Of a DNA stretch of 64,000 bases, positions 1-64,000 are shown piece by piece. Position 1 is the stretch's first letter. Each line of letters starts with the position of its first letter. The notes under the pieces were generated by a model, which was given only the letters and a program-made list of their open reading frames with translations, had not been told where the DNA came from and did no database searches. The stretch lies in assembly GCA_965220745.1 (NCBI GenBank), contig CBDCQT010000010.1:672001-736000 (forward strand), written 5' to 3'. The position numbers were made by a program, and so were the translations under genes. Source of the DNA: Alphaproteobacteria bacterium. GTDB lineage: Bacteria; Pseudomonadota; Alphaproteobacteria; UBA828.

Positions 1-17
1 TTCTGTTCGCGGGCTCC

Positions 18-506
18 ATGGCGGTCGCCGGCGTCTCCTCCGCGGCTAACAGCTGGGGGTTGCCCGACGAGGTCGAGGCACGCTTCGACGCCAAGGTCAC
101 TGACGTGCTCTGCGTCCTCAGCGGCGACTGCCCCGAGGACTGCGGCGCCGGCAATCGGCTGCTCGGCTTGCTGCAGGACGACGGCACCCTGGTGCTGCCG
201 CTCAAGAACGCCGGTCCATTCACCGGGCCGACCGTCGATCTCATCCCCTTCTGCAACCAGCGGGTGACGGTGGACGGCCTGTTCACGACCAACTACGGCA
301 TTACCACCTTCGCAGTGCAGTTCGTGCGGCCCGAGGGCGGCAAGTGGCGGGGCGCCAACGGCTTCGTCCGCCAGTGGGCCAAGGAGCGCGGCCTGGAGGC
401 GAAGGACAAGAAGGTGCGGCGCTGGATGCGCAACGACGAGGCGATCCTGGAGCTGATTGAGGAACAGGGCGTACTCGGCCTCAAGGACAAGGGCATCACC
501 CCTTAG
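18..506 (+). CDS. Hypothetical, probably exported protein (frame open to the window edge; may be 5'-partial)
   Basis: GC3-rich coding-like ORF with a Cys motif DVLCVLSGDCPEDCG; no family recognised. Confidence 0.7.
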   Translation: MAVAGVSSAANSWGLPDEVEARFDAKVTDVLCVLSGDCPEDCGAGNRLLGLLQDDGTLVLPLKNAGPFTGPTVDLIPFCNQRVTVDGLFTTNYGITTFAVQFVRPEGGKWRGANGFVRQWAKERGLEAKDKKVRRWMRNDEAILELIEEQGVLGLKDKGITP

Positions 507-579
507 CCTGACCCAAGCGGCGGCGCGTAGGCCCTGCGCGCCGCCGCTGCACATCGGTTTCGTTTTTTGCAGGGGACCC

Positions 580-1200
580 ATGACCTTCCCCGACAAGGGC
601 TACCCCTCGATCGCGGACTACTGCGACGATTACCTGACCCGGCTGGCGCAGGCCGGTGCCTCCATCGACCGCGCCGCGCTCGCCCGTGCTGCGGACATGC
701 TCGATGCCGCGTTCGACCGCAGCGCATGGCTCTTCGTCTGCGGCAACGGCGGCTCAGCGGCGATCGCCAACCACCTGCTCTGCGACGTCGCCAAGGGCGT
801 GCAGACCGACACCGGCGTGCAACCGCGGGTGATGAGCCTGAGTTCGAACCTGGAGATGGTGACCGCGATCGCCAACGACATCGCCTTCGAGGACTGCTTC
901 CTCTACCAGCTCGGGACCGCAGCGCGCGCCGGCGACCTGCTGATGACCATCTCGTCCTCCGGCGATTCGGAGAACATCGTCCGTGCGCTTGATTGGGCCG
1001 CGGCGAACGGGCTGGAGAGCATCGCGCTCACCGGTTTCGACGGCGGGCGTTCGGCGCCGCTCGCCACGGTCAACCTTCACGTGGACGGCGACAACTACGG
1101 CGTGATCGAGGACATCCACCAGTCGATCATGCACATGCTGGCGCAATACCTGCGCCAGGCGAAAATGCCCGACGCGCTCATCGCTGAGCGGAGGTTCTAG
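580..1200 (+). CDS. gmhA: SIS-domain phosphoheptose isomerase (GmhA-like)
   Basis: Motifs CGNGGSAA, TAIAND, ISSSGDSENI, ALTGFDGG, IEDIH; AGGGG RBS before ATG 580. Confidence 0.8.
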   Translation: MTFPDKGYPSIADYCDDYLTRLAQAGASIDRAALARAADMLDAAFDRSAWLFVCGNGGSAAIANHLLCDVAKGVQTDTGVQPRVMSLSSNLEMVTAIANDIAFEDCFLYQLGTAARAGDLLMTISSSGDSENIVRALDWAAANGLESIALTGFDGGRSAPLATVNLHVDGDNYGVIEDIHQSIMHMLAQYLRQAKMPDALIAERRF

Positions 1201-1814
1201 CCGGCGAAGCGGATCGCCAGCACGACAGCGATCAGAATGGCGACGGCGGCCAACGCCACCCAGCCCAGGTGTCGCTCGATGAAGGCGCGGGCCGGCGGGC
1301 CGAACTGCCAGAGAATCGCCGCGACGATATAGAAGCGTAGCCCCCGCGCGAGCAGCGAGGCGATGATAAACACGCCGATGTCGAGCTGGCCTGCGCCGCT
1401 CGCGATGGTGATCAGCTTGTAGGGGAGCGGGGTGAAGCCACCGGCGACGACGATCCAGGCGCCCCACTCGTCGCGGTAGCGTTCGAAGGTGGCGAGCTTG
1501 TCCTCGTGGCCCCAGAGCTCGAGCAGCGGGCCGCCGAAGGCATCGAAGAGGAAGTAGCCGATGGCGTAGCCGAAGAGGCCGCCCGCGACCGAGAAGAGCG
1601 TGCAGACGCCCGCCAGCAGCCACGCCCTGGCGCGTTGCGCAAGCACCATGGGGATCAGCAGCAGGTCCGGCGGGATCGGGAAGAACGAGCTTTCCGCAAA
1701 GGCCACGGCGGCGAGCGCCCAGACGGCGTGGCGCTTGCCGGCGAGCGCCAGCGTCCAGTCGTAGAGCCTGCTGAGCGGCCCCGGCCTCCGCCCCGCCGCC
1801 GGCCCCTCGGTCAT
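1197..1814 (-). CDS. YqaA/DedA family membrane protein
   Basis: FAESSFFPIPPDLLLIPM and GFTPLPYKLITIASG motifs; start moved to ATG 1814. Confidence 0.9.
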   Translation of the reverse strand: MTEGPAAGRRPGPLSRLYDWTLALAGKRHAVWALAAVAFAESSFFPIPPDLLLIPMVLAQRARAWLLAGVCTLFSVAGGLFGYAIGYFLFDAFGGPLLELWGHEDKLATFERYRDEWGAWIVVAGGFTPLPYKLITIASGAGQLDIGVFIIASLLARGLRFYIVAAILWQFGPPARAFIERHLGWVALAAVAILIAVVLAIRFAG

Positions 1815-1904
1815 GCGTCTGCCTCGGCGGCCCCGGCCCCGGCCGGTTGACCGTTGCCCGGCCCGGCCCAACAATGCCGCGAGCGCTCCGCACGGGCACC
1901 CCTC

Positions 1905-2996
1905 ATGCAGTCACGCCTCATCCTCTTCGCCGCCTCGGCCGGCATCGCCGCCCTCACCATTTACCTTCTCATCTCCGGGCGGAACATCCTGATCCCGATC
2001 GCCATCGCGGTCATGGCCTGGTACCTGATCAACGCCATCGCGCGCGGGATCATGAAGCTCAGCATACGCGGCGTGCGCCCGCCGCGCTGGGCCGCGCTCG
2101 CGCTCACGGCGCTCGCCGTCGTCGCCGCGGTCATGTCGCTGGCCGAGATGGTGAGCGGCAACTTCAGCGCCGTGGTCGATGCCATCCCCACCTATCAGGC
2201 CAATCTGCAGCGGCTGATCGGCGAGGTGGCGGCGCTGTTCGGGATGCAGGAAACGCCGAATGTCGCCGACATTGTCGATCGCATCGACTTCAGTGCGGTG
2301 GTCGGCCGCCTTGCCACAACGCTGACCGGAATCGCGGGCGAAGCCGGACTCATCCTGGTCTACATGCTCTTCCTCTTCGTCGAGCAGGGCAGCTTCGACC
2401 GCAAGATGAAGGCGCTCTTCCCCGACCCGGAGCGGGAGGAGCGGGTCCACAAGATCCTCAGCCACATGACCCAGGAGATTCAGAACTATCTCTGGATCAA
2501 GACCTTCACCAGCGCGCTGACGGCGGGGCTCAGCTATGCCGTGCTGGCGGCGGTCGGCCTCGATTTCGCCGGGTTCTGGGTGGTCATCATCTTCCTGCTG
2601 AACTACATCCCGACCATCGGCTCGCTGCTCGGCATCCTCTTCCCGGCCCTGCTGGCGCTGGTCCAGTTCGACACCTTCGTGCCCTTCCTCATCGTCACGC
2701 CGAGCCTCGCGGTGATCCAGGTCTTCGTCGGCAACTTCCTGGAGCCGATGCTGATGGGCTCGTCCCTCAACATCAGCCCCTTCGCGACCCTGATCTCGCT
2801 TGCTGTGTGGGGTACGATCTGGGGCGTGCCGGGGATGTTCCTCTGCGTGCCCATCACCGTGATCGCGATGATCATCTTCGCCCACTTCCCGCGCACGCGG
2901 CCCATCGCGGTGATGCTGTCCACCGACGGCCGCGTCGCCTGGGGCGAGACCGAGCCGCGCCCGCCGCCCGACCCACGCCCGCCGTCCGGAGCCTGA
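1905..2996 (+). CDS. AI-2E family transporter
   Basis: Multi-TM protein with FLLNYIPTIGS, GNFLEPMLMG and WGVPGMFLCVP motifs. Confidence 0.9.
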   Translation: MQSRLILFAASAGIAALTIYLLISGRNILIPIAIAVMAWYLINAIARGIMKLSIRGVRPPRWAALALTALAVVAAVMSLAEMVSGNFSAVVDAIPTYQANLQRLIGEVAALFGMQETPNVADIVDRIDFSAVVGRLATTLTGIAGEAGLILVYMLFLFVEQGSFDRKMKALFPDPEREERVHKILSHMTQEIQNYLWIKTFTSALTAGLSYAVLAAVGLDFAGFWVVIIFLLNYIPTIGSLLGILFPALLALVQFDTFVPFLIVTPSLAVIQVFVGNFLEPMLMGSSLNISPFATLISLAVWGTIWGVPGMFLCVPITVIAMIIFAHFPRTRPIAVMLSTDGRVAWGETEPRPPPDPRPPSGA

Positions 2997-2998
2997 CA

Positions 2999-4132
2999 AT
3001 GAACGTTGCCGAACAAGACGCCCTCGCGATCGATGCCGGGCGGCTGAGGGAGGCCGTGGCCGCGATCTTCGTCGGTGCCGGCTGCGACGAGACCGAGGGT
3101 GCGCGCATCGCCCGCTATCTGGTCGAATCCAACCTCACCGGGCACGACAGCCACGGCGTCATTCGGGTGCCGCGCTATGTCCACTGGCTCGACACCGGCA
3201 CCGTGCACGCCGGCCGGCGCATCAAGACGGTGATGGACGCGGGCGCCGTCGCAGTGCTGGACGGCGATCACGGCTTCGGCCAGACCATCGGCGAAGAGGC
3301 GATCACGCTGGGGGTCGAGAAGGCGCGCGAATTCGGCGTTGCCGTGGTGGGCCTGCGCAACTCGGGCCACCTGGGGCGGGTCGGTGACTGGGCCGAGCTT
3401 GCGGCCGCCCACGGGCTGCTCTCGATCCACTTCGTCAACACCAGCGGGCTCGGCATGTTGGTGGCGCCGTTCGGCGGCACCGAGCGACGCATGTCCACAA
3501 ATCCGGTCTGCTTCGGTGTGCCGATGCCGGAGGGGCCGCCGCTGGTGCTCGACTGCGCGACGTCCGTCGTGGCCGAGGGCAAGGTGCTGGTCGCGCTCAA
3601 CGGCGGCAAGCCGCTGCCGGAGGGCGCTCTGATCGATCGGGACGGCACGCTCACCACCGATCCCAACGCCATCTACGGCTCCCTGGACGGCACCCAGCCC
3701 CACGACCAGCGCACGGGCTCTGCCGCCGTGCGCGCCATGGGCGAGCACAAGGGCTCCGGCATCAGCATCATGTGCGAGCTGCTCGCCGGTGCGCTCACCG
3801 GCGGCGGCTGCGGCCGGGCGGGCCACAAGACGCTGGAGAACAACATGCTTTCCATCCTGCTGGACCCTGCGCGCTTCGGCACCGAGGAGCTGATGTGGCC
3901 GGAGCTCGACCGCTACGTCGCCTTCGTGCGCAGCGCTCGCGCCGCGCCGGGGCACGAGCGGGTGCGCCTCCCCGGCGAGCCCGAGGAGGAGATGCGCGCC
4001 CGGCGGCGCGCGGAGGGCATCCCGCTGCCCCGCAGGGTGCGGTCGAGCCTGGCGCTCACAGCAAACTCCCTCGGCCTCAAAGACGTGGCGGGGGTGTTCA
4101 AGCCGCAGAACCGCGGGGGCGTCTCCTCATGA
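2999..4132 (+). CDS. Ldh_2 family (malate/lactate/ureidoglycolate type 2) oxidoreductase
   Basis: GHDSHGVIR, NSGHLGR, STNP, HKGSG and RLPGE motifs; ATG 2999 directly after the upstream stop. Confidence 0.9.
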   Translation: MNVAEQDALAIDAGRLREAVAAIFVGAGCDETEGARIARYLVESNLTGHDSHGVIRVPRYVHWLDTGTVHAGRRIKTVMDAGAVAVLDGDHGFGQTIGEEAITLGVEKAREFGVAVVGLRNSGHLGRVGDWAELAAAHGLLSIHFVNTSGLGMLVAPFGGTERRMSTNPVCFGVPMPEGPPLVLDCATSVVAEGKVLVALNGGKPLPEGALIDRDGTLTTDPNAIYGSLDGTQPHDQRTGSAAVRAMGEHKGSGISIMCELLAGALTGGGCGRAGHKTLENNMLSILLDPARFGTEELMWPELDRYVAFVRSARAAPGHERVRLPGEPEEEMRARRRAEGIPLPRRVRSSLALTANSLGLKDVAGVFKPQNRGGVSS

Positions 4133-4965
4133 TCGGGACCTCCGATATCGCCGCCCATTACACGAGCGGCGACCTGCTCGCGCGGCTGGAGGCACGGCTG
4201 CGGGAGGACGGAGCCGATCCGGCGCGCCCGACCGCTGAGGCTTTGGCTCCCTACGACCATTTCCACGGCCGCGGCCTGGAGGCGACCGAGGACATGGCGA
4301 ACCTGCTCCAGGTCGCCGAGACGGACCGTATTCTCGATGTCGGCAGCGGCCTCGGCGGGCCGGCGCGCTACATGGCGGAACGCTTCGGCTGCAGGGTGGA
4401 CGGCATCGATCTGACCGCCGAATTCTGCGACATCGCGCGGCATCTGACCGCATTGCTTGGGCTCACGGACCGTGTCTCCTTCGAGCAGGGCGACGCACTG
4501 GCGATGCCGTTCGGTGACGCCGTGTTCGACGGCGCCTACTCGATGAACGTCTCCATGAACATCGCCGACAAGCGCGCGCTCTATCGCGAGATCCACCGCG
4601 TGCTCAAGCCCGGCGGCTGGCTGAGTCTGTCGGAGGCGGTGCAGGGACCGGGCGGCGCACCTGACTACCCGACGCCGTGGGCGCGGACCGCCGCGACGAG
4701 CTTTCTCGCGACCTCGGCGGAGACCCGCGCGAACCTCGAGGCCTCGGGGTTCGCCATCGAGACTCTGCGGGAGACGACGGAGACGGCGCTCGCCTACGCC
4801 GCCCGCTCGCGCGCAACGGTCGAAGCCGGCGGACAACCGCTGCACCGCGCCGTCTCGTTGATCCACGGCGCGCTTGCCGAAGAGGCGATGGCGAACTCGG
4901 CGCGGGCGCTGAGGGAGCATCGCGCCGTGCCCATCGAGATCGTCTGCCGCAAGGCGCGGCAATAG
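4129..4965 (+). CDS. Class I SAM-dependent methyltransferase
   Basis: ILDVGSGLGGPAR motif I and RVLKPGG; ATGA overlap with the upstream gene. Confidence 0.9.
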   Translation: MIGTSDIAAHYTSGDLLARLEARLREDGADPARPTAEALAPYDHFHGRGLEATEDMANLLQVAETDRILDVGSGLGGPARYMAERFGCRVDGIDLTAEFCDIARHLTALLGLTDRVSFEQGDALAMPFGDAVFDGAYSMNVSMNIADKRALYREIHRVLKPGGWLSLSEAVQGPGGAPDYPTPWARTAATSFLATSAETRANLEASGFAIETLRETTETALAYAARSRATVEAGGQPLHRAVSLIHGALAEEAMANSARALREHRAVPIEIVCRKARQ

Positions 4966-5040
4966 CGATTTCCGACGCCGGACGCTCGTCGCCGGTCAGC
5001 TCATCACGGGCGCCCTGTATGGACCCCGTAGGAAGCCCTC

Positions 5041-6180
5041 TCACCAGATGCCGGGAAAGATCCGGTACTTCACGCGCGCCCGATACTCCGCCCACTTCTC
5101 GGGACCGTACTTCTCGGCACAATACTCCTCGTCCTCAATCTGGCGAATGGTGAACAGCGAGACGATGAAGACGAAGTAGGTCCAGGCCCAGGGATTGTCG
5201 AAATGGCCAAATACCAAGCCGATCGACACGCAAATGAACCCCTCGCCCAGGTAGTTGAAGTGACGTGCAGCGCCCCAGAAGCCGCTGCACAGGATTTTGC
5301 GATCGCCGGCCTGGATGTATTCGGGCGCAATGAACCCTAGAAACTTGCGGTCGGGCCATCGTTTGAACGCGTACTTCTGCATGGCGGCGCCACGCGAAAT
5401 GCCCCATCCGACGAGGAACAGCGCACCTGTTCCGATCAGCCAGACATACGTCCATGCCGGCGAGAATCCGGGGTCGGGATAGGCGGCCAATCCCCACAAC
5501 GGCATGATGTACAGCCATCCGTAGACGATAAGGCCGCCCCAGAACAACTTGAAGCCGAGCTTCTCGTGGATCAGATCGTAGGTGTAGAGCTGGACGCGCT
5601 CGAAGATAAAGTAGTCGAACACGTAGAACGTGAAGAACGCCGCATACAGGAAGACGCCAGGGTTGGCGTCCTCGCCGAAGCGGTCGTAGTGGTACGCGGC
5701 TCCGGACATGGCGTTGAGAACCAGCATGGTTCCGCCGACGACATAGAGATACATCTTGACGTCGAAGCGGTACTTGAAGAACGCCAGCTCCTGAGCTCGC
5801 CCGACCCACAAATCCGCGATGGGATTTCGTTTCTCCTTTCGCGGCTGGCTGTAGACCGCGATCAAGGTGAAGATCAGGGAGAACAGCGTTCCCCCGGCCA
5901 GTGCATACAACGTGGTCCGGTAGAACCAGTCGCGCGGCATCCCGGTGGCCTCGAAGGCCCACACGATCACCGCAATGACGAACACCAGGATACCGTTCAG
6001 CCGGTACTTGCGGGGCTCGCCGGTTTCCTGATCCCTGACGTAGCCGGGAACCCACTTTCCCGGAAGAATGACCTGCAGCAAGAAAAAGACGATGAAGATC
6101 GCCAGCGGTGTGAAAAATCCCGCTAGCTTCTCTGTCCCGGTAAGCTCGAAAAAGTGCTCAATACCGAGCCACTCGATCAT
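5041..6180 (-). CDS. ERG4/ERG24 (sterol reductase / lamin B receptor) family membrane protein
   Basis: YRLNG, DLIHEKLGFKL, SGFWGAARHFNYLGE and C-terminal DEEYCAEKYG..WAEYRARVKYRIFPGIW; visibly less GC-rich than flanking genes. Confidence 0.85.
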   Translation of the reverse strand: MIEWLGIEHFFELTGTEKLAGFFTPLAIFIVFFLLQVILPGKWVPGYVRDQETGEPRKYRLNGILVFVIAVIVWAFEATGMPRDWFYRTTLYALAGGTLFSLIFTLIAVYSQPRKEKRNPIADLWVGRAQELAFFKYRFDVKMYLYVVGGTMLVLNAMSGAAYHYDRFGEDANPGVFLYAAFFTFYVFDYFIFERVQLYTYDLIHEKLGFKLFWGGLIVYGWLYIMPLWGLAAYPDPGFSPAWTYVWLIGTGALFLVGWGISRGAAMQKYAFKRWPDRKFLGFIAPEYIQAGDRKILCSGFWGAARHFNYLGEGFICVSIGLVFGHFDNPWAWTYFVFIVSLFTIRQIEDEEYCAEKYGPEKWAEYRARVKYRIFPGIW

Positions 6181-6292
6181 GACCAAGTATCCCTTTCCCT
6201 CGTAACATTGCCATTATGGATTTGGCCATAAAGAAGATCAATAAGGTCCAACGCACCGAAAGCGCGTTTCGGCATCGGTGTTTGCCGGTGCC

Positions 6293-6470
6293 TTAGAGCG
6301 TTTCCGTTACACGAAAACGCTCTGGCTTCTTTGTCGCTCGCGGCAGCCTGCCGACGGCCGGCGCCTCCGCGTCGCGCGTCCACGCGCGCGGGCGCGCGAC
6401 GCGGAGGCGCTGAAGCGGCGGACCGCAGTCGCGGCCTGTCGCGTGTCCGTCAAAGTCGGACACGCTCTAG
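6293..6470 (-). repeat. TAGAGC-ended double-hairpin repeat, copy 1 (inverted relative to the others, with an extra internal hairpin)
   Basis: TTAGAGCG...CGCTCTAG ends; reverse complement aligns with 48939, 50658 and 59289 copies. Confidence 0.85.
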
Positions 6471-6554
6471 CTGACGCCGGGGCCCAATCGCAGAAGCTAG
6501 AAAATTGCGCGCGAACTGTGCGGCGTCTGCTCCTCGGGATCGGGGAGAGAGGGT

Positions 6555-7334
6555 CTACCAGACGCTGCCGCAGCGGCCGCCGTCGATCACGAGGTTCTGG
6601 CCAGTGATGTAGCCCGCCTGAGCGCTGCAGAGGAAGGCGCATGCCTCGCCGAACTCGGCGGGGTCGCCGAAGCGTTTGGCCGGAACCGACGCCATGTGCT
6701 GCTCGGTGAACGCGGTGAGCTCGGTACCCGTCGCCTCGGCTCCGGATGCGATGTTGCTGCGCAGACGCTCGGTGTCGAAATAGCCGGGCAGGACGTTGTT
6801 GATCGTGACGTTCTGGGCGGCGACGCCGGACGCGATGCCGGCGACGAAGGCGGTGAGGCCTGCGCGGGCGCCGCTGGAGAGGTCGAGGCCGGGGACCGGC
6901 ATCTTCACCGAGATCGAAGTGATGTTGACGATGCGCCCGAAGCCGCGTGCGGCCATGCCGTCCAACACACGCTGGATCATCTCCACGGGCGTCGCCATGT
7001 TCATCACCACGCCTTGGACGAACGCGTCGCGGTCGATCTCGCGGAAATCCCGGCGGGGCGGGCCGCCGTTGTTGTTCACCAGAATGTCGGGCTCGGGGCA
7101 GGCCTCGATCAGCGCAGCCTGAACCGCCGGATCGCTGATATCGCCGGCCACGGTCTCCACGGCGACGCCCGTTTCCTCGCGAATATCGCGTGCCGTGCCT
7201 TCGAGCGCCGTCCTGTCGCGTCCGTTGATGACGAGATCGACGCGGTTTCGTGCGAGCGATTGCGCACAGGCACGGCCGAGCCCGCGGCTCGCGGCGCAGA
7301 CGATCGCCTGACGTCCTTCTATTCCAAGATCCAT
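6555..7334 (-). CDS. SDR family oxidoreductase
   Basis: MDLGIEG..AASRGLG, ILVNNNGGP, NNVLPG; GAGGGAG RBS before ATG 7334. Confidence 0.9.
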   Translation of the reverse strand: MDLGIEGRQAIVCAASRGLGRACAQSLARNRVDLVINGRDRTALEGTARDIREETGVAVETVAGDISDPAVQAALIEACPEPDILVNNNGGPPRRDFREIDRDAFVQGVVMNMATPVEMIQRVLDGMAARGFGRIVNITSISVKMPVPGLDLSSGARAGLTAFVAGIASGVAAQNVTINNVLPGYFDTERLRSNIASGAEATGTELTAFTEQHMASVPAKRFGDPAEFGEACAFLCSAQAGYITGQNLVIDGGRCGSVW

Positions 7335-7396
7335 GGCTCCCTCACCCCCTTGTGGCGGCCGCATCGTGACGCCGGCCGGCCCGCCGGCGCAAGCCC

Positions 7397-7645
7397 GGGA
7401 CGCCGGACCATAGTGCGGTGCACGCAGCGGGCGGGGGAAGGCAGACTCGGCGGATGCGTCGCCCCGTCCATGACCCTGTCGAGAAATGCGGGCTGGGATG
7501 CGCCGCTCCGGTCCGCAGTGGGCCACCTTGGGCCGCTCGCCCCGGACCATCTTGGGCCACCTTGGGCCGCTTTGGGCCGGAATAGGCCGCCTTAAAACCT
7601 TCTTTCGGAACTTTCCGGGATTCTTCACCTGTCTCGGGCAGGCGG
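7397..7645 (+). mobile_element. DUF3486-element copy A: ORF-less derivative (both ends kept, about 600 bp internal deletion)
   Basis: Reverse complement aligns with 37763-37864 joined directly to 37011-37166. Confidence 0.8.
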
Positions 7646-7708
7646 CGCAGCGCGACATGCGGGCGAACCCGATTGCAAACAGGCGCTTGATTCGCCGCGC
7701 GAGAGATG

Positions 7709-7735
7709 TTAGCACTCACTACTAGCGAGTGCTAA
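7709..7735. promoter_or_regulatory. CIRCE element (HrcA operator) upstream of groES
   Basis: Exact TTAGCACTC-N9-GAGTGCTAA; perfect arms extend to 7702-7742. Confidence 0.97.
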
Positions 7736-7777
7736 CATCTCTATCAGACGATCTTACAGACGAACGTGGAGGAACCA

Positions 7778-8092
7778 ATGAAGTTTCGACCGCTGCACGA
7801 CAGGGTCGTGGTTCGCCGGATCGGCGAGGACACCAAGACCGCCGGCGGCATCATCATCCCCGACACGGCCCAGGAGAAGCCGCAGGAAGGCGAGATCGTG
7901 GCCGTGGGCCCCGGCACCCGGGGCGATGACGGGACGCTGCATCCGCTGGACGTGAAGCCGGGCGACCGCGTGCTGTTCGGCAAGTGGTCCGGCAACGAAG
8001 TGACCCTCGACGGTGACGAGCTCCTGTTCATGAAGGAGTCCGACATCATGGCCATCGTCGAGTCCGGCAAGAAGTCGAAGAAGGCCGCGTAG
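7778..8092 (+). CDS. groES: Co-chaperonin GroES
   Basis: [32 protein letters not shown]; GGAGG RBS. Confidence 0.99.
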
Positions 8093-9766
<1,674 letters not shown>

Positions 9767-9789
9767 CCCAACCTTTCAGGCTTACGATC

Positions 9790-9817
9790 GGGGCGGGCCT
9801 CACGGTCCGCCCCTTTT
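9790..9817 (+). terminator. Rho-independent terminator of groESL
   Basis: GGGGCGGGCC-tcac-GGTCCGCCCC stem followed by TTTT. Confidence 0.8.
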
Positions 9818-9906
9818 CGTTTGCAGCAGCCGAGAGCACGGGATATGTGCAACGCGCCGGTGCGTGCGGATGCGCGGCGGGGAGCACGGACGGTCGGGGA
9901 GGCCCC

Positions 9907-11352
9907 ATGAGCGCGGATATCGGAGCCTTGTTCGACGAGCGGGATTCGCTCGAAATCGCCCAGCTGGTGAAGGCGGGCGAAGTGACGCCGGGCGAGCTCG
10001 CCGAGGCGGCGATCCGCCGGATCGAGGCGCTGAACCCTGTGCTGAACGCGGTCTCCATCCCGCTCTTCGACTATGGCCGCAAGGCAGCCGCCGACCCGGC
10101 GCTGCCCGATGGTCCGTTCAAGGGCGTGCCCTTTCTGCTCAAGGACCTCGGCACGCTCTGGGAGGGCATCCCGCTGGTCAACAGCTGCCCCTACTTCAAG
10201 GATTTCGTCTGCCCTGCCGACATGACCTACACGCGGCGGATCAAGCAGGCGGGGTTCGTGCTGCTCGGCCGCAGCAATGCGCCCGAGTTCGGCTGGTGCC
10301 TCGCGACCGAGCCCGCGCTCTTTGGCCGCACCAACAATCCCTGGAACCTGGAACGGACGCCGGGGGGCTCCAGCGGCGGCGCGGCAGCGGCAGCGGCCTC
10401 GCGCATGGTGCCCTTCGTCGATGCGAGCGACGGCGCGGGGTCCACGCGCGTGCCGGCCTCCCACTGCGGGCTGGTGGGGCTCAAGCCCTCGCGCGGCCGG
10501 ATCACGCTGGAGCCCTATCCCGACTACTGGTACGGCGGTGCCACCTTCCTCACCGTGACCCACACGGTGCGCGAGAGCGCCGCCTATCTGGATGCCGTCG
10601 GCGGGCGGGTGACGGGCGACGTCTACTACACGGAGATGCCGGAGACCCCATACCTGGACGAGGTGGGGCGCGACCCCGGCACACTCCGCATCGGGGTCAC
10701 CATGACCGCGCCAGCCGGGCTCCCCATCCACGATGAGGTGGTGCAGGCAGTGCACGATGCCGCGGCGCTCTGCGAGAGCCTCGGCCATCGGGTGGAGGAG
10801 CGGGAACTCGCCATCGACTGGGATCGCTTCTGGTCCGCGTACACGCGGATGACCGCCGCCCAGACGGCATCTGGATTCGAGGATTCCGAGGCGCTCATCG
10901 GCCGGCCAGTGACCGAAGACGATGTCGCGCCGCTGATCTGGGGCATCATCCAGAAGGGCAAGGCCATCGACGGCCCCCAGCACTACCGCGACGTGGACGC
11001 GCTGCGCCAGATCAGCCGCGATTTGATCGTGAGCCTCGCGGACTGCGACGTTCACCTCATGCCGGTGATCGGCCATCCTGCCCGCCCTCACGGCCACTAC
11101 CCGATGACCATGAGCGACATCGACCGCTACAACGCCGAGCTGATGGGGCCGGATGCCGTGTTCACGGCGCCCTTTAATGCCTCGGGCCTGCCCGGCATGT
11201 CGCTGCCGCTGCACATGACGGCGGACGGTCTGCCGGTCGGCGTGCAGCTCGTGGGCCGCGAATGCGACGAGAGCACGCTCTTCCGTCTCGCCGGCCAGCT
11301 GGAGACGGCGAAGTCCTGGAAGGACCGCCGGCCGCCGGTCCTCGCCAGTTGA
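9907..11352 (+). CDS. Amidase signature family protein
   Basis: GVPFLLKDL, TPGGSSGG, SDGAGSTRVPAS, GLKPSRGR. Confidence 0.93.
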   Translation: MSADIGALFDERDSLEIAQLVKAGEVTPGELAEAAIRRIEALNPVLNAVSIPLFDYGRKAAADPALPDGPFKGVPFLLKDLGTLWEGIPLVNSCPYFKDFVCPADMTYTRRIKQAGFVLLGRSNAPEFGWCLATEPALFGRTNNPWNLERTPGGSSGGAAAAAASRMVPFVDASDGAGSTRVPASHCGLVGLKPSRGRITLEPYPDYWYGGATFLTVTHTVRESAAYLDAVGGRVTGDVYYTEMPETPYLDEVGRDPGTLRIGVTMTAPAGLPIHDEVVQAVHDAAALCESLGHRVEERELAIDWDRFWSAYTRMTAAQTASGFEDSEALIGRPVTEDDVAPLIWGIIQKGKAIDGPQHYRDVDALRQISRDLIVSLADCDVHLMPVIGHPARPHGHYPMTMSDIDRYNAELMGPDAVFTAPFNASGLPGMSLPLHMTADGLPVGVQLVGRECDESTLFRLAGQLETAKSWKDRRPPVLAS

Positions 11353-11394
11353 CGCTCGGTCGAGCCACGCGGCGCAAATATTAGGGAGGTTCCC

Positions 11395-12183
11395 ATGAGC
11401 TCAGTCTTCGCCAACGACGCGTTCGCCGGGAAGACGGTCCTGGTCACCGGCGCCAGCTCCGGCATCGGCGAAGGCACCGCCAAGGCCTTCGCCGCCCACG
11501 GCGCCAACGTCATGATCAACGGGCGCGATGCGGCGCGTGGCGGCGCGGTGCGCGATGCCATCGCGAACGACGGTGGCAGCGTCTCGCTGAGCCTCGGCGA
11601 CGTGGCGGACTCCGCCTACTGCAACCGGCTGGTGGCCGAGACGGTGGACCGCTTCGGCCGGCTTGACGTGCTCTTCAACAATGCCGGTATCTGTTTGCAC
11701 GGGCCGGTGGACGAGACCTCCGACGACGACTGGGACCACCTGATCGGCATCAACATCAGCGGCAGCTTCTACATGGCGCGGGCCGCCGTGCGCCAGATGA
11801 AGGCGCAGGGCGATGGCGGCGCCATCATCAACATGTCGTCGGAATGCGGGCTGATCGCCTATGAGCGACTGCCTGCCTACAGCGCGACCAAGGGCGCCAT
11901 CGTCATGCTGACCAAGTGCATGGCCATGGATCACGCCAGGGACGGCATCCGCGTCAACGCGGTCTGCCCCGGCGATATCGACACGCCCATGACCGACCTG
12001 GGCTGGGCGCATCTCGACGTCACCTCCGAAGAGATCCGCGAGAAGCTCAAGGAGCATATCCCTCTCGGCAAGGTGGGGCAGCCAGTCGATATCGCCCATG
12101 CGGTGATGTATCTCGCCTCCGACGCCGCAGGCTTCGTCACCGGCACCCTGCTCCCCATCGACGGCGGCACGACTGCTCGATAA
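11395..12183 (+). CDS. SDR family oxidoreductase
   Basis: TGASSGIG, NNAG, YSATK, NAVCPG. Confidence 0.95.
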   Translation: MSSVFANDAFAGKTVLVTGASSGIGEGTAKAFAAHGANVMINGRDAARGGAVRDAIANDGGSVSLSLGDVADSAYCNRLVAETVDRFGRLDVLFNNAGICLHGPVDETSDDDWDHLIGINISGSFYMARAAVRQMKAQGDGGAIINMSSECGLIAYERLPAYSATKGAIVMLTKCMAMDHARDGIRVNAVCPGDIDTPMTDLGWAHLDVTSEEIREKLKEHIPLGKVGQPVDIAHAVMYLASDAAGFVTGTLLPIDGGTTAR

Positions 12184-12217
12184 GCGCGCCTCCGGCACGA
12201 CCGCGCGATAGGAGCCC

Positions 12218-12982
12218 TTAGGGCGAGACGAGGAGGTAGATACCGGCGGCGACCATCGCGACGCCGCCCGCGCGCGCCACCCATTCGCCCTTGGGCATGA
12301 GCTTCTCGGCGACGACGAAGACGGTGATCGCCGCCACCCAGGCAAGGTTCATCACGCCACCGACGAAGAGCAACCCCATGACGAAGCCGCAGCAGCCGAG
12401 GCAGAAGGCGCCGTGGCCGAGCCCCATACGGAAGGCGCCCGACCGGCCCGGCCGCCAGTGCCCCATGATGAAAGCCATGGGCGAGCGGCAATGCTTAAGG
12501 CAGGCATACTTGAGCGGCGTCCACTGATAGACGCCGGCGGCGATGAACAGCACGCCGCCGAGGATCGTGCTGGTGGCGACCATCATCGGCGAAAGCAGCG
12601 CCGCATTCTGCAGCCCCCACTGCATCGCCGTCGCGGCAACACTGAACGCCGCCCAGACCAGCACGTAGCCGAGCGCGAAGAGCGTTGTCGAGGTGAAGGG
12701 GCGGCCACCGCTCTGCGAACGATCCACGCGAGCGAAGATCAGGATCATCGGTGCCGCGCTCGGCACCATCATGGCCACCATCATCACCGCCCACATGGCC
12801 CACATCAGCAGGCCATCGGTCACGCTCCAGGCCTGCATCTGCATCATGGCGCCGTCCGCGTGCGCCATGTCGCCGCCCATGTCGAGGGCCATGTCGATGA
12901 GGTAGAGCCAAGCGAGCGCGGCGGCGACCGCGAGGCCGGCCAGGACCACCAGCCGGTCGCGTCGTGCGATCCCCTCGATCAC
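12218..12982 (-). CDS. DUF2182 predicted metal-binding membrane protein
   Basis: MWAVMMVAMMVPS, YQWTPLKYACLKHCRSP, CLGCC, GVMNLAW. Confidence 0.88.
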   Translation of the reverse strand: MIEGIARRDRLVVLAGLAVAAALAWLYLIDMALDMGGDMAHADGAMMQMQAWSVTDGLLMWAMWAVMMVAMMVPSAAPMILIFARVDRSQSGGRPFTSTTLFALGYVLVWAAFSVAATAMQWGLQNAALLSPMMVATSTILGGVLFIAAGVYQWTPLKYACLKHCRSPMAFIMGHWRPGRSGAFRMGLGHGAFCLGCCGFVMGLLFVGGVMNLAWVAAITVFVVAEKLMPKGEWVARAGGVAMVAAGIYLLVSP

Positions 12983-13001
12983 GGGCGTTACGGCCGTGCC
13001 G

Positions 13002-13802
13002 TCAGTCGCATTTCGCGGTGAGGCCGCCGTCCACGACCAGGTCGGCCGCCGTCACGTACGCCGCCTCGTCGGAGGCCAGGAAGAGCGCCGCGTGGGCCAC
13101 GTCCCAGCCGGAGCCCATGCGCCCCATGGGCACCTGGGCGTGGCGCTTCTCGACCAGGGCTTCGAGGTCGCCGCCGCCGTACTGCGCGGCAAGGCGCGCC
13201 TCCACCAGCGGGGTGTGCATCAGCCCGACCGAAATCGAGTTGCAGCGCACGCCCCGCGCCGCATACTGCACGGCCACCGCCTTGGTGAACTGCACCAGCC
13301 CCGCCTTCGCCGCCGCATAGGCCGCGTGGTGGTTGCCGACGAAGCGGAGCCCGGCCACCGAGGAGATATTGACGATGGCGCCCGTGCCCTGCGCCTCCAT
13401 GATCGGGAGCGCGCAGCGGGTGGTGAGGAAGGCGCTGGTGAGGTTGAACTCCAGCTGCCCGGCCCAGTCCTCTTCGCTGAGCTCGACCGGCCCGCCGGGC
13501 ACCGAGCCGCCCACATTGTTGACGAGCACGTGCAATCCGCCCCAATGCTCGCAGACCGTGGACATTACCCGCTCGATCTGAGCGCTGTCGGTCACGTCGG
13601 CGGTCTCCACGGCGCAGGCGTTGCCCTCGCTCTCGATCATCTGCCGCGTTGCCTCGGCAGCGGCCGTGTTGCGGTCGACCGCGACGACGCGCGCGCCTTC
13701 GCGGGCGAACAGCACGGCGGTGGCGCGGCCGTTGCCCCAGCCGGGGCCGACCGAGCCTGCGCCCGTGATCAGCGCGACCTTGCCGTCGAGACGCCCTGTC
13801 AT
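13002..13802 (-). CDS. SDR family oxidoreductase
   Basis: TGAGSVGPGWGNG, NNVG, YAAAK. Confidence 0.93.
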   Translation of the reverse strand: MTGRLDGKVALITGAGSVGPGWGNGRATAVLFAREGARVVAVDRNTAAAEATRQMIESEGNACAVETADVTDSAQIERVMSTVCEHWGGLHVLVNNVGGSVPGGPVELSEEDWAGQLEFNLTSAFLTTRCALPIMEAQGTGAIVNISSVAGLRFVGNHHAAYAAAKAGLVQFTKAVAVQYAARGVRCNSISVGLMHTPLVEARLAAQYGGGDLEALVEKRHAQVPMGRMGSGWDVAHAALFLASDEAAYVTAADLVVDGGLTAKCD

Positions 13803-13811
13803 GCCGCCACC

Positions 13812-14720
13812 CTACCCTTCGATGCCGTGATATGCGCGCGCGATATCCGCTCGACGGCAGATCCACACGGCGTCGTGACTCAGCACGTGCTCCAGGAAGC
13901 GCCGGAGCGCCGCGAGGCGTGCGGGCCTCCCGATCACGCGGCAATGCAGGCCCACGGAAAGCATCGCGGGCTGCCCGTTGACTCCCTCCCGGTAAAGCTC
14001 GTCGAAGGCGCCGCAGAGATACTCGGCGAACGCGACCGGCGAGGCGAAGCCGTTCGGCGTGCTGAACTTCATGTCGTTGCTGTCGAGCGCGTAGGGAATG
14101 ACGAGGTGGCGCTCTCGCCCCTCAAGCTCCAGCCAGTAGGGGATGTCGTCGTCGTAGGCGTCCGAATCGTAGAGCAGGCCGCCGCACTCGATCGCGAGCC
14201 GCCGCGAGTTCGCGCTCACCCGGCCGCAGTAGAAGCCGACCGGCGCCTCGCCCGTCTGCTCGCGGATCGTCTCCTTCGACTTCAGGATGTGCTCGCGCTC
14301 CACCTCCTCGGGGACGTTGGCATAGTCGAACCAGCGCCAGTTGTGGCTCGCGACCTCGAAACCCTGCCCGGCGCAATAGCGACCAACAGCCGGGTTCAGC
14401 GCGAGCGCCTGGCCGACGCCGAAAATGGTCGCAGTCACGCCCAGCTCCTCGAACAGCCGCAGGATGCGCCAGACGCCGGCGCGCGCGCCATAGTCATAAA
14501 GGCTTTCGGTATTGTGATCCCGCTGGCCCTCGCGCGCCTCGATGCCGCAAATCTCGTGAATGTAGCTCTCGGAGGTGGCATCGCCGTTCTGGATCGACCG
14601 TTCCGCGCCCTCCTCGTAGTTGAGGACGAGGCTCAGCGCGAGCGGGCTCCGGTCCCGCCAGGGCGGGCGCGGGCGCTCGCGACCGTAGCCGACGAAGTCG
14701 CGATCGTTCATGCCGGTCAT
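13812..14720 (-). CDS. Polysaccharide deacetylase family, allantoinase PuuE-like
   Basis: RDFVGYG, LNYEEGAE, ESLYDYGARAGVWR, SVGLHCR..GRP. Confidence 0.85.
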   Translation of the reverse strand: MTGMNDRDFVGYGRERPRPPWRDRSPLALSLVLNYEEGAERSIQNGDATSESYIHEICGIEAREGQRDHNTESLYDYGARAGVWRILRLFEELGVTATIFGVGQALALNPAVGRYCAGQGFEVASHNWRWFDYANVPEEVEREHILKSKETIREQTGEAPVGFYCGRVSANSRRLAIECGGLLYDSDAYDDDIPYWLELEGRERHLVIPYALDSNDMKFSTPNGFASPVAFAEYLCGAFDELYREGVNGQPAMLSVGLHCRVIGRPARLAALRRFLEHVLSHDAVWICRRADIARAYHGIEG

Positions 14721-15238
14721 GTCTGAGAACTCCTTGGCGAACCCGGTTCGGACACGTCATGCCAGGTGGTGGGCCTGAAGAAGGTGCGGTCGAAGCCGCC
14801 GCCGTTCCAGGTGGTCATTTTGCGCACGTGGACGAGAAAGGGCTCCCTGGGGAATCCGAACGTCGTTTCGGCGTAGGCGACGCCCGGTGCCCCCAGGTAC
14901 CGCTCCGCCATCTTGCGGGCCGGCGTGATCCAGTCGAAGTCCTCCGGCAGGAACTCCGCCTCGCCGAGCACGCTTACGCGCATGTAGGGCAGGCCGGGGT
15001 TATCGACCAGAACACCGCAGCGCGGGTCGCGGTGCAGGTTCTGCACCATGCTGGTGCGCGCCTTGCTGATCACCAGGAACACGCGGTCCTGCGCCAGCCA
15101 GTCGAACCAGACCGGGCTTACCACGGGCCAGCCGTCGGCCATCGTGGTGGCGATCTTCGCGAACATCGTGCCTGAGGTCAGGAACGCATCGCGCTCCTCG
15201 ACGGTCATCCCCCGCCCGCTGTCCGACGTCATCGCCAT
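14717..15238 (-). CDS. Pyridoxamine 5'-phosphate oxidase-like (split barrel, flavin/F420-binding) protein
   Basis: IATTMADGWPVVSPVWF, NLHRDPRC. Confidence 0.8.
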   Translation of the reverse strand: MAMTSDSGRGMTVEERDAFLTSGTMFAKIATTMADGWPVVSPVWFDWLAQDRVFLVISKARTSMVQNLHRDPRCGVLVDNPGLPYMRVSVLGEAEFLPEDFDWITPARKMAERYLGAPGVAYAETTFGFPREPFLVHVRKMTTWNGGGFDRTFFRPTTWHDVSEPGSPRSSQT

Positions 15239-15412
15239 GGCGCATCTCTCCGTTCCGGTCGCGGGCACGGGCGCCGCAACACCCGGCCATCACTCGGGAC
15301 CGAAGGATAGGCGCGGCGAGTTGCCTTTGCACGCCGCCCTGCCGAAGGCCGCGTCTGCATGATAGGGTTCGCGCGCCCCAACGGGGGCGTAGAGCGAGGG
15401 GAAGGCCGGACC

Positions 15413-17842
15413 ATGAGGGATCAGGCGCGGGTGGTGGTGATCGGCGGCGGCATCGTCGGCTGCAGCGTGCTCTACCATCTGGCGAAGCTCGGCTGGTCCG
15501 ACGTGGTGCTAGTCGAGAAGACCGAGCTCACCGCAGGCTCCACCTGGCACGCAGCCGGCCTGCTGCCGCTCTTCAACATGAGCTACAGCGTCGGCCAGCT
15601 CCACAAGTACTCGATCGACCTCTACCAGAAGCTTGAGGAGGAGACCGGCCAGGCGGTGAGTTTTCATCGCACCGGCAACTTGCGCCTCGCCACCAACCAG
15701 GAGCGGATGGACGAGTACCGCAACTACTGCGGCACCGCGAACACCATCGGCGTCCCCTTCGAGCTGATCGGCCCGAACGAGATCGGCGACCTCTGGCCGC
15801 TCTGCAACCTGGAAGGCCTGGTGGGCGCGCTCTTCCACCCCCACGACGGCCACGTCGCGCCGGTCGACGTGACCCAGGCGCTGGCCAAGGGGGCGCGCGA
15901 CTGGGGCGCGGAGATCAACCGCAATACCGAGGTGACGGGCATCGAGCGCACCCCCGCCGGCGAGTGGCTGGTGAAAACCACGCGCGGCGACATCACCTGC
16001 GAGACCGTAGTGACCGCCACCGGCTCCTGGGCCCGGCAAGTGGGCGCCATGGTGGGCTTGGACCTGCCGACGATTCCGGTCGAGCACCAGTACATCGTGA
16101 CCGACACCATCCCCGAGCTGGAAGAGCGCAGGGAACAGGGCCTCCCCGAGATGCCCGTGCTGCGGGAGAGCGATGCCTCCTACTACATGCGGGAGGAGCG
16201 CCAGGGCCTCATCCTCGGGCCTTACGAGAAGGACGCGCCGGCCTGGGCGGTGGACGGCGTGCCGGAGGGCTTCGGGCAGGAGCTGCTGCCGCCTGACGTG
16301 GACCGCCTGGAGCCCCACATCGAGGCCGCCATCAACCGCGTGCCGATGTTCGGCCGCGCCGGCATCAAGGATTGCGTCAACGGCCCGATCCCCTACACGC
16401 CGGACGGCAACCCTCTCATCGGCCCGGCCCATGGCCTGCCGAACTTCTGGCTGGCCGAGGGCTTCAGCTTCGGCATCACGGCTGCGGGCGGCGCCGGCTG
16501 GCAGCTCGCGGGCTGGATCGCGGACGGCGAGCCTTCCATCGACATGCTGGCGGTCGACCCCCGCCGCTTCGGCGCCTACGCCAACAAGCACTACACCAGG
16601 GCCAAGAACGAGGAGGCCTACGCCCACGTCTTCATCATCCACTACCCGGACGAGGAGCGGCCTGCGGCGCGCCCCGCCAAGACCAGCCCGTGTCACGAGC
16701 GGCTCGCGGCGCACGGCGCCGTCTGGGGCCAGCGCTATGGCTGGGAGCGGCCCAACTGGTTCGCGCCTGAGGGCGTCGAGCCCGAAGACGACTGGAGCTT
16801 CCGCCGCACCAACTATTTCGGGCCCGTGGGCGACGAATGCCGCGCGGTGCGCGAGCGCGCGGGCCTGATCGACATCACCAGCTTCTCCAAGTTCAGGGTG
16901 TCGGGGCCGGGGGCGGAAGCCGCGCTCGACCGCGTGCTCGCCAACCGGCTGCCCAAGGCGAAGGGCCGCCTCAAGCTCGCCCATGCGCTCACCGTGACCG
17001 GCGGCGTGCGCTCCGAGTTCACAGTGATGCGCGAGGGGCCCGAGTCCTTCTATCTGGTCAGCTCCGGCGCGGCCGAGCGCTACGACCACGATTTCCTGCT
17101 GCGCCACGTGGCGGGCGAGGGCGTGAGCATCGAGAACATCACCACCGCCCACGGCGTGCTGGTGCTGGCGGGGCCGCGCTCGCGCGATATCCTGCAAGCC
17201 GTGACAGACGCCGACCTCTCCAACGCGGCCTTCCCCTGGCTCACGGCGCAGCCCATCTCCATCGGCGTGGCCCCCACCGTTGCGATGCGGGTCAACTTCG
17301 TGGGCGAGCTCGGCTGGGAGCTGCACCACCCCATCGAGTATCAGAACCGCATCTTCGACACCCTCGTGGACGCCGGCACCGACCACGGCCTCGGCATGTG
17401 CGGGATGCGGGCGATGGATTCGCTCAGGATCGAAAAATCCTACCGCATGTGGGGGCAGGACCTGACCATCGAGTATTCCGCCTTCGAGGCCGGTCTGGAC
17501 CGCTTCGTGGCGTTGGACAAGGGCGACTTCGTCGGCCGTGACGCGCTGGTGGCCCAGCGCGAGGCGGGAGTGCCGCAGGACTTCGTGACGCTTGAGATCG
17601 AGGCCGACGACGCCGACTCCTGGGGCAACGAGCCGATCTACGACGGCGAGGCCATGGTCGGCCGCGCCACCTCCGGCGCCTTCGGCCACACCGTGGGCAA
17701 GAGCCTGGCGCTCGGCTACGTCGCCCGCAACCACGCGGTGCGCGGCCGCCGGCTCGCCGTCGAAATCCTGGGGGAACGGCGCCCGGCGCGGATCGTCCCC
17801 AACTCGCCGGTGGACCCCTCCAACGAGCGGCTGCGCGCCTAG
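15413..17842 (+). CDS. Dimethylglycine dehydrogenase-like FAD oxidoreductase with GcvT domain
   Basis: VIGGGIVG, LTAGSTWHAAG, YTPDGNP, GWERPNWF, SLRIEKSYR. Confidence 0.93.
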   Translation: MRDQARVVVIGGGIVGCSVLYHLAKLGWSDVVLVEKTELTAGSTWHAAGLLPLFNMSYSVGQLHKYSIDLYQKLEEETGQAVSFHRTGNLRLATNQERMDEYRNYCGTANTIGVPFELIGPNEIGDLWPLCNLEGLVGALFHPHDGHVAPVDVTQALAKGARDWGAEINRNTEVTGIERTPAGEWLVKTTRGDITCETVVTATGSWARQVGAMVGLDLPTIPVEHQYIVTDTIPELEERREQGLPEMPVLRESDASYYMREERQGLILGPYEKDAPAWAVDGVPEGFGQELLPPDVDRLEPHIEAAINRVPMFGRAGIKDCVNGPIPYTPDGNPLIGPAHGLPNFWLAEGFSFGITAAGGAGWQLAGWIADGEPSIDMLAVDPRRFGAYANKHYTRAKNEEAYAHVFIIHYPDEERPAARPAKTSPCHERLAAHGAVWGQRYGWERPNWFAPEGVEPEDDWSFRRTNYFGPVGDECRAVRERAGLIDITSFSKFRVSGPGAEAALDRVLANRLPKAKGRLKLAHALTVTGGVRSEFTVMREGPESFYLVSSGAAERYDHDFLLRHVAGEGVSIENITTAHGVLVLAGPRSRDILQAVTDADLSNAAFPWLTAQPISIGVAPTVAMRVNFVGELGWELHHPIEYQNRIFDTLVDAGTDHGLGMCGMRAMDSLRIEKSYRMWGQDLTIEYSAFEAGLDRFVALDKGDFVGRDALVAQREAGVPQDFVTLEIEADDADSWGNEPIYDGEAMVGRATSGAFGHTVGKSLALGYVARNHAVRGRRLAVEILGERRPARIVPNSPVDPSNERLRA

Positions 17843-17884
17843 CCTGCGCGCGGCGAGCCCCACACTCAGCATCGAGGAGACGAC

Positions 17885-18697
17885 ATGGCACTGGCCGAGC
17901 GCGACATCACCGTCGAAGGGCACCGGGTCCACCTCTGGGAGGGAGGCGAGGGCTTCCCCATCCTGATGCTTCACGGCTCTGGCCCCGGCGCGGGCACCGT
18001 CGGCAACTGGCGCCTGGTGCTGGAGCCGCTGGCGGCGCGCTACCGCATCGTCGCCACCGACCTGATCGGCTTCGGCGCCTCCGGCCGCAAGGCAGAGGAG
18101 CCCTATTTCGATCTGCCGCTCTGGCGGCGCCAGGCCCAGGCGGTGCTCGACCTGCTGCCCGCAGGCGATGCCGGCGTGATCGGCCATTCGCTCTCCGGCA
18201 GCCTCGCGCTCGGGCTCGCCATGGACAATCCGCGCATCACCAGGGTGATGACCACCGGCGCCATGGGCGCGCCCGCACGCGCCAACCGCGAGACCGAGAT
18301 CTGCTGGCGCTTCCCCGAGACCCGCGAGGAGCTGCGCCAGGCGGCGGAAATCCTGGTCCACGACCCCTCGGTGATCACCGACGCGTTCCTCGATGCCCGC
18401 ATGGCGATCCTCCACGACGGCGAATACGGCCCCTACTTCCGCAGCATGTTTGCGGGCGACAAGCAGCGCTACATCGACGAGGCGGTGCTGCCGCCCGATC
18501 GGCTCTCGGCGCTCGCCTGCCGGGTGATGATGCTCCACGGTCGCGACGACCGGCCCTTCCCCTGCGAGGAGAACACGCGGGTGCTCGCCCGCCACATCCA
18601 CAGTGCCGACACCTTCGTGATCGCGGAGTGCGGCCATTCGCCGGCCCTGGAGCATCCTGATAAACTGCTGGCTGCGGCGCAGATGCTGTTCGGCTGA
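17885..18697 (+). CDS. Alpha/beta hydrolase (C-C hydrolase-like)
   Basis: LHGSGPG, GHSLSG nucleophile elbow, HGRDD, CGH. Confidence 0.9.
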   Translation: MALAERDITVEGHRVHLWEGGEGFPILMLHGSGPGAGTVGNWRLVLEPLAARYRIVATDLIGFGASGRKAEEPYFDLPLWRRQAQAVLDLLPAGDAGVIGHSLSGSLALGLAMDNPRITRVMTTGAMGAPARANRETEICWRFPETREELRQAAEILVHDPSVITDAFLDARMAILHDGEYGPYFRSMFAGDKQRYIDEAVLPPDRLSALACRVMMLHGRDDRPFPCEENTRVLARHIHSADTFVIAECGHSPALEHPDKLLAAAQMLFG

Positions 18698-18736
18698 CGC
18701 TGAGCGACACGCACAGGCAAGACGATGGAGCGGGCG

Positions 18737-20104
18737 ATGCGTAAACACATTCGATGCGGACAGCTGTTCACCGGCCTCGGCGACGGCGCTGAGCGCGGCC
18801 AGACGGTAGTGACCGAAGGCGAGCGCATCGCCTATGTCGGGCCGAGCGCAGGCGCGCCCGTGGTGGCGCCCGAAGACGAGGTGGTGGACCACTCCGGCCA
18901 CTTCGTGCTGCCCGGCCTGATCGACGTCCACGTCCACCTCTCCTACGGCAATGCCAAGACCGAGGAGGACATCGACCTCTACGCGCCGGTCGAGTTCCGC
19001 GCGCTGCGCGGGCTGGAGGCGGCCCAGCGGGTGCTCGCCGCCGGCTTCACCTCGATGGCCGACCCCACCACCAGCGGCCGGGTGACCCCCTCCATTCGCG
19101 ACGCCATCGACGCGGGGCTCTTCGTCGGCCCCCGCATCACCTGCTCCGGGCGCCAGATCACCAACCGCCAGGGGCTCTCCGACTGGTACCCGACCTGGAT
19201 CGGCGTTCCCGAGACCTCCATCGGCGTGCTCGCCCGTGATGCCAACGAAGGGATCGCGGAAATCCGCACCATGGCCAAGGACGGCGTGGACTTCATCAAG
19301 ATCGCCATGGACGGCGATTCGATGAACCCCATGACCAGCGTGCTCGTCGCCGGCTACAACCAGGAAGAGACCACGGCGATGGTCGCGGAGGCCCACCGGC
19401 TCGGCAAGAAGGTGGTGGTGCACGCGCGCGGCGCCGAGGCCGTGCTCTACTCCGCCCGCGCCGGCGTCGACGTGATCCTGCATGCCGCCTGGATGGACGA
19501 CGAGGGCCTGGAGGCTGTGGTGGAGAACGGCTGCATGATCTGCCCGACCTTTAGCCTCGTGGTGAACGACATCGACTTCACCCGGCCGGGGGACGGCTGC
19601 TATCCGGGCTTCCCGGACGCGCACAAGCGCGAGATCGAGGCCGCCCAGCGCTCGCTGGTCAAGGCGCGCGATGCGGGCGTCACCTTCCTCTCCGGCACCG
19701 ATTCCGGCTTCGCGGTGACGCCCTACGGCGAATGGCACGCCCGCGAGCTGGAGCACATGGTGACCTACCTCGGCATCTCGCCGGCAGACGCGCTGCGCTG
19801 CGCCACGGTCAACAACGGCACCTTCGTGCGGGAGGAGGGCCAGGTAGGCGCGCTGGAGCAGGGCCGGCTCGCCGACATCCTGGTCTTCGACGGCGACCCG
19901 CTGGCCGACATCACCCATCTGCAGGACCGCAGCCGCATCCGCGAGATCGTCCTCGGCGGCGAGACCGTGAACCTCGCCATCAACCCGCAGGCCACACGCC
20001 TCCGCTCCGAGTTCTCCTACGAGATGTGGCACCAGGTCTACACGCAGGAGCGGATCGCCGAGATCGGCATGAACCGCCCGGTCCCGGCCGAGGCCGCCGA
20101 GTAG
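18737..20104 (+). CDS. Metal-dependent amidohydrolase family protein
   Basis: PGLIDVHVH, VVHARG, SGTDSG, GRLADI. Confidence 0.9.
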   Translation: MRKHIRCGQLFTGLGDGAERGQTVVTEGERIAYVGPSAGAPVVAPEDEVVDHSGHFVLPGLIDVHVHLSYGNAKTEEDIDLYAPVEFRALRGLEAAQRVLAAGFTSMADPTTSGRVTPSIRDAIDAGLFVGPRITCSGRQITNRQGLSDWYPTWIGVPETSIGVLARDANEGIAEIRTMAKDGVDFIKIAMDGDSMNPMTSVLVAGYNQEETTAMVAEAHRLGKKVVVHARGAEAVLYSARAGVDVILHAAWMDDEGLEAVVENGCMICPTFSLVVNDIDFTRPGDGCYPGFPDAHKREIEAAQRSLVKARDAGVTFLSGTDSGFAVTPYGEWHARELEHMVTYLGISPADALRCATVNNGTFVREEGQVGALEQGRLADILVFDGDPLADITHLQDRSRIREIVLGGETVNLAINPQATRLRSEFSYEMWHQVYTQERIAEIGMNRPVPAEAAE

Positions 20105-20209
20105 CGACCGCAGACTGCTGCCGGAGCACGGTCGGGCGGCTCGTCGGCGCGCGCCGGCGGGCCGCCTTCCGTTCCGAGCCTGACGATCCGAAACGGGGAG
20201 CGAGACGCC

Positions 20210-21382
20210 ATGCCCGTCATCAACCGCATCGCCGCGATCCACGACGACATGACCGCGTGGCGGCGCGACATCCACGCCCACCCCGAACTGGGTTTCCAGG
20301 AGGAGCGCACTGCCGCCGTCGTGGCCGAGAAGCTCGAATCCTTCGGCATCCAGGTGCATCGCGGGCTCGCGAAGACCGGCGTGGTCGGCATCCTCGAAGG
20401 CGCGCCGGGGGCCGGCGCCATCGCGCTCCGCGCGGACATGGACGCGCTGCCGATCCTGGAGGGCAACGACGTCGCCCATCGGTCGGTCAACGACGGCGCC
20501 ATGCACGCCTGCGGCCATGACGGCCACACGACCATGCTGCTGGGCGCGGCCCAGTACCTGGCCGAGACCCGCAACTTCGCCGGCACGGTCTACTTCGTGT
20601 TCCAGCCTGCCGAGGAAGGGCTCGGCGGCGGCGAGGCCATGGTGAAGGAGGGGCTGTTCGAGCGCTTCCCCGCCACGGCGGTCTACGGCATGCACAACTG
20701 GCCGGGCCTGCCGCCGGGCGAGATCGCCGTCCGCACCGGGCCGATGATGGCGGCCTGCGACGAGTTCACCATCACGGTCGAGGGCACCGGCGCCCACGGC
20801 GCCATGCCCCACCTCGGCCACGATGCCGTGGTGGCGGCGGCGCAGATCGTCACCGGCCTGCAGTCCATCGTGGCCCGCAACGTGGACCCGCTGGAGGCCG
20901 GCGTCGTCAGCGTGACCATGATCCACGGCGGCGACGCCTTCAACGTCATCCCGCAGGCGGTCGAGCTCGCCGGCACCGTCCGCACCTTCAAGCCCGAGGT
21001 GCGGGACCTGATCGCCGCCAACATCGAGCGCATAGCGGAGAGCACGGCGGTGGCGCTGGGTGCCAAGGCCACGGTAAACGTGGAGGGGCGCTTCCCGGCC
21101 ACGGTCAACACGGCGGACGAGACCGCGCGGGCCGAAGCGGCGGCCCAGGCCGTGGTGGGGCAGGAGCGCGTGCACCGCGACCTCGCCCCCTGCATGGGCT
21201 CCGAGGACTTCGCCTACATGCTCCATGCCCGGCCCGGCAGCTATATCTGGATCGGCAACGGCCTCGGCCCCGGCGGCTGCTTCCTCCACAACCCCGGCTA
21301 CGACTTCAACGACGAGATCCTCCCCATCGGCGCGAGCTACTGGGCGACTCTGGTCGAGCGCGAGCTTGCGGCGGGTCCCTGA
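20210..21382 (+). CDS. M20 family amidohydrolase (hippurate hydrolase-like)
   Basis: HAHPELGF, RADMDALP, HACGHDGH, FQPAEE, SEDF. Confidence 0.95.
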   Translation: MPVINRIAAIHDDMTAWRRDIHAHPELGFQEERTAAVVAEKLESFGIQVHRGLAKTGVVGILEGAPGAGAIALRADMDALPILEGNDVAHRSVNDGAMHACGHDGHTTMLLGAAQYLAETRNFAGTVYFVFQPAEEGLGGGEAMVKEGLFERFPATAVYGMHNWPGLPPGEIAVRTGPMMAACDEFTITVEGTGAHGAMPHLGHDAVVAAAQIVTGLQSIVARNVDPLEAGVVSVTMIHGGDAFNVIPQAVELAGTVRTFKPEVRDLIAANIERIAESTAVALGAKATVNVEGRFPATVNTADETARAEAAAQAVVGQERVHRDLAPCMGSEDFAYMLHARPGSYIWIGNGLGPGGCFLHNPGYDFNDEILPIGASYWATLVERELAAGP

Positions 21383-21402
21383 ACCGGCGGCGGGCCTCCA
21401 CC

Positions 21403-22299
21403 GTGAACGACACCGCCCAGCCGCGTCTTGCGGCTTGGGACGCTGAAGCGGCACGTCGTCAACTCGAAGCCGACGGCTTCTGTCACGTGCCGGGCGTACT
21501 GGACCCCGCCGCGTTGCGCGCGACCAAGGCGGCGGCGGAGACCGCGCTCGGCACCATCGACGCGGACCACCGCGCACAGTGGCGCTCACAGGGGAGCCTC
21601 GTCCCGGTCGCGGACCACCCCGCCTTCGCATCGCTCATCGCGCACCCCGGCTTTCAGGAGATGTTCGAACGCCTCGGCTTGCCTGGCACGCGCTTCTCCT
21701 CGGGCTACGTCATCAGCAAGCCGCCGGGCGGGCCCGCGCTCTTCTGGCATCAGGACTGGTGGGGCTGGCAGCATCCGATCTCGCGGGAGGAGCGCATCGC
21801 CCAGTTGGCACTCTTCCTCTACATGACCGACACGACGCGTCGGAACGGCTGCCTGCGTCTGATCCCCGGCTCGCACCGCAGGCCGCATCCGCTGCACGAG
21901 CTGGTTGACGCCCACGACCCGACGCTCGCCGAGGTGCGCAACCCGGACGATGCCGCCTTCGCCTCGCACCCGGACGAGGTCGACGTGCCGGTCGCGGCGG
22001 GCGATGTCGTCGTGGTCGATGCGCGGCTGATCCACGGCGCCCACCCCAACCGCTCGGACCTCGAGCGCACCAACATCACGCTCTGGTGGCACCCGGATTA
22101 CGACGGCCTGCCGGCCCCGCTGCGGGCCCGCATCTGGCAGATCTACCGGCGCGAGGAGATCGACACGGACGCAGCCCCCGGTCGCACCCTGCGCCCCGAC
22201 ATCTGGCCCGAGCCCGAGCGCAGCCAGGCGCTCCCCTTCCTCGTCACCGACCCCGGCCCCTTCGCGCCCGAGCCCTGGAACCGCACACCGCAGTACTAA
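21403..22299 (+). CDS. Phytanoyl-CoA dioxygenase (PhyH) family
   Basis: WHQD, NGCLRLIPGSH, distal HGAHPN. Confidence 0.9.
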   Translation: MNDTAQPRLAAWDAEAARRQLEADGFCHVPGVLDPAALRATKAAAETALGTIDADHRAQWRSQGSLVPVADHPAFASLIAHPGFQEMFERLGLPGTRFSSGYVISKPPGGPALFWHQDWWGWQHPISREERIAQLALFLYMTDTTRRNGCLRLIPGSHRRPHPLHELVDAHDPTLAEVRNPDDAAFASHPDEVDVPVAAGDVVVVDARLIHGAHPNRSDLERTNITLWWHPDYDGLPAPLRARIWQIYRREEIDTDAAPGRTLRPDIWPEPERSQALPFLVTDPGPFAPEPWNRTPQY

Positions 22300-22348
22300 G
22301 GCGCGCCTCAGACTGCGGCTCGCATGACCCAGCTCGAAGGAGCCGGCA

Positions 22349-22786
22349 ATGCCCACATGGAAACGCCTCCTCATCGCGTGGCTCTTCGTCCCGGTGCACC
22401 GGTTCCTGTTCCGCCTCTCGGGCGGCCGCGTCCTGGGCCGTCTGGAAGGCACGGGAGTCCTCATACTCGTCACCAAGGGACGCAAGAGCGGCGAGCCACG
22501 CTCGTCGCCATTGCTGTACTTCCAATTCGAAGAGTCCGACGACCTCATCGTCGTCGCTTCGAACTACGGCCGGGACCGCCACCCGGCGTGGTACTTGAAC
22601 ATCGCCGCCGACCCCAACATTTCCGTCGAGACCAGTGGCGAACGCTTCGCCGCCGGGGCGCACATTGTCCAGGGACAGGAGCGCGCCGCGCTGTACGACA
22701 AGGTGGTTGCGGCCAATCCACGCTTCGCCACTTACCGCGCCAGCACCCACCGCCAGATTCCCGTCGTCGCGCTCCGCCGCGCCTGA
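22349..22786 (+). CDS. Deazaflavin (F420)-dependent nitroreductase (Ddn) family
   Basis: TKGRKSGEPR.SPL, VASNYG..HPAWYLN, RQIPVV. Confidence 0.9.
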   Translation: MPTWKRLLIAWLFVPVHRFLFRLSGGRVLGRLEGTGVLILVTKGRKSGEPRSSPLLYFQFEESDDLIVVASNYGRDRHPAWYLNIAADPNISVETSGERFAAGAHIVQGQERAALYDKVVAANPRFATYRASTHRQIPVVALRRA

Positions 22787-22789
22787 TCG

Positions 22790-23029
22790 ATGAGGGCTCT
22801 GGTGACGGGTGCGACGGGTTTCGTGGGCGGCAACCTCGTCCGAGCGCTGCTGGAGGGCGTGATCTTGCGCCGGCAGCCGTACTTGCCACTGGAGGGTGCG
22901 CGGCTCGCACGGCGCAGGATGGCGGTTGACTGCACGAAGGCGATCTCGGAGCTGGGACTCCCCCAGAGTTCCGCCGCCGGAGCGCTGGAACGGTCCGTGC
23001 GATGGTTCACGGACCACGGATACGTGTGA
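22790..23029 (+). pseudogene. Internally deleted NAD-dependent epimerase/dehydratase (HpnA-like)
   Basis: N-terminal MRALVTGATGFVGGNLVRALL fused in frame to C-terminal KAISELGL..ALERSVRWF; 79 aa versus about 330 aa typical. Confidence 0.8.
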
Positions 23030-23060
23030 GCCGGAGCGTGCCCGAACGCCTGGGCGGGAG

Positions 23061-23513
23061 GAATCCCGGTAAATTTCGAAAGAGTATTTTAAGGTGGCCT
23101 ATTCCGGCCCACTCCGGCCCAAAGCGGCCCAAGGTGGCCCAAGGTGGTCCAGGCAAGCGGCCCAAGGTGGCTCATGACGGACCGGAGCGGCGCATCGGAT
23201 GGGAGTGGATATCGAGCCGGTACGCGCCTTCGTCGTGTGTCTCCGGGGTCCATCCATACCAGTCGCCCTCGACCTCGGCGCGGATGATGGCAACGGCCTC
23301 GGGCGACAGCCCGCCGCCGCCCTTCGGCGTCTTGTTTCGCCCGGCGTCCATGCGGGCGACGGCGCTCTCGCGCTCCGCATCGCTCTTGCCGGCGCCTTCG
23401 ATGCGGTGCATGGCGAGCGCGAGCGGGGATTTGTCGACCGGGTGATGGTCTGCGCGATGCATCCGCGCAGCCTGCCCCGACCCGCCCGCCCCGTGCACCG
23501 CACCATGGTCCGG
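23061..23513 (-). mobile_element. DUF3486-element copy B, with 5' part of the ORF deleted
   Basis: Aligns with copy C except for a gap matching about 37400-37773; left boundary approximate. Confidence 0.85.
23172..23428 (-). pseudogene. C-terminal remnant of the DUF3486-like gene
   Basis: 75/83 aa identical to the C-terminus of ORF 37143-37742; RBS and start are missing. Confidence 0.85.
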
Positions 23514-23755
23514 GGCCTCTTGTCGCCGGCAACCGGCGCGGTTGAGCCGAGATCGTGCGCCGTGTCCTCGACCAGGGGCAGACCCCGAAAGGCATGGCCG
23601 GGCGTTGCGCTGTCGGGCGAAGCACCCGCCCCTGGCGTGTGAACGCCGGAGAAACGTAGTCTGGCGTCGACAGGCGGCAAGAAGACGGCCCAGCCTGAGC
23701 AAGAATATTATGAGCACGCCGCCGATCATGGACCGGTAGAAAACCGGGGAGGTGA

Positions 23756-24370
23756 ATGATGGCCGTTCGTCAGATCGCAAAGATGGGGCATCCCGTTCTG
23801 CGCAAGAAAGCCGCCCCGGTCGACGACCCGACGGATCCTGACATTGCCCGTCTCGCGGCAGACATGCGCGACACGCTGGAATGGATCGGCGGCGCCGGAA
23901 TTGCGGCGCCCCAGGTCTACGATAGCCGGCGTGTCGTGGTGTACCGCATCCTGGCCGAGCGCATCCCGCCGGGTGTCGCGCTCGAGCCGCTGCCGTGGAC
24001 GGCGATGGTCAACCCGGTCGTCACGCCGCTCGGCGACGAGGTGGGCCTGATCTGGGAGCGCTGCCTCTCGCTGCCGGGCCTCCACGGCAAGGTGCCGCGC
24101 TACAAGCGGGTCGAGATCGTCTACCAGACGCTGGAGGATGAGAGCCAACGGCGGATCGTCGAGGACTGGCACGCGATGATCCTCCAGCACGAGTGCGATC
24201 ACCTGGACGGCATCCTCTACCCCATGCGGATGACCGATCTCTCGTACCTGGCGTTCAATGCCGAGCCGGGCGAGCTCGCGAGGGAAGCCGAGACCAAGCC
24301 CGACCTGGACCCGGCCCTCCGCGCCATGGTGGACGCATGGCCCGCGCGGGAGAAGTGGCTCGCCTTGTGA
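23756..24370 (+). CDS. def: Peptide deformylase
   Basis: GAGIAAPQ, ERCLS (variant of EGCLS), QHECDHLDG. Confidence 0.92.
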   Translation: MMAVRQIAKMGHPVLRKKAAPVDDPTDPDIARLAADMRDTLEWIGGAGIAAPQVYDSRRVVVYRILAERIPPGVALEPLPWTAMVNPVVTPLGDEVGLIWERCLSLPGLHGKVPRYKRVEIVYQTLEDESQRRIVEDWHAMILQHECDHLDGILYPMRMTDLSYLAFNAEPGELAREAETKPDLDPALRAMVDAWPAREKWLAL

Positions 24371-24453
24371 CGAGACGGCCGCCGGCACCGTAGACAACCC
24401 GGTCCGCGCAGGGCGAAGCTCCGCCGGACCGCACCTCAGCAGAGGCTTCCCAC

Positions 24454-25314
24454 ATGTCCGGACCGCGCATTCGCCCCCGCCGCTCGTTCATCTTCGTGCC
24501 GGGCCTGCGCCCAGAAATGTTTCCGAAGGCGCTCGCGAGCGGCGCGGACATGGTCTGCGTCGAGCTTGAGGACGGGATCGCGCCCAAGGACAAGCCGGCC
24601 GCGCGTGCCAACGCGATCAGGCTCTTCGAGCGCGCGCAGGCCGACGACGGGGTCGAGCGGATCGTCCGCATCAACTCGCTGCGCGAGGGCTTTGGCATTG
24701 CCGACGTGCAGGCGGTGCTGGCCAGCGACACGCCGCCGCCCGCGCTGATGATGCCCAAGGTGCGGACGCCGGACGAAGTGGTGTTGCTCGACGACCTGCT
24801 GACCGAGCGCGGCCACGACACCCGCCTGCACGTGATCGTCGAGACCAATGCCGGGCTCAAGGCCGCCTACGACATCGCTCACTGCAGCCAGCGCATCGAC
24901 GCGATGTTCTTCGGCGGCGTCGACATGGCCGCCGAGCTGCGCTGCCAGAACGCGTGGGAGCCGCTGCTCTACGCCCGCTCGCGCGTGGTCCATGCCGCCG
25001 CCGGCGCGGGGCTCGACGTGATCGACGTGCCCTATCTCGATCTTGAGGATCCGGACGGCATGAAGCGCGCCGCGATTCAGGCGCGAGACCTGGGCTTCTG
25101 CGGCAAGGGCGCGGTGCACCCCAAGCAGATCGCGGCGCTCAACGAGGTGTTCACGCCCGCGCCGGAGCGGATTGCCCGCGCCCGGCGCATCATCGCCGAG
25201 TTCGAGGCGGCCGATACAGGACTGGTGGTGATCGACGGCAAGCTGATCGAGAAGCCGGTGCTGCGCGAGATGCACCGGATCGTCGCCATTGCCGAGCGAA
25301 TCGGTGCCGGTTAG
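24454..25314 (+). CDS. HpcH/HpaI aldolase / citrate lyase beta (CoA-ester lyase) family
   Basis: RRSFIFVPG, LEDG, VRIN, MPKV, GKGAVHPKQI, DGKLIEKP. Confidence 0.92.
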   Translation: MSGPRIRPRRSFIFVPGLRPEMFPKALASGADMVCVELEDGIAPKDKPAARANAIRLFERAQADDGVERIVRINSLREGFGIADVQAVLASDTPPPALMMPKVRTPDEVVLLDDLLTERGHDTRLHVIVETNAGLKAAYDIAHCSQRIDAMFFGGVDMAAELRCQNAWEPLLYARSRVVHAAAGAGLDVIDVPYLDLEDPDGMKRAAIQARDLGFCGKGAVHPKQIAALNEVFTPAPERIARARRIIAEFEAADTGLVVIDGKLIEKPVLREMHRIVAIAERIGAG

Positions 25315-25339
25315 GAGCGGCTGCGGACGGGGGCATGGG

Positions 25340-27364
25340 TTGAGCAACAGGATCGCCATCGACATCCACGAACGCCGGGCCTTTGCCGGCGGTCACGAAT
25401 TCGGCGACGCCGGCGCCTACGAGCGGCTGACCGGGCGGGCGCGGTTCGCCGTCGATCCCGACGCGCCGGCGCAGGCGGGGATCGTCGACCTGGACAAAGC
25501 CCCCCGTAATCGCGATGGCCTGGTCGAGTTCGTGGCCGATCTGTGCATTCTGAAACCGGCCGATCCGGCCCGCGGCAACAGGCGTCTCTTCTTCGATTAC
25601 GGCAACCGCGGCAACAAGCGGGCCGTGCAGTATTTTTGCGACGCGCCGGCCTGCAACGATCCGCTGACGCTGGAGCACGCCGGCAACGGCTATCTGTTCC
25701 GCCGCGGCTACACGGTGGTCTGGGGTGCCTGGCAGGGGGACCTGCTGCCGGGCGACGGCCGCATGATCCTGACCCTGCCCGTCGCGACCGACGACGGCGC
25801 ACCGCTCACCGGCCCGGTGCGGACCGAGTTCATCGTCGCGCAGGAAGGCCAGACCACGCTGCCGCTGAGCGGCTGGGTTTCCACCCGCAGCCACCCGACG
25901 GTCTCGCGCGATCCAGCCAAGGCGCGGCTGACTCGGCGCCGTTACCCTGATAGCGAGCGCGTCGAGATCGCGCCGGAGGCCTGGCAGTTCGCGCGCATCG
26001 AAACCGGCGTGGGCCTCGACTTCCAGGGTGCCGAGCACGCCATCGTCGAGTCCGACACGTACATCTACCTGCCGGGCGGGTTCGAGCCCGGCTGGATCTA
26101 CGAGCTGGTTTACGAGGGCCGCGATCCGCTAGTGCTGGGCCTCGGCCACGTGGCGGTGCGCGATCTCGTCAGCTTCCTGAAGTACGAGGAACGCGACAGC
26201 GAAGGGCGCGTCAACCCGGTGGCAGGCGCCGGGCCAATGGAAAAGGCCTACGCCTTCGGCCGCTCGCAGACGGGGCGCTGCATCCGCGACGCGATCTGGC
26301 GCGGCTTCAACGCCGATGCGGCAGGGCGCAAGGTGTTCGACGGCGTGCTGGCGCACGTCGCCGGCTGCGGGCGCATGTGGATGAACCACCGCTTCGCCAA
26401 CGTCGTCGTGCCGGCGGGGCAACAGTACGAGGACCACGACAACGCCGCCGACTCCTTCCCCTTCTCTTATGCTGAGTGCAGGGATCACCTGACCGGCAGG
26501 TCGGACGCGATCTGCAAGCGGCCCGAGACCGACCCGCTGATCTTTCACACCCAGACCGCCACGGAATACTGGCAGCGGCGCGGCTCGCTCGTGCATACCG
26601 ACACCGAGGGCAACGATCTGGCGCAGCCCGACAACGTGCGGGTCTACTTCTGGTCGAGTGCGCCGCACGTGGCCGATCCCAACCAGGGTGCGCCGGTGCG
26701 CGGCGTGTGCCAGAACCTGGGCAACGTGGTCCAGACCTCGATGCTGTTCCGTGCGCTACTGGACGCGATGGACCGATGGGCGAGCGAGGGCACGGCGCCG
26801 CCGGCAAGCCGCATCCCCCGGCGCGACGACGGCAGCCTCGTCGAGATGGACGAATGGTGCGCGCAGTTCCCCGCCATCCCCGGAGTCGCCACACCGAGTG
26901 GGCCCAGCGCGCTGCCGCTCCTCGACTTCGGGCCGGAGGCGGGCGACGGCATTCAGGACACGCTGCCGCCCGACGTCGTCAATCCCGACGGCTACGCCGT
27001 GCTGGTGCCGGCGGTCGACGCCGACGGCAACGACGCTGCCGGGGTGCGGGTGCCGATGGTCGCCGCACCCCTCGCCACCTACACCGGCTGGAACCTGCGG
27101 GACAGGGGTCAGGGCGAGGGTGCCATGCACGAGTTCACTGGCAGCACGATTCCGCTTCCTGAAACGGACTCGATACAGGCGGCCACCGGCGACCCGCGGC
27201 CCTCACTCGAGCAACGCTATGGCGATGCGGATGGCTACGTCGCCGCGATCGTCGAGGCGGCGGAACGCCTGGTCGCCGACGGTCTTATGGTGGAGGAGGA
27301 CATTGCTCGCGTCCGGCAGCGCGCCCGAAACTGGAGCCGGCCGCTGCACGACGTGCGTCTTTAG
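25340..27364 (+). CDS. Alpha/beta hydrolase domain protein (Abhydrolase_10-like)
   Basis: NRGNK, WQGD, GRSQTGR, EYWQRRGSL, PLATYTGWN; probable TTG start. Confidence 0.8.
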   Translation: MSNRIAIDIHERRAFAGGHEFGDAGAYERLTGRARFAVDPDAPAQAGIVDLDKAPRNRDGLVEFVADLCILKPADPARGNRRLFFDYGNRGNKRAVQYFCDAPACNDPLTLEHAGNGYLFRRGYTVVWGAWQGDLLPGDGRMILTLPVATDDGAPLTGPVRTEFIVAQEGQTTLPLSGWVSTRSHPTVSRDPAKARLTRRRYPDSERVEIAPEAWQFARIETGVGLDFQGAEHAIVESDTYIYLPGGFEPGWIYELVYEGRDPLVLGLGHVAVRDLVSFLKYEERDSEGRVNPVAGAGPMEKAYAFGRSQTGRCIRDAIWRGFNADAAGRKVFDGVLAHVAGCGRMWMNHRFANVVVPAGQQYEDHDNAADSFPFSYAECRDHLTGRSDAICKRPETDPLIFHTQTATEYWQRRGSLVHTDTEGNDLAQPDNVRVYFWSSAPHVADPNQGAPVRGVCQNLGNVVQTSMLFRALLDAMDRWASEGTAPPASRIPRRDDGSLVEMDEWCAQFPAIPGVATPSGPSALPLLDFGPEAGDGIQDTLPPDVVNPDGYAVLVPAVDADGNDAAGVRVPMVAAPLATYTGWNLRDRGQGEGAMHEFTGSTIPLPETDSIQAATGDPRPSLEQRYGDADGYVAAIVEAAERLVADGLMVEEDIARVRQRARNWSRPLHDVRL

Positions 27365-27381
27365 ACCGCATTTCTCAGCAG
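27361..27381 (+). repeat. Solo degenerate copy of the MITE terminal repeat, overlapping a TAG stop
   Basis: TTAGACCGCATTTCTCAGCAG vs CTAGCCCGCATTTCTCACCAG (18/21). Confidence 0.55.
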
Positions 27382-27470
27382 CCGGTGCGGTCGGCGAGTG
27401 CGAGCGCGTTGTTTACGGGCCCGAGGTCCGTGCCCTCTTTGATCCGGAGACAGGCGCGCTCTACCTGGCC

Positions 27471-28649
27471 TTAGTGGCCAAGGCGGTTGCCGTTCGCAAG
27501 GTCGAACAGGCGGATGCGATCGCCGTCCATGATCAAGTCGATGACCTCGCCGCGTTCCGGCACCTCGTCCGCAGACACCCGCAGCGTGAGGAAACGGGTA
27601 TCCTCGTGCGCCAGTTCAGTCGTGTCCTCGTGGCTATCACCGACGAATTCGTCGGCGGTACGGACGACGACGGCCGGGTCCACCAGGGATGCGGAAACGT
27701 GGGCCTCGGGCTCGATGTGCTCGACCAGTTCCACGCGGGCTTGCAGGACACCCGACGCGCCATTCTCGCTACGCCGCCATCCCAGGTGCTCGGGCCGAAC
27801 GCCTAAGAGCACGCGATCGCCGGGCCCGGCTCCGTCGCTGAGCGACAGGGGTCCGAGCGTGATTTCGGTGCTGCCTATCGACGCCGCAACCTCCGCACCG
27901 CTTCCGGTGAGCACGGCTTCGATGAAGTTCATCGCCGGGCTGCCGATGAAGCCGGCCACGAAAATGTTGGCCGGTTGGCGATAGAGCGCTTGCGGGGTGT
28001 CGTACTGCTGGAGCGAGCCTTCCGAGAATATGGCGACGCGGTCGCCGAGGGTCATCGCCTCCACCTGATCGTGGGTGACATGGATCGTGGTCACGCCGAG
28101 GCGTTCGTGGAGGCGCCGCAGCTCGGTGCGCAATTGCACTCTGAGCTTGGCGTCCAGGTTGGAGAGCGGCTCGTCCAGCAGGAACGCACCCGGATGGCGC
28201 ACGATCGCCCGCCCCATGGCCACCCTCTGCCGCTGGCCGCCGGAGAGCTGCTTCGGCTTGCGGTCGAGTAGCTGGTCGAGATCGAGAATCCGCGCCGCCT
28301 CGTTCACCCGTTCGGCGATCTCGGCTTGGCGGAACTTCCGCACGCGGAGCGCAAAGGCGATGTTCTGGCGCACGGTCATGTGCGGGTAGAGGGCGTAGTT
28401 CTGAAAGACCATGGCCATGTTGCGCTCGCGCGGCGAAACGTCGTTGATGACCTGGCCGTCGAAGCGAATCTCGCCGGCGGTCATGGTCTCGAGCCCGGAG
28501 ATCAGCCGCAGCAGAGTGGTCTTGCCGCAGCCCGAAGGACCGACGAACACGACGAACTCGCCGTCGTCGATTTCGAGGTCCACGTCGTTGACGGCCACCG
28601 TGCCGTCCGGAAAGACCTTTCTGATCCCGCTCAGCCCGATCGCGCCCAT
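27471..28649 (-). CDS. CUT1-type (MalK/UgpC-like) ABC transporter ATPase
   Basis: GPSGCGKTT, LSGGQRQR, DEPLSNLD, VTHDQ. Confidence 0.95.
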   Translation of the reverse strand: MGAIGLSGIRKVFPDGTVAVNDVDLEIDDGEFVVFVGPSGCGKTTLLRLISGLETMTAGEIRFDGQVINDVSPRERNMAMVFQNYALYPHMTVRQNIAFALRVRKFRQAEIAERVNEAARILDLDQLLDRKPKQLSGGQRQRVAMGRAIVRHPGAFLLDEPLSNLDAKLRVQLRTELRRLHERLGVTTIHVTHDQVEAMTLGDRVAIFSEGSLQQYDTPQALYRQPANIFVAGFIGSPAMNFIEAVLTGSGAEVAASIGSTEITLGPLSLSDGAGPGDRVLLGVRPEHLGWRRSENGASGVLQARVELVEHIEPEAHVSASLVDPAVVVRTADEFVGDSHEDTTELAHEDTRFLTLRVSADEVPERGEVIDLIMDGDRIRLFDLANGNRLGH

Positions 28650-28830
28650 CGGGACTCCCCGCCCAGCGTCGACACGCCCCGGCGCATTGACCGCATCAGT
28701 GCGCCCCACTACCGTCGCCAATCCACAGTTTGATACAGGCTTTCGGGCGCGATGGGTACCGTCCGGCGACGGAGATTCCCGGCGGGACGCGACTTGATTG
28801 CCCTGCCCTTCACGCACTCCGGAGGTACCG

Positions 28831-29631
28831 ATGTCCTCGGATGACACCAGTGTGCCCATTGGCTACGCACGCGACATCTTCGAACTGTCCGGCCGGGTGG
28901 CCGTGATCACCGGCGGCGGTAGCGGGCTCGGTCGGGCCATCGCCATCGGCTACGCGCAATGCGGCGTCACGGTCGTCGTCGCCGACATCAACGAAGACGG
29001 TGCGGCCGAGACCAAGGCGACCATCGACGAGCAGGGTGGGACCGCCGTGACGGTCCCCCTCGATGTCACCAAGCGCAGCCAGTGCATCGAAGTCGCGAAC
29101 GCGGTGCGGCGCGAGCACGGTCGCGTCGACATCCTCGTCAACAGCGCGGGCGGCGCCCACCGCAGCCCGGCCGAGGAGTTTCCGGAGGAGCGCTTCGACT
29201 ACATCATCGAGCTGAACCTGAAGGGCACGTACCTCTGCTGTCAGGCGTTCGGCAACGTCATGCTCGATCAGGGGAAGGGCAGCATCATCAACATGGCGTC
29301 GATCGGCTCCTTCATCGCCTATCCGTTGTCGAGCGCCTATCTCGCGTCGAAGGGCGGGGTCGCCCAGGTGACCAAGGTGATGGCGCTGGAGTGGCGCGAG
29401 CGCGGCGTGCGGGTCAACGGGATCGGCCCGACGCTGATGGAATCCCCGATGACCCGCAAGGCCGCCCAGACGACCTCGTTCACCGCCGACTTCATCAAGG
29501 CCCGCATGATCCGGCCGCGGGTCGGCCTGCCGCGCGAGTTGATCGGGGCGGCGATCTTCCTCGCGAGCGATGCGTCGGAGCTGGTGACCGGCCACACCAT
29601 CATGTGCGACGACGGCTACATGACCGCGTAA
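28831..29631 (+). CDS. SDR family oxidoreductase
   Basis: TGGGSGLG, NSAG, YLASK; GGAGG RBS. Confidence 0.93.
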   Translation: MSSDDTSVPIGYARDIFELSGRVAVITGGGSGLGRAIAIGYAQCGVTVVVADINEDGAAETKATIDEQGGTAVTVPLDVTKRSQCIEVANAVRREHGRVDILVNSAGGAHRSPAEEFPEERFDYIIELNLKGTYLCCQAFGNVMLDQGKGSIINMASIGSFIAYPLSSAYLASKGGVAQVTKVMALEWRERGVRVNGIGPTLMESPMTRKAAQTTSFTADFIKARMIRPRVGLPRELIGAAIFLASDASELVTGHTIMCDDGYMTA

Positions 29632-29749
29632 TCCGCCCCATCGCCGGGCCTCGTGCCCGGCAGGCTGCTGGCCCCCCCTATGACTTCAGTGATAGTTTTG
29701 CCCGCGACCGGCGCATAAGCGCCGGCAGTCAGAATGGGGAGGAGACACA

Positions 29750-31189
29750 ATGGGCCGTAAGAACGAGTCTGGTCGCGAGGGCGAGCCGGGCAAGGGCACC
29801 CCCGGCGGGGTGAATCGCCGTCAAGTCATCAAGGGCGCAGGTGCCGCCGGCGTCACTGCCGCAGCGCTTCCCGGCCTGGTGGGCGCTCGGCAAGCGTTCG
29901 CCGCCGACTACGACCCGATGAAATACGCCGGGACCGAGATCAACATCCTCATGACCGGCGACGAGAACGATCACCGGGCGCTCGACGATCTGCTGCCCGA
30001 GATGAAGGCGGAAACCGGAATAGACCTGGTGGTCTCGGCACCGGCCCTCGGCCCGTTGATCGAGAAGACGCTGCAGAACCTCAAGGCCGAGCAGTCGTCG
30101 TTCGAGCTGATCGAGTATCTGGGCTTCCTGACCACACAACAGGTCGGCGGCGGCTACTTCATGCAGCTCAACGAGTTCATCGACGACCCAGCCGAGACGC
30201 CGCCCGATTGGGACTTCGACGACTTCATTCCGGCTGCCATGAGAAATGTCGGCTACTACGACATGGCGACGGGGACGGTCGGCAAGGGCACGGACGTTTA
30301 CGGCGTTCCGGGCCTCCATTCCGGCTCGGTCATCTACTTCTACCGCAAGGACCTGTTCGAGGAGGCCGGACTCCAGCCGGCGAGCACCTGGGACGAGTTC
30401 ATGGCGGCCGCCCAGGCATTGCACAGCGATGACGTGGCCGGATGCAGCTTCATCGGCGCGAACGATTTCTCGCTGGCCACGGTGGACTGGTACACGCGCT
30501 TCATCACCACCGGGGGCAGCCTGATGAGCGGCGACCCCAACGAGAAGAACTTCACGCCGCAGATCAACTCGGCCGAGGGCATCAACGCGCTGCAGATGCT
30601 TATCGACTACCTGCCCTACGCGCCGAAGAACGTCACGCAATACGGCTTCGCCGAGAACGTGGACGGATTCTCCACCGGCAGGATCGCGCAGATGATCTTC
30701 TGGTCGACCATTGCCGGGCCGGTGCTCAACGAGGAGAACTCGCTGGTCGCTGACGTGACGGGGACCGCGCCCGTGCCGGCGGGGCCGGGGCGTATGCCGA
30801 GTGCAATCCAGGGCGGATGGGGAGTTGGCATTCCTGCGAATATCGATCCCGCCAAGAGGGGCGCCGCCTGGCGGGCCCTGACTTGGGTCACCAACAAGCG
30901 GATCAACCGCTACTCGATCGAGGCCTACAACATCGACGCCAACCGGACCTCGGCTTTCAAGGATCCGGAGCTGCTCGAGAGGTTCCCCTATCTGGAGCAC
31001 GCGCTGTCCGCCATCGAGAACGCGGTGACCATCCCGACCTCGCGCATTCCGGAATTCTTCCAGATGAACGCCATGATGAACGTCGAGTTCAACGCGGCGC
31101 TCATCGGCGCGCAGGACGCGAAGACCGCGTGCGACAACGTGCAGGCCCAGTGGGAGGATGTTCTGCGCAAGGCGGGTCACCTCGCGTAG
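29750..31189 (+). CDS. ABC transporter substrate-binding protein (CUT1), Tat-exported
   Basis: NRRQVIK twin-arginine signal, FYRKDLFEEAGL, GGWG. Confidence 0.92.
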   Translation: MGRKNESGREGEPGKGTPGGVNRRQVIKGAGAAGVTAAALPGLVGARQAFAADYDPMKYAGTEINILMTGDENDHRALDDLLPEMKAETGIDLVVSAPALGPLIEKTLQNLKAEQSSFELIEYLGFLTTQQVGGGYFMQLNEFIDDPAETPPDWDFDDFIPAAMRNVGYYDMATGTVGKGTDVYGVPGLHSGSVIYFYRKDLFEEAGLQPASTWDEFMAAAQALHSDDVAGCSFIGANDFSLATVDWYTRFITTGGSLMSGDPNEKNFTPQINSAEGINALQMLIDYLPYAPKNVTQYGFAENVDGFSTGRIAQMIFWSTIAGPVLNEENSLVADVTGTAPVPAGPGRMPSAIQGGWGVGIPANIDPAKRGAAWRALTWVTNKRINRYSIEAYNIDANRTSAFKDPELLERFPYLEHALSAIENAVTIPTSRIPEFFQMNAMMNVEFNAALIGAQDAKTACDNVQAQWEDVLRKAGHLA

Positions 31190-31229
31190 GCACAAGAGGG
31201 CCCGACAAGACGAGTAACCCGATCGCGGG

Positions 31230-32147
31230 ATGACCCCCGCCAGTCGCGAACGGCTCGGCACCAAGCTGGGGAAGCTGGATCGGCCGGGGACAGTCGTATG
31301 GCTGCTCCTCGCGCCGACCCTGCTCTATCTCGCGGCGTTCGCGATCTTTCCACTCTTCTACAGCCTTCGGCTCTCGTTCACGGACCTGACCGCGGCAGCG
31401 GGCACCGGAGACTGGGTCGGTCTCAGGAATTACGGCGACCTGCTGCGCGACCCGCACTTCTGGAACGCGACCAAGAACAGCGCGGTCATGGTGAGCGCCT
31501 CGCTGGCAATTCAGGTGGTCCTCGGGGTCGCGCTCGCGATGTTCTTCAATCTGCAGCTCAGGGGCGCGTGGCTCGTCCGTGGCATCCTGGTGCTGCCCAT
31601 GCTGATCACGCCCATCGTCGTTGGCGTGATGTGGCGGGCCCTGCTGAATCCGGATTGGGGGCTCGTCAACTGGTGCATCGAGGCGGTCGGCCTGGAGCCG
31701 CCGAACTGGTTCGGCTCGATCGAGATGGCGATGCCAACGCTCATCCTTGTCGAATCGTGGCAGTGGACGCCGTTTGTCTTCATCATCGTCTATGCCCGTC
31801 TGCAGGCGCTGCCGCAGGAGGTGTTCGAGGCCGCCATCGTCGACGGCGCGAAGCCGCTCGCCACGTTCCGCTTCGTCACCTTGCCGCTCCTGATGCCGGC
31901 GATCATCTTCGCCGCGGTCTTCCGTGCGGTCGATTCGTTCCGCTCCTTCGACCTCATCTTCGGGTTGAGCTACGGCGGGCCGGCACGGAGCACGACGACG
32001 CTGAGCTTCTTCTCGTTTCAGAACGGCTTCCAGTGGCAGAACTACGGCTACGCCGCCGCGGTGTCATACATGATGCTGCTGATTCTCGCGGTGGGCACCA
32101 TCGTGCTGCTCCGCTTCGTCCAGATACGGCCGGGGTACGCGAAATGA
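31230..32147 (+). CDS. Carbohydrate ABC transporter permease
   Basis: WVGLRNY, WQWTPF, EAAIVDGA. Confidence 0.93.
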   Translation: MTPASRERLGTKLGKLDRPGTVVWLLLAPTLLYLAAFAIFPLFYSLRLSFTDLTAAAGTGDWVGLRNYGDLLRDPHFWNATKNSAVMVSASLAIQVVLGVALAMFFNLQLRGAWLVRGILVLPMLITPIVVGVMWRALLNPDWGLVNWCIEAVGLEPPNWFGSIEMAMPTLILVESWQWTPFVFIIVYARLQALPQEVFEAAIVDGAKPLATFRFVTLPLLMPAIIFAAVFRAVDSFRSFDLIFGLSYGGPARSTTTLSFFSFQNGFQWQNYGYAAAVSYMMLLILAVGTIVLLRFVQIRPGYAK

Positions 32148-32977
32148 AGCGGAAGATTGGCAGGGCGTTCGCCTATCTCGTGCTGATCATGCTCGGGCTC
32201 GCCGGCATCGCGCCCATCGTCTATCTCGGGGTTCTCTCCACCAAGAAGCGCATCGAGATTCTGGCGCAAGTGCCGCCGACCCTCGACTTCAAGTGGGCCC
32301 GAATCACGAAGAACTACAACGAAGTGCTGTTCAGCCAGGGCATGCTGGAGTTCACCGTCAACTCGATCATCGTGGTGGGGGCCACCACGGTGCTGGTGCT
32401 CGTGATCGCGACGCCTGCGGCCTACGCCTTCTCGCGCTTCCGCTTTCGCGGCAACGAGAACCTCGCGTTCACCATCCTGAGCATGCGCTTCATGCCGCCG
32501 GTCGCGATCGCGATTCCGCTCTTCCTGATGATGCAGTGGGTGGGCACGCACGACAGCTACTTGGGGCTGATCCTGCCCTACATCGCGTTCTCCCTGCCGC
32601 TCGTGGTCTGGATCATGATCGGGTTCTTCGACGAGATCCCGCAGGAGATCGACGACGCCGCGATCATGGACGGCTGCACCCGCTTCGAGGTGCTGTGGCG
32701 CGTGATGCTGCCCATGGTGCGGCCCGGGCTGGTGACCGCGTCGCTGTTCGGCGCGATCTTCATCTGGAACGAGTTTCTGGTGGCGCTCTACGTCATCGAC
32801 TCGCGGGAGTTCCAGACGATCGCGCTGGGCGCCGCCACGCTCGTCAGCGCGCAACGACCCATCGACTGGAACATCGCCGCAGCCGTGGGCGTGGTGACGG
32901 TGGTGCCGATCCTGATCTTCTCGCTCTTCGTGCAGCGCTATATCGTGCGCGGACTGACCGCAGGAGCCGTAAAATGA
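32144..32977 (+). CDS. Carbohydrate ABC transporter permease
   Basis: DAAIMDG, WNEFL, VQRYIVRGLTAGAVK; ATGA overlap. Confidence 0.93.
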   Translation: MKRKIGRAFAYLVLIMLGLAGIAPIVYLGVLSTKKRIEILAQVPPTLDFKWARITKNYNEVLFSQGMLEFTVNSIIVVGATTVLVLVIATPAAYAFSRFRFRGNENLAFTILSMRFMPPVAIAIPLFLMMQWVGTHDSYLGLILPYIAFSLPLVVWIMIGFFDEIPQEIDDAAIMDGCTRFEVLWRVMLPMVRPGLVTASLFGAIFIWNEFLVALYVIDSREFQTIALGAATLVSAQRPIDWNIAAAVGVVTVVPILIFSLFVQRYIVRGLTAGAVK

Positions 32978-33876
32978 ACAGTGGAGAAGCACCCGTACTC
33001 GTGGCCTCCGGCCTCGGCTGGCCGGAAGGGCCGACCGTGAGGCCCGATGGCAGCGTCGTCTTCGTCGAGAGCTACCGGAGCCAGCTCACGGTGGTCGACA
33101 CGGGCGGCGAGATGCGCCGCTTCGCTTACACCGCGGGCGCGCCAAACGCCTGCGTGCTCGGCGGCGACGGCGCGCTCTACGTCTGCCAGAACGGCGGCAC
33201 CGTCGGCCCGTGGCGGGCGGCGGAGATGACCACGCCCTCGATCCAGCGCGTGCACGAGGGCGGCGCGGCCGAGACCCTGGTCACGGAGATTGCGGGCATT
33301 TCGCTGAACGGCCCCAACGACCTGGTCTTCCACGCCGACGGGCGGTTGATCTTCACCGATCCCGGCACCTACAACCCGGACGATCCGAACCCGAGCTACA
33401 TCTTCGCCATCGCGCCGGATGGCAGCACCAGCCTCCTCGTCGACTTTCCCGAACCCGTCTTCCCCAACGGGGTCGCCGTCGAGGCCGACGGCTCCGTCGT
33501 GTGGGACGAATCCTACACCGGCCATGTCGGCCGCCTGCGCCCCGACGGCACTATCGAAGACCTCGGCCGCATGCCGGGCGACAACCCCATCCTGGACGGC
33601 ATGACCGTCGGTGCCGACGGCCGGCTCTACGTGACCGACCTCTCCGCCGGCGGCATGCACGTGCTGAATCCCGACGGCACGATCGACGGGTTCATTGCCT
33701 GTGGCGGTGCGCCCACGAACTGCGTCTTCGACGGCGAGACCATGTGGGTGACCGACGCCGGGGCCCTGGTCGTGACCGAGGAGCCCAACTCCAATGGCCA
33801 GCTCTGGCGCCTGCGCGTGCCCGGCGGCGGCGGACCGACTCATCGAGGCACGATCCGCATGGGTGCAGCGCAATGA
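32974..33876 (+). CDS. SMP-30/gluconolactonase family protein
   Basis: WPEGP, GPNDL, FPNG, DGM; ATGA overlap. Confidence 0.9.
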   Translation: MNSGEAPVLVASGLGWPEGPTVRPDGSVVFVESYRSQLTVVDTGGEMRRFAYTAGAPNACVLGGDGALYVCQNGGTVGPWRAAEMTTPSIQRVHEGGAAETLVTEIAGISLNGPNDLVFHADGRLIFTDPGTYNPDDPNPSYIFAIAPDGSTSLLVDFPEPVFPNGVAVEADGSVVWDESYTGHVGRLRPDGTIEDLGRMPGDNPILDGMTVGADGRLYVTDLSAGGMHVLNPDGTIDGFIACGGAPTNCVFDGETMWVTDAGALVVTEEPNSNGQLWRLRVPGGGGPTHRGTIRMGAAQ

Positions 33877-34700
33877 CGGAAAGAACCGCCCATCCCGGCC
33901 TGGTCCACGACGGCAGGACCGCGTTCGTCACCGGCGGGGGCTCGGGCATCGGCCTCGAGACCGCCCTCACCCTCGCCGACCTCGGCGCCGACGTCGCCGT
34001 GCTCGACTGGACTCCCGGTGCGGCCGCCGCAGCCGCCGAACGCATCGAGGGGATCGGCCGCCGCGCGCTCGCCATCGAGGGCGACACCGGCGACGAGCAA
34101 ACCGTCGTCGATGCCTTCGCGGAGACGCGGCGCGCGCTGGGCGAGATCGACGCAGCCGTCGCCTGTGCTGGCGTGCTGGGCGAGGGCGGCCCGGTGTTCG
34201 AGACCCCGGTCGAGGACTTCGAGCAGGTCATGGGCGTCAATGTGCGGGGCTCCTTCCTCGTGACGCGCGAGGCCGCGCGCCACATGCGCCCCCGCCGCCA
34301 AGGCGCGATCGTGCTGCTCTCCAGCCTCGACGGGCTGCAGGCCGAGCACGGCATGTTCTCCTACTGCACGTCCAAGGGCGCGCTGCTGAACCTGGCACGA
34401 GCCGCCGCGCTCGATCTGGCGCGGGACGGCATCACGGTCAACTGCGTCTGCCCGAGCGTCACCTTCACCCCGTTGCTTGAGGGCCGGCTTGCGACGATCC
34501 CCAACGGCGACGAGGTGCTCCGTTCCTATGCCGAGCGTCACCCGCTCGGGCGCGTGCTGACGTCCCGCGATATCGCGTCGGCCATTGCCTACGTCGCCTC
34601 TCCGCTTGCGACCGGGATCACCGGCGCCGCCATTCCGGTCGACGCCGGCATCGGCGCCACCTGGGATAACTTTCGCGACCCGCCCTGGGTCGGCCGGTGA
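33873..34700 (+). CDS. SDR family oxidoreductase
   Basis: TGGGSGIG, YCTSK, NCVCP; ATGA overlap. Confidence 0.92.
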   Translation: MTERTAHPGLVHDGRTAFVTGGGSGIGLETALTLADLGADVAVLDWTPGAAAAAAERIEGIGRRALAIEGDTGDEQTVVDAFAETRRALGEIDAAVACAGVLGEGGPVFETPVEDFEQVMGVNVRGSFLVTREAARHMRPRRQGAIVLLSSLDGLQAEHGMFSYCTSKGALLNLARAAALDLARDGITVNCVCPSVTFTPLLEGRLATIPNGDEVLRSYAERHPLGRVLTSRDIASAIAYVASPLATGITGAAIPVDAGIGATWDNFRDPPWVGR

Positions 34701-36112
34701 GGCACGCGAGGCCGGGCCCGCGCAGCAGCCTGGGATACCGACTGCCTACCATTCGCAGCCTCGTCATCGCGTTCGGCATCGTCCTGATGCTGACGGCGAC
34801 CGCCATTCACTCGCGGGCGGAGATCACCGACCGCGCCATCACCCGGGCGTTCCTGACCCTGCTCGTAGGCGATGCGGGCGACACGGCGCGCGCTACGGAG
34901 CTGATCGAGACGCACTGGGAGCCGTCGTTCCTGCCGATGGCTCTCGAGGTGATCCGCCTGACCCGCAGCGCGGAGGTCTCCGCCGCCCTGGTAAGGATCA
35001 TGGAACGCGAGTCCGGCGCCGGGCTCGACCGCGACCTCGACGCTTGGCAACGCGCGATGTGGAACGCGCCCGAGGCGCGGCACCCGCGCTATGCCGCCTT
35101 CAAGAGCGCGCTCTACAGCCTCATCGACCCGCGATTCTCGGCGTACTTCGACACGGCCGGTGAGGCGCTCATCCGGCTCGACGAGATCGTCTGGGGCGGC
35201 GTGCGGCAGGATGGCATCCCGCCGCTTCGCGACCCGGCGATGCTGGCCGCGGCGGACGCCAGCTATCTCGAAGACGACCACATCGTGTTCGGCATCTCCG
35301 TCAACGGCGACGCCCGCGCCTATCCGAAGCGCATCCTCGCCTGGCACGAGATGTTCGTCGACACCGTCGGCGGCGTGCCGGTCGCAGGCGTGTACTGCAC
35401 GCTCTGCGGCACCGTGATCCTCTATCGCACCGAGCACGACGGCGTGCATCACCGGCTCGGCACGAGCGGCTTCCTCTACCGCTCGAACAAGCTCATGTAC
35501 GACCAGGCCACCCAGTCGCTGTGGAGCACGATGCGGGGCACGCCGGTGGTCGGGCCGCTTGTCGGCAAGGGTATTGTGCTGGAGCGCGGGAGCGTGGTGA
35601 CGACCACCTGGGGCGAGTGGCGCAGGCGGCACCCCGGAACCTGGGTGCTCTCGCTCGATACCGGCCACCGGCGCGACTACGCCGAGGGGGCAGCCTACCG
35701 CGACTACTTCGCAACCGACGCGCTGATGTTCCAGGTCCCGGTCCTCGACACCCGGCTGAAGAACAAGGACGAGGTGTTCACTGTGCTGCTCGCCGGCCAC
35801 CCCGAGGCGCCGCTCGCCATAGCGGCCGCGTTCCTCGCCGCAAACCCCGTCCATCACGATGCGATCGAACGCACGGCGCTCGTGGTGCTCACCGATCCGT
35901 CGGGCGCGAACCGCGCCTACGCGAGTGAAGACGTGACGTTCACCCGGTACGACGGCGACCGCAGCGTCGAGGACGGATCCGGCATGATCTGGACCATGGA
36001 CGAGCACGCGCTCACCGCCGAGGACGGGCGTGTGCTCCGCCGTGTCCCGGCGCAGCGGGCGTTCTGGTTCGGCTGGTACGCCGCGTTCCCGAACACCCGG
36101 CTGGTGCGGTAG
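34697..36112 (+). CDS. DUF3179 family protein
   Basis: GGVRQDGIPPL, RAYP..L.WHE, YCTLC, SGFLYRSNKLMYD..T.SLW, FWFGW. Confidence 0.85.
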   Translation: MRHARPGPRSSLGYRLPTIRSLVIAFGIVLMLTATAIHSRAEITDRAITRAFLTLLVGDAGDTARATELIETHWEPSFLPMALEVIRLTRSAEVSAALVRIMERESGAGLDRDLDAWQRAMWNAPEARHPRYAAFKSALYSLIDPRFSAYFDTAGEALIRLDEIVWGGVRQDGIPPLRDPAMLAAADASYLEDDHIVFGISVNGDARAYPKRILAWHEMFVDTVGGVPVAGVYCTLCGTVILYRTEHDGVHHRLGTSGFLYRSNKLMYDQATQSLWSTMRGTPVVGPLVGKGIVLERGSVVTTTWGEWRRRHPGTWVLSLDTGHRRDYAEGAAYRDYFATDALMFQVPVLDTRLKNKDEVFTVLLAGHPEAPLAIAAAFLAANPVHHDAIERTALVVLTDPSGANRAYASEDVTFTRYDGDRSVEDGSGMIWTMDEHALTAEDGRVLRRVPAQRAFWFGWYAAFPNTRLVR

Positions 36113-36138
36113 CGTGCCGGAGGCTGGCGCGCGCGGGA

Positions 36139-36915
36139 TCAGCGATCCGAGGCTCGCATCAGCCACGCGAGGCACTGCTGCCACAGGCGGCCATAGCCCT
36201 CCCACGAGACGAAGCCGGGCGGGCACCAGTGCGGGCCGATGTCCGAGGTCCAGGCGATGGCGCGGCCCTTGCCGTAGGCGCCCGTCGCCAGCAGGGGATG
36301 CCCGCCCGCGTCGTCCGGGACCTTCAGCAGAAGCTCCGCCTCCTCCTTCAGCGCGACCTCGTTGTAGCCCAGCAGCATCGGCCACTCGGTGCCGAGGCCC
36401 GCGAGGATCGGATGAGCATCCGGCTCCTGGACCTCCGCTCGGAACCCTTCGGGCACTTCGACGCGATCGTCCCAGGGCAGGATCGTCACGGGCAGCACCT
36501 CCTCGACCGGCGTTCCCCGGTAGCGGGCGCCCGCGTTGATGCCCTGGAAGCTGTAATAGCCGCCGACCATCATCAGGCCACGGCCCTCGCCCACGTAGTC
36601 GCGAATGAGCTTGAGCCGGTTCGGCGTCGGCTTGCTCTCGATCCACGTATCGGGATGCAGGAGCAAGGTGTTGGCGCCGATGTCGCTGAGAATGACGGCG
36701 TCGTATTCCCGGAGCCCGGCGAGCGTCGTGGGAAAGTGCGTCTGCGCCTCGTGAGCCGGCATGTAGGTGAGCGCGAAATCGCTGTCCGCCAGCGCCTCGG
36801 CCAGCGCGTCGGCGCCGCGATGAAAGGTGACCGTGGGGAACTGGTCGAAGCCCTTGATGTGCGTCGCGGTCGTTACCCACGATTCGCCCGCCAACAGTAT
36901 CTTCGAACGGCCCAT
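36139..36915 (-). CDS. Class I glutamine amidotransferase-like protein (DUF1355 type)
   Basis: LLAGESW, SDIGANTLLLHP, GGYYSFQG, WTSDIGPHW. Confidence 0.85.
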   Translation of the reverse strand: MGRSKILLAGESWVTTATHIKGFDQFPTVTFHRGADALAEALADSDFALTYMPAHEAQTHFPTTLAGLREYDAVILSDIGANTLLLHPDTWIESKPTPNRLKLIRDYVGEGRGLMMVGGYYSFQGINAGARYRGTPVEEVLPVTILPWDDRVEVPEGFRAEVQEPDAHPILAGLGTEWPMLLGYNEVALKEEAELLLKVPDDAGGHPLLATGAYGKGRAIAWTSDIGPHWCPPGFVSWEGYGRLWQQCLAWLMRASDR

Positions 36916-37066
36916 GCCGGTCTCCTCGCCTGCTCTTCATCGCTCCGCCCAGGCCGGCACTCGCCGCCGGCCCGGCCCGAATGCTAGACGATGGCCGAGT
37001 CCGCCTCCAGCCGCCCACCCGAGACAGGCGAAGAATCCCGGCAAGTCTCGGAAGAGGGTTTAAGGC

Positions 37067-37146
37067 GGCCTATTCCGGCCCATTCCGGCCCAAAGCGGCC
37101 CAAGGTGGCCCAAGGTGGTCCAGGCAAGCGGCCCAAGGTGGCTCAT
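37067..37146. repeat. 10-bp-phased GGCC-N6 tandem array
   Basis: GGCCTATTCC GGCCCATTCC GGCCCAAAGC GGCCCAAGGT GGCCCAAGGT GGTCCAGGCAAGC GGCCCAAGGT GGCTCAT; also in copies A and B. Confidence 0.9.
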
Positions 37147-37742
37147 GGCGGACCGGAGCGGCGCATGGGATGGGAGTCGATATCGAGCCGGTGCGCGCCT
37201 TCGTCGTGTGTCTCCGGGGTCCATTCGCGCCAGTCGCCCTCGACCTCGGCACGGATGATGGCGACGGCCTCCGGCGACAGCCCGCCGCCGCCCTTCGGCG
37301 TCTTGTTTCGCCCGCCGTCCATGCGAGCAACGGCGCTCTCGCGCGCCGCATCGCTCTTGCCGGCGCCTTCGATGCGGTGCATGACGAGCGCGAGCGGGGC
37401 AATCTGGTCGGCGGTGGGCGGTTCCTCTTCGCGGTCGAGGGCGATGGCGGCGCGCAGGGCGAGAGACCGGAGCGTCTCGAGCGCGAGCCGCCCGGTTCCG
37501 CCCTCGGGCCGCTCGCCTTGCGACTTGAGCCAGAAATCGGTGAGCCCCTTGTCCTCGCTCCAGCGTCGCAGCCTCTCGCGCGCCCTCTTGGCGTAGCGGA
37601 CGACGGCCGAACGCGAGCAGGAGCCGCCGTGCGCGCGGATGAGCCGGACGATCTCGTCGATGGTGGCGCCCTCGGCGATCGCCTCGTGCACCAGCGCCTG
37701 AATCGGCCGCGGCAAGCGCTCGATGGAGGAACGCCCGGCCAT
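37143..37742 (-). CDS. DUF3486 / phage Mu gp27-like protein (putative small-terminase-like DNA-binding protein), 199 aa
   Basis: N-terminal GRSSIERLP...ATIDEIV..IRAHG...SRSAVVRY HTH pattern and GLSPEAVAIIRAEV near the C-terminus; GGAGG RBS before ATG 37742. Confidence 0.75.
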   Translation of the reverse strand: MAGRSSIERLPRPIQALVHEAIAEGATIDEIVRLIRAHGGSCSRSAVVRYAKRARERLRRWSEDKGLTDFWLKSQGERPEGGTGRLALETLRSLALRAAIALDREEEPPTADQIAPLALVMHRIEGAGKSDAARESAVARMDGGRNKTPKGGGGLSPEAVAIIRAEVEGDWREWTPETHDEGAHRLDIDSHPMRRSGPP

Positions 37743-37893
37743 CAGCCGGGCCTCCGGGGCGGTCCCAGCCCGGATGTTTCGACAAGGTGATGGTCTGCGC
37801 ATTGCATCCGCACAGCCTGCCTCCCCCCGCCCGCCCCGTGCACCGCACCATGGTCCGGTGTCCCCCACGCTCGGCCCCGGCCCATCCCCCACA

Positions 37894-37924
37894 TCGTCAT
37901 GCCCGGACTTGATCCGGGCATCCA
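37894..37924 (+). repeat. CGTC-type REP palindrome, left arm
   Basis: TCGTCATGCCCGGACTTGATCCGGGCATCCA; exact reverse complement at 38252-38282. Confidence 0.92.
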
Positions 37925-37938
37925 TATTCGCCGCAGGC

Positions 37939-38232
37939 TCACGGCAAAGTTTCGTAGAGGTCGTCCCAATCGGGGTTGTGCGCGACGATGAGATCGACCT
38001 TCCAGGCGCGCGACCAGTGCTTCATGGTCCGTTCCCGCTGGATGGCTGCGGCTATTTCGTCGTGCCGCTCCGCGTAGACGAGCCGCGTCAGGCCGTACCG
38101 CTTCGTGAACCCTTCAACCAAGCCTTCGCGGTGTTCCCACGCCCTGCGCGCAATGTCGCTAGTCACACCGAGATAGAGCGTGCCGTTGGGTCGGTTGGTC
38201 ATGATGTAGACCCAGCCCCCGCCCTCTCTCAT
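37939..38232 (-). CDS. Small GIY-YIG nuclease (YhbQ-like), 97 aa
   Basis: WVYIMTNRPNGTLYLGVT, RAWEHR, FTKRYG, AIQRERTMKHW. Confidence 0.93.
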   Translation of the reverse strand: MREGGGWVYIMTNRPNGTLYLGVTSDIARRAWEHREGLVEGFTKRYGLTRLVYAERHDEIAAAIQRERTMKHWSRAWKVDLIVAHNPDWDDLYETLP

Positions 38233-38251
38233 GCCCCCATGCTGCAATCCG

Positions 38252-38282
38252 TGGATGCCCGGATCAAGTCCGGGCATGACGA
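38252..38282 (-). repeat. CGTC-type REP palindrome, right arm
   Basis: TGGATGCCCGGATCAAGTCCGGGCATGACGA. Confidence 0.92.
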
Positions 38283-38490
38283 GTTGGGGTCAGGGGTGCG
38301 CTTTCACCGCACCGTGGTGCGGAGTCGACTGGGCGTGAGTCGCGCAAACCCGCAGGGTCTTGCGCGCTGCAATGGGAGTCCCGCGCGGGAGAGGGGGCGC
38401 GCCGCCGTGGTCACTCCCTCACGTCTTCATACCCGGACATGCCCGGGCTCGTTCCGGGTATCCGGACATCCCTCTCCACCAACTACTACA

Positions 38491-38568
38491 TCGTCATGCC
38501 CGGATTTATTCCAAGCATCTTACTCCGCGGCACCCACGTGGATGGCCGCAACAAGCACAGCTATGACG
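38491..38568. repeat. Degenerate empty pair of CGTC-type REPs
   Basis: TCGTCATGCCCGGATTTATTCCAAGCATC and TGGATGGCCGCAACAAGCACAGCTATGACG in inverted orientation; another decayed palindrome near 38437-38464. Confidence 0.6.
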
Positions 38569-38586
38569 TAATAGTGATGACGCCGC

Positions 38587-38615
38587 TTGCCGCTTGCTCA
38601 GACCGCGCCTATATC
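38587..38615 (+). promoter_or_regulatory. Sigma70-like promoter
   Basis: TTGCCG-17 nt-TATATC, matching the alphaproteobacterial CTTG..CTATAT pattern. Confidence 0.5.
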
Positions 38616-38642
38616 TCGCCCGAGTCCGAATCGAGGCCCACG

Positions 38643-38672
38643 ATGAAACAAATCGGCGCCTCCAAGGCCTGA
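38643..38672 (+). pseudogene. Possible stub of a Phd/YefM antitoxin
   Basis: GAGG RBS then MKQIGASKA-stop, resembling the MxxIGAxEAK start of Phd-family proteins. Confidence 0.35.
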
Positions 38673-38734
38673 AGGCGCCTGCGGCAGGCGAAATTTATCT
38701 CTGCGCGCACCGCCAAAGTAAAGAGTTTGGACGG

Positions 38735-40108
38735 TCATTCCTCGTCTCTTTCACCTTCGTCCGGAGTGGCCGGAAACTGTACAATCTCTCCCACAGCGTC
38801 CGCTATTGCCGATCTGCAAGCACTCACATAATTTACGTCATCAGGATTTTCTCCTATGTACCGAACAGGCTGAAACATATCCGCCGTTCGAACTAGGATA
38901 TATCCATTTCTTTTTGCTACATTCTGACATTTTTCCGTAAAGGCCTCACTCCGTTTCTCAGGGCTCAACAGTCGATGGCCATTCCCAAACAATATACCCC
39001 GTGCCATTTCGTTGATTTCCTCTCGCTGATAATCTTCGAGTAAATTGCGCTGTAACTGGTCGAGCTTGTCCACATTTATCGCCTTGCTATCTCGACCTTC
39101 GGCTTCACCAATGTACCGCTGTCCTTCAGGCGACGTGATGATACCGTCGAATTCCGAATCTCCTTCGCGAAAACGTGCTGCTCCAAAACCCATCAATCTT
39201 AGCCCATCCAGAATGGCATCCTCCAGAAGTGCGCCTTTTTCGAAGAGTAATCGACGTGGTTCAGCTGCAGACGCCAAATCCGTCTCAAGATTACGCTTGC
39301 TGGTTTGAAGTTGTGTGAGCTTTTCTTGGATACCACTAATCCGCTGTTCAATGTCGCTTTCGGTCGGCAACTTGAATCGATCATCTCTCGTCCAATCTGG
39401 TGGTGGTGTTGCAGAGGAATCTGCGGCCAAGGTGTTCGTGAGAGCTACGATTTCCGACACAAATCTCTTACCTGCTTGCAAACCCTGCTTGGTCCACTCA
39501 TCGTCCTCTTCTTCAAGGTATTCGTCTACGAAAAAATCTACGTCTGGCAGGAACAACACTGCGCCCTCTCTCTCATATTTCTTGATGGCACCTATAATTC
39601 GCCCTCCGACTGCCGACTCCAACAAGATGCCCGAGAAATCTCCAGTAACTTCGACTTGGTATGACGATAAGTGGGAGAACTCATGCCAGTACGAAGCAAT
39701 AATCGAGCCGCTGTTCGCTAGCTTCATCTTCGTTCCTGCAATTGCTGAGTGCGATTCCACATGCGGCAGAGCATCGTAAGAACTAACTTCTTTCGGATAA
39801 ACAGAAAAATTTTGGCTGGTTTCGATTGAAGGCGAATTTAAGAAGACCACGACAAGTTTTCCGTTACTTGCCGCTTGAATTATTTCACTTTTCCAGTGAT
39901 TTTGTTGTCGAGATAAATAGGACATTGTTTCTGCTGAACGATCCGTCTCTCTGTCGAGAATTGATCTGGCACTAGGCAGGTCTAAAGTAGGAGAGAATAG
40001 AACTACATCTGCATCCAATAACGTTTGGTTTGAGCTATAGTCCACTTCGATGATATCGTCTCCCGGCACTATGGTATTTACGGAATAGATTTCCTTTCTT
40101 GCCACCAT
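38735..40108 (-). CDS. AT-rich hypothetical protein with coiled coil and C-terminal restriction-endonuclease-like (PD-(D/E)xK) domain
   Basis: 457 aa ORF with clearly lower GC; LEDAI..LRLMGF, EFDGII, YIGEAEG, KLDQL, GILFGN. Confidence 0.65.
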   Translation of the reverse strand: MVARKEIYSVNTIVPGDDIIEVDYSSNQTLLDADVVLFSPTLDLPSARSILDRETDRSAETMSYLSRQQNHWKSEIIQAASNGKLVVVFLNSPSIETSQNFSVYPKEVSSYDALPHVESHSAIAGTKMKLANSGSIIASYWHEFSHLSSYQVEVTGDFSGILLESAVGGRIIGAIKKYEREGAVLFLPDVDFFVDEYLEEEDDEWTKQGLQAGKRFVSEIVALTNTLAADSSATPPPDWTRDDRFKLPTESDIEQRISGIQEKLTQLQTSKRNLETDLASAAEPRRLLFEKGALLEDAILDGLRLMGFGAARFREGDSEFDGIITSPEGQRYIGEAEGRDSKAINVDKLDQLQRNLLEDYQREEINEMARGILFGNGHRLLSPEKRSEAFTEKCQNVAKRNGYILVRTADMFQPVRYIGENPDDVNYVSACRSAIADAVGEIVQFPATPDEGERDEE

Positions 40109-40249
40109 TCTTTCCTTCTAGTTGACTCCATGAACACGACGCATGACAAACCGAGGTTTGCTCGATGCGCCGTACGCGCGCGAAACTAGACCCGCGCGTT
40201 CGGCCTCATCGGATTTGACGCCGCCAAAGAGGGCTGTCCGCGTGCCCCT

Positions 40250-42700
40250 CTACCTCGGGTTTAGAACCAGCGTCCCGAGCGCGTCCTCCTGCACGGCCGC
40301 GCGGTCGGTGAGCATGGGCAGGTACTCCCCGTCGCGCCAGGGCTCGGCGTAGTCCTCGTAGTAGGACGAGAGCGGGTTGCCGGACTGTCCCGTGCTGATG
40401 ACAAAGACCGAGTTCTCGGGCTCCCCTAAGTCGTAGACCGCGCGGTAGCCCGCGCCGTGGTTCTGCGCGAACGGCCTCTCCGGGTCGTCCACGTCGAAGC
40501 CACCAGCCTTCACCGTCTCCTTCTCGCCGCCCGTCGGCATGTTGACCTCGAACCATGAGCCGATGGCCGGCACCTCGCCCAGGATGCGGCTCTTCATGTG
40601 GACCGCGTGGGCCTCGCCCCAGCGCCAGTCCTCCATGTCGTGGCCGTAGGTGACCGCGAGGTATTCGAGCGAGACCTTGAGCGCCCGGCTCACGGCCTCG
40701 GCGCAGGTTTCCTCCACGCCTGCGGTGGTCACGTCGTCGCACCACTGTGGGCGCTCGCCGAGCGCGCGGTGGATCACCTCGGTGCGGATCTTCCAGTAGT
40801 CCTCGAACACGTCGCCCAGCTCGTCGGCGAAGAGCACGTGCATCAGCTCCCTGACCCACGCCATGTAGATGAGCGGCTCCGTGCGGTCCGGCTGCATGCC
40901 GTGGTCCCATGCGCCCAGCATGGCGAGCGCGGTGCGCATGGTGTCGTTCGAGGGCTCCGCGAGCCCCAGCAGCACCGGCGTGAGCCGCGCCGCAGCGAGC
41001 GACACCAGGTCCTGCTGGATCGCCGAAAAACTCGCCACGTCGTGCTTGGGTCGGGCGTCGAGCAGCGCCTCGATCCGGCGCGCGCGGTAGGGCGGGGTCC
41101 AGTCGTCGGTCAGGTAGTGGGGATAGTCGAGGGCGACCATCCGGTTGTTGGCGGTGACGATGCGGCCCGACGGCGGGTTGTGGTCCCCCGGCAGCGCCTC
41201 GATGGGCACGCGGTCCACCCAGTCGTGCTCGCCGGTCCAGCCCGGCACCGGCATATGCCCCTGGCCCGAGGCGCGGATCGGCACGTGGCCCGGCGCCACG
41301 TAGCCGATGTTGCCGTCGGCGTCCGCGAAGACCATGGTCTGCTGCGGCACGGCGAGGTCGCTCACCGCCTCGACGAAGCTCTCCCAGTCCTCCGCCCCGG
41401 TGGCGTTCACCAGCGCCTCGGCGCTCTTGTCGTCGTCCGCCAGCGCGGTCCACGAGAACGCGAGCACGTGGCCCGCCTCCAGGTACTCCTCGGTATCCTC
41501 CAGCACGTCGGAGACCACCGGCCCGTGACGCGTCTCGCGCACCTCAAGCTCGATGGGATCGCCCCCGCTCACCTCGATGGTCTCGGTGCGAACGTCGAAT
41601 TCGAGGCTCCCCTCCGGCGCGAGGTAGCGCGCGGGGTCGTCCGGGTCGATCCGCTCGATGAAGAGGTCCTGCACGTCCGGCCCCGTGTTGGTGAAGCCCC
41701 AGGCGAGATGCTGGGTGCGGCCCAGCAGTGGGAAGGGCAGCCCCGGCAGCGTCGCGCCCACCACCTCGAACTCGGGCGTCGAGACGTGGGCGAGGTACCA
41801 GACGCTCGGGATTTCGAGCCTCAGGTGCGGATCATTGGCCAGCAGCGGCTTGCCGGATTCCGTGTGCGCGCCGCTCAGCACCCAGGCGTTGGAGCCGAGC
41901 CCGGAGGCGCGCAGCGCCGGCACCGCGCCGTCCACCGCAGCGTCGAGCGCCGCGAAGTCGATGCCGGCGGGGTCGAAGGCCGGCGCCTCCCCATGCGGCC
42001 CCATGGGCGGGTCGTCCGGATGCAGGGCCCAGAGGTCCTGAAGCTGTTCCCGGTCGAGCTTGCCGGCAAGCCGCGCCCGCAGCAGCTCGTCGCTGAAGTT
42101 GTCGCCCAGGTCCCAGGCCATGATCTTGAGCCAGACCAGGCTGTCGGCGGGCCGCCAGGGCTCGGGCTCGTGGCCGAGCAGCACGAACTCCGGCGGCAGC
42201 ATCTCGGAGCGGGTCTCCAGATAGGCGTTCACGCCGGCGGCATAGGCCTCGTAGATCGCCTGCACCTCGGGCGCGAGCATCTCGAAGTTGCGCTCGGCGA
42301 CGCGGTAGAGGCCCAGCGTGCGCAGGAACCTGTCGGTCTCGATGCCGGGCTCCCCCACCACCGCCGCGAGCCGCGCCTGGCCGATCCTGCGCTGCAGCTC
42401 AAGCTGCCAGAGCCGGTCCTGCGCGTGGACGTAGCCCATGGCGAAGGCGCCGTCTCTCGGCGATTGGGCGTAGATGTGAGGGATCGCATGGGCGTCGCGG
42501 ACCACCTCCACCGGCGCATCGAGGCCGGAGACCTCCTCGGCGTCGTCGTAGGAGGGAAGCGCGAACCACGAGCAAGAGCCCGCAGCAAGCAGCACGCCGA
42601 GCAGCGCCAGCGCGCCGGCCGCCGCGCAATACGGCCGAAGTCGCCTGAGTGTGATGCCCTGCCGCCGCGAATCCCTGTCAAAGTTCGCGGCGCGCATCAC
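40250..42700 (-). CDS. Penicillin acylase (Ntn hydrolase, S45) family protein
   Basis: RDAHAIPHIYA, HAQDRLWQ, GSNAW, LANDPHL, GQSGNP. Confidence 0.95.
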   Translation of the reverse strand: MMRAANFDRDSRRQGITLRRLRPYCAAAGALALLGVLLAAGSCSWFALPSYDDAEEVSGLDAPVEVVRDAHAIPHIYAQSPRDGAFAMGYVHAQDRLWQLELQRRIGQARLAAVVGEPGIETDRFLRTLGLYRVAERNFEMLAPEVQAIYEAYAAGVNAYLETRSEMLPPEFVLLGHEPEPWRPADSLVWLKIMAWDLGDNFSDELLRARLAGKLDREQLQDLWALHPDDPPMGPHGEAPAFDPAGIDFAALDAAVDGAVPALRASGLGSNAWVLSGAHTESGKPLLANDPHLRLEIPSVWYLAHVSTPEFEVVGATLPGLPFPLLGRTQHLAWGFTNTGPDVQDLFIERIDPDDPARYLAPEGSLEFDVRTETIEVSGGDPIELEVRETRHGPVVSDVLEDTEEYLEAGHVLAFSWTALADDDKSAEALVNATGAEDWESFVEAVSDLAVPQQTMVFADADGNIGYVAPGHVPIRASGQGHMPVPGWTGEHDWVDRVPIEALPGDHNPPSGRIVTANNRMVALDYPHYLTDDWTPPYRARRIEALLDARPKHDVASFSAIQQDLVSLAAARLTPVLLGLAEPSNDTMRTALAMLGAWDHGMQPDRTEPLIYMAWVRELMHVLFADELGDVFEDYWKIRTEVIHRALGERPQWCDDVTTAGVEETCAEAVSRALKVSLEYLAVTYGHDMEDWRWGEAHAVHMKSRILGEVPAIGSWFEVNMPTGGEKETVKAGGFDVDDPERPFAQNHGAGYRAVYDLGEPENSVFVISTGQSGNPLSSYYEDYAEPWRDGEYLPMLTDRAAVQEDALGTLVLNPR

Positions 42701-43845
42701 GAGTCTCCGTCGACGATCGCCTGCCGGTGCTGGTCGAGCTCCGGCGCGGGCGGCCGTTCGGTCGGGTCTGGATAGCCCGAGAGCTTGATCGGGTTGCCTG
42801 CCATCTGCATCTCCCCTGCGACCGGGTCCTGGGCCCGGATCACCATGTTGCGCGCCGCCACCTGCGGGTCGGCGAGCACGTCATCCACCCTGTTGATCGG
42901 CGAGCACGGCACGCCCGCCTCCTCCAGCACCCTGAGCCAGTGCGCGGTCGGCTGCGCCGTCAGAATCGCCTCGAACTCCTGCTCCAGCGCGTCGATGTTG
43001 GCGTTGCGCGCGGGGTTGTCGACGAAGCGCGGGTCCTCGGCGAGGTCGGGCCGCTCAAGCGCGCTGCAAAGCGTCGCGAACAGCGTGTTGTTGCCGGCGG
43101 AGATGACCACGTAGCCGTCCGCCGTGGCGTAGGCCTGGAACGGCGTGATCGAGGGGTGGCGCGTGCCCAGCGGCCCCGGCACCTCGCCCGAGGCGAAGTA
43201 GCGCGCGAGCGCGTTCTCCAAGATCGCGACCTGGCAGTCGAGCATGGAGACGTCGAGCTTCACGCCCTCGCCCGTCATGGTCCGCCGATAGAGCGCGCCG
43301 TTGACCCCGATCGCCGTGAACAGCCCTGCCACGATATCGCCGACGGAGCTTCCCACCCGCGCGGGCGGCCCGCCGGGCTGGCCGGTCAGGCTCATGATGC
43401 CGCCCATGGCCTGCACCACCACGTCGTAGGCCGGCCGGCCGGCGTAGGGCCCGGTGTGGCCGAAGCCCGAGCAGGCTGCGTAGATCAGGCGCGGGAAGCG
43501 CTCGTGCAGCGCCTCCCAGCCGTAGCCCAGCCGCTCCATGGTGCCGGCGCGGAAGTTCTCGATCACCACGTCGGCGTCTGCCAGCAACTCCTCGAAGACC
43601 GCCCGGTCGCCCTCATCCTTGAGGTTGAGGGAGATGCTCTCCTTGCCGCGGTTGATCGACATGAAGTAGGCGGATTTTCCGCCCACGAAGGGGCCGAAGG
43701 CGCGGGAATCGTCGCCGCCCCCCGGCGTCTCCACCTTGATCACGCGAGCGCCGAGATCGGCCAGCACCAGGGTGCAGTAGGGCCCGGCGAGCACGCGCGT
43801 CAGGTCGATTACGGTGACGCCGTTGAGCGGTCCGTCCACGGTCAT
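42697..43845 (-). CDS. CaiB/BaiF family III CoA transferase
   Basis: DLTRVLAGP, LADLGARVIKVE, NRGKES, ENFR. Confidence 0.95.
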   Translation of the reverse strand: MTVDGPLNGVTVIDLTRVLAGPYCTLVLADLGARVIKVETPGGGDDSRAFGPFVGGKSAYFMSINRGKESISLNLKDEGDRAVFEELLADADVVIENFRAGTMERLGYGWEALHERFPRLIYAACSGFGHTGPYAGRPAYDVVVQAMGGIMSLTGQPGGPPARVGSSVGDIVAGLFTAIGVNGALYRRTMTGEGVKLDVSMLDCQVAILENALARYFASGEVPGPLGTRHPSITPFQAYATADGYVVISAGNNTLFATLCSALERPDLAEDPRFVDNPARNANIDALEQEFEAILTAQPTAHWLRVLEEAGVPCSPINRVDDVLADPQVAARNMVIRAQDPVAGEMQMAGNPIKLSGYPDPTERPPAPELDQHRQAIVDGDS

Positions 43846-43917
43846 CGCGATGCTTCCCTGTCTGGGTTCGGGAGTATACACGCGGCGGCCGCTGCGGGCC
43901 CCGCAAATGGGAGGGGA

Positions 43918-45072
<1,155 letters not shown>

Positions 45073-45151
45073 CTACACTGGCATCTAGGCACAAGCGGGC
45101 GGCGGGTCAACCGCGCAGGGTGCGCGGCAACACCGAATCCGGGAGGCGTTT

Positions 45152-46225
45152 ATGGAATTCTCGCTGATTCTCGTGCCGGCGGTCCGGGACGGCGACCCCG
45201 AGCCCTTCGATACGCTCATCGAGCAGGTGGAGGTCGCCGAAGAGCTCGGCTACGACGCGGTCTGGTTCACCGAGCACCACTTCAGCCAGTACGGCCGCGC
45301 GGCTGTGCCGGTGCTCGCGGCCCAGGCGATCGAGCGCACCTCCCGCATCCGCATCAGCACCGCGGTCGTGGTCCTGCCGTTCCAGCACCCGCTGCGCGTG
45401 GCGGAGGACTGGGCCACGCTGGACCACCTCTCCGGCGGCCGCGTCGATGTCGGGATCGGGCGCGGCAACCAGCCGGCCGAGTTCAAGGGCTTCGACGTGC
45501 CGATGGACGAGGCCGAGCAGCGCTTCAGCGAAGCGCTCGACATCCTCCGGCGCGCCTGGACCGAGGAGCGCTTCGCCTACGAGGGCCGGTTCTGGCGCTT
45601 CCCCGAGATCGAGGTCCTGCCCAAGCCCTTGACCAAGCCGCACCCGCCGCTCTGGCAGGCGGCGCTCAGCGACTACACCGTGCAGAAGGTCATCGATCGC
45701 GGCATCAACGGCCTGATCGGCCCCTATCTCTGCCCCTACGAGACCCTCAAGACCAACTACTTCGACGTCTGGCACCGGCTCTGCGCCCAATCCGGCCGCA
45801 CCGACCTGCGCATGACCCACAACGAGTTCGTCTACGTGGGCGAGAGCGACGCGGCGGTGAAGGCCGACATCGAGAACCATGTCATGTGGTACATCCGCAC
45901 CGCCGCCAAGATCTGGGGCGAGCGCGACCGCAGCAAGGTCGCCGCGCAATATGCGAACTACAACGACATCCTGGAATGGCTCGACGTGGTGCCGTTCGAG
46001 GAGGTCTACGACAACCTCGGCATGTTCGGCACGCCCGATGCGGTCGCCGAGAAGGTCCGCTGGATGCGGGACGAAGGCGGCGTCGGGCAGCTCATGAACT
46101 TCATGGGCTTCGGCGGCCTGAGCCAAGAGAAGGTGCTGCGCAACATGCGGCTCTTCGCCGAGGAGGTCATGCCCCGCTTCAAGCAGCCCGCACGCCCGGC
46201 CCAAGCCAGCGCCGCGCGGGGCTGA
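45152..46225 (+). CDS. LLM class flavin-dependent oxidoreductase
   Basis: WFTEHHF, HPLRVAED.ATLDHLSGGR, GRG, PKP..KPHPP. Confidence 0.93.
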   Translation: MEFSLILVPAVRDGDPEPFDTLIEQVEVAEELGYDAVWFTEHHFSQYGRAAVPVLAAQAIERTSRIRISTAVVVLPFQHPLRVAEDWATLDHLSGGRVDVGIGRGNQPAEFKGFDVPMDEAEQRFSEALDILRRAWTEERFAYEGRFWRFPEIEVLPKPLTKPHPPLWQAALSDYTVQKVIDRGINGLIGPYLCPYETLKTNYFDVWHRLCAQSGRTDLRMTHNEFVYVGESDAAVKADIENHVMWYIRTAAKIWGERDRSKVAAQYANYNDILEWLDVVPFEEVYDNLGMFGTPDAVAEKVRWMRDEGGVGQLMNFMGFGGLSQEKVLRNMRLFAEEVMPRFKQPARPAQASAARG

Positions 46226-46304
46226 ACCGCGCGATTCGACCAAACGGGATCGTACTCGGTTGCCGCGCGGTCCCTTTCGTGTACGCCATGCGGCCCTAAT
46301 TTCC

Positions 46305-46411
46305 CCCACCTCTCCCCGGCCCTCTCCGCCCCCAGGGGCGGAGAGGGAGAGTAGGCGGCGCCACCTACGTTCCCCCTCCGCCTTCGGGGGAGGGGGACAG
46401 GGGGAGGTGGG
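46305..46411 (+). repeat. Pyrimidine/purine-skewed palindromic repeat, copy 1
   Basis: CCCACCTC...CCCTCTCCGCCCCCAGGGGCGGAGAGGG...GAGGTGGG; inverted homolog at 51646-51844. Confidence 0.8.
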
Positions 46412-46466
46412 CGCCGTTCGGGTCGTGCTGATCCGGTGTGGTCGGATCGAGTCTTAGGGTAGCGGC

Positions 46467-47480
46467 TCAGCCGACGAAGCGGGTGAACGTGCGGAGCCAG
46501 TTTGCCCCGAGGATGCCGCTCACCTCGTCCTCGCCGTAGCCGCGCTCGAACAACCGGCCTGCGAGGTTGGGCAGCTCGGCGATGCCGCTCAGGCCTTCCG
46601 GATAGCTTTGGGTCACGAAGGCCTCGACCGGCCCGAAGATGTCGGGGCGGAGCGTGCGCCAGCGGACCGATTCCGGCAGCACGACCTTGGCCTCTTGATA
46701 GGCCTCGGTGAAATCGAGCCCGATGCCGATGTGCTCAGGCCCGACCAGCGCCCTGAAGTGGTCGATGTGGTCGATCAGCCGGTCGAGGGTCTGGTCCGCC
46801 GGGCTCACCGAGAGCGGCAGGCAGCAGGCGCCCATCATGCCACCTTTGGCGACGATGGCTTGCACGGTTTCGTCCTTGGTGTTGCGGTCGTTGGGCACGT
46901 GGTGCCAGGCGTTGGAATGGGTGCAGACCGGCGCGCGGGCGAGCGGCACCGCCTCGGCGCGGGAGCGGTGTCCGGTGTGGGAGAGGTCGAGGATCATCGG
47001 TGTCTCGTTCACCGCCGCGATCAGCTCCTCGCCGAGGAAGCTGAGGCCCGCGTCGCGCTTCTCGCCGCAGCCGTCGGCGAAGAGGGTGGCACCGGTATAG
47101 GCGAGGCCGAAGAAGCGGAAGCCCAGACGCGCGAGGATGCCGACGCGCGCAAGCTCCTTGCCGATCATGCTGGAGCCCTGCGTGCCGGGAACCACCGCGA
47201 GCCGGCCGGCCGCCAGTGCCGCCTCGATCTCCGCCCGGTTGCGGGCAAGCGCGAGCACGGGGCTGGCCTCGATCTTGCCAAAACCCTCGTCCACCGCGCT
47301 CATGGTCTGGTCCCAGGTGCTCTCCAGTGCGAAGGTCACGTTGCAGACGTTGACGCCGGCCTCCAGGCAGCGGGTCGCGTAGGGCTCGTCCAGCACGTAG
47401 AAGAGTCCGAGGCAGTCGAACACCGTGGCCGCCTGGGTGAAGGCGCCGGCATCGGACGCCTCCATATCAACCTTGGGCAT
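46467..47480 (-). CDS. Membrane dipeptidase (peptidase M19)-like protein
   Basis: ADGCGEKRDAGLS, DLSH, THSN, RNTKD, IGLDF. Confidence 0.88.
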   Translation of the reverse strand: MPKVDMEASDAGAFTQAATVFDCLGLFYVLDEPYATRCLEAGVNVCNVTFALESTWDQTMSAVDEGFGKIEASPVLALARNRAEIEAALAAGRLAVVPGTQGSSMIGKELARVGILARLGFRFFGLAYTGATLFADGCGEKRDAGLSFLGEELIAAVNETPMILDLSHTGHRSRAEAVPLARAPVCTHSNAWHHVPNDRNTKDETVQAIVAKGGMMGACCLPLSVSPADQTLDRLIDHIDHFRALVGPEHIGIGLDFTEAYQEAKVVLPESVRWRTLRPDIFGPVEAFVTQSYPEGLSGIAELPNLAGRLFERGYGEDEVSGILGANWLRTFTRFVG

Positions 47481-48894
47481 GTCCCGCTCCCAGATGACTG
47501 GCGATCGTGTCCAAGTTGCCCGCCCCGGCAAGCCCGTCGAGCGCTTCGAAGGCGGCCTCGTGTGCGGCGGGCGGCAGGGCGCGCGCCGCGCAGTCCACGA
47601 ACTTGGCGTGGAGCGCGTCGCGGCCGAGCGGCCTGCACGGATGGCCTCTCGGCTCCTGCACCGTGCGCGAGCGCTCATCCCCGTCCGCGAGCCGCACCGT
47701 GACCGTCGCCCGCAGCGTCACCGCGCCGACATTGGCACCGCCGGGCTGATCCGGGTCCGGGCGCATGCGGATCCTGGGGATCAGCGTGCGCACGTCCGGC
47801 CGCGCCAACGCGTCTTCGGCGAAGGCGTCGAGCGCGAGCCGGCCATCGACCAGCGCGCTCGCCAGCAGGTAGGGCAGGCTGAAGCGCGCCTGCATGGCAT
47901 CGGCGGGCGCGGTGTAGGGCAGGTTATGCGTCTCGATCTCCGCCACCAGCGCGTCGATCCCGACCACCGCCTGCGGCCCGAAGTCGCCGTCCCCCCGCAT
48001 ATCGAGCAGGGCATCGAGGGGGCGATGGACGCTGCCGCAACAGGGATAGACCTTCTGCCATAGGCCGTGGCGCTCGATCGCGGGCGGCACGCCGAAATCC
48101 GCGACCGCCGCCTCCATTCGCTCGCGCGGCACGCCGGCGAAGAGGTCGGCGAAACCGCGCGCGCCTTCGTAGGCGTCCGCCGCAGCGGTGATGCCGGACT
48201 CGGCCAGGGCCGCCGCCATGATCCCGTTCTTGGCCGCGAGTCCGGCGTGGAGCGGCTTCGCCATCGTGCCGAACTGCCGCTTGCTGCCGGAGGCGAGGCT
48301 GGTGGCGAGGCTGAGCGCGGCGGTGGACTTGGCGGCGTCGAGGCCGAGCAGCCGGGCGCAGGCGGCGGCAGCGGCGGGCGCGCCCAGGGTGGACGTGGTG
48401 TGCCAGCCCCTGAAGTAGTGGGCCGTGTTGAGCGCTTCGCCGAGCCGGGCCAGGACCTCCACACCCACGATGAAGGCGTCCACGCAGGCCGCGCCGTCAG
48501 CGTCCCGCTCCTGCCCGAGCGCGAGCAGGGCGGGCACCAGCACCGCGCTGACGTGGGCGTTGCTGATCTCCAGAATGTCGTCGTAGTCCAGCGCATGGGC
48601 CGCCGTGCCGTTGACCAACGCAGCCCAGGGTGCGGCGAGCCGATGCGGCGTACCGGCGACGGCCGTCCCCGCGACCGTCGCGCCGCCCGCGCCCCAGCGC
48701 GCGACGCCGGCATGGGCCGCGCGCGGGGCCGGATCGTCCGCGCCCGCCAGCATGCAGGCGACCGTGTCCACGAAAGCGCTCGCCGCGCGACGCTCTGCGT
48801 CCTCGCTCCACGTTCGCGGCGCCTCGGCAACCCAGCACCCGAGCCGGCGCGTCGCGCCGCTCGCAGCGTCTGCCCGTGCAGATGGGCTCGTCAC
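47467..48894 (-). CDS. MmgE/PrpD family protein
   Basis: NGTAAHALDYDD, GWHTT, KPLHAG, KVYPCC, FSLPY, PRGHP; AGGAGG RBS before GTG 48894. Confidence 0.92.
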   Translation of the reverse strand: MTSPSARADAASGATRRLGCWVAEAPRTWSEDAERRAASAFVDTVACMLAGADDPAPRAAHAGVARWGAGGATVAGTAVAGTPHRLAAPWAALVNGTAAHALDYDDILEISNAHVSAVLVPALLALGQERDADGAACVDAFIVGVEVLARLGEALNTAHYFRGWHTTSTLGAPAAAAACARLLGLDAAKSTAALSLATSLASGSKRQFGTMAKPLHAGLAAKNGIMAAALAESGITAAADAYEGARGFADLFAGVPRERMEAAVADFGVPPAIERHGLWQKVYPCCGSVHRPLDALLDMRGDGDFGPQAVVGIDALVAEIETHNLPYTAPADAMQARFSLPYLLASALVDGRLALDAFAEDALARPDVRTLIPRIRMRPDPDQPGGANVGAVTLRATVTVRLADGDERSRTVQEPRGHPCRPLGRDALHAKFVDCAARALPPAAHEAAFEALDGLAGAGNLDTIASHLGAGHAQG

Positions 48895-48938
48895 CCGCCT
48901 CCTCCTATCCTCGTCCGCGCCGATGGTACACCCGTGGC

Positions 48939-49088
48939 TTGGAGCGCGTCCGTTTTTCAAGGACGCGTGACAGGCCGCGACTGCGGCCCGCCGCGAAAGC
49001 GGCGCCCTCGCGGAGGCGTCGGCCGCTGGCCGGCTGCCGTGAGCGACAAAAGGCGAGAGCGTTTCCGTTTGAAACGGAAATGCTCTCG
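48939..49088 (+). repeat. TAGAGC-ended double-hairpin repeat, copy 2
   Basis: GAGCGCGTCC...GGCTGCCGTGAGCGACAAA...GAGAGCGTTTCCGTTTGAAACGGAAATGCTCTC. Confidence 0.85.
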
Positions 49089-49265
49089 CCGCCGCAATCG
49101 AGAGCGGCAGCGCGCTCGCCACTCTCTTGCCCCCCGTGCTACGGTTTGGGCCATCAGGCCGGGAGAGCCGTTTTACGTCATTCCGGTTGAGCGGCGTCGC
49201 GAAGGACGCCGAGAGCGCCTCCCGGCACAAGAAGCTCGATAACCGAGAACCAGGGAGTGCGGATC

Positions 49266-50660
49266 ATGAACGATCGTGATCATGAGGCGCGGCAATCGAT
49301 CGAGGCGCAGGTTGCGGCCGATCGAAAGAATTGGCTGACCCGGCGCCGGTTCCTGCAGGCGAGCGCGGCGGCGGCGGTCGGCGCCATCGCGGCGACCTAC
49401 GAGCCCAAGGAGGTCTTCGCCGACGTGGGCGGCCAGATCACCCTCTATTTCGCCGAGGGCAAGCGCTGGGGCGACACCCAGCGGGCGGTGCAGCCGCTCT
49501 TCAACAAGGTTTATCCCAATGTCGAGGTGAACTTCGCGGGACAGCCGATCTCGGACTTCTTCCAGACCGTGATCGCCCGCATGGCGGTCAAATCGGCGGA
49601 CTTCGACTGCACCTACATCGACTGGGGACGCTTCCCCGCCATCCACGCCACCGGCGCCATGGATTCGATCGAGGATCACCTAGCCAAGGATCCCGGCTGG
49701 CGCGACGACTACCTCACCGATGTGCCGAAGCAGGTCAGCGACCTCTATCGGATTCCGTCGGGCGATGGGGAGCTGCACGGACTCACCGACGATGGCAACG
49801 TCATGACCACCTTCTATCGCAAGGACGTCTTCGACGCGGCCGGCATCGCCCTGCCGATGAACTGGGACGACGCGATCAGCGCCGCGCAGGAGCTGCACGC
49901 GCCGGATCAGGACCAGTACGGCTTCGTCTCCTGCTTCCAGCGCGGCGCCTGGGCCGGCACCGTGTTCTGGGGCGTGCACGCGACCTGCGGCGGCTGGTGG
50001 TTCGACAAGATGGAGCCGGGCGGCTGGAACCCGGCCTTCGCGACCGACGCGGGCTACGAGGCGATGCGCGTCATCGAACAGCTCATGAAGTACGCGCATC
50101 CGGTCAGTGCCAACGCCACCGAGGACGAAGTGAACAAGTCCATGGCCAATGGCACGTCGGTCTATGGCCCGCTGAACTGGGGCACGGCGGTGCTGAACGA
50201 TCCGGGCTTCACCGAGTTCCACGAGGTGATCCATGTCGATCTGCCGCCCAAGGGCAAGAGCCCTGGCAGCGATCACAAGCCGCAGATGGGCGGGCTCGGG
50301 CAGTTCATCAATTCGGGCGGGGAGAACAAGGAGGCCGCGTTCGCCTGGATGCAGTACTTCAACTCGGGCGACTACACCGATCCCGCGATCGGCGACGCCA
50401 AGGTTGCGGCGGGCGCGCAGCCGGCGCGCGCCTCGATCCTGGCGCGCAATCAGGACCACAACTTCCTTGCGGGCCTCTACCGCGCCTTCCCGTACACGGT
50501 GCCCTATCTCATGCAGATCCCGGAGGCCAACGCCATCCAGGCGCTCATGGGCGAGGAGTGCGCCGATTTCGTCAATGGCGAGAAGGACATCGAAGCGGCG
50601 CTCAAGGCCATGGACGACCGCACCAGGCGGCTGATGGAGGACGGCGGCTATTACGGGTAG
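49266..50660 (+). CDS. Stand-alone ABC substrate-binding protein (CUT1), Tat-exported
   Basis: TRRRFLQ signal, FYRKDVF, NWDD; no adjacent permease. Confidence 0.88.
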   Translation: MNDRDHEARQSIEAQVAADRKNWLTRRRFLQASAAAAVGAIAATYEPKEVFADVGGQITLYFAEGKRWGDTQRAVQPLFNKVYPNVEVNFAGQPISDFFQTVIARMAVKSADFDCTYIDWGRFPAIHATGAMDSIEDHLAKDPGWRDDYLTDVPKQVSDLYRIPSGDGELHGLTDDGNVMTTFYRKDVFDAAGIALPMNWDDAISAAQELHAPDQDQYGFVSCFQRGAWAGTVFWGVHATCGGWWFDKMEPGGWNPAFATDAGYEAMRVIEQLMKYAHPVSANATEDEVNKSMANGTSVYGPLNWGTAVLNDPGFTEFHEVIHVDLPPKGKSPGSDHKPQMGGLGQFINSGGENKEAAFAWMQYFNSGDYTDPAIGDAKVAAGAQPARASILARNQDHNFLAGLYRAFPYTVPYLMQIPEANAIQALMGEECADFVNGEKDIEAALKAMDDRTRRLMEDGGYYG

Positions 50661-50806
50661 AGCGAGCCCGTCTTTCACGGGCTCGCTATAGGCCGCGACT
50701 GCGGCCCGCCGCGAATGCGGCGCGCCCGCGCAGGCGCCGGCTGCAGGCCGGCTGCCGTGAGCGACAAATGGCTAGAGCGTTTCGGTATGAGACGGAAACG
50801 CTCTGG
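50658..50806 (+). repeat. TAGAGC-ended double-hairpin repeat, copy 3 (starts at the TAG stop of the upstream gene)
   Basis: Aligns with copies 1, 2 and 4. Confidence 0.85.
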
Positions 50807-50906
50807 CGCGTCGGGCTGGCGCTCTATATAGCCATGTAACCGCGTCGGGGGGCCGGAGCGCGCAGCCCCGGCCTCCATGCGCCTGCCGTTTGAGGGAGGG
50901 AGAGAG

Positions 50907-51200
50907 ATGAGCGTGTTGGTGCTGGTGCGCGCGACCACGAAGCCGGGCAAGCGACAGGAAGTGGTCGAGATGCTCACGCCCTTCGTGGGCGAGAACCCCG
51001 GCTTGGAGGGCTGCTTGCGCGTCGAGCTTGTGATCGATGCCGTCGGGCCGGACCGGCTGATGATCGTCGAGGAATGGACCTCGGCGGAGGCGCACAAGGC
51101 CTCCCTCGCCTCCCTGGAGGAGGCCGGTGCGCTGGACGACTTCCTGGCGCTGCTCGCCGAGGCGCCCGTCCGCACCTACCACGCGCCGATCGAGACATGA
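50907..51200 (+). CDS. Antibiotic biosynthesis monooxygenase (ABM)-domain protein
   Basis: [19 protein letters not shown]. Confidence 0.8.
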
Positions 51201-51640
51201 GGGCGCTGATCCAGCGGGTCGCGCAAGCCCGCGTCGATATCGCAGGCGCGACCGTCGCCGAGATCGCCAACGGGATGCTGGTTCTGGTCTGCGCGATGCA
51301 GGGGGACGGCGACGAGCAGGCGCAGTTCCTCGCACGCAAGACCGCCAACCTGCGCATATTCGAGAGCGAGCCCGGCAAGATGAACCTCTCGGTTCTGGCG
51401 AGCGAAGGCAGCGCCCTCGTCGTGAGCCAGTTCACCCTTGCCGCCGATACGAGCCGCGGCAACCGGCCGGGCTTCTCCTACGCCGCCCCGCCGGACGAGG
51501 GCGAGCGGCTCTACGAGCTCTTCGCCGCCTCCCTCGCCGAGCACGGGGTGCCGGTCCAAACCGGCCGCTTCGGGCAGGAGATGCAGGTCCACCTGGTCAA
51601 CAACGGCCCGGTCACGATCTGGCTCGACACGGCCGCTTAG
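51197..51640 (+). CDS. dtd: D-aminoacyl-tRNA deacylase
   Basis: [26 protein letters not shown]. Confidence 0.97.
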
Positions 51641-51645
51641 CGGCT

Positions 51646-51844
51646 CCCACCTCCCCCTGTCCCCCTCCCGACTCTTTTTATTTCCCTCAACGGCGGGCGC
51701 TCGCTCCGCTCGCTTGCCTACGCGCTTACGCGCGCGGCGCAGTCGCACCGTCCGGGCCTGCGGCCCGGCAGGGCGGAGGGGGAACGTGGGTGGCGCCGCC
51801 TACTCTCCCTCTCCTCCCCGCCGGGGAGGAGAGGGCCGGGGTGA
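51646..51844 (-). repeat. Pyrimidine/purine-skewed palindromic repeat, copy 2, with about 100 bp extra sequence
   Basis: Matches reverse complement of 46305-46411 except 51671-51770. Confidence 0.75.
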
Positions 51845-51888
51845 CGAGAGGGCCGGGTCGCCGTGATCCCGTGAGGTCGGGTAATGCT

Positions 51889-52212
51889 CTACCCCTCCGG
51901 CTCGTTGCCCGGCAGCGGGATCGTGAGCATGAGCGAGGACAGGCTCTTGCCGTGGATGTCGAGCGCGCCGGTCGCGGTGACGCCGCCGCCCTGCACCCGC
52001 TCGATGACGAAGTTGAACGCCCCGAGCCCCGGCAGGGTGTAGCGGCGCACGGGGCCGTCCGCCAGCGGAGCGAAGGCCGCCGCCACGCGCGCCTCGGTCA
52101 GCTCGCGCTTGAGCCGCTCGTAGCCCGCCTCGTTGTAGGCGATTACCGAGACGTTGACGCTGTGCCCCTTGTCGCCGGCGCGGGCGTGGGCGAGGTCGTG
52201 CACGGTCAACAT
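51889..52212 (-). CDS. AtuA-related small protein
   Basis: HARAGDKG, VRRY.LP, GGG, LDIHGKSLS. Confidence 0.85.
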   Translation of the reverse strand: MLTVHDLAHARAGDKGHSVNVSVIAYNEAGYERLKRELTEARVAAAFAPLADGPVRRYTLPGLGAFNFVIERVQGGGVTATGALDIHGKSLSSLMLTIPLPGNEPEG

Positions 52213-53558
52213 CAGCCGGCGTCCACCACCTCGACGCGGGGCGTGACCAGATGGCGCGGCAGCAGCACAGACTGCACCGCGAGGATCTCGCGCACGCTCG
52301 CCGCGTCCCCTGCCCCGCCCGCCGGCCCGTTGGTGTAAAGCGCCGCGACCTCGAAGCCCACCGCTTCTGCCGCCTTCCTGTCCTGCGTGCGGCCGGTGAC
52401 GCGGAGCCTGACCTCGTAGGGCTCGGGCCGGCTCGCGCCCGCCCCATGCAGGCTGTCGATCCCGATCAGGCGGGCGTCCAGCGCGTCGTAGGCGAAGCCA
52501 CGCAGGCGCAGTCTCTCCGCCACGATCTCGCCAGCGAGCCGGGCGCGGGCGACCGCGTTGGGTCCGCCGTAGGAGAGCAGCCCCTCCCCCAGGTAGCCGT
52601 CGAAATAGCCGATGCTCACCTTGTGTGTATCGGTGCGCGGCTGCGCTCGCGCGCCGCGGAGTGCCACCCGATCAGGCCCCGCCTCGTCCAAGGCGATGCC
52701 GGTCATGTCCAGTACGCAGTCGGGCGTGACGTAGGCCGCCGGGTCGTCGACCTCGTAGAGCAGCTGCTCGGTGCAGGTGGCGGCGTCTATGCGCCCGCCG
52801 CTGCCGTCGCACTTGCCGATGGTGACCGAGCCTGCATCGGTCACGTCGGCGAAAGGGAAGCCGAGGCGCGCCAGGCCCGGCACGTCCTTGACGCCGGGGT
52901 CGGCGAAGTAGCCGCCGGTCACCTGGCCCGCGCATTCCAGCAGGTGACCCGTCGCCGTGGCCTGCGCGAGACTGACGTAGTCGTCGTAGTCCCAGCCGAG
53001 CGCATGGATGATAGGGCCGACGAAGAGCGAGGGGTCGGCGACCCGGCCGGTCACCACAACCGGCGCCCCCGTTTCCAGCGCAGCCGCCACCGCGTCTGCC
53101 CCGAGATAGGCGTTGGCGGACGCCATGCGCGGCAGGACGCTCTCCAGCGGCACGCCGGTCTCCATCAGCAGCAGGTCGGGGCGGGCGGTGACGGCGCCCT
53201 GCACATCGTCGCCCAGCAGCACCGCGCAACGGCGATCGTCGAGCCCGAGCTCGGCCGCGATCTCGGCCGTCTTGCGGCCCGCCGCCAGCGGATCGGCGGC
53301 GCCCATGTTGCTGAGCACGCGCACGCCTTGCGCCGCGGCCGGCGGCAGCACCGCGCGCATGCGGTCCTCAAGCTGGGGGTTGTAGCCACTCCCCTGCCCC
53401 CGCCGCAGCGCGAGGGTTTCGCGCGCGATGGTGCGCTCGGCCAGGCACTCGAAGGCGATGTAGTCGATACCGCCGCGTTCGACCAACTCGACCGCCGGCT
53501 CCCAGCGGTCGCCGGCGAAGCCCGCGCCGGAGCCGATCCGTACTCTGTCTCCTGCCAT
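52212..53558 (-). CDS. Acyclic terpene utilization AtuA (DUF1446) family
   Basis: GAGFAGDR, FECLAERT, NAYLG, GRVAD, GHLLEC, EQLLYE. Confidence 0.92.
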   Translation of the reverse strand: MAGDRVRIGSGAGFAGDRWEPAVELVERGGIDYIAFECLAERTIARETLALRRGQGSGYNPQLEDRMRAVLPPAAAQGVRVLSNMGAADPLAAGRKTAEIAAELGLDDRRCAVLLGDDVQGAVTARPDLLLMETGVPLESVLPRMASANAYLGADAVAAALETGAPVVVTGRVADPSLFVGPIIHALGWDYDDYVSLAQATATGHLLECAGQVTGGYFADPGVKDVPGLARLGFPFADVTDAGSVTIGKCDGSGGRIDAATCTEQLLYEVDDPAAYVTPDCVLDMTGIALDEAGPDRVALRGARAQPRTDTHKVSIGYFDGYLGEGLLSYGGPNAVARARLAGEIVAERLRLRGFAYDALDARLIGIDSLHGAGASRPEPYEVRLRVTGRTQDRKAAEAVGFEVAALYTNGPAGGAGDAASVREILAVQSVLLPRHLVTPRVEVVDAG

Positions 53559-53594
53559 CGCCCCTACCGACGCGGCACGGCAGGGGGATGCGCC

Positions 53595-55994
53595 CTAGGA
53601 AGCCCCGCGCGCCGCCTGAATCTTGCGCCAGAGCGAATTCGGCCTGAGGGGCAGGTCGGTGATCTCGATATCGAAGGGCTCAAGCGCATCGCAGATCGCG
53701 TTGCAGAGCGTGCCCGGCACGTCGGACGGCCGCCCCTCGCCGATGCCGCGGCTCCCCAGCGGCGTGTAGGGGCAGGGCGTCGGCGCGTGCGTCACCTTGA
53801 TGTCCGGCACGTCGGCGGCGGTCGCGAGCTTGTAGTTCTCGAAATCGGCGGTGAGCTGCTGGCCGTTCTCGTCGTAGACGAACTCCTCGAACATGGTGTT
53901 CGACAACCCCTGGACGATGGCGCCCTGCATCTGCCCCTCGACGATCTGCGGGTTGATGATCTGCCCCACGTCCTCCGACGTGGTCCAGCTCAGGATCTTG
54001 AACTGGCCGGTCTCGATATCGACCTCGACCGTGCAGACATCGGCGTTGAAGGCGATCATCGGCTTCTCGGCCTCGAAGAACGCCGTGTGCTCGAGACCGC
54101 CGGACTCGCCGTCAGGCAGGTTGATCGGCGCCATGATGACGCGCTCCACCGCCTCGCGGAACGTCTTCTTGATGTTCGCGTCCTTCTGGTAGGTGACGAA
54201 GCCGTCCGCGAAGGAGAAGTCGGCCGGCGACGCATCGGCGAGGGCCAGATCGTGGGCCATGATGCGCGCGATCTTCTCCTTCAGGAACTCGCAGGCCTGG
54301 ACCGCGGCGCTGACGAAGTAGGAGCCGGCGCGGGCGCCCACGGTGCCGGAGCCGAAGGGCGTGGTGCCCGTGTCCCCCGTGGTCACGACCACGTCATTGG
54401 GGTGGATGCCGAAGCTGTGGGCAACCGCCTGGGCCACCGTGGTCTCGTGCCCCTGCCCGCCGGGCGCGTCGCCCTCGAACACCAGCACCTTGCCGCGCGG
54501 GTCGAGCCGCACGGTCGCCGCACCATAGCCCGGCTGGTTCTCCATCGGCACGAACAGCTCGGAGGCGACGCCCGATAGCTCCACGCCGAGGCCGAAGCCG
54601 ATGCCGAGATAGCGGCCTTCGGCCCGCGCCTCCGCTTGGCGCGCGCGGAAGCCCGGCAGGTCGGCCTCTGCCATCAGGTTGTCCCACACCTTGATGAAGT
54701 CGCCGCTGTCGAAATACTCGTTGGTGATCGACATGTGGGGGAGCGTGGCGACCAGGTTCTTGCGGCGCACGTCCGCCGGCTCCATGCCGCAGCGCTTGGC
54801 CACCATGTCGATGGCACGTTCCATGGCGAAGCGCGTGGGAAACTCGCCGAAGGCGCGGGCCGGCGAGAGCGCCGACTTGTTGGTGATGGCGACCTTCACC
54901 TTGATGTCGCCGATCGGCCAGTCGTAGGCGTTGGGCAGCTCGACCGCGCCGAGGAAGGGCATCAGGAAGCCCCAGTAGACCCCCTCGCAGCCATCGCCGC
55001 AGTCGGCGAGGCCGCGATCGCGGATCGCGAGCAGCTTGCCGTCGCTCGCTGCAGCCACCTCGAGATCGTGAATCTGGTCGCGCTCCTGGCTCACCGCCAT
55101 CAGGTGCTCCTGGCGGGTCTCGATCCAGCGGATCGGACGGCCGAGCTTCTTTGCCATGTAGGCGATCAGCATGGGCTCACGGTAGAACGGCGCCTTGACG
55201 CCGAAGCCGCCGCCCTGGTCGCGCGGTGCGATGATGCGGATCTTCTCGGCGGGGATTTCGAGGATGTCCGAGAGCGCGAGGCGGTCGATATGCGGCCGCT
55301 GGGTGGTGAGCCAGCCGGTCAGGCCATCCGATTCGTCCCACTCGAAGAGCGCGCCTCTGGTCTCCATCGGTGCCACGCCGCAGCGGTGGCAGGTGAAGCG
55401 CTGCTCGATCACGATATCGGCGCTGTCGAAGACCTCCTGGACCTTGGCCTCGTGCGCCCGCTGGCTCTCCTCGTCCGCGCCGCCGGTGAAGTCCATCTGG
55501 AAGATGACGTTGTCGGGCCAGTCCTCGTGGACGATGGTGGCGCCGTCCGCGAGCGCGCTCTCGGCATCGCCGACATAGGGCAGCGGGTCGTAATCGACCT
55601 CGATGGCCTCGGCTGCGTCTGCAGCGACGTAGGGGTCGCGGGCGATGACCGCCGCCACCGGCTCGCCGTGCCACTTCACCTTGCCGACCGCGAGCGGCCA
55701 GTGCTTGGGATAGGTGGCGGGCAGCGCCGGCTGCACCACCGGCTGCGGCATGGGTAGAATCTCGTCCTTGATGTCGTCGCCGGTGACGACCGCGACGACG
55801 CCTGCCATCGCCTTGGCCGCGCTCACGTCGACGCTCTTTATCGTGGCATGCGCGTGATCGCTCCGCTTGAACACGATGTGCAACGCGCCCGGCCGCGCGA
55901 TATCGGCTAGGAACCGCCCCTTGCCCGTGATGAGGCGATGGTCTTCCTTGCGGTGGAAGTGGCTGCCGACCCAGCCTTCGCTTGTCCCGGTCAT
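53595..55994 (-). CDS. Xanthine dehydrogenase family molybdopterin-binding large subunit (CoxL-like, not CODH)
   Basis: GGGFGVK, GQGHET, INPQIVEGQ, GIGE; active-site loop PARAFGE; GGAGG RBS before ATG 55994 (alternative GTG 56012). Confidence 0.9.
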   Translation of the reverse strand: MTGTSEGWVGSHFHRKEDHRLITGKGRFLADIARPGALHIVFKRSDHAHATIKSVDVSAAKAMAGVVAVVTGDDIKDEILPMPQPVVQPALPATYPKHWPLAVGKVKWHGEPVAAVIARDPYVAADAAEAIEVDYDPLPYVGDAESALADGATIVHEDWPDNVIFQMDFTGGADEESQRAHEAKVQEVFDSADIVIEQRFTCHRCGVAPMETRGALFEWDESDGLTGWLTTQRPHIDRLALSDILEIPAEKIRIIAPRDQGGGFGVKAPFYREPMLIAYMAKKLGRPIRWIETRQEHLMAVSQERDQIHDLEVAAASDGKLLAIRDRGLADCGDGCEGVYWGFLMPFLGAVELPNAYDWPIGDIKVKVAITNKSALSPARAFGEFPTRFAMERAIDMVAKRCGMEPADVRRKNLVATLPHMSITNEYFDSGDFIKVWDNLMAEADLPGFRARQAEARAEGRYLGIGFGLGVELSGVASELFVPMENQPGYGAATVRLDPRGKVLVFEGDAPGGQGHETTVAQAVAHSFGIHPNDVVVTTGDTGTTPFGSGTVGARAGSYFVSAAVQACEFLKEKIARIMAHDLALADASPADFSFADGFVTYQKDANIKKTFREAVERVIMAPINLPDGESGGLEHTAFFEAEKPMIAFNADVCTVEVDIETGQFKILSWTTSEDVGQIINPQIVEGQMQGAIVQGLSNTMFEEFVYDENGQQLTADFENYKLATAADVPDIKVTHAPTPCPYTPLGSRGIGEGRPSDVPGTLCNAICDALEPFDIEITDLPLRPNSLWRKIQAARGAS

Positions 55995-56008
55995 CCGCTT
56001 CGCCTCCG

Positions 56009-56482
56009 TCACCTGGTCTCTTTCGCGGCCTGACGGACCGCGTCGACGATGTGCGCGTACCCAGTGCACCGGCAGAGGTTGCCGACCAGCCCGTGACGGA
56101 TCTCGTCGTCCGTCGGGTCCGGGTTCTCGCGCAGGAACTCGTCCATGTTCATCAGGATGCCCGGCGTGCAGTAGCCGCACTGCAGGGCGTGCTGCTCGTT
56201 GAAGGCGCGCTGCAAGGGCGAGAGCTCGCCGCCCTGGGCCAGGCCCTCGACGGTGGTGATCTCGTGCCCGTCGGCCTGGGCAGCGACCATCAGGCAGGAC
56301 TTCACCGCCTCGCCATCGATCTGGACCGTGCAGGCGCCGCAGACGCCCTCGTAGGTGCAGCCGATGTGGGTTCCGGTGAGCGCCGCGCGCTCGCGGATGA
56401 AGTCGACCAGCAGCATGCGGACCGGCACGGTCTCCTCGAAGACCTCGCCGTTGATCGTCACCGTGATCGTGGTGGTGCTCAT
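56009..56482 (-). CDS. 2Fe-2S small subunit (CoxS-like)
   Basis: GCTYEGVCGACT, QCGYCTPG, GNLCRCTGY. Confidence 0.95.
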   Translation of the reverse strand: MSTTTITVTINGEVFEETVPVRMLLVDFIRERAALTGTHIGCTYEGVCGACTVQIDGEAVKSCLMVAAQADGHEITTVEGLAQGGELSPLQRAFNEQHALQCGYCTPGILMNMDEFLRENPDPTDDEIRHGLVGNLCRCTGYAHIVDAVRQAAKETR

Positions 56483-56504
56483 TGCCGGGCCTCCCTTTCC
56501 GCCC

Positions 56505-57383
56505 TTAGCCGGCCGCTCGCACAAACGCCGTGGCCGTGACCTCGGCGCCGAGCGAGCGGATAAGCTGCTTGCGATAGTCGCTGTCGGCCCAGAGGTCTTC
56601 CTGGGTCTCGATCTCGTCTGCGGCCTTGGCGAGCGCCGCCGCGATGCCCACGTCATCGCCGGCATCGACGCCGACCAGGGCCTCTTCGGCGGCGCCCGAG
56701 CGCGTGGGTCCGTTCGCGAGGCCGCCGACCGCCACGCGCGCGCTGGTGCAGCGCCCGTCCTCTGCCTCCAACGCGACGCAGACCCCGATCACCGGCAGCG
56801 CGTCGGTGACGAGGCCCCACTTCTTGTAGGCGCTGCCGGCGCTCCCCTTGGCCGCCGGGATGGTGATGGCGGTGAGGATCTCGTTCTCCTCCCGCGCCGT
56901 CTCCAGCGGGCCGCCGATGAAGTCTTCCGCTGCGAGGGTGCGCGTGCCGCCGTCGGCCGCCGTCAGCTCCAACTGCGCTCCAAGCCCGATCGCGGTGGGC
57001 GGCATGCAGGCGGCGACATAGTTCCAGCATAGGCTGCCGCCGATGGTGCCCCGGTTGCGCACCTGCCGGTCGCCGACGCGCTGGGCCGCGTCGCGGAGCG
57101 CCGCACAGGCACCGGTGAGGCGTTCGTCCCGGGCGATCTCCGCGTAGCGAGTCATCGGCCCGATGCGGACCCCGTCTGCGCCGACATCGATGCCGGAGAG
57201 CCCATCCACCGCCTGAAGGTCGATCAGGCAGCGCGGGCGCACGAGGCGCGCCTTGACGGCCTGCATGAGGCTCTGGCCGCCGGCCACGAAGACCGCGTCG
57301 CCTTCGTCGTAGCGGCCGAGCGCGGCGAGCGCGTCCGCGACCGTCGCCGGCCGCACATACTCGTCGATCGGTGCTGGATACAT
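56505..57383 (-). CDS. FAD-binding medium subunit (CoxM-like)
   Basis: AGGQSL, QVRNRGTIGG, DYRK. Confidence 0.93.
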   Translation of the reverse strand: MYPAPIDEYVRPATVADALAALGRYDEGDAVFVAGGQSLMQAVKARLVRPRCLIDLQAVDGLSGIDVGADGVRIGPMTRYAEIARDERLTGACAALRDAAQRVGDRQVRNRGTIGGSLCWNYVAACMPPTAIGLGAQLELTAADGGTRTLAAEDFIGGPLETAREENEILTAITIPAAKGSAGSAYKKWGLVTDALPVIGVCVALEAEDGRCTSARVAVGGLANGPTRSGAAEEALVGVDAGDDVGIAAALAKAADEIETQEDLWADSDYRKQLIRSLGAEVTATAFVRAAG

Positions 57384-57547
57384 TGTGGCTGCTCCCCCTC
57401 GCTCACCGGCGGCGCATTATAGGTGCGGCGGGCGCTGCCATGCACGGTAGTTTGAGTCGTCTGCCAGCGGCGCCACATGTGGAGCCGCTGGCATAGGCGC
57501 GGCCGACTTGCGCCGATACGCTCCGGGTCTACGCGGCAGGGTGCGTT

Positions 57548-58066
57548 CTAGCGCACGAAGTTCTTCACGTAATCAGCACCGAGGCCGACCTCCTCGTAGT
57601 GCTCGCGCGCGCGGTCGAGGCGGTGGAAGACATCCTCGGCGCGAACGTCCCGGCCTTCCTCGTCCACGTAGTTGACCGAGCCCGAGATCGCGAAGAAGCA
57701 GTGCATCTCGGGGCAGTCGTCATCGACCACGAGGGTGTGGACCTCGCCGGGCGGCTCATAGATGTAGGTGCCCTGATCGGCGATCCAGTCGTGCTCGAGA
57801 TAGCGGAAGGCGCCCTTGAGCACGAGGCCATGGACCGGCGCCGGGTGCCGGTGGCGCGAGACGAAGCCCCCGCCAGTGACCTTGACCACCTCGCACCAGC
57901 CGCCTTGCACGGTGTTGTACATCAGCGGGCGCAGCCAGACGCCCTCCTTCAGCGGCACCCAGATGCGCTCGTCCCCAGGGTCGGTCTGGAGCACGATATC
58001 GGGCGGCGAGAAGGGGTGGGCGCTCGGCGCCGAGATGCGGGTGACGGAAGCGGCGGCCTGGCTCAT
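57548..58066 (-). CDS. Cupin, 2,4'-dihydroxyacetophenone dioxygenase-like
   Basis: RHRHP, YLEHDW.A..G, YEPPGEVHTL, HYE.VGLG. Confidence 0.85.
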   Translation of the reverse strand: MSQAAASVTRISAPSAHPFSPPDIVLQTDPGDERIWVPLKEGVWLRPLMYNTVQGGWCEVVKVTGGGFVSRHRHPAPVHGLVLKGAFRYLEHDWIADQGTYIYEPPGEVHTLVVDDDCPEMHCFFAISGSVNYVDEEGRDVRAEDVFHRLDRAREHYEEVGLGADYVKNFVR

Positions 58067-58169
58067 CGGGGCTCTCCCTTGGAGTGGGGGGCCGAGCCTA
58101 GACGATCAGTATGCTGAAGCAAGCGGCGCCGGTTGCCGAACCGCAATATGTGAGCGCAAGGGGCGCCGG

Positions 58170-58441
58170 CTAGCCCGCATTTCTCACCACGGTCACGGCC
58201 TGCGTCGCGTCCAGGCGTTCGATCCGCCAGGAGCGGGCCGAAAAGCGTATCAGGGAATACGGTTGAGGCCCGCGACGACGCGGGCGGGCACCTGGGTGCG
58301 ACCCGAAGGGCGACGCTCTCCGGCCTACAGAGTGCGTCAAGCCGCTCCCCCGATGTCCCCGCATCGCGCTTCGCGGCTTTCCTGCTCTGTAGGCCGGAGA
58401 GCGCCGCGCAGACCATGACCCTGGTGAGAAATGCGGGCTAG
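58170..58441. mobile_element. MITE-like element with 35-bp terminal inverted repeats bounded by CTAG
   Basis: 58170-58204 vs 58407-58441 inverted, 32/35; inner perfect 19-bp GTAG-type inverted pair 58314-58332 / 58385-58403. Confidence 0.85.
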
Positions 58442-58557
58442 AACCGCGCGACGCCCCAAGGGGTGTCGACACGCTGCCGCCCCTCGTAGCCGGCAAACAC
58501 ATGCGTTACGCTCGGAGCAACCAGCGCGCCGGTCAGCCGGCAAGGGCCCGAGCATCC

Positions 58558-59292
58558 ATGCCAACAAGCGAGCCTGGTAAGGCCCCAGCCTCCGTCAATC
58601 CGCCGCAGGCGGGCGTGCAGAACCTGAACGACACCGCCTACGCGACGATCAAGGACGACATCATCTCCTGCGCCCTTCAGCCGGGAGAGGAAATCTCCGA
58701 GGGCCTGCTGGTCGCGCGCTACGGCATGAGCAAGGCGCCCATCCGCAGCGCCATGATGCGCCTGCGCCAGGAAGGGCTGATCGTCTCGCGCGGGCGGCAG
58801 GGCAACGCGGTCTCCCCGGTCACGCTGCGCGACATTCAGGAGATCTTTCAGCTCCGCCTCGTGCTCGACGTCACCGCCGTGAGGCTCGCCGCCGGCAAGG
58901 TGGATGCGGTCCGCCTGCGCGCGCTCAACGAGGCCGCGCACGCGACCTATCCGGAAGGCGACAGGGCCGGCCAGGCGGCCTATCTGCGGGCCAATCGCGA
59001 GTTCCACCGCTATGTCGCGGAGTGCACCGGCAACCAGCGCCTGGTCACCCTGGTCGTCGGCCTCATGGAGCAGCACGAGCGCATCGTGCACTTGGGGCTA
59101 GCCATGCAGCGTCGGGAGCACGAGTTCCACCACTTCCACGACGATCTGGTCGACGCGCTGATCGAGGGCGATGGCGAGCGGGCCGCGGAACTGACCGAGA
59201 AAGCGCTGCGCGGCAGCCAGAGGAAGGTGATGGAAGCCCTGACCGACTCGCCGGCGCAGATCGCGCTCGGGCCTGTGGACCTCACGCCTTAG
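58558..59292 (+). CDS. GntR (FCD) family transcriptional regulator
   Basis: LQPGE, SKAPIRSA, IFQLR, NREFH, GNQRL; start uncertain. Confidence 0.92.
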   Translation: MPTSEPGKAPASVNPPQAGVQNLNDTAYATIKDDIISCALQPGEEISEGLLVARYGMSKAPIRSAMMRLRQEGLIVSRGRQGNAVSPVTLRDIQEIFQLRLVLDVTAVRLAAGKVDAVRLRALNEAAHATYPEGDRAGQAAYLRANREFHRYVAECTGNQRLVTLVVGLMEQHERIVHLGLAMQRREHEFHHFHDDLVDALIEGDGERAAELTEKALRGSQRKVMEALTDSPAQIALGPVDLTP

Positions 59293-59438
59293 AGCGCGTC
59301 CGTCTTTGACGGATGCGCGACAGGCCGCGACCGCGGCCCGCCGCGTCAGCGGCGCCCTCGCGGAGGCGCCGGCCGCAGGCCGGCTGCCGTGAGCGACAAA
59401 GTGAGAGAGCGTTTCCGTGCGAAACGGAAATGCTCTAG
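59289..59438 (+). repeat. TAGAGC-ended double-hairpin repeat, copy 4 (starts at the TAG stop of the GntR gene)
   Basis: TTAGAGCG...TGCTCTAG. Confidence 0.88.
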
Positions 59439-59479
59439 CCACGCGGCGCCACCCTCGCGCCGACACCTCTGCTCTTGAC

Positions 59480-60100
59480 ATGTCACACGACATGTCACAA
59501 CGTTCCTCCATGGCGACGATGCTCAGGCTATGGGCGCCGGTTGTCGCCCTCACCGTGGCGCTGGCGGCGACCGAGGCGCGCGCCAATCCGGACGTATGGG
59601 TCGAGACCACGATCACCGTGGCGTTCGACGAGCAACGGGTCAGCGGCCTGGATTTTTCGTGGACGTTCGACGACTTCTACAGCGCCCACACCATCCAAAC
59701 CTACGATCTGGATGGGGACGGAACGCTCAATTCGCTTGAGGTCAGGAACCTGCGCGCCGAGACCTTCGATCCGCTCTCACCGGCCAATTATTTCGTGCAC
59801 ATCTGGTCGGGAGAGGAGAAACAGGAGGGGTTCGAGGTGGATCGGTTTGCGGCGCGGATCGAGCAGGCGCAACTCGTCTACGAATTTTCCGTGGGCCTTA
59901 CGCCTCCCCTCGATCCGAAAGCAGAACCGGTGACCGTCAGCCTGTTCGATCGCGATGTTTTCGTGGATTTCAGCTTTTCCGATTCCCCCTTCCTTCTGGT
60001 TAGCGGCGAGATGACTCCGGGATGCAAGTTCCGCGTTGCGTGCGGCGAGGGTGCGCAGTCCGGCCATCCCCAGCCGGTCACGCTCGCCTGCGAGGGATAG
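59480..60100 (+). CDS. DUF1007 family periplasmic protein
   Basis: Signal peptide, WTFDDFYS, DLDGDGTL EF-hand-like loop; directly upstream of a Ni/Co transporter; start uncertain. Confidence 0.78.
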   Translation: MSHDMSQRSSMATMLRLWAPVVALTVALAATEARANPDVWVETTITVAFDEQRVSGLDFSWTFDDFYSAHTIQTYDLDGDGTLNSLEVRNLRAETFDPLSPANYFVHIWSGEEKQEGFEVDRFAARIEQAQLVYEFSVGLTPPLDPKAEPVTVSLFDRDVFVDFSFSDSPFLLVSGEMTPGCKFRVACGEGAQSGHPQPVTLACEG

Positions 60101-60106
60101 ACCCCG

Positions 60107-61144
60107 ATGAGTCGCCGGCCCCGCAGACGCCGTCTCCGCAGACCGCTCGCGCTGCTGGGTCTGGCGTGCGTATTGCTTCTGACGAGCCTGTTCGCGGCGC
60201 CGCTCGCGCTCTCGCAGACCGACTCCGCAGCGCCCGCACCGGCCCCCGTCGAGGTCGAGATCGTCGAGGAGGGCGGCGGCCTGTTCGACGGGGTGTCGGA
60301 CTTCCTGATGGACTTCCAGCGCCGCGCCAACGCCGAGGTGGCCTTCCACATGAACGCCATCGAGCGAGGCGAAAATCTCGGTGCCCTCTTCCTGGCCCTT
60401 GCGGTCGCGTTCGCCTACGGCGCCATCCACGCATTCGGGCCGGGGCACGGGAAGTTCGTCGTCGTCTCCTACTTCCTCGGGCGCGAGGCGCGGGTGATGC
60501 GCGGCGTGGTGATGGCCCTGCAGATCGCCATCGTCCACGTCATCGCCGCCATCGTCATCGTCTGGCTCGCCGACCTCGTGCTGCGCGGCGGCTTCGGACT
60601 GGGGCTCTCGGACGTACCCGGCGTGCGCGCCGCGAGCTTCCTCATCATCGTCGGCATCGGCCTCTACATGCTCTACCAGGCTGTCCGCGCCTCGCTGAAA
60701 GCACGCTCAGATGATGCGCACGCACACGGCCACGGTCACAGCCCGCCTCACCGTCACGATCACCCGCACCCTCATGACCACGGCCACCATCACCATCACG
60801 GCCACAGCCACGGCGGCAAGGCGGAAGGCGGCATCCTGGCGCTCGCAGCCGGCATGGTCCCCTGCCCCGGTGCCGTGCTGATCATGCTCTACGCGGTGGC
60901 GAACGACATGATCGTTCCGGGCTCGCTGCTAGTCGCGGCGATGTCGCTCGGCATCGGGTCCAGCATCTGCGTGCTTGGGGTCGGCGCCATCCTCGCAAGG
61001 CAGGCCGCGATGCGGATGATGGAGCGCTCGGGCGGCGGCGGGGCCAACGCGCTCCGGCACGGCATGAACTACGCAGGCGCCGCCCTGGTCACACTCGTCG
61101 GCCTGGTCTCGTTCATCGCCTTTCTCAACACGCCGCTCGGCTGA
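60107..61144 (+). CDS. Nickel/cobalt transporter (RcnA/NicO family)
   Basis: YGAIHAFGPGHGK, His-rich loop, GMVPCPGA. Confidence 0.9.
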   Translation: MSRRPRRRRLRRPLALLGLACVLLLTSLFAAPLALSQTDSAAPAPAPVEVEIVEEGGGLFDGVSDFLMDFQRRANAEVAFHMNAIERGENLGALFLALAVAFAYGAIHAFGPGHGKFVVVSYFLGREARVMRGVVMALQIAIVHVIAAIVIVWLADLVLRGGFGLGLSDVPGVRAASFLIIVGIGLYMLYQAVRASLKARSDDAHAHGHGHSPPHRHDHPHPHDHGHHHHHGHSHGGKAEGGILALAAGMVPCPGAVLIMLYAVANDMIVPGSLLVAAMSLGIGSSICVLGVGAILARQAAMRMMERSGGGGANALRHGMNYAGAALVTLVGLVSFIAFLNTPLG

Positions 61145-61187
61145 CGGGCGGCAATCGCCGCCGGCGTCGGCTGCGCCGACGAGGACG

Positions 61188-61313
61188 TCACCGCCCCCGG
61201 CTGAGCACCGCTTGACCCAACTTCCGCAGCCCGTCGATGCGGGTCACGATGAAGATGGCGAGCGCCGTGACGACGATGGAGGGGCCGGAGGGCGACATGC
61301 TCCCTGCCGTCAT
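61188..61313 (-). pseudogene. Remnant of divergent zinc-uptake operon: short leader fused to a ZnuB-like C-terminus
   Basis: Hand translation MTAGSMS-PSGPSIVVTALAIFIVTRIDGLRKLGQAVLSRGR*; GGAGGG RBS; PSGPSIVV is typical of the last ZnuB helix. Confidence 0.65.
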
Positions 61314-61376
61314 GCCCTCCGCATTCTTGGCGCTTGCCCCTGACGCCCGGCTTCCGAGGGTCAGTGTACAAGCGCA

Positions 61377-61393
61377 ACATTACATTATAACAT
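61377..61393. promoter_or_regulatory. Zur-box-like operator
   Basis: ACATTACATTATAACAT vs ATGTTATA-N-TATAACAT (13/16), in an AT-rich patch upstream of znuA. Confidence 0.65.
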
Positions 61394-61432
61394 CTATTGG
61401 ACCATGCCCGCCTGATCGACGGAGACACGACC

Positions 61433-62479
61433 ATGGATCGTCCGCGCATCGCACTTCGACGTTTACCCCTTACGCTTGCCGCAGTGGCACTCCTCGGCAG
61501 TGCGGCCGCTGCCCCCGCGACGGCCGATGACGAATTGCGGGTGGTCGCCTCGATCAAGCCGGTGCATTCGCTGGTGAGCGCCGTGATGGCGGGCGTGGGC
61601 GAGCCTCACCTGATCATCCGGGGCCACTCGTCGCCGCATACCTTCACCATGCGCCCCTCCGACGCGGCGGCGCTGGAGGAGGCCCATATCGTCTTCATGA
61701 TCGGCGACACGATGGAGACCGCGCTCGTTGAGCCGGTGAACGCGCTCGCCGACAACGCCCACGTGGTCAAGCTGATCGACGCAGCGGGGCTGGTGCGAAG
61801 GCCGATGCGCGAGGGCGGCGCCTTCGAGGACCACGACCACAGCAGCCACGGCCATGGGAGTATGGACGACGACGCGGGTCACGACGATCACGGCCATGGC
61901 CACGGGCATGACGACCACGATGACCATGCCGACGACATGGACGACCACGGCGCCTTCGACCTGCATGTCTGGCTCGATCCGATCAACGGCTGGACCTTGG
62001 CGCGCGCGATCGGCGGCGCCCTGGCCGACGTCGACCCGGCGAATGCAGCGACCTACGAGGCCAACGTCGACGCCCTGCTCCACCGCCTGGACCACCTGAC
62101 CGGGGAGATCGCCCAGGAAGTGGCTCCGGCTCGCGGCGTGCCGTTCATCGTCTTCCACGACGGCTACCGCTATTTCGAGGACCGCTTCGGGCTTACCGCT
62201 GCGGGCTCGGTCGTCGTCAGCCCCGAGCGCGCGCCCGGCGCGCGGCGCATCGCCGAACTTCAAGACAAGCTGCACTCGCTCGGCGTGGTCTGCGTGTTCG
62301 ACGAGCCCCAATTCGACCAGCGCATTGTCAGGACCGTCATCGAAGGCAGCGACGTGAAGACCGGCACCGTGGATCCCATCGGCGCCACGATCGAGGACGG
62401 GCCGGAGCTCTACTTCACGCTGCTCCGCAACATGGCTGCATCGTTCAGCAACTGCCTCTCACCGGAGGGCGGGGCCTAG
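61433..62479 (+). CDS. znuA: Zinc ABC transporter substrate-binding protein
   Basis: VVASIKPVHSL, SPH, His/Asp-rich loop, HVWLDP, FHD.Y.YFE, EPQF. Confidence 0.92.
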   Translation: MDRPRIALRRLPLTLAAVALLGSAAAAPATADDELRVVASIKPVHSLVSAVMAGVGEPHLIIRGHSSPHTFTMRPSDAAALEEAHIVFMIGDTMETALVEPVNALADNAHVVKLIDAAGLVRRPMREGGAFEDHDHSSHGHGSMDDDAGHDDHGHGHGHDDHDDHADDMDDHGAFDLHVWLDPINGWTLARAIGGALADVDPANAATYEANVDALLHRLDHLTGEIAQEVAPARGVPFIVFHDGYRYFEDRFGLTAAGSVVVSPERAPGARRIAELQDKLHSLGVVCVFDEPQFDQRIVRTVIEGSDVKTGTVDPIGATIEDGPELYFTLLRNMAASFSNCLSPEGGA

Positions 62480-62482
62480 GTC

Positions 62483-63400
62483 CTAACCGCCTACCGCTGC
62501 GGCCTCGGGCTCCTGCTCCTCGCCCTGCTGCAGCGCGAAAATCGAGGTGTAGCCGCCCGACCAATCCGGCGGCAGAAGGCAGGGCCTCGGGTCGAAGTGG
62601 ATCCAGCGCGGGCGCTCGCCCCGCACCAGCTCCCCGTTATGCGTCGAGGGATAATTGTAGGCCGTCACCGGCAGCGCGTCGGCGGACGAGAAGGCGTTGA
62701 GCAGCAGCGGGCGCGAGCGCGCCGGGTGGGCGTTGGGCTTGGAGCCGTGGATCATGCGGCAGTGGTGCACCGTCACCGAGCCCGCCGGGCCCTGCAGATA
62801 GACCGCCTTCTCCACCGGCACCCGCGGGAGGTCCTGCTCGCTGATGGCGCCGGCCCAGCAGTCGTTCCCGTCATAGAGGTCGAACAGCTCGCCCTCGTGC
62901 GCGCCGGGGATCACGCCCATGGGCCCCATGGTCTCGTCCACGTCCTCCAGATAGACGCCGATGGTGAGCACGCTGTAGTTGGTGTGGGGCCAGTACTGGA
63001 TGTCCTGGTGCCACTTCACTTCCTCGCCGCCGCCTGACCATTTGAAGTTGAGCTTGGAGTGGTGGAACATTACGTTGGGCCCGAGCAGGTCCTCGGCCAG
63101 GTCGGTGATGCAGGAACGGCTGGCGAAGCGCCAGTAATCGGGGTGCTGCGCCACCGGCTGGTTGAGGCGCCTGAGCCGGGGCGCTGTCGCGCAATGATCG
63201 GATTCCAGGTCGAACCTGTCGTCCGAGGCGGCCCGGCTCCGGCTCTCGTCGATGAAGTGCTCGCTCAAGTCCCGCAGCGTGGCGAGCCAGTCCTCCGGCA
63301 CGAAGCGTTCCAGCAGCAGGTAGCCGTCGCGGAAGTACGCCTCCCGCTGCGCATCGGTCAGCACCTTGGGGGAATGGGCGAGCACCTGCTCCGGGGTCAT
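62483..63400 (-). CDS. Phytanoyl-CoA dioxygenase (PhyH) family
   Basis: HHSKLNFK, WHQD, GP..VIPG.H, HGS.PN. Confidence 0.92.
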   Translation of the reverse strand: MTPEQVLAHSPKVLTDAQREAYFRDGYLLLERFVPEDWLATLRDLSEHFIDESRSRAASDDRFDLESDHCATAPRLRRLNQPVAQHPDYWRFASRSCITDLAEDLLGPNVMFHHSKLNFKWSGGGEEVKWHQDIQYWPHTNYSVLTIGVYLEDVDETMGPMGVIPGAHEGELFDLYDGNDCWAGAISEQDLPRVPVEKAVYLQGPAGSVTVHHCRMIHGSKPNAHPARSRPLLLNAFSSADALPVTAYNYPSTHNGELVRGERPRWIHFDPRPCLLPPDWSGGYTSIFALQQGEEQEPEAAAVGG

Positions 63401-63558
63401 GGCGGCGCCTCTCGTCCGAATGAGCCGTGCCGCCATGGTGTCACGAGCCGGTGTTCCCCGCCAGTCGCGGTTTGCCCGGTGCTGCCATCACGCGGGGGAA
63501 TGGAACGAACCAGTTAAACCGGGGCTTTCACTCATGCGGCGGCGACGCACTCGCATCC

Positions 63559-63999
63559 CTAGTCCTTCGTCTTCGGCAGGCTCGACAGTGCAAGGACCGC
63601 CTGCGTCACCTCGAATTGCCGCGATCCCCCGAGCTTGGCGAATATGTGCTTGAGGTGCGTGCGCACGGTGCTGTATCCGCGACCGGTTGCCGCAGCAATC
63701 TGGTGCAGGGTCCGGCCCTGGGCGAGCATCACCGCAATCTCGGTTTCCGTCGGCGTGAGCCCCAGAATCGCCTCGACGAGATCCGGCTCGATGCGCGCCC
63801 GGCTCACCGGGTCGACGATCAGCACGAGCGCGGCCACGCGCCGGGAGCGATGGCCCGCGTCCCGGCTCGACACCGGCTTCACGTGCAGCGCCAACCTCGG
63901 CAGCGGCGCTTGTCGCTTCAACAGCATCGAGCCGCTCACGCCCTGTTCAAGCCGGTGCGGCAACGCTCCGGCCAGCAGCGCCTGGAGCCTTTCGTCGTC
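63559..63999 (-). CDS. LuxR-type HTH transcriptional regulator (5'-partial)
   Basis: GLTPTE..IA.MLAQG, TVRTHLKHIFAKLG; frame open to the window end. Confidence 0.88.
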   Translation of the reverse strand, partial: DDERLQALLAGALPHRLEQGVSGSMLLKRQAPLPRLALHVKPVSSRDAGHRSRRVAALVLIVDPVSRARIEPDLVEAILGLTPTETEIAVMLAQGRTLHQIAAATGRGYSTVRTHLKHIFAKLGGSRQFEVTQAVLALSSLPKTKD

Positions 64000-64000
64000 G

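Follow-up and report, generated by a model that had tools for sequence, protein, structure and literature searches.

The window analysed here, a 64-kb stretch of DNA from genome G000 (other genomes carry G-numbers and fetched loci L-numbers), contains three copies of a short module, A, B and C (Table 1). An initial annotation had reported them, and all three are found where it placed them and in both orientations. In the repeat search of the window, copies B and C are direct repeats (23088-23387 vs 37059-37358, 94% over 300 nt; 23422-23513 vs 37767-37858, 87% over 92 nt), and copy A is inverted relative to them (arms 7497-7626, 82-94%). Copy C has an intact gene, P0001, with a ribosome-binding site (GGAGG, 9 nt 5' of the ATG). 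Copy B keeps only the 3' part of this gene (90.5% over 84 aa by tblastn, close to the 75 of 83 residues counted before), and its truncated form is common to G000, G006 and G011. Copy A is nearly without coding sequence: the counterpart of 37167-37762 in copy C is missing, i.e., the entire gene minus its last 7 codons.

No terminase, capsid or integrase gene lies next to any window copy, and neither a TIR nor a target duplication (TSD) was seen around them, in agreement with the annotation. The canonical Mu-prophage setting of gp27 was rejected, as no terminase or portal is near these copies. G015 was also rejected as an empty site for copy B; the difference there is 779 bp long and also removes part of a gene fragment. 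No Rfam family reaches its gathering score in the whole window, and around copy A just two chance-level rows were returned.

Table 1. Positions of the module features in the window
Feature	Position	Strand	Remarks
Copy C 21-mer	37838..37858	-	Minus-strand reading CCGGACCATGGTGCGGTGCAC; dyad, imperfect; forms the 5' part of the promoter module
Copy C -10-like hexamer	37814-37819	-	Minus-strand CAGGCT, followed by 6 nt
Copy C ATG at putative transcription start	37805-37807	-	Hexamer-to-ATG stretch is 37805..37819; start predicted from sequence
Copy C 21-codon open frame	37742..37807	-	Own TGA overlaps the main-gene ATG (TGATG)
Copy C DUF3486/Mu gp27-like small-terminase gene, P0001, 199 aa	37143..37742	-	N-terminal HTH, C-terminal motif
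Copy C array	37059..37142	-	About 8 phased 10-bp units, TGGGCC core (minus strand); begins at the stop codon
Copy C AT-rich patch (TTAAAC) and final conserved stretch (CCCGAGACAGG...)	37019..37058	-	Homology with copies A and C5:321236 stops here
Copy B module, internal 372-bp deletion	23058..23513	-	Promoter, TerS remnant, array
Copy B 21-mer	23493-23513	-	Part of the promoter module
Copy B TerS remnant	23178-23429	-	aa 115-198
Copy B array	about 23096-23172	-	Phased repeats
Copy A ORF-less module	7397..7646	+	Faces CIRCE and groES
Copy A 21-mer	7403-7423	+	1 mismatch
Copy A array	about 7519-7589	+	Phased repeats
Copy A AT-rich patch	7590-7599	+	3' of the array

The small-terminase gene and its probable promoter module

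The assignment of P0001 to the DUF3486 and small-terminase (TerS) families holds: it matches Pfam PF11985 (Phage_Mu_Gp27) with an E-value of 1.9e-20 and 74.4 bits against a cut-off of 28, residues 7-169 being aligned to profile positions 1-171 of 173, and PHROG 426 ('terminase small subunit') with an E-value of 6.8e-22. It is thus of the same family as Mu gp27, the presumed Mu-like small terminase, and like it has an N-terminal helix-turn-helix (HTH) followed by long helices. The AF2 model (mean pLDDT 65.9) is confident at residues 10-60 only, which form the three helices of the HTH (pLDDT 90-94); for the long helices at 44-74, 83-103 and 111-143, pLDDT is 47-75. The HTH, strongly conserved across clades of DUF3486 proteins, includes the recognition helix CSRSAVVRY, and the C-terminal motif, GLSPEAVAIIRAEVEG, is kept in all clades. 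Foldseek against PDB gave nothing at E<=0.001 for this model; HTH chains lead the rows, none of them significant, and the Sf6, P74-26 and G20C small terminases appear at non-significant E-values of 1.1-1.5. A PDB sequence-profile search gave nothing at E<=1.

We have also predicted the complex of P0001 with the large terminase (TerL). The ipSAE is 0.70 vs 0.00 for the best control; 58 of 80 solved complexes and 2 of 110 mismatched pairs attained that mark, and part of the score may come from resemblance to terminase complexes already solved. Agreement between runs is 37% of contacts or more, the partner has a pLDDT of 51 or higher, and residues 149-171 of P0001 (the motif conserved in all clades) are placed on TerL 12-112. 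This is support, not proof, for a C-terminal segment that may bind the large terminase. As for selection, dN/dS is 0.17-0.56 in 14 of 19 pairs and 0.6-1.5 in the other 5. Some paralogues have a disrupted helix, or their N-terminal domain is gone.

On the 5' side of the gene lies what had been called the 'tail' and taken as a conserved end of the element. It proves to have the layout of a promoter with a start-site ATG: an invariant 21-mer, N18, a -10-like hexamer, N6 and the ATG, an architecture common to the copy C, portal, protease, DUF5675 and TerL promoters. Taking the hexamer as the -10 element, the centre of the 21-mer dyad would fall at about -43.5. In G000, the module stands 5' of the head protease/scaffold/capsid/tail cluster, of the DUF5675 lysis-like cluster and of the Mu portal gene, while TerL has a 5-mismatch version ending on its start codon. 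The overlapping stop and start codons 3' of the module recur at the portal gene (TGATG) and the protease gene (ATGA). Orthologues of DUF5675 and of the protease adjoin the 21-mer in 5/5 and 4/4 genomes checked, respectively, and it is found, with up to 4 mismatches, 73-164 nt upstream of all 61 DUF3486 loci having a tblastn match (9 from G000 and 52 fetched). Its sequence is identical in 20 G000 copies and the same across species. Since the same 21-mer module precedes fixed, syntenic single-copy phage genes, it should be considered a promoter before an 'end', and it is probably the late promoter of a phage-derived system. A Mor/C-type late activator (PF08765) was found in 0 of 25 genomes.

Array types and recognition-helix types

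Phased repeats of 9-10 bp, in an array, make up the former 'leader'. TRF gives a period of 10 for the orthologue of the copy C array at L043, and the 10-bp period is kept even where an array falls within a reading frame, which speaks for constraint on the DNA itself. The array unit varies with one or two residues of the TerS recognition helix. Within modules, a SAV-V-RY helix occurs with TGGGCC arrays (8 genes), C at the helix position with a TGAGCC array (1 gene), A or N there with TGTGCC arrays (4 genes), SRAAVG with TGTCTC arrays (2 genes) and SRSAVG with (A/G)TCCC arrays (42 genes); in 7 genes with a disrupted helix, the array is absent. This match within modules represents about six changes among related sequences and is expected from linkage, because the array is inherited with the adjacent gene. 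L051 (N) and L100 (A) have different helix residues and one array type.

The agreement extends beyond single modules. TGGGCC triplets exist in 7/7 genomes with a V-type gene and 0/14 others. G019 and G020, both with TCTC-type and without TCCC-type TerS, contain 32 and 44 TCTC triplets but only 1 and 0 TCCC triplets, respectively, vs 5-242 TCCC triplets in 16 other system-bearing genomes (G000 included). At purS-purQ and at C12:743401, the orthologous ORF-less modules have TCCC arrays in G000 and TCTC arrays in G020. On the other hand, G007 (67% complete) has 6 TCTC triplets and no TCTC-type gene at its two PF11985 loci, one of which was read while the other (L083) has neither a TerS helix motif nor a 21-mer. 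Overall, TerS helix type and array type correspond at three levels: inside modules, between genomes and at orthologous loci. The cross-genome matches come from related genomes, and gene conversion from a master copy, without selection, could be their source. The array would be a specific packaging site bound by TerS.

A module family and scattered Mu-like genes in the genus

The three window copies are a sample of a genus-wide family of ~45 modules per genome. The initial annotation would have been weakened if these copies were the only ones; instead, we have found in G000 33 further blastn pieces of the element, eight more DUF3486 genes besides P0001 and 48 copies of the 21-mer, and nothing else that it had named as evidence against itself was encountered. 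Modules are sharply bounded and 0.25-0.9 kb in size. DUF3486 genes of module type number 3-15 per genome, each standing alone. The 21-mer is confined to, and present in all of, the genomes with PF11985, 17 of the 20 from the same genus, at 9-69 copies each; the remaining 3 have neither, and 23 other genomes have 0 copies. The 59 sites of the complete genome G004 show neither a spacing more even than that of random sites (CV 1.16 vs 0.98 for random) nor a strand bias beyond random.

Gene-free modules are the larger part (32/48 in G000). They had been regarded as internally deleted genes, a view that does not stand for most of them, copy B being the only one of 51 ORF-less modules with a TerS core remnant by blastx; six further blastx matches cover the array-encoded tail or the leader only. 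With a remnant in just 1/51, the ORF-less modules are not simple decay products.

Ordinary Mu-like prophages exist in the same genus. Seven gp27 loci unmatched by P0001 lack an array and, with up to 5 mismatches allowed, the 21-mer as well, and a Mu portal gene adjoins 4 of them, as in ordinary Mu prophages. In these prophages, 1.6-2.1 kb separate gp27 from the portal downstream, with room for a terminase gene (4 loci fetched and 2 known from search coordinates alone); the 4 fetched loci lack both the 21-mer and the array, whereas the modules have both.

The gp27 gene of copy C was first described as an orphan. This is not the case, for TerL, a Mu-type portal and head-tail and lysis-like clusters are encoded elsewhere behind the same promoter module. 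TerL, carrying Terminase_6C, and the portal (Portal_Mu) are at C10:115914-118667, on the contig that also contains copy C and ~590 kb away from it. Of 8 genomes fetched, 6 have the TerL-21-mer-portal locus with synteny on both sides. A single copy of the capsid gene is present in 16/20 genus genomes (92-100% aa identity), the portal has one match of nearly equal score in 12/17 system-bearing genomes, and capsid and portal are >1 Mb apart in G004, G011 and G014. The TerL-portal locus is thus vertically inherited, and the single-copy capsid gene is conserved. Four or more G000 loci are behind the same promoter module, which suggests common control of the scattered loci. Based on this module, shared with syntenic Mu-like genes, the DUF3486 genes appear to be the small terminases of a dispersed system like a gene transfer agent (GTA). 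Terminase_6N had no match in G000; neither had Mu-like_Pro, whose profile matched nothing anywhere and is hence uninformative.

Proposed packaging sites, rival explanations and known systems

Of the readings offered by the initial annotation, a TerS with scattered cognate sites is favoured by the evidence, although the gene is no orphan and the tail is a promoter. We consider it rather probable that the window copies are modules of a domesticated, vertically inherited Mu-like system of GTA type, which mark chromosomal packaging places. Each module would open with the late promoter of the system, i.e., the 21-mer dyad and then the start-site ATG. Full modules such as copy C would encode a TerS whose N-terminal HTH reads the 9-10-bp phased array 3' of the gene and whose C-terminal helix, which is invariant, contacts the large terminase, the product of a single-copy gene elsewhere in the genome; the TerS-TerL interface is a computed prediction. 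ORF-less modules (copy A, and copy B by decay) would provide promoter and array as extra recognition sites, served by TerS from a master gene. Once expression of the particle genes begins, many defined sites along the chromosome would serve as starting points for packaging. From the sequences we infer that the promoters are active, that TerS binds DNA, that packaging is initiated and that particles are made.

A pure packaging-site role leaves the near-perfect 21-mer of ORF-less modules unexplained. It is conceivable, but in our view doubtful, that the modules are a selfish 'packaging drive', in which the array gets a module and its neighbourhood preferentially loaded into the transfer particles of the host. 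One or few master TerS genes would serve dozens of ORF-less free-riders, and a change of TerS specificity would lead to genome-wide retuning of arrays, as may be seen in G000 (TCCC) vs G020 (TCTC) at the same loci.

Also rather unlikely is a primarily mobile, selfish repeat family with autonomous gene-bearing and non-autonomous ORF-less copies moved by some enzyme, the TerS-like protein being an accessory DNA-binding factor and the arrays subterminal sites that it binds. It overlaps the packaging-site reading, and the two are not mutually exclusive. Like MITEs and REP/RAYT elements, the modules are short, intergenic and present in dozens, with conserved ends, few coding masters and insertion polymorphism. 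Sites are filled at L026, L029/L030, L007 and L054 where G000 is empty, with conserved, orthologous flanks, and L097 is filled where C10:76823-76877 of G000 is empty. Spread is lineage-specific: G020 has at least 14 TCTC-type ORF-less modules for one cognate gene, all 14 with the 21-mer 180-280 nt upstream. The sharp ends of this young family, together with the abundance of ORF-less modules and the near absence of TerS core remnants, also speak for mobility. On the other hand, the middles of ORF-less copies are mostly unrelated to each other, and neither the filled sites compared with G000-empty ones nor the alignment of the 14 young modules has a TIR or a consistent TSD (L029/L030 has one possible 7-8-bp duplication, ambiguous). 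A DNA transposon or MITE class was rejected, as the module ends are unlike each other and no target duplication is consistent; so was a REP/RAYT or IS200/IS605 type, since the Y1 (HUH) transposase PF01797 is found in 0/21 genus genomes (6/14 reference genomes in a control search). Mu-transpos_C has just three weak matches, in 570-584-aa frames unlinked to modules. Moreover, one 'end' is a promoter that also precedes fixed, syntenic single-copy phage genes, unlike in MITEs and REP/RAYT.

The remaining two explanations are much weaker. We hold it quite improbable that the DUF3486 proteins are transcription factors of a 21-mer regulon, with a sigma-region-4-like HTH on the dyad overlapping the -35 and the arrays as decoy or autoregulatory sites. 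The full co-occurrence of PF11985 and 21-mer in the genus, a strongly conserved HTH beside an invariant 21-mer and the lack of a Mor/C match agree with it, and so does the best Foldseek row, SigR region 4 (E 0.44, non-significant), with other sigma region 4 chains next. However, Pfam and PHROG group the protein with Mu gp27 and small terminases, its C-terminal motif is predicted on TerL, and the variable helix residues go with the array unit and not with the 21-mer, which does not vary. Inert remains of former Mu-like prophages, functionless at present, is the least credible and highly improbable: truncated copy B, the damaged helices or missing N-terminal domains of some paralogues and certain dN/dS values near 1 would fit, but the units are sharply bounded and not of prophage size, dN/dS is mostly low, the 21-mer is identical among copies and species, array types are retuned genome-wide, and ordinary Mu-like prophages of the genus have neither 21-mer nor arrays.

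The reading as packaging places can be compared with known systems. SPP1 G1P with pacL/pacR and P22 gp3 with pac inside gene 3 are small terminases of headful packaging with a pac site. The recognition site in or next to the TerS gene is as here, where binding is putative, and the phased short repeats would let an HTH ring bind one DNA face as in that type. Unlike SPP1 and P22, with one site per phage genome, there are many sites per chromosome, most of them gene-free, and several putative TerS specificities coexist in one cell. SaPI/PICI satellites carry a TerS of their own, with which they divert the packaging of a helper; similarly, the TerS gene here is apart from TerL and would steer a motor encoded elsewhere to its own site. 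The modules differ in being 0.25-0.9 kb long and free of integrase, replication and excision genes, and their motor would be a gene set fixed in the host lineage instead of a helper prophage.

RcGTA is described as packaging random DNA, as gene transfer agents usually are, and whether these agents serve the host or are selfish is still debated. RcGTA-type agents have a 'genome' of several loci (Hynes et al. 2016, PMC5026251). In such agents, as in our system, genes of phage origin for head, tail, packaging and lysis are passed on with the host, lie scattered over several loci and appear to be under one control. The ancestry here is Mu-like (Portal_Mu, gp27), not RcGTA-like, and there are sequence-specific-looking TerS paralogues with dozens of cognate arrays. 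It seems that a tamed Mu-like system has split TerS from its motor, multiplied paralogues with different DNA specificities and seeded matching sites. If packaging starts at these sites, gene transfer here would be site-directed and tunable. The helix/repeat pairs V/TGGGCC, G/TCCC and SRAAVG/TCTC would offer a ready system for how small terminases read DNA, and the family a test case for the co-evolution of a cis-site family and a trans-acting protein genome-wide. Among the papers listed for DUF3486 and for Mu-like gene transfer agents, none describes this arrangement as far as titles and abstract openings tell; the one for DUF3486 concerns a halovirus genome.

We have also examined 23 sequencing runs as assembled contigs. 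Depth peaks at the array and 21-mer were discarded as a signal, being merely copy number, and contig joints skipping the ORF were discarded as excised forms, being most likely ORF-less modules elsewhere. RNA-library contigs (X20) from relatives cover parts of the gene at >=88%, which is no proof of transcription. The runs containing window sequence include sponge metagenomes.

The module family and its putative promoter part

All three copies reported by the initial annotation were found at its coordinates in the window. Copies B and C are 94% similar over 300 nt and 87% over 92 nt, and copy A, which is inverted relative to both, is similar to each of them in the repeat search. The profile check bore out the assignment of copy C's protein (P0001) to the Mu gp27 family (DUF3486, PF11985; E 1.9e-20, 74.4 bits, cut-off 28), and the ORF also matches PHROG 426 'terminase small subunit' (E 6.8e-22). 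Of this protein, copy B retains residues 115-198 (90.5% over 84 aa, tblastn), and copy A has no counterpart of C 37167-37762, that is, of the whole ORF except the last seven codons. Copy C and its left flank have orthologues in genomes G008 and G011 (92% and 96% nt, respectively), and the truncation of copy B is common to G006 and G011.

Coordinates of features in the window and the source assembly (G000; C, contig)
Feature	Location	Strand	Detail
Copy A	window 7397-7646		
Copy B	window 23058-23513		
Copy C	window 37011-37864		
Copy C ORF	window 37143-37742	minus	199 aa
Hairpin repeat	window 37882-37935		
GIY-YIG gene	window 37939-38277		
Hairpin repeat	window 38479-38532		
~150-nt repeat	window 6329-6469		
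~150-nt repeat	window 48938-49090		
~150-nt repeat	window 50656-50808		
~150-nt repeat	window 59288-59440		
1.3-kb repeat	C10:39653-40923		
1.3-kb repeat	C10:400012-401320		
1.3-kb repeat	C12:515931-517238		
1.3-kb repeat	C12:820951-822261		
1.3-kb repeat	C13:291759-293066		
1.3-kb repeat	C7:94513-95803		
Head-tail cluster	C10:9787..1		21-mer module upstream

With copy C as query, blastn returned 33 pieces of the element in the 4.8-Mb assembly G000, in which the window spans C10:672001-736000, and tblastn eight further DUF3486 genes. Six of these are ~50% identical to P0001 and make up a six-copy family of 0.7-1.0-kb units with mutual identity of 88-90%. All copies have a common terminal 21-mer, GTGCACCGCACCATGGTCCGG, with 50 matches in G000 at up to 3 mismatches, or 48 sites after subtracting two mirror hits of this near-palindrome; 20 are without any mismatch. 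Among 41 genomes surveyed, the 21-mer is present in exactly 17 of 20 same-genus genomes, at 9-69 sites in each; these are the same 17 that carry PF11985. It is absent from the other three members (all 100% complete) and from 20 genomes of other genera.

At the 48 sites, the 21-mer is followed by a DUF3486 gene or remnant (nine), other phage-derived genes (three), a beta-lactamase-family gene 30 nt downstream (one) or a further ORF (one); 27 sites, copy A included, are ORF-less modules with an array of at least three phased units, five are ORF-less with two units, and two have no array. A tenth DUF3486 gene carries a 4-mismatch 21-mer. Eleven arrays in G000 are built of TGGGCC, and copy C is the one intact gene matching them. 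A core remnant of the gene was seen in one of 51 ORF-less modules checked in G000 and G020, namely copy B, and the stretch from promoter to array mostly shows no relation between copies. The beta-lactamase-family gene (PF00144, C12:343900-345161; locus L064:1900-3162) starts at the module ATG, and its 21-mer has 2 mismatches.

Towards the gene, the module reads CCGGACCATGGTGCGGTGCAC, 18 nt, a hexamer (e.g. CATGAT, CAGTAT, CAGCAT), 6 nt and ATG, and 35 of the 48 G000 sites match a loose pattern of this layout. Taking the hexamer as a -10 element puts the centre of the dyad CCGGACCATGGTGCGG near -43.5 and the ATG at the start site; the Mor- and C-dependent promoters of phage Mu have the same geometry. 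A profile search of 25 genomes found no Mor-family gene. The ATG opens the gene's own frame in the six-copy family, the DUF5675 gene and the large terminase (TerL) gene. For copy C and for the portal and protease genes, it opens a frame of 17-42 codons whose stop overlaps the main gene's ATG as TGATG or ATGA. Judged from sequence, this part, which the initial annotation called the tail, should be a promoter module with leaderless translation. The near-perfect 21-mer of ORF-less modules perhaps means that transcription into the array matters, or that the 21-mer is part of a recognised site.

Late-promoter read-through from ORF-less modules into host genes is possible. In window 7403-7790, the promoter module of copy A is directed at a CIRCE inverted repeat (7711-7737) and groES (start 7779); pyrB and purQ, as we take them to be from their first residues, lie downstream of others, and the purS-purQ module is kept in both G000 and G020. 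Copy C adjoins a GIY-YIG nuclease gene (Pfam E 7.1e-12) with hairpin repeat GTCATGCCCGGACTTGATCCGGGCATCC on either side. Segments of this gene, 91-95% identical, also adjoin the DUF3486 modules C10:401.3k and C7:309.4k, and the neighbour is absent beside the copy C orthologues in G008 and G011.

Small-terminase character and putative cognate arrays

In the AF2 model of P0001, residues 10-60 form a confident three-helix HTH (pLDDT 90-94), and the long helices after it are less certain (mean pLDDT 65.9). Foldseek gave no match at E<=0.001; its top, non-significant rows are sigma region 4 and other HTH chains, with the Sf6, P74-26 and G20C small terminases among the rows at E 1.1-1.5, and the sequence profile had no match in the PDB at E<=1. 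The C-terminal motif GLSPEAVAxIRxxVEG is kept between clades of just 40-50% identity, and in the predicted complex with TerL it forms the interface (P0001 149-171 against TerL 12-112). This prediction scored 0.70 (best of three controls 0.00), a mark attained by 58 of the 80 solved complexes and by 2 of the 110 mismatched pairs, with at least 37% contact agreement between runs and partner pLDDT of at least 51. The model lends support to binding of TerL by the invariant motif, and part of the score may stem from resemblance to terminase complexes already solved. Over the first 172 codons, 14 of 19 pairs have a dN/dS of 0.17-0.56, and the other five fall at 0.61-1.54. The protein is a Mu gp27 family member which, on present evidence, would act like a small terminase (TerS) with a putative cognate site.

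Such a site may be the array, 2-25 units of 9-10 bp located 3' of the gene and followed by an AT-rich patch; it corresponds to what the initial annotation called the leader. At 61 plus four later-extracted loci, the unit pairs with residue x of the recognition-helix motif C-S-R-S/A-A-V-x-R-Y: V with TGGGCC (8 genes), C with TGAGCC (1), A or N with TGTGCC (4), SRAAVG with TGTCTC/TATCTC (2) and SRSAVG with (A/G)TCCC (42), while seven genes with a disrupted helix have no array and one without the N-terminal domain was not scored. Mapped onto the protein tree, the array labels require 5 changes (minimum 4), against a mean of 17.3 for shuffled labels, none of 200 shuffles being as low as 5. Because each array is linked to its own gene, this match, based on about six events, is weak evidence alone.

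In the six-copy family the reading frame continues across the array into a conserved tail, and a 10-bp period within a reading frame points to constraint on DNA rather than protein. This tail, ESWxEIAPRVYRTSPTSILSLGPE (C3:16163-17100 and five sister copies), shows more synonymous than non-synonymous changes in diverged copies, counted by eye, so in this family the array apparently forms part of a genuine coding sequence. A clade of seven longer paralogues (222-294 aa; L052, L054-L059 of G004 and G014) has a disrupted recognition helix and no array, retains the 21-mer and has a conserved Pro/Ala-rich C-terminal extension ending in ...WPTDPPFCPSEWSGPG.

Across genomes, the sets for the array-type searches were predicted before searching. 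Of the 21 genus genomes, all seven that have a V-type gene (G000, G001, G006, G008, G011, G015, G020) contain exact phased TGGGCC triplets, and none of the other 14 does. TCTC triplets are most numerous in G019 (32) and G020 (44); G007 has 6, G005 and G010 have one apiece, and the remaining genomes have 0. Reading all three PF11985 loci of each showed that G019 and G020 have the TCTC-type gene and lack the SRSAVG type. TCCC triplets number 1 and 0 in these two genomes, against 5-242 in the 16 further genomes that have the system, counting G000, and 2-4 in the three that lack it. All 14 TCTC arrays extracted from G020 belong to ORF-less modules, with the 21-mer 180-280 nt upstream. Two of these are orthologous to modules that are of TCCC type in G000 (purS-purQ and C12:743401), and at purS-purQ the promoters align and have a derived 21-mer change in common. 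That is, the array type tracks the resident TerS type even without an attached gene. An exception is G007 (67% complete), which has TCTC arrays and no TCTC-type gene at its two PF11985 loci, one of G type (L079) and one without TerS helix motif or 21-mer (L083). Selection for recognition explains this tracking, and gene conversion from a master copy explains it too.

A dispersed set of phage-derived genes

Other phage-derived genes of G000 also stand behind the module: a head-tail cluster (maturation protease, scaffold, major head protein, adaptor, neck, tail tube, tape-measure C-terminal domain), a lysis-like cluster (DUF5675; a PHROG 6637 match, putatively a membrane protein; DUF2730) and a Mu-type portal gene. 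The 458-aa TerL gene (Terminase_6C; PHROG TerL), directly upstream of the portal's 21-mer, has its own module version with 5 mismatches. The 21-mer adjoins the orthologues of DUF5675 in 5/5 and of the protease in 4/4 genomes checked.

The TerL-21-mer-portal locus has conserved flanks on both sides in six of eight genomes extracted (85-95% nt identity); in G003 and G018 the portal segment alone aligns. A single copy of the major head protein gene, with 92-100% aa identity, was found in 16 of the 20 genus genomes searched, and no match in G012, G016, G017 and G018. The portal has one match of near-equal score in 12 of the 17 genomes that carry the system, and in G004, G011 and G014 the two genes are separated by 1.2-1.7 Mb. 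The genus also has ordinary Mu-like prophages, which carry gp27 1.6-2.1 kb upstream of the portal gene (four loci extracted, two from search coordinates alone). Seven gp27 loci without tblastn match to P0001, four of them ordinary prophage loci, have neither 21-mer (<=5 mismatches) nor array, whereas all 61 P0001-matching loci (9 own, 52 extracted) have the 21-mer 73-164 nt upstream. Synteny, the conserved single-copy head gene, dispersal and the prophage contrast together give this gene set the hallmarks of a domesticated particle system of the gene transfer agent (GTA) kind, spread over several loci and with Mu-like ancestry.

We favour, with moderate confidence, the reading that the modules serve such a system, TerS being provided with putative cognate arrays. 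Public sequencing runs containing this stretch, available as contigs and several of them labelled sponge metagenome, yielded no usable signal of expression or packaging. The closest known system to the whole set is a multi-locus GTA; RcGTA-type agents have Terminase_6N, to which G000 has no match. What appears new is the arrangement, a TerS gene separated from TerL and multiplied into specificity classes with a phased array per copy, together with dozens of ORF-less promoter-array modules whose type tracks the resident TerS. The titles and abstract openings of the papers searched gave no description of this arrangement.

Module turnover and neighbouring repeats

ORF-less modules at C3:85k and C7:43k in G000 have gene-bearing counterparts in G008 and G019, and short empty sites in G000 lie opposite modules of G003, G004, G014 and G020. 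These differences indicate that modules have been gained and lost; the TCTC family occupies at least 14 sites in G020. Module ends are dissimilar to each other, the junctions show no consistent target duplication (L029/L030 has an ambiguous candidate of 7-8 bp), and in the complete genome G004 the sites are spaced much as at random. No Y1 transposase was found in the 21 genus genomes, and Mu-transposase-like matches in G000 are weak and unlinked to modules. These are three frames of 570-584 aa (C10:141492, C10:185380, C1:1320; Mu-transpos_C, E 8e-6 to 5e-5), two scoring identically and none near phage-derived loci, and they are probably a transposon family.

Several other repeats were observed. 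A 272-bp MITE-like element (window 58170-58441) has 40-nt inverted ends, CTAGCCCGCATTTCTCACC..., and CTAG/TTAA-type flanking sites, and presumably resembles IS630-derived MITEs in its ends and TA-type target; G000 has 74 such ends (<=3 mismatches), many paired ~250 bp apart, and some DUF3486 modules also terminate in one. The 1.3-kb repeat, probably an insertion sequence, has six G000 copies of 99-100% identity; four have a 21-mer 35-235 bp away, and one copy interrupts a REP-like hairpin that adjoins a DUF3486 module. In L097 (G020:C7:383600-385100), at 322-535, the 21-mer plus two bases is directly duplicated around a 170-bp insertion of the GGAGGGGGAACG repeat type, also present at window 46335-46382 and 51772-51819. 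The ~150-nt dispersed repeat (82-91% alike, both orientations) is unrelated to the modules.
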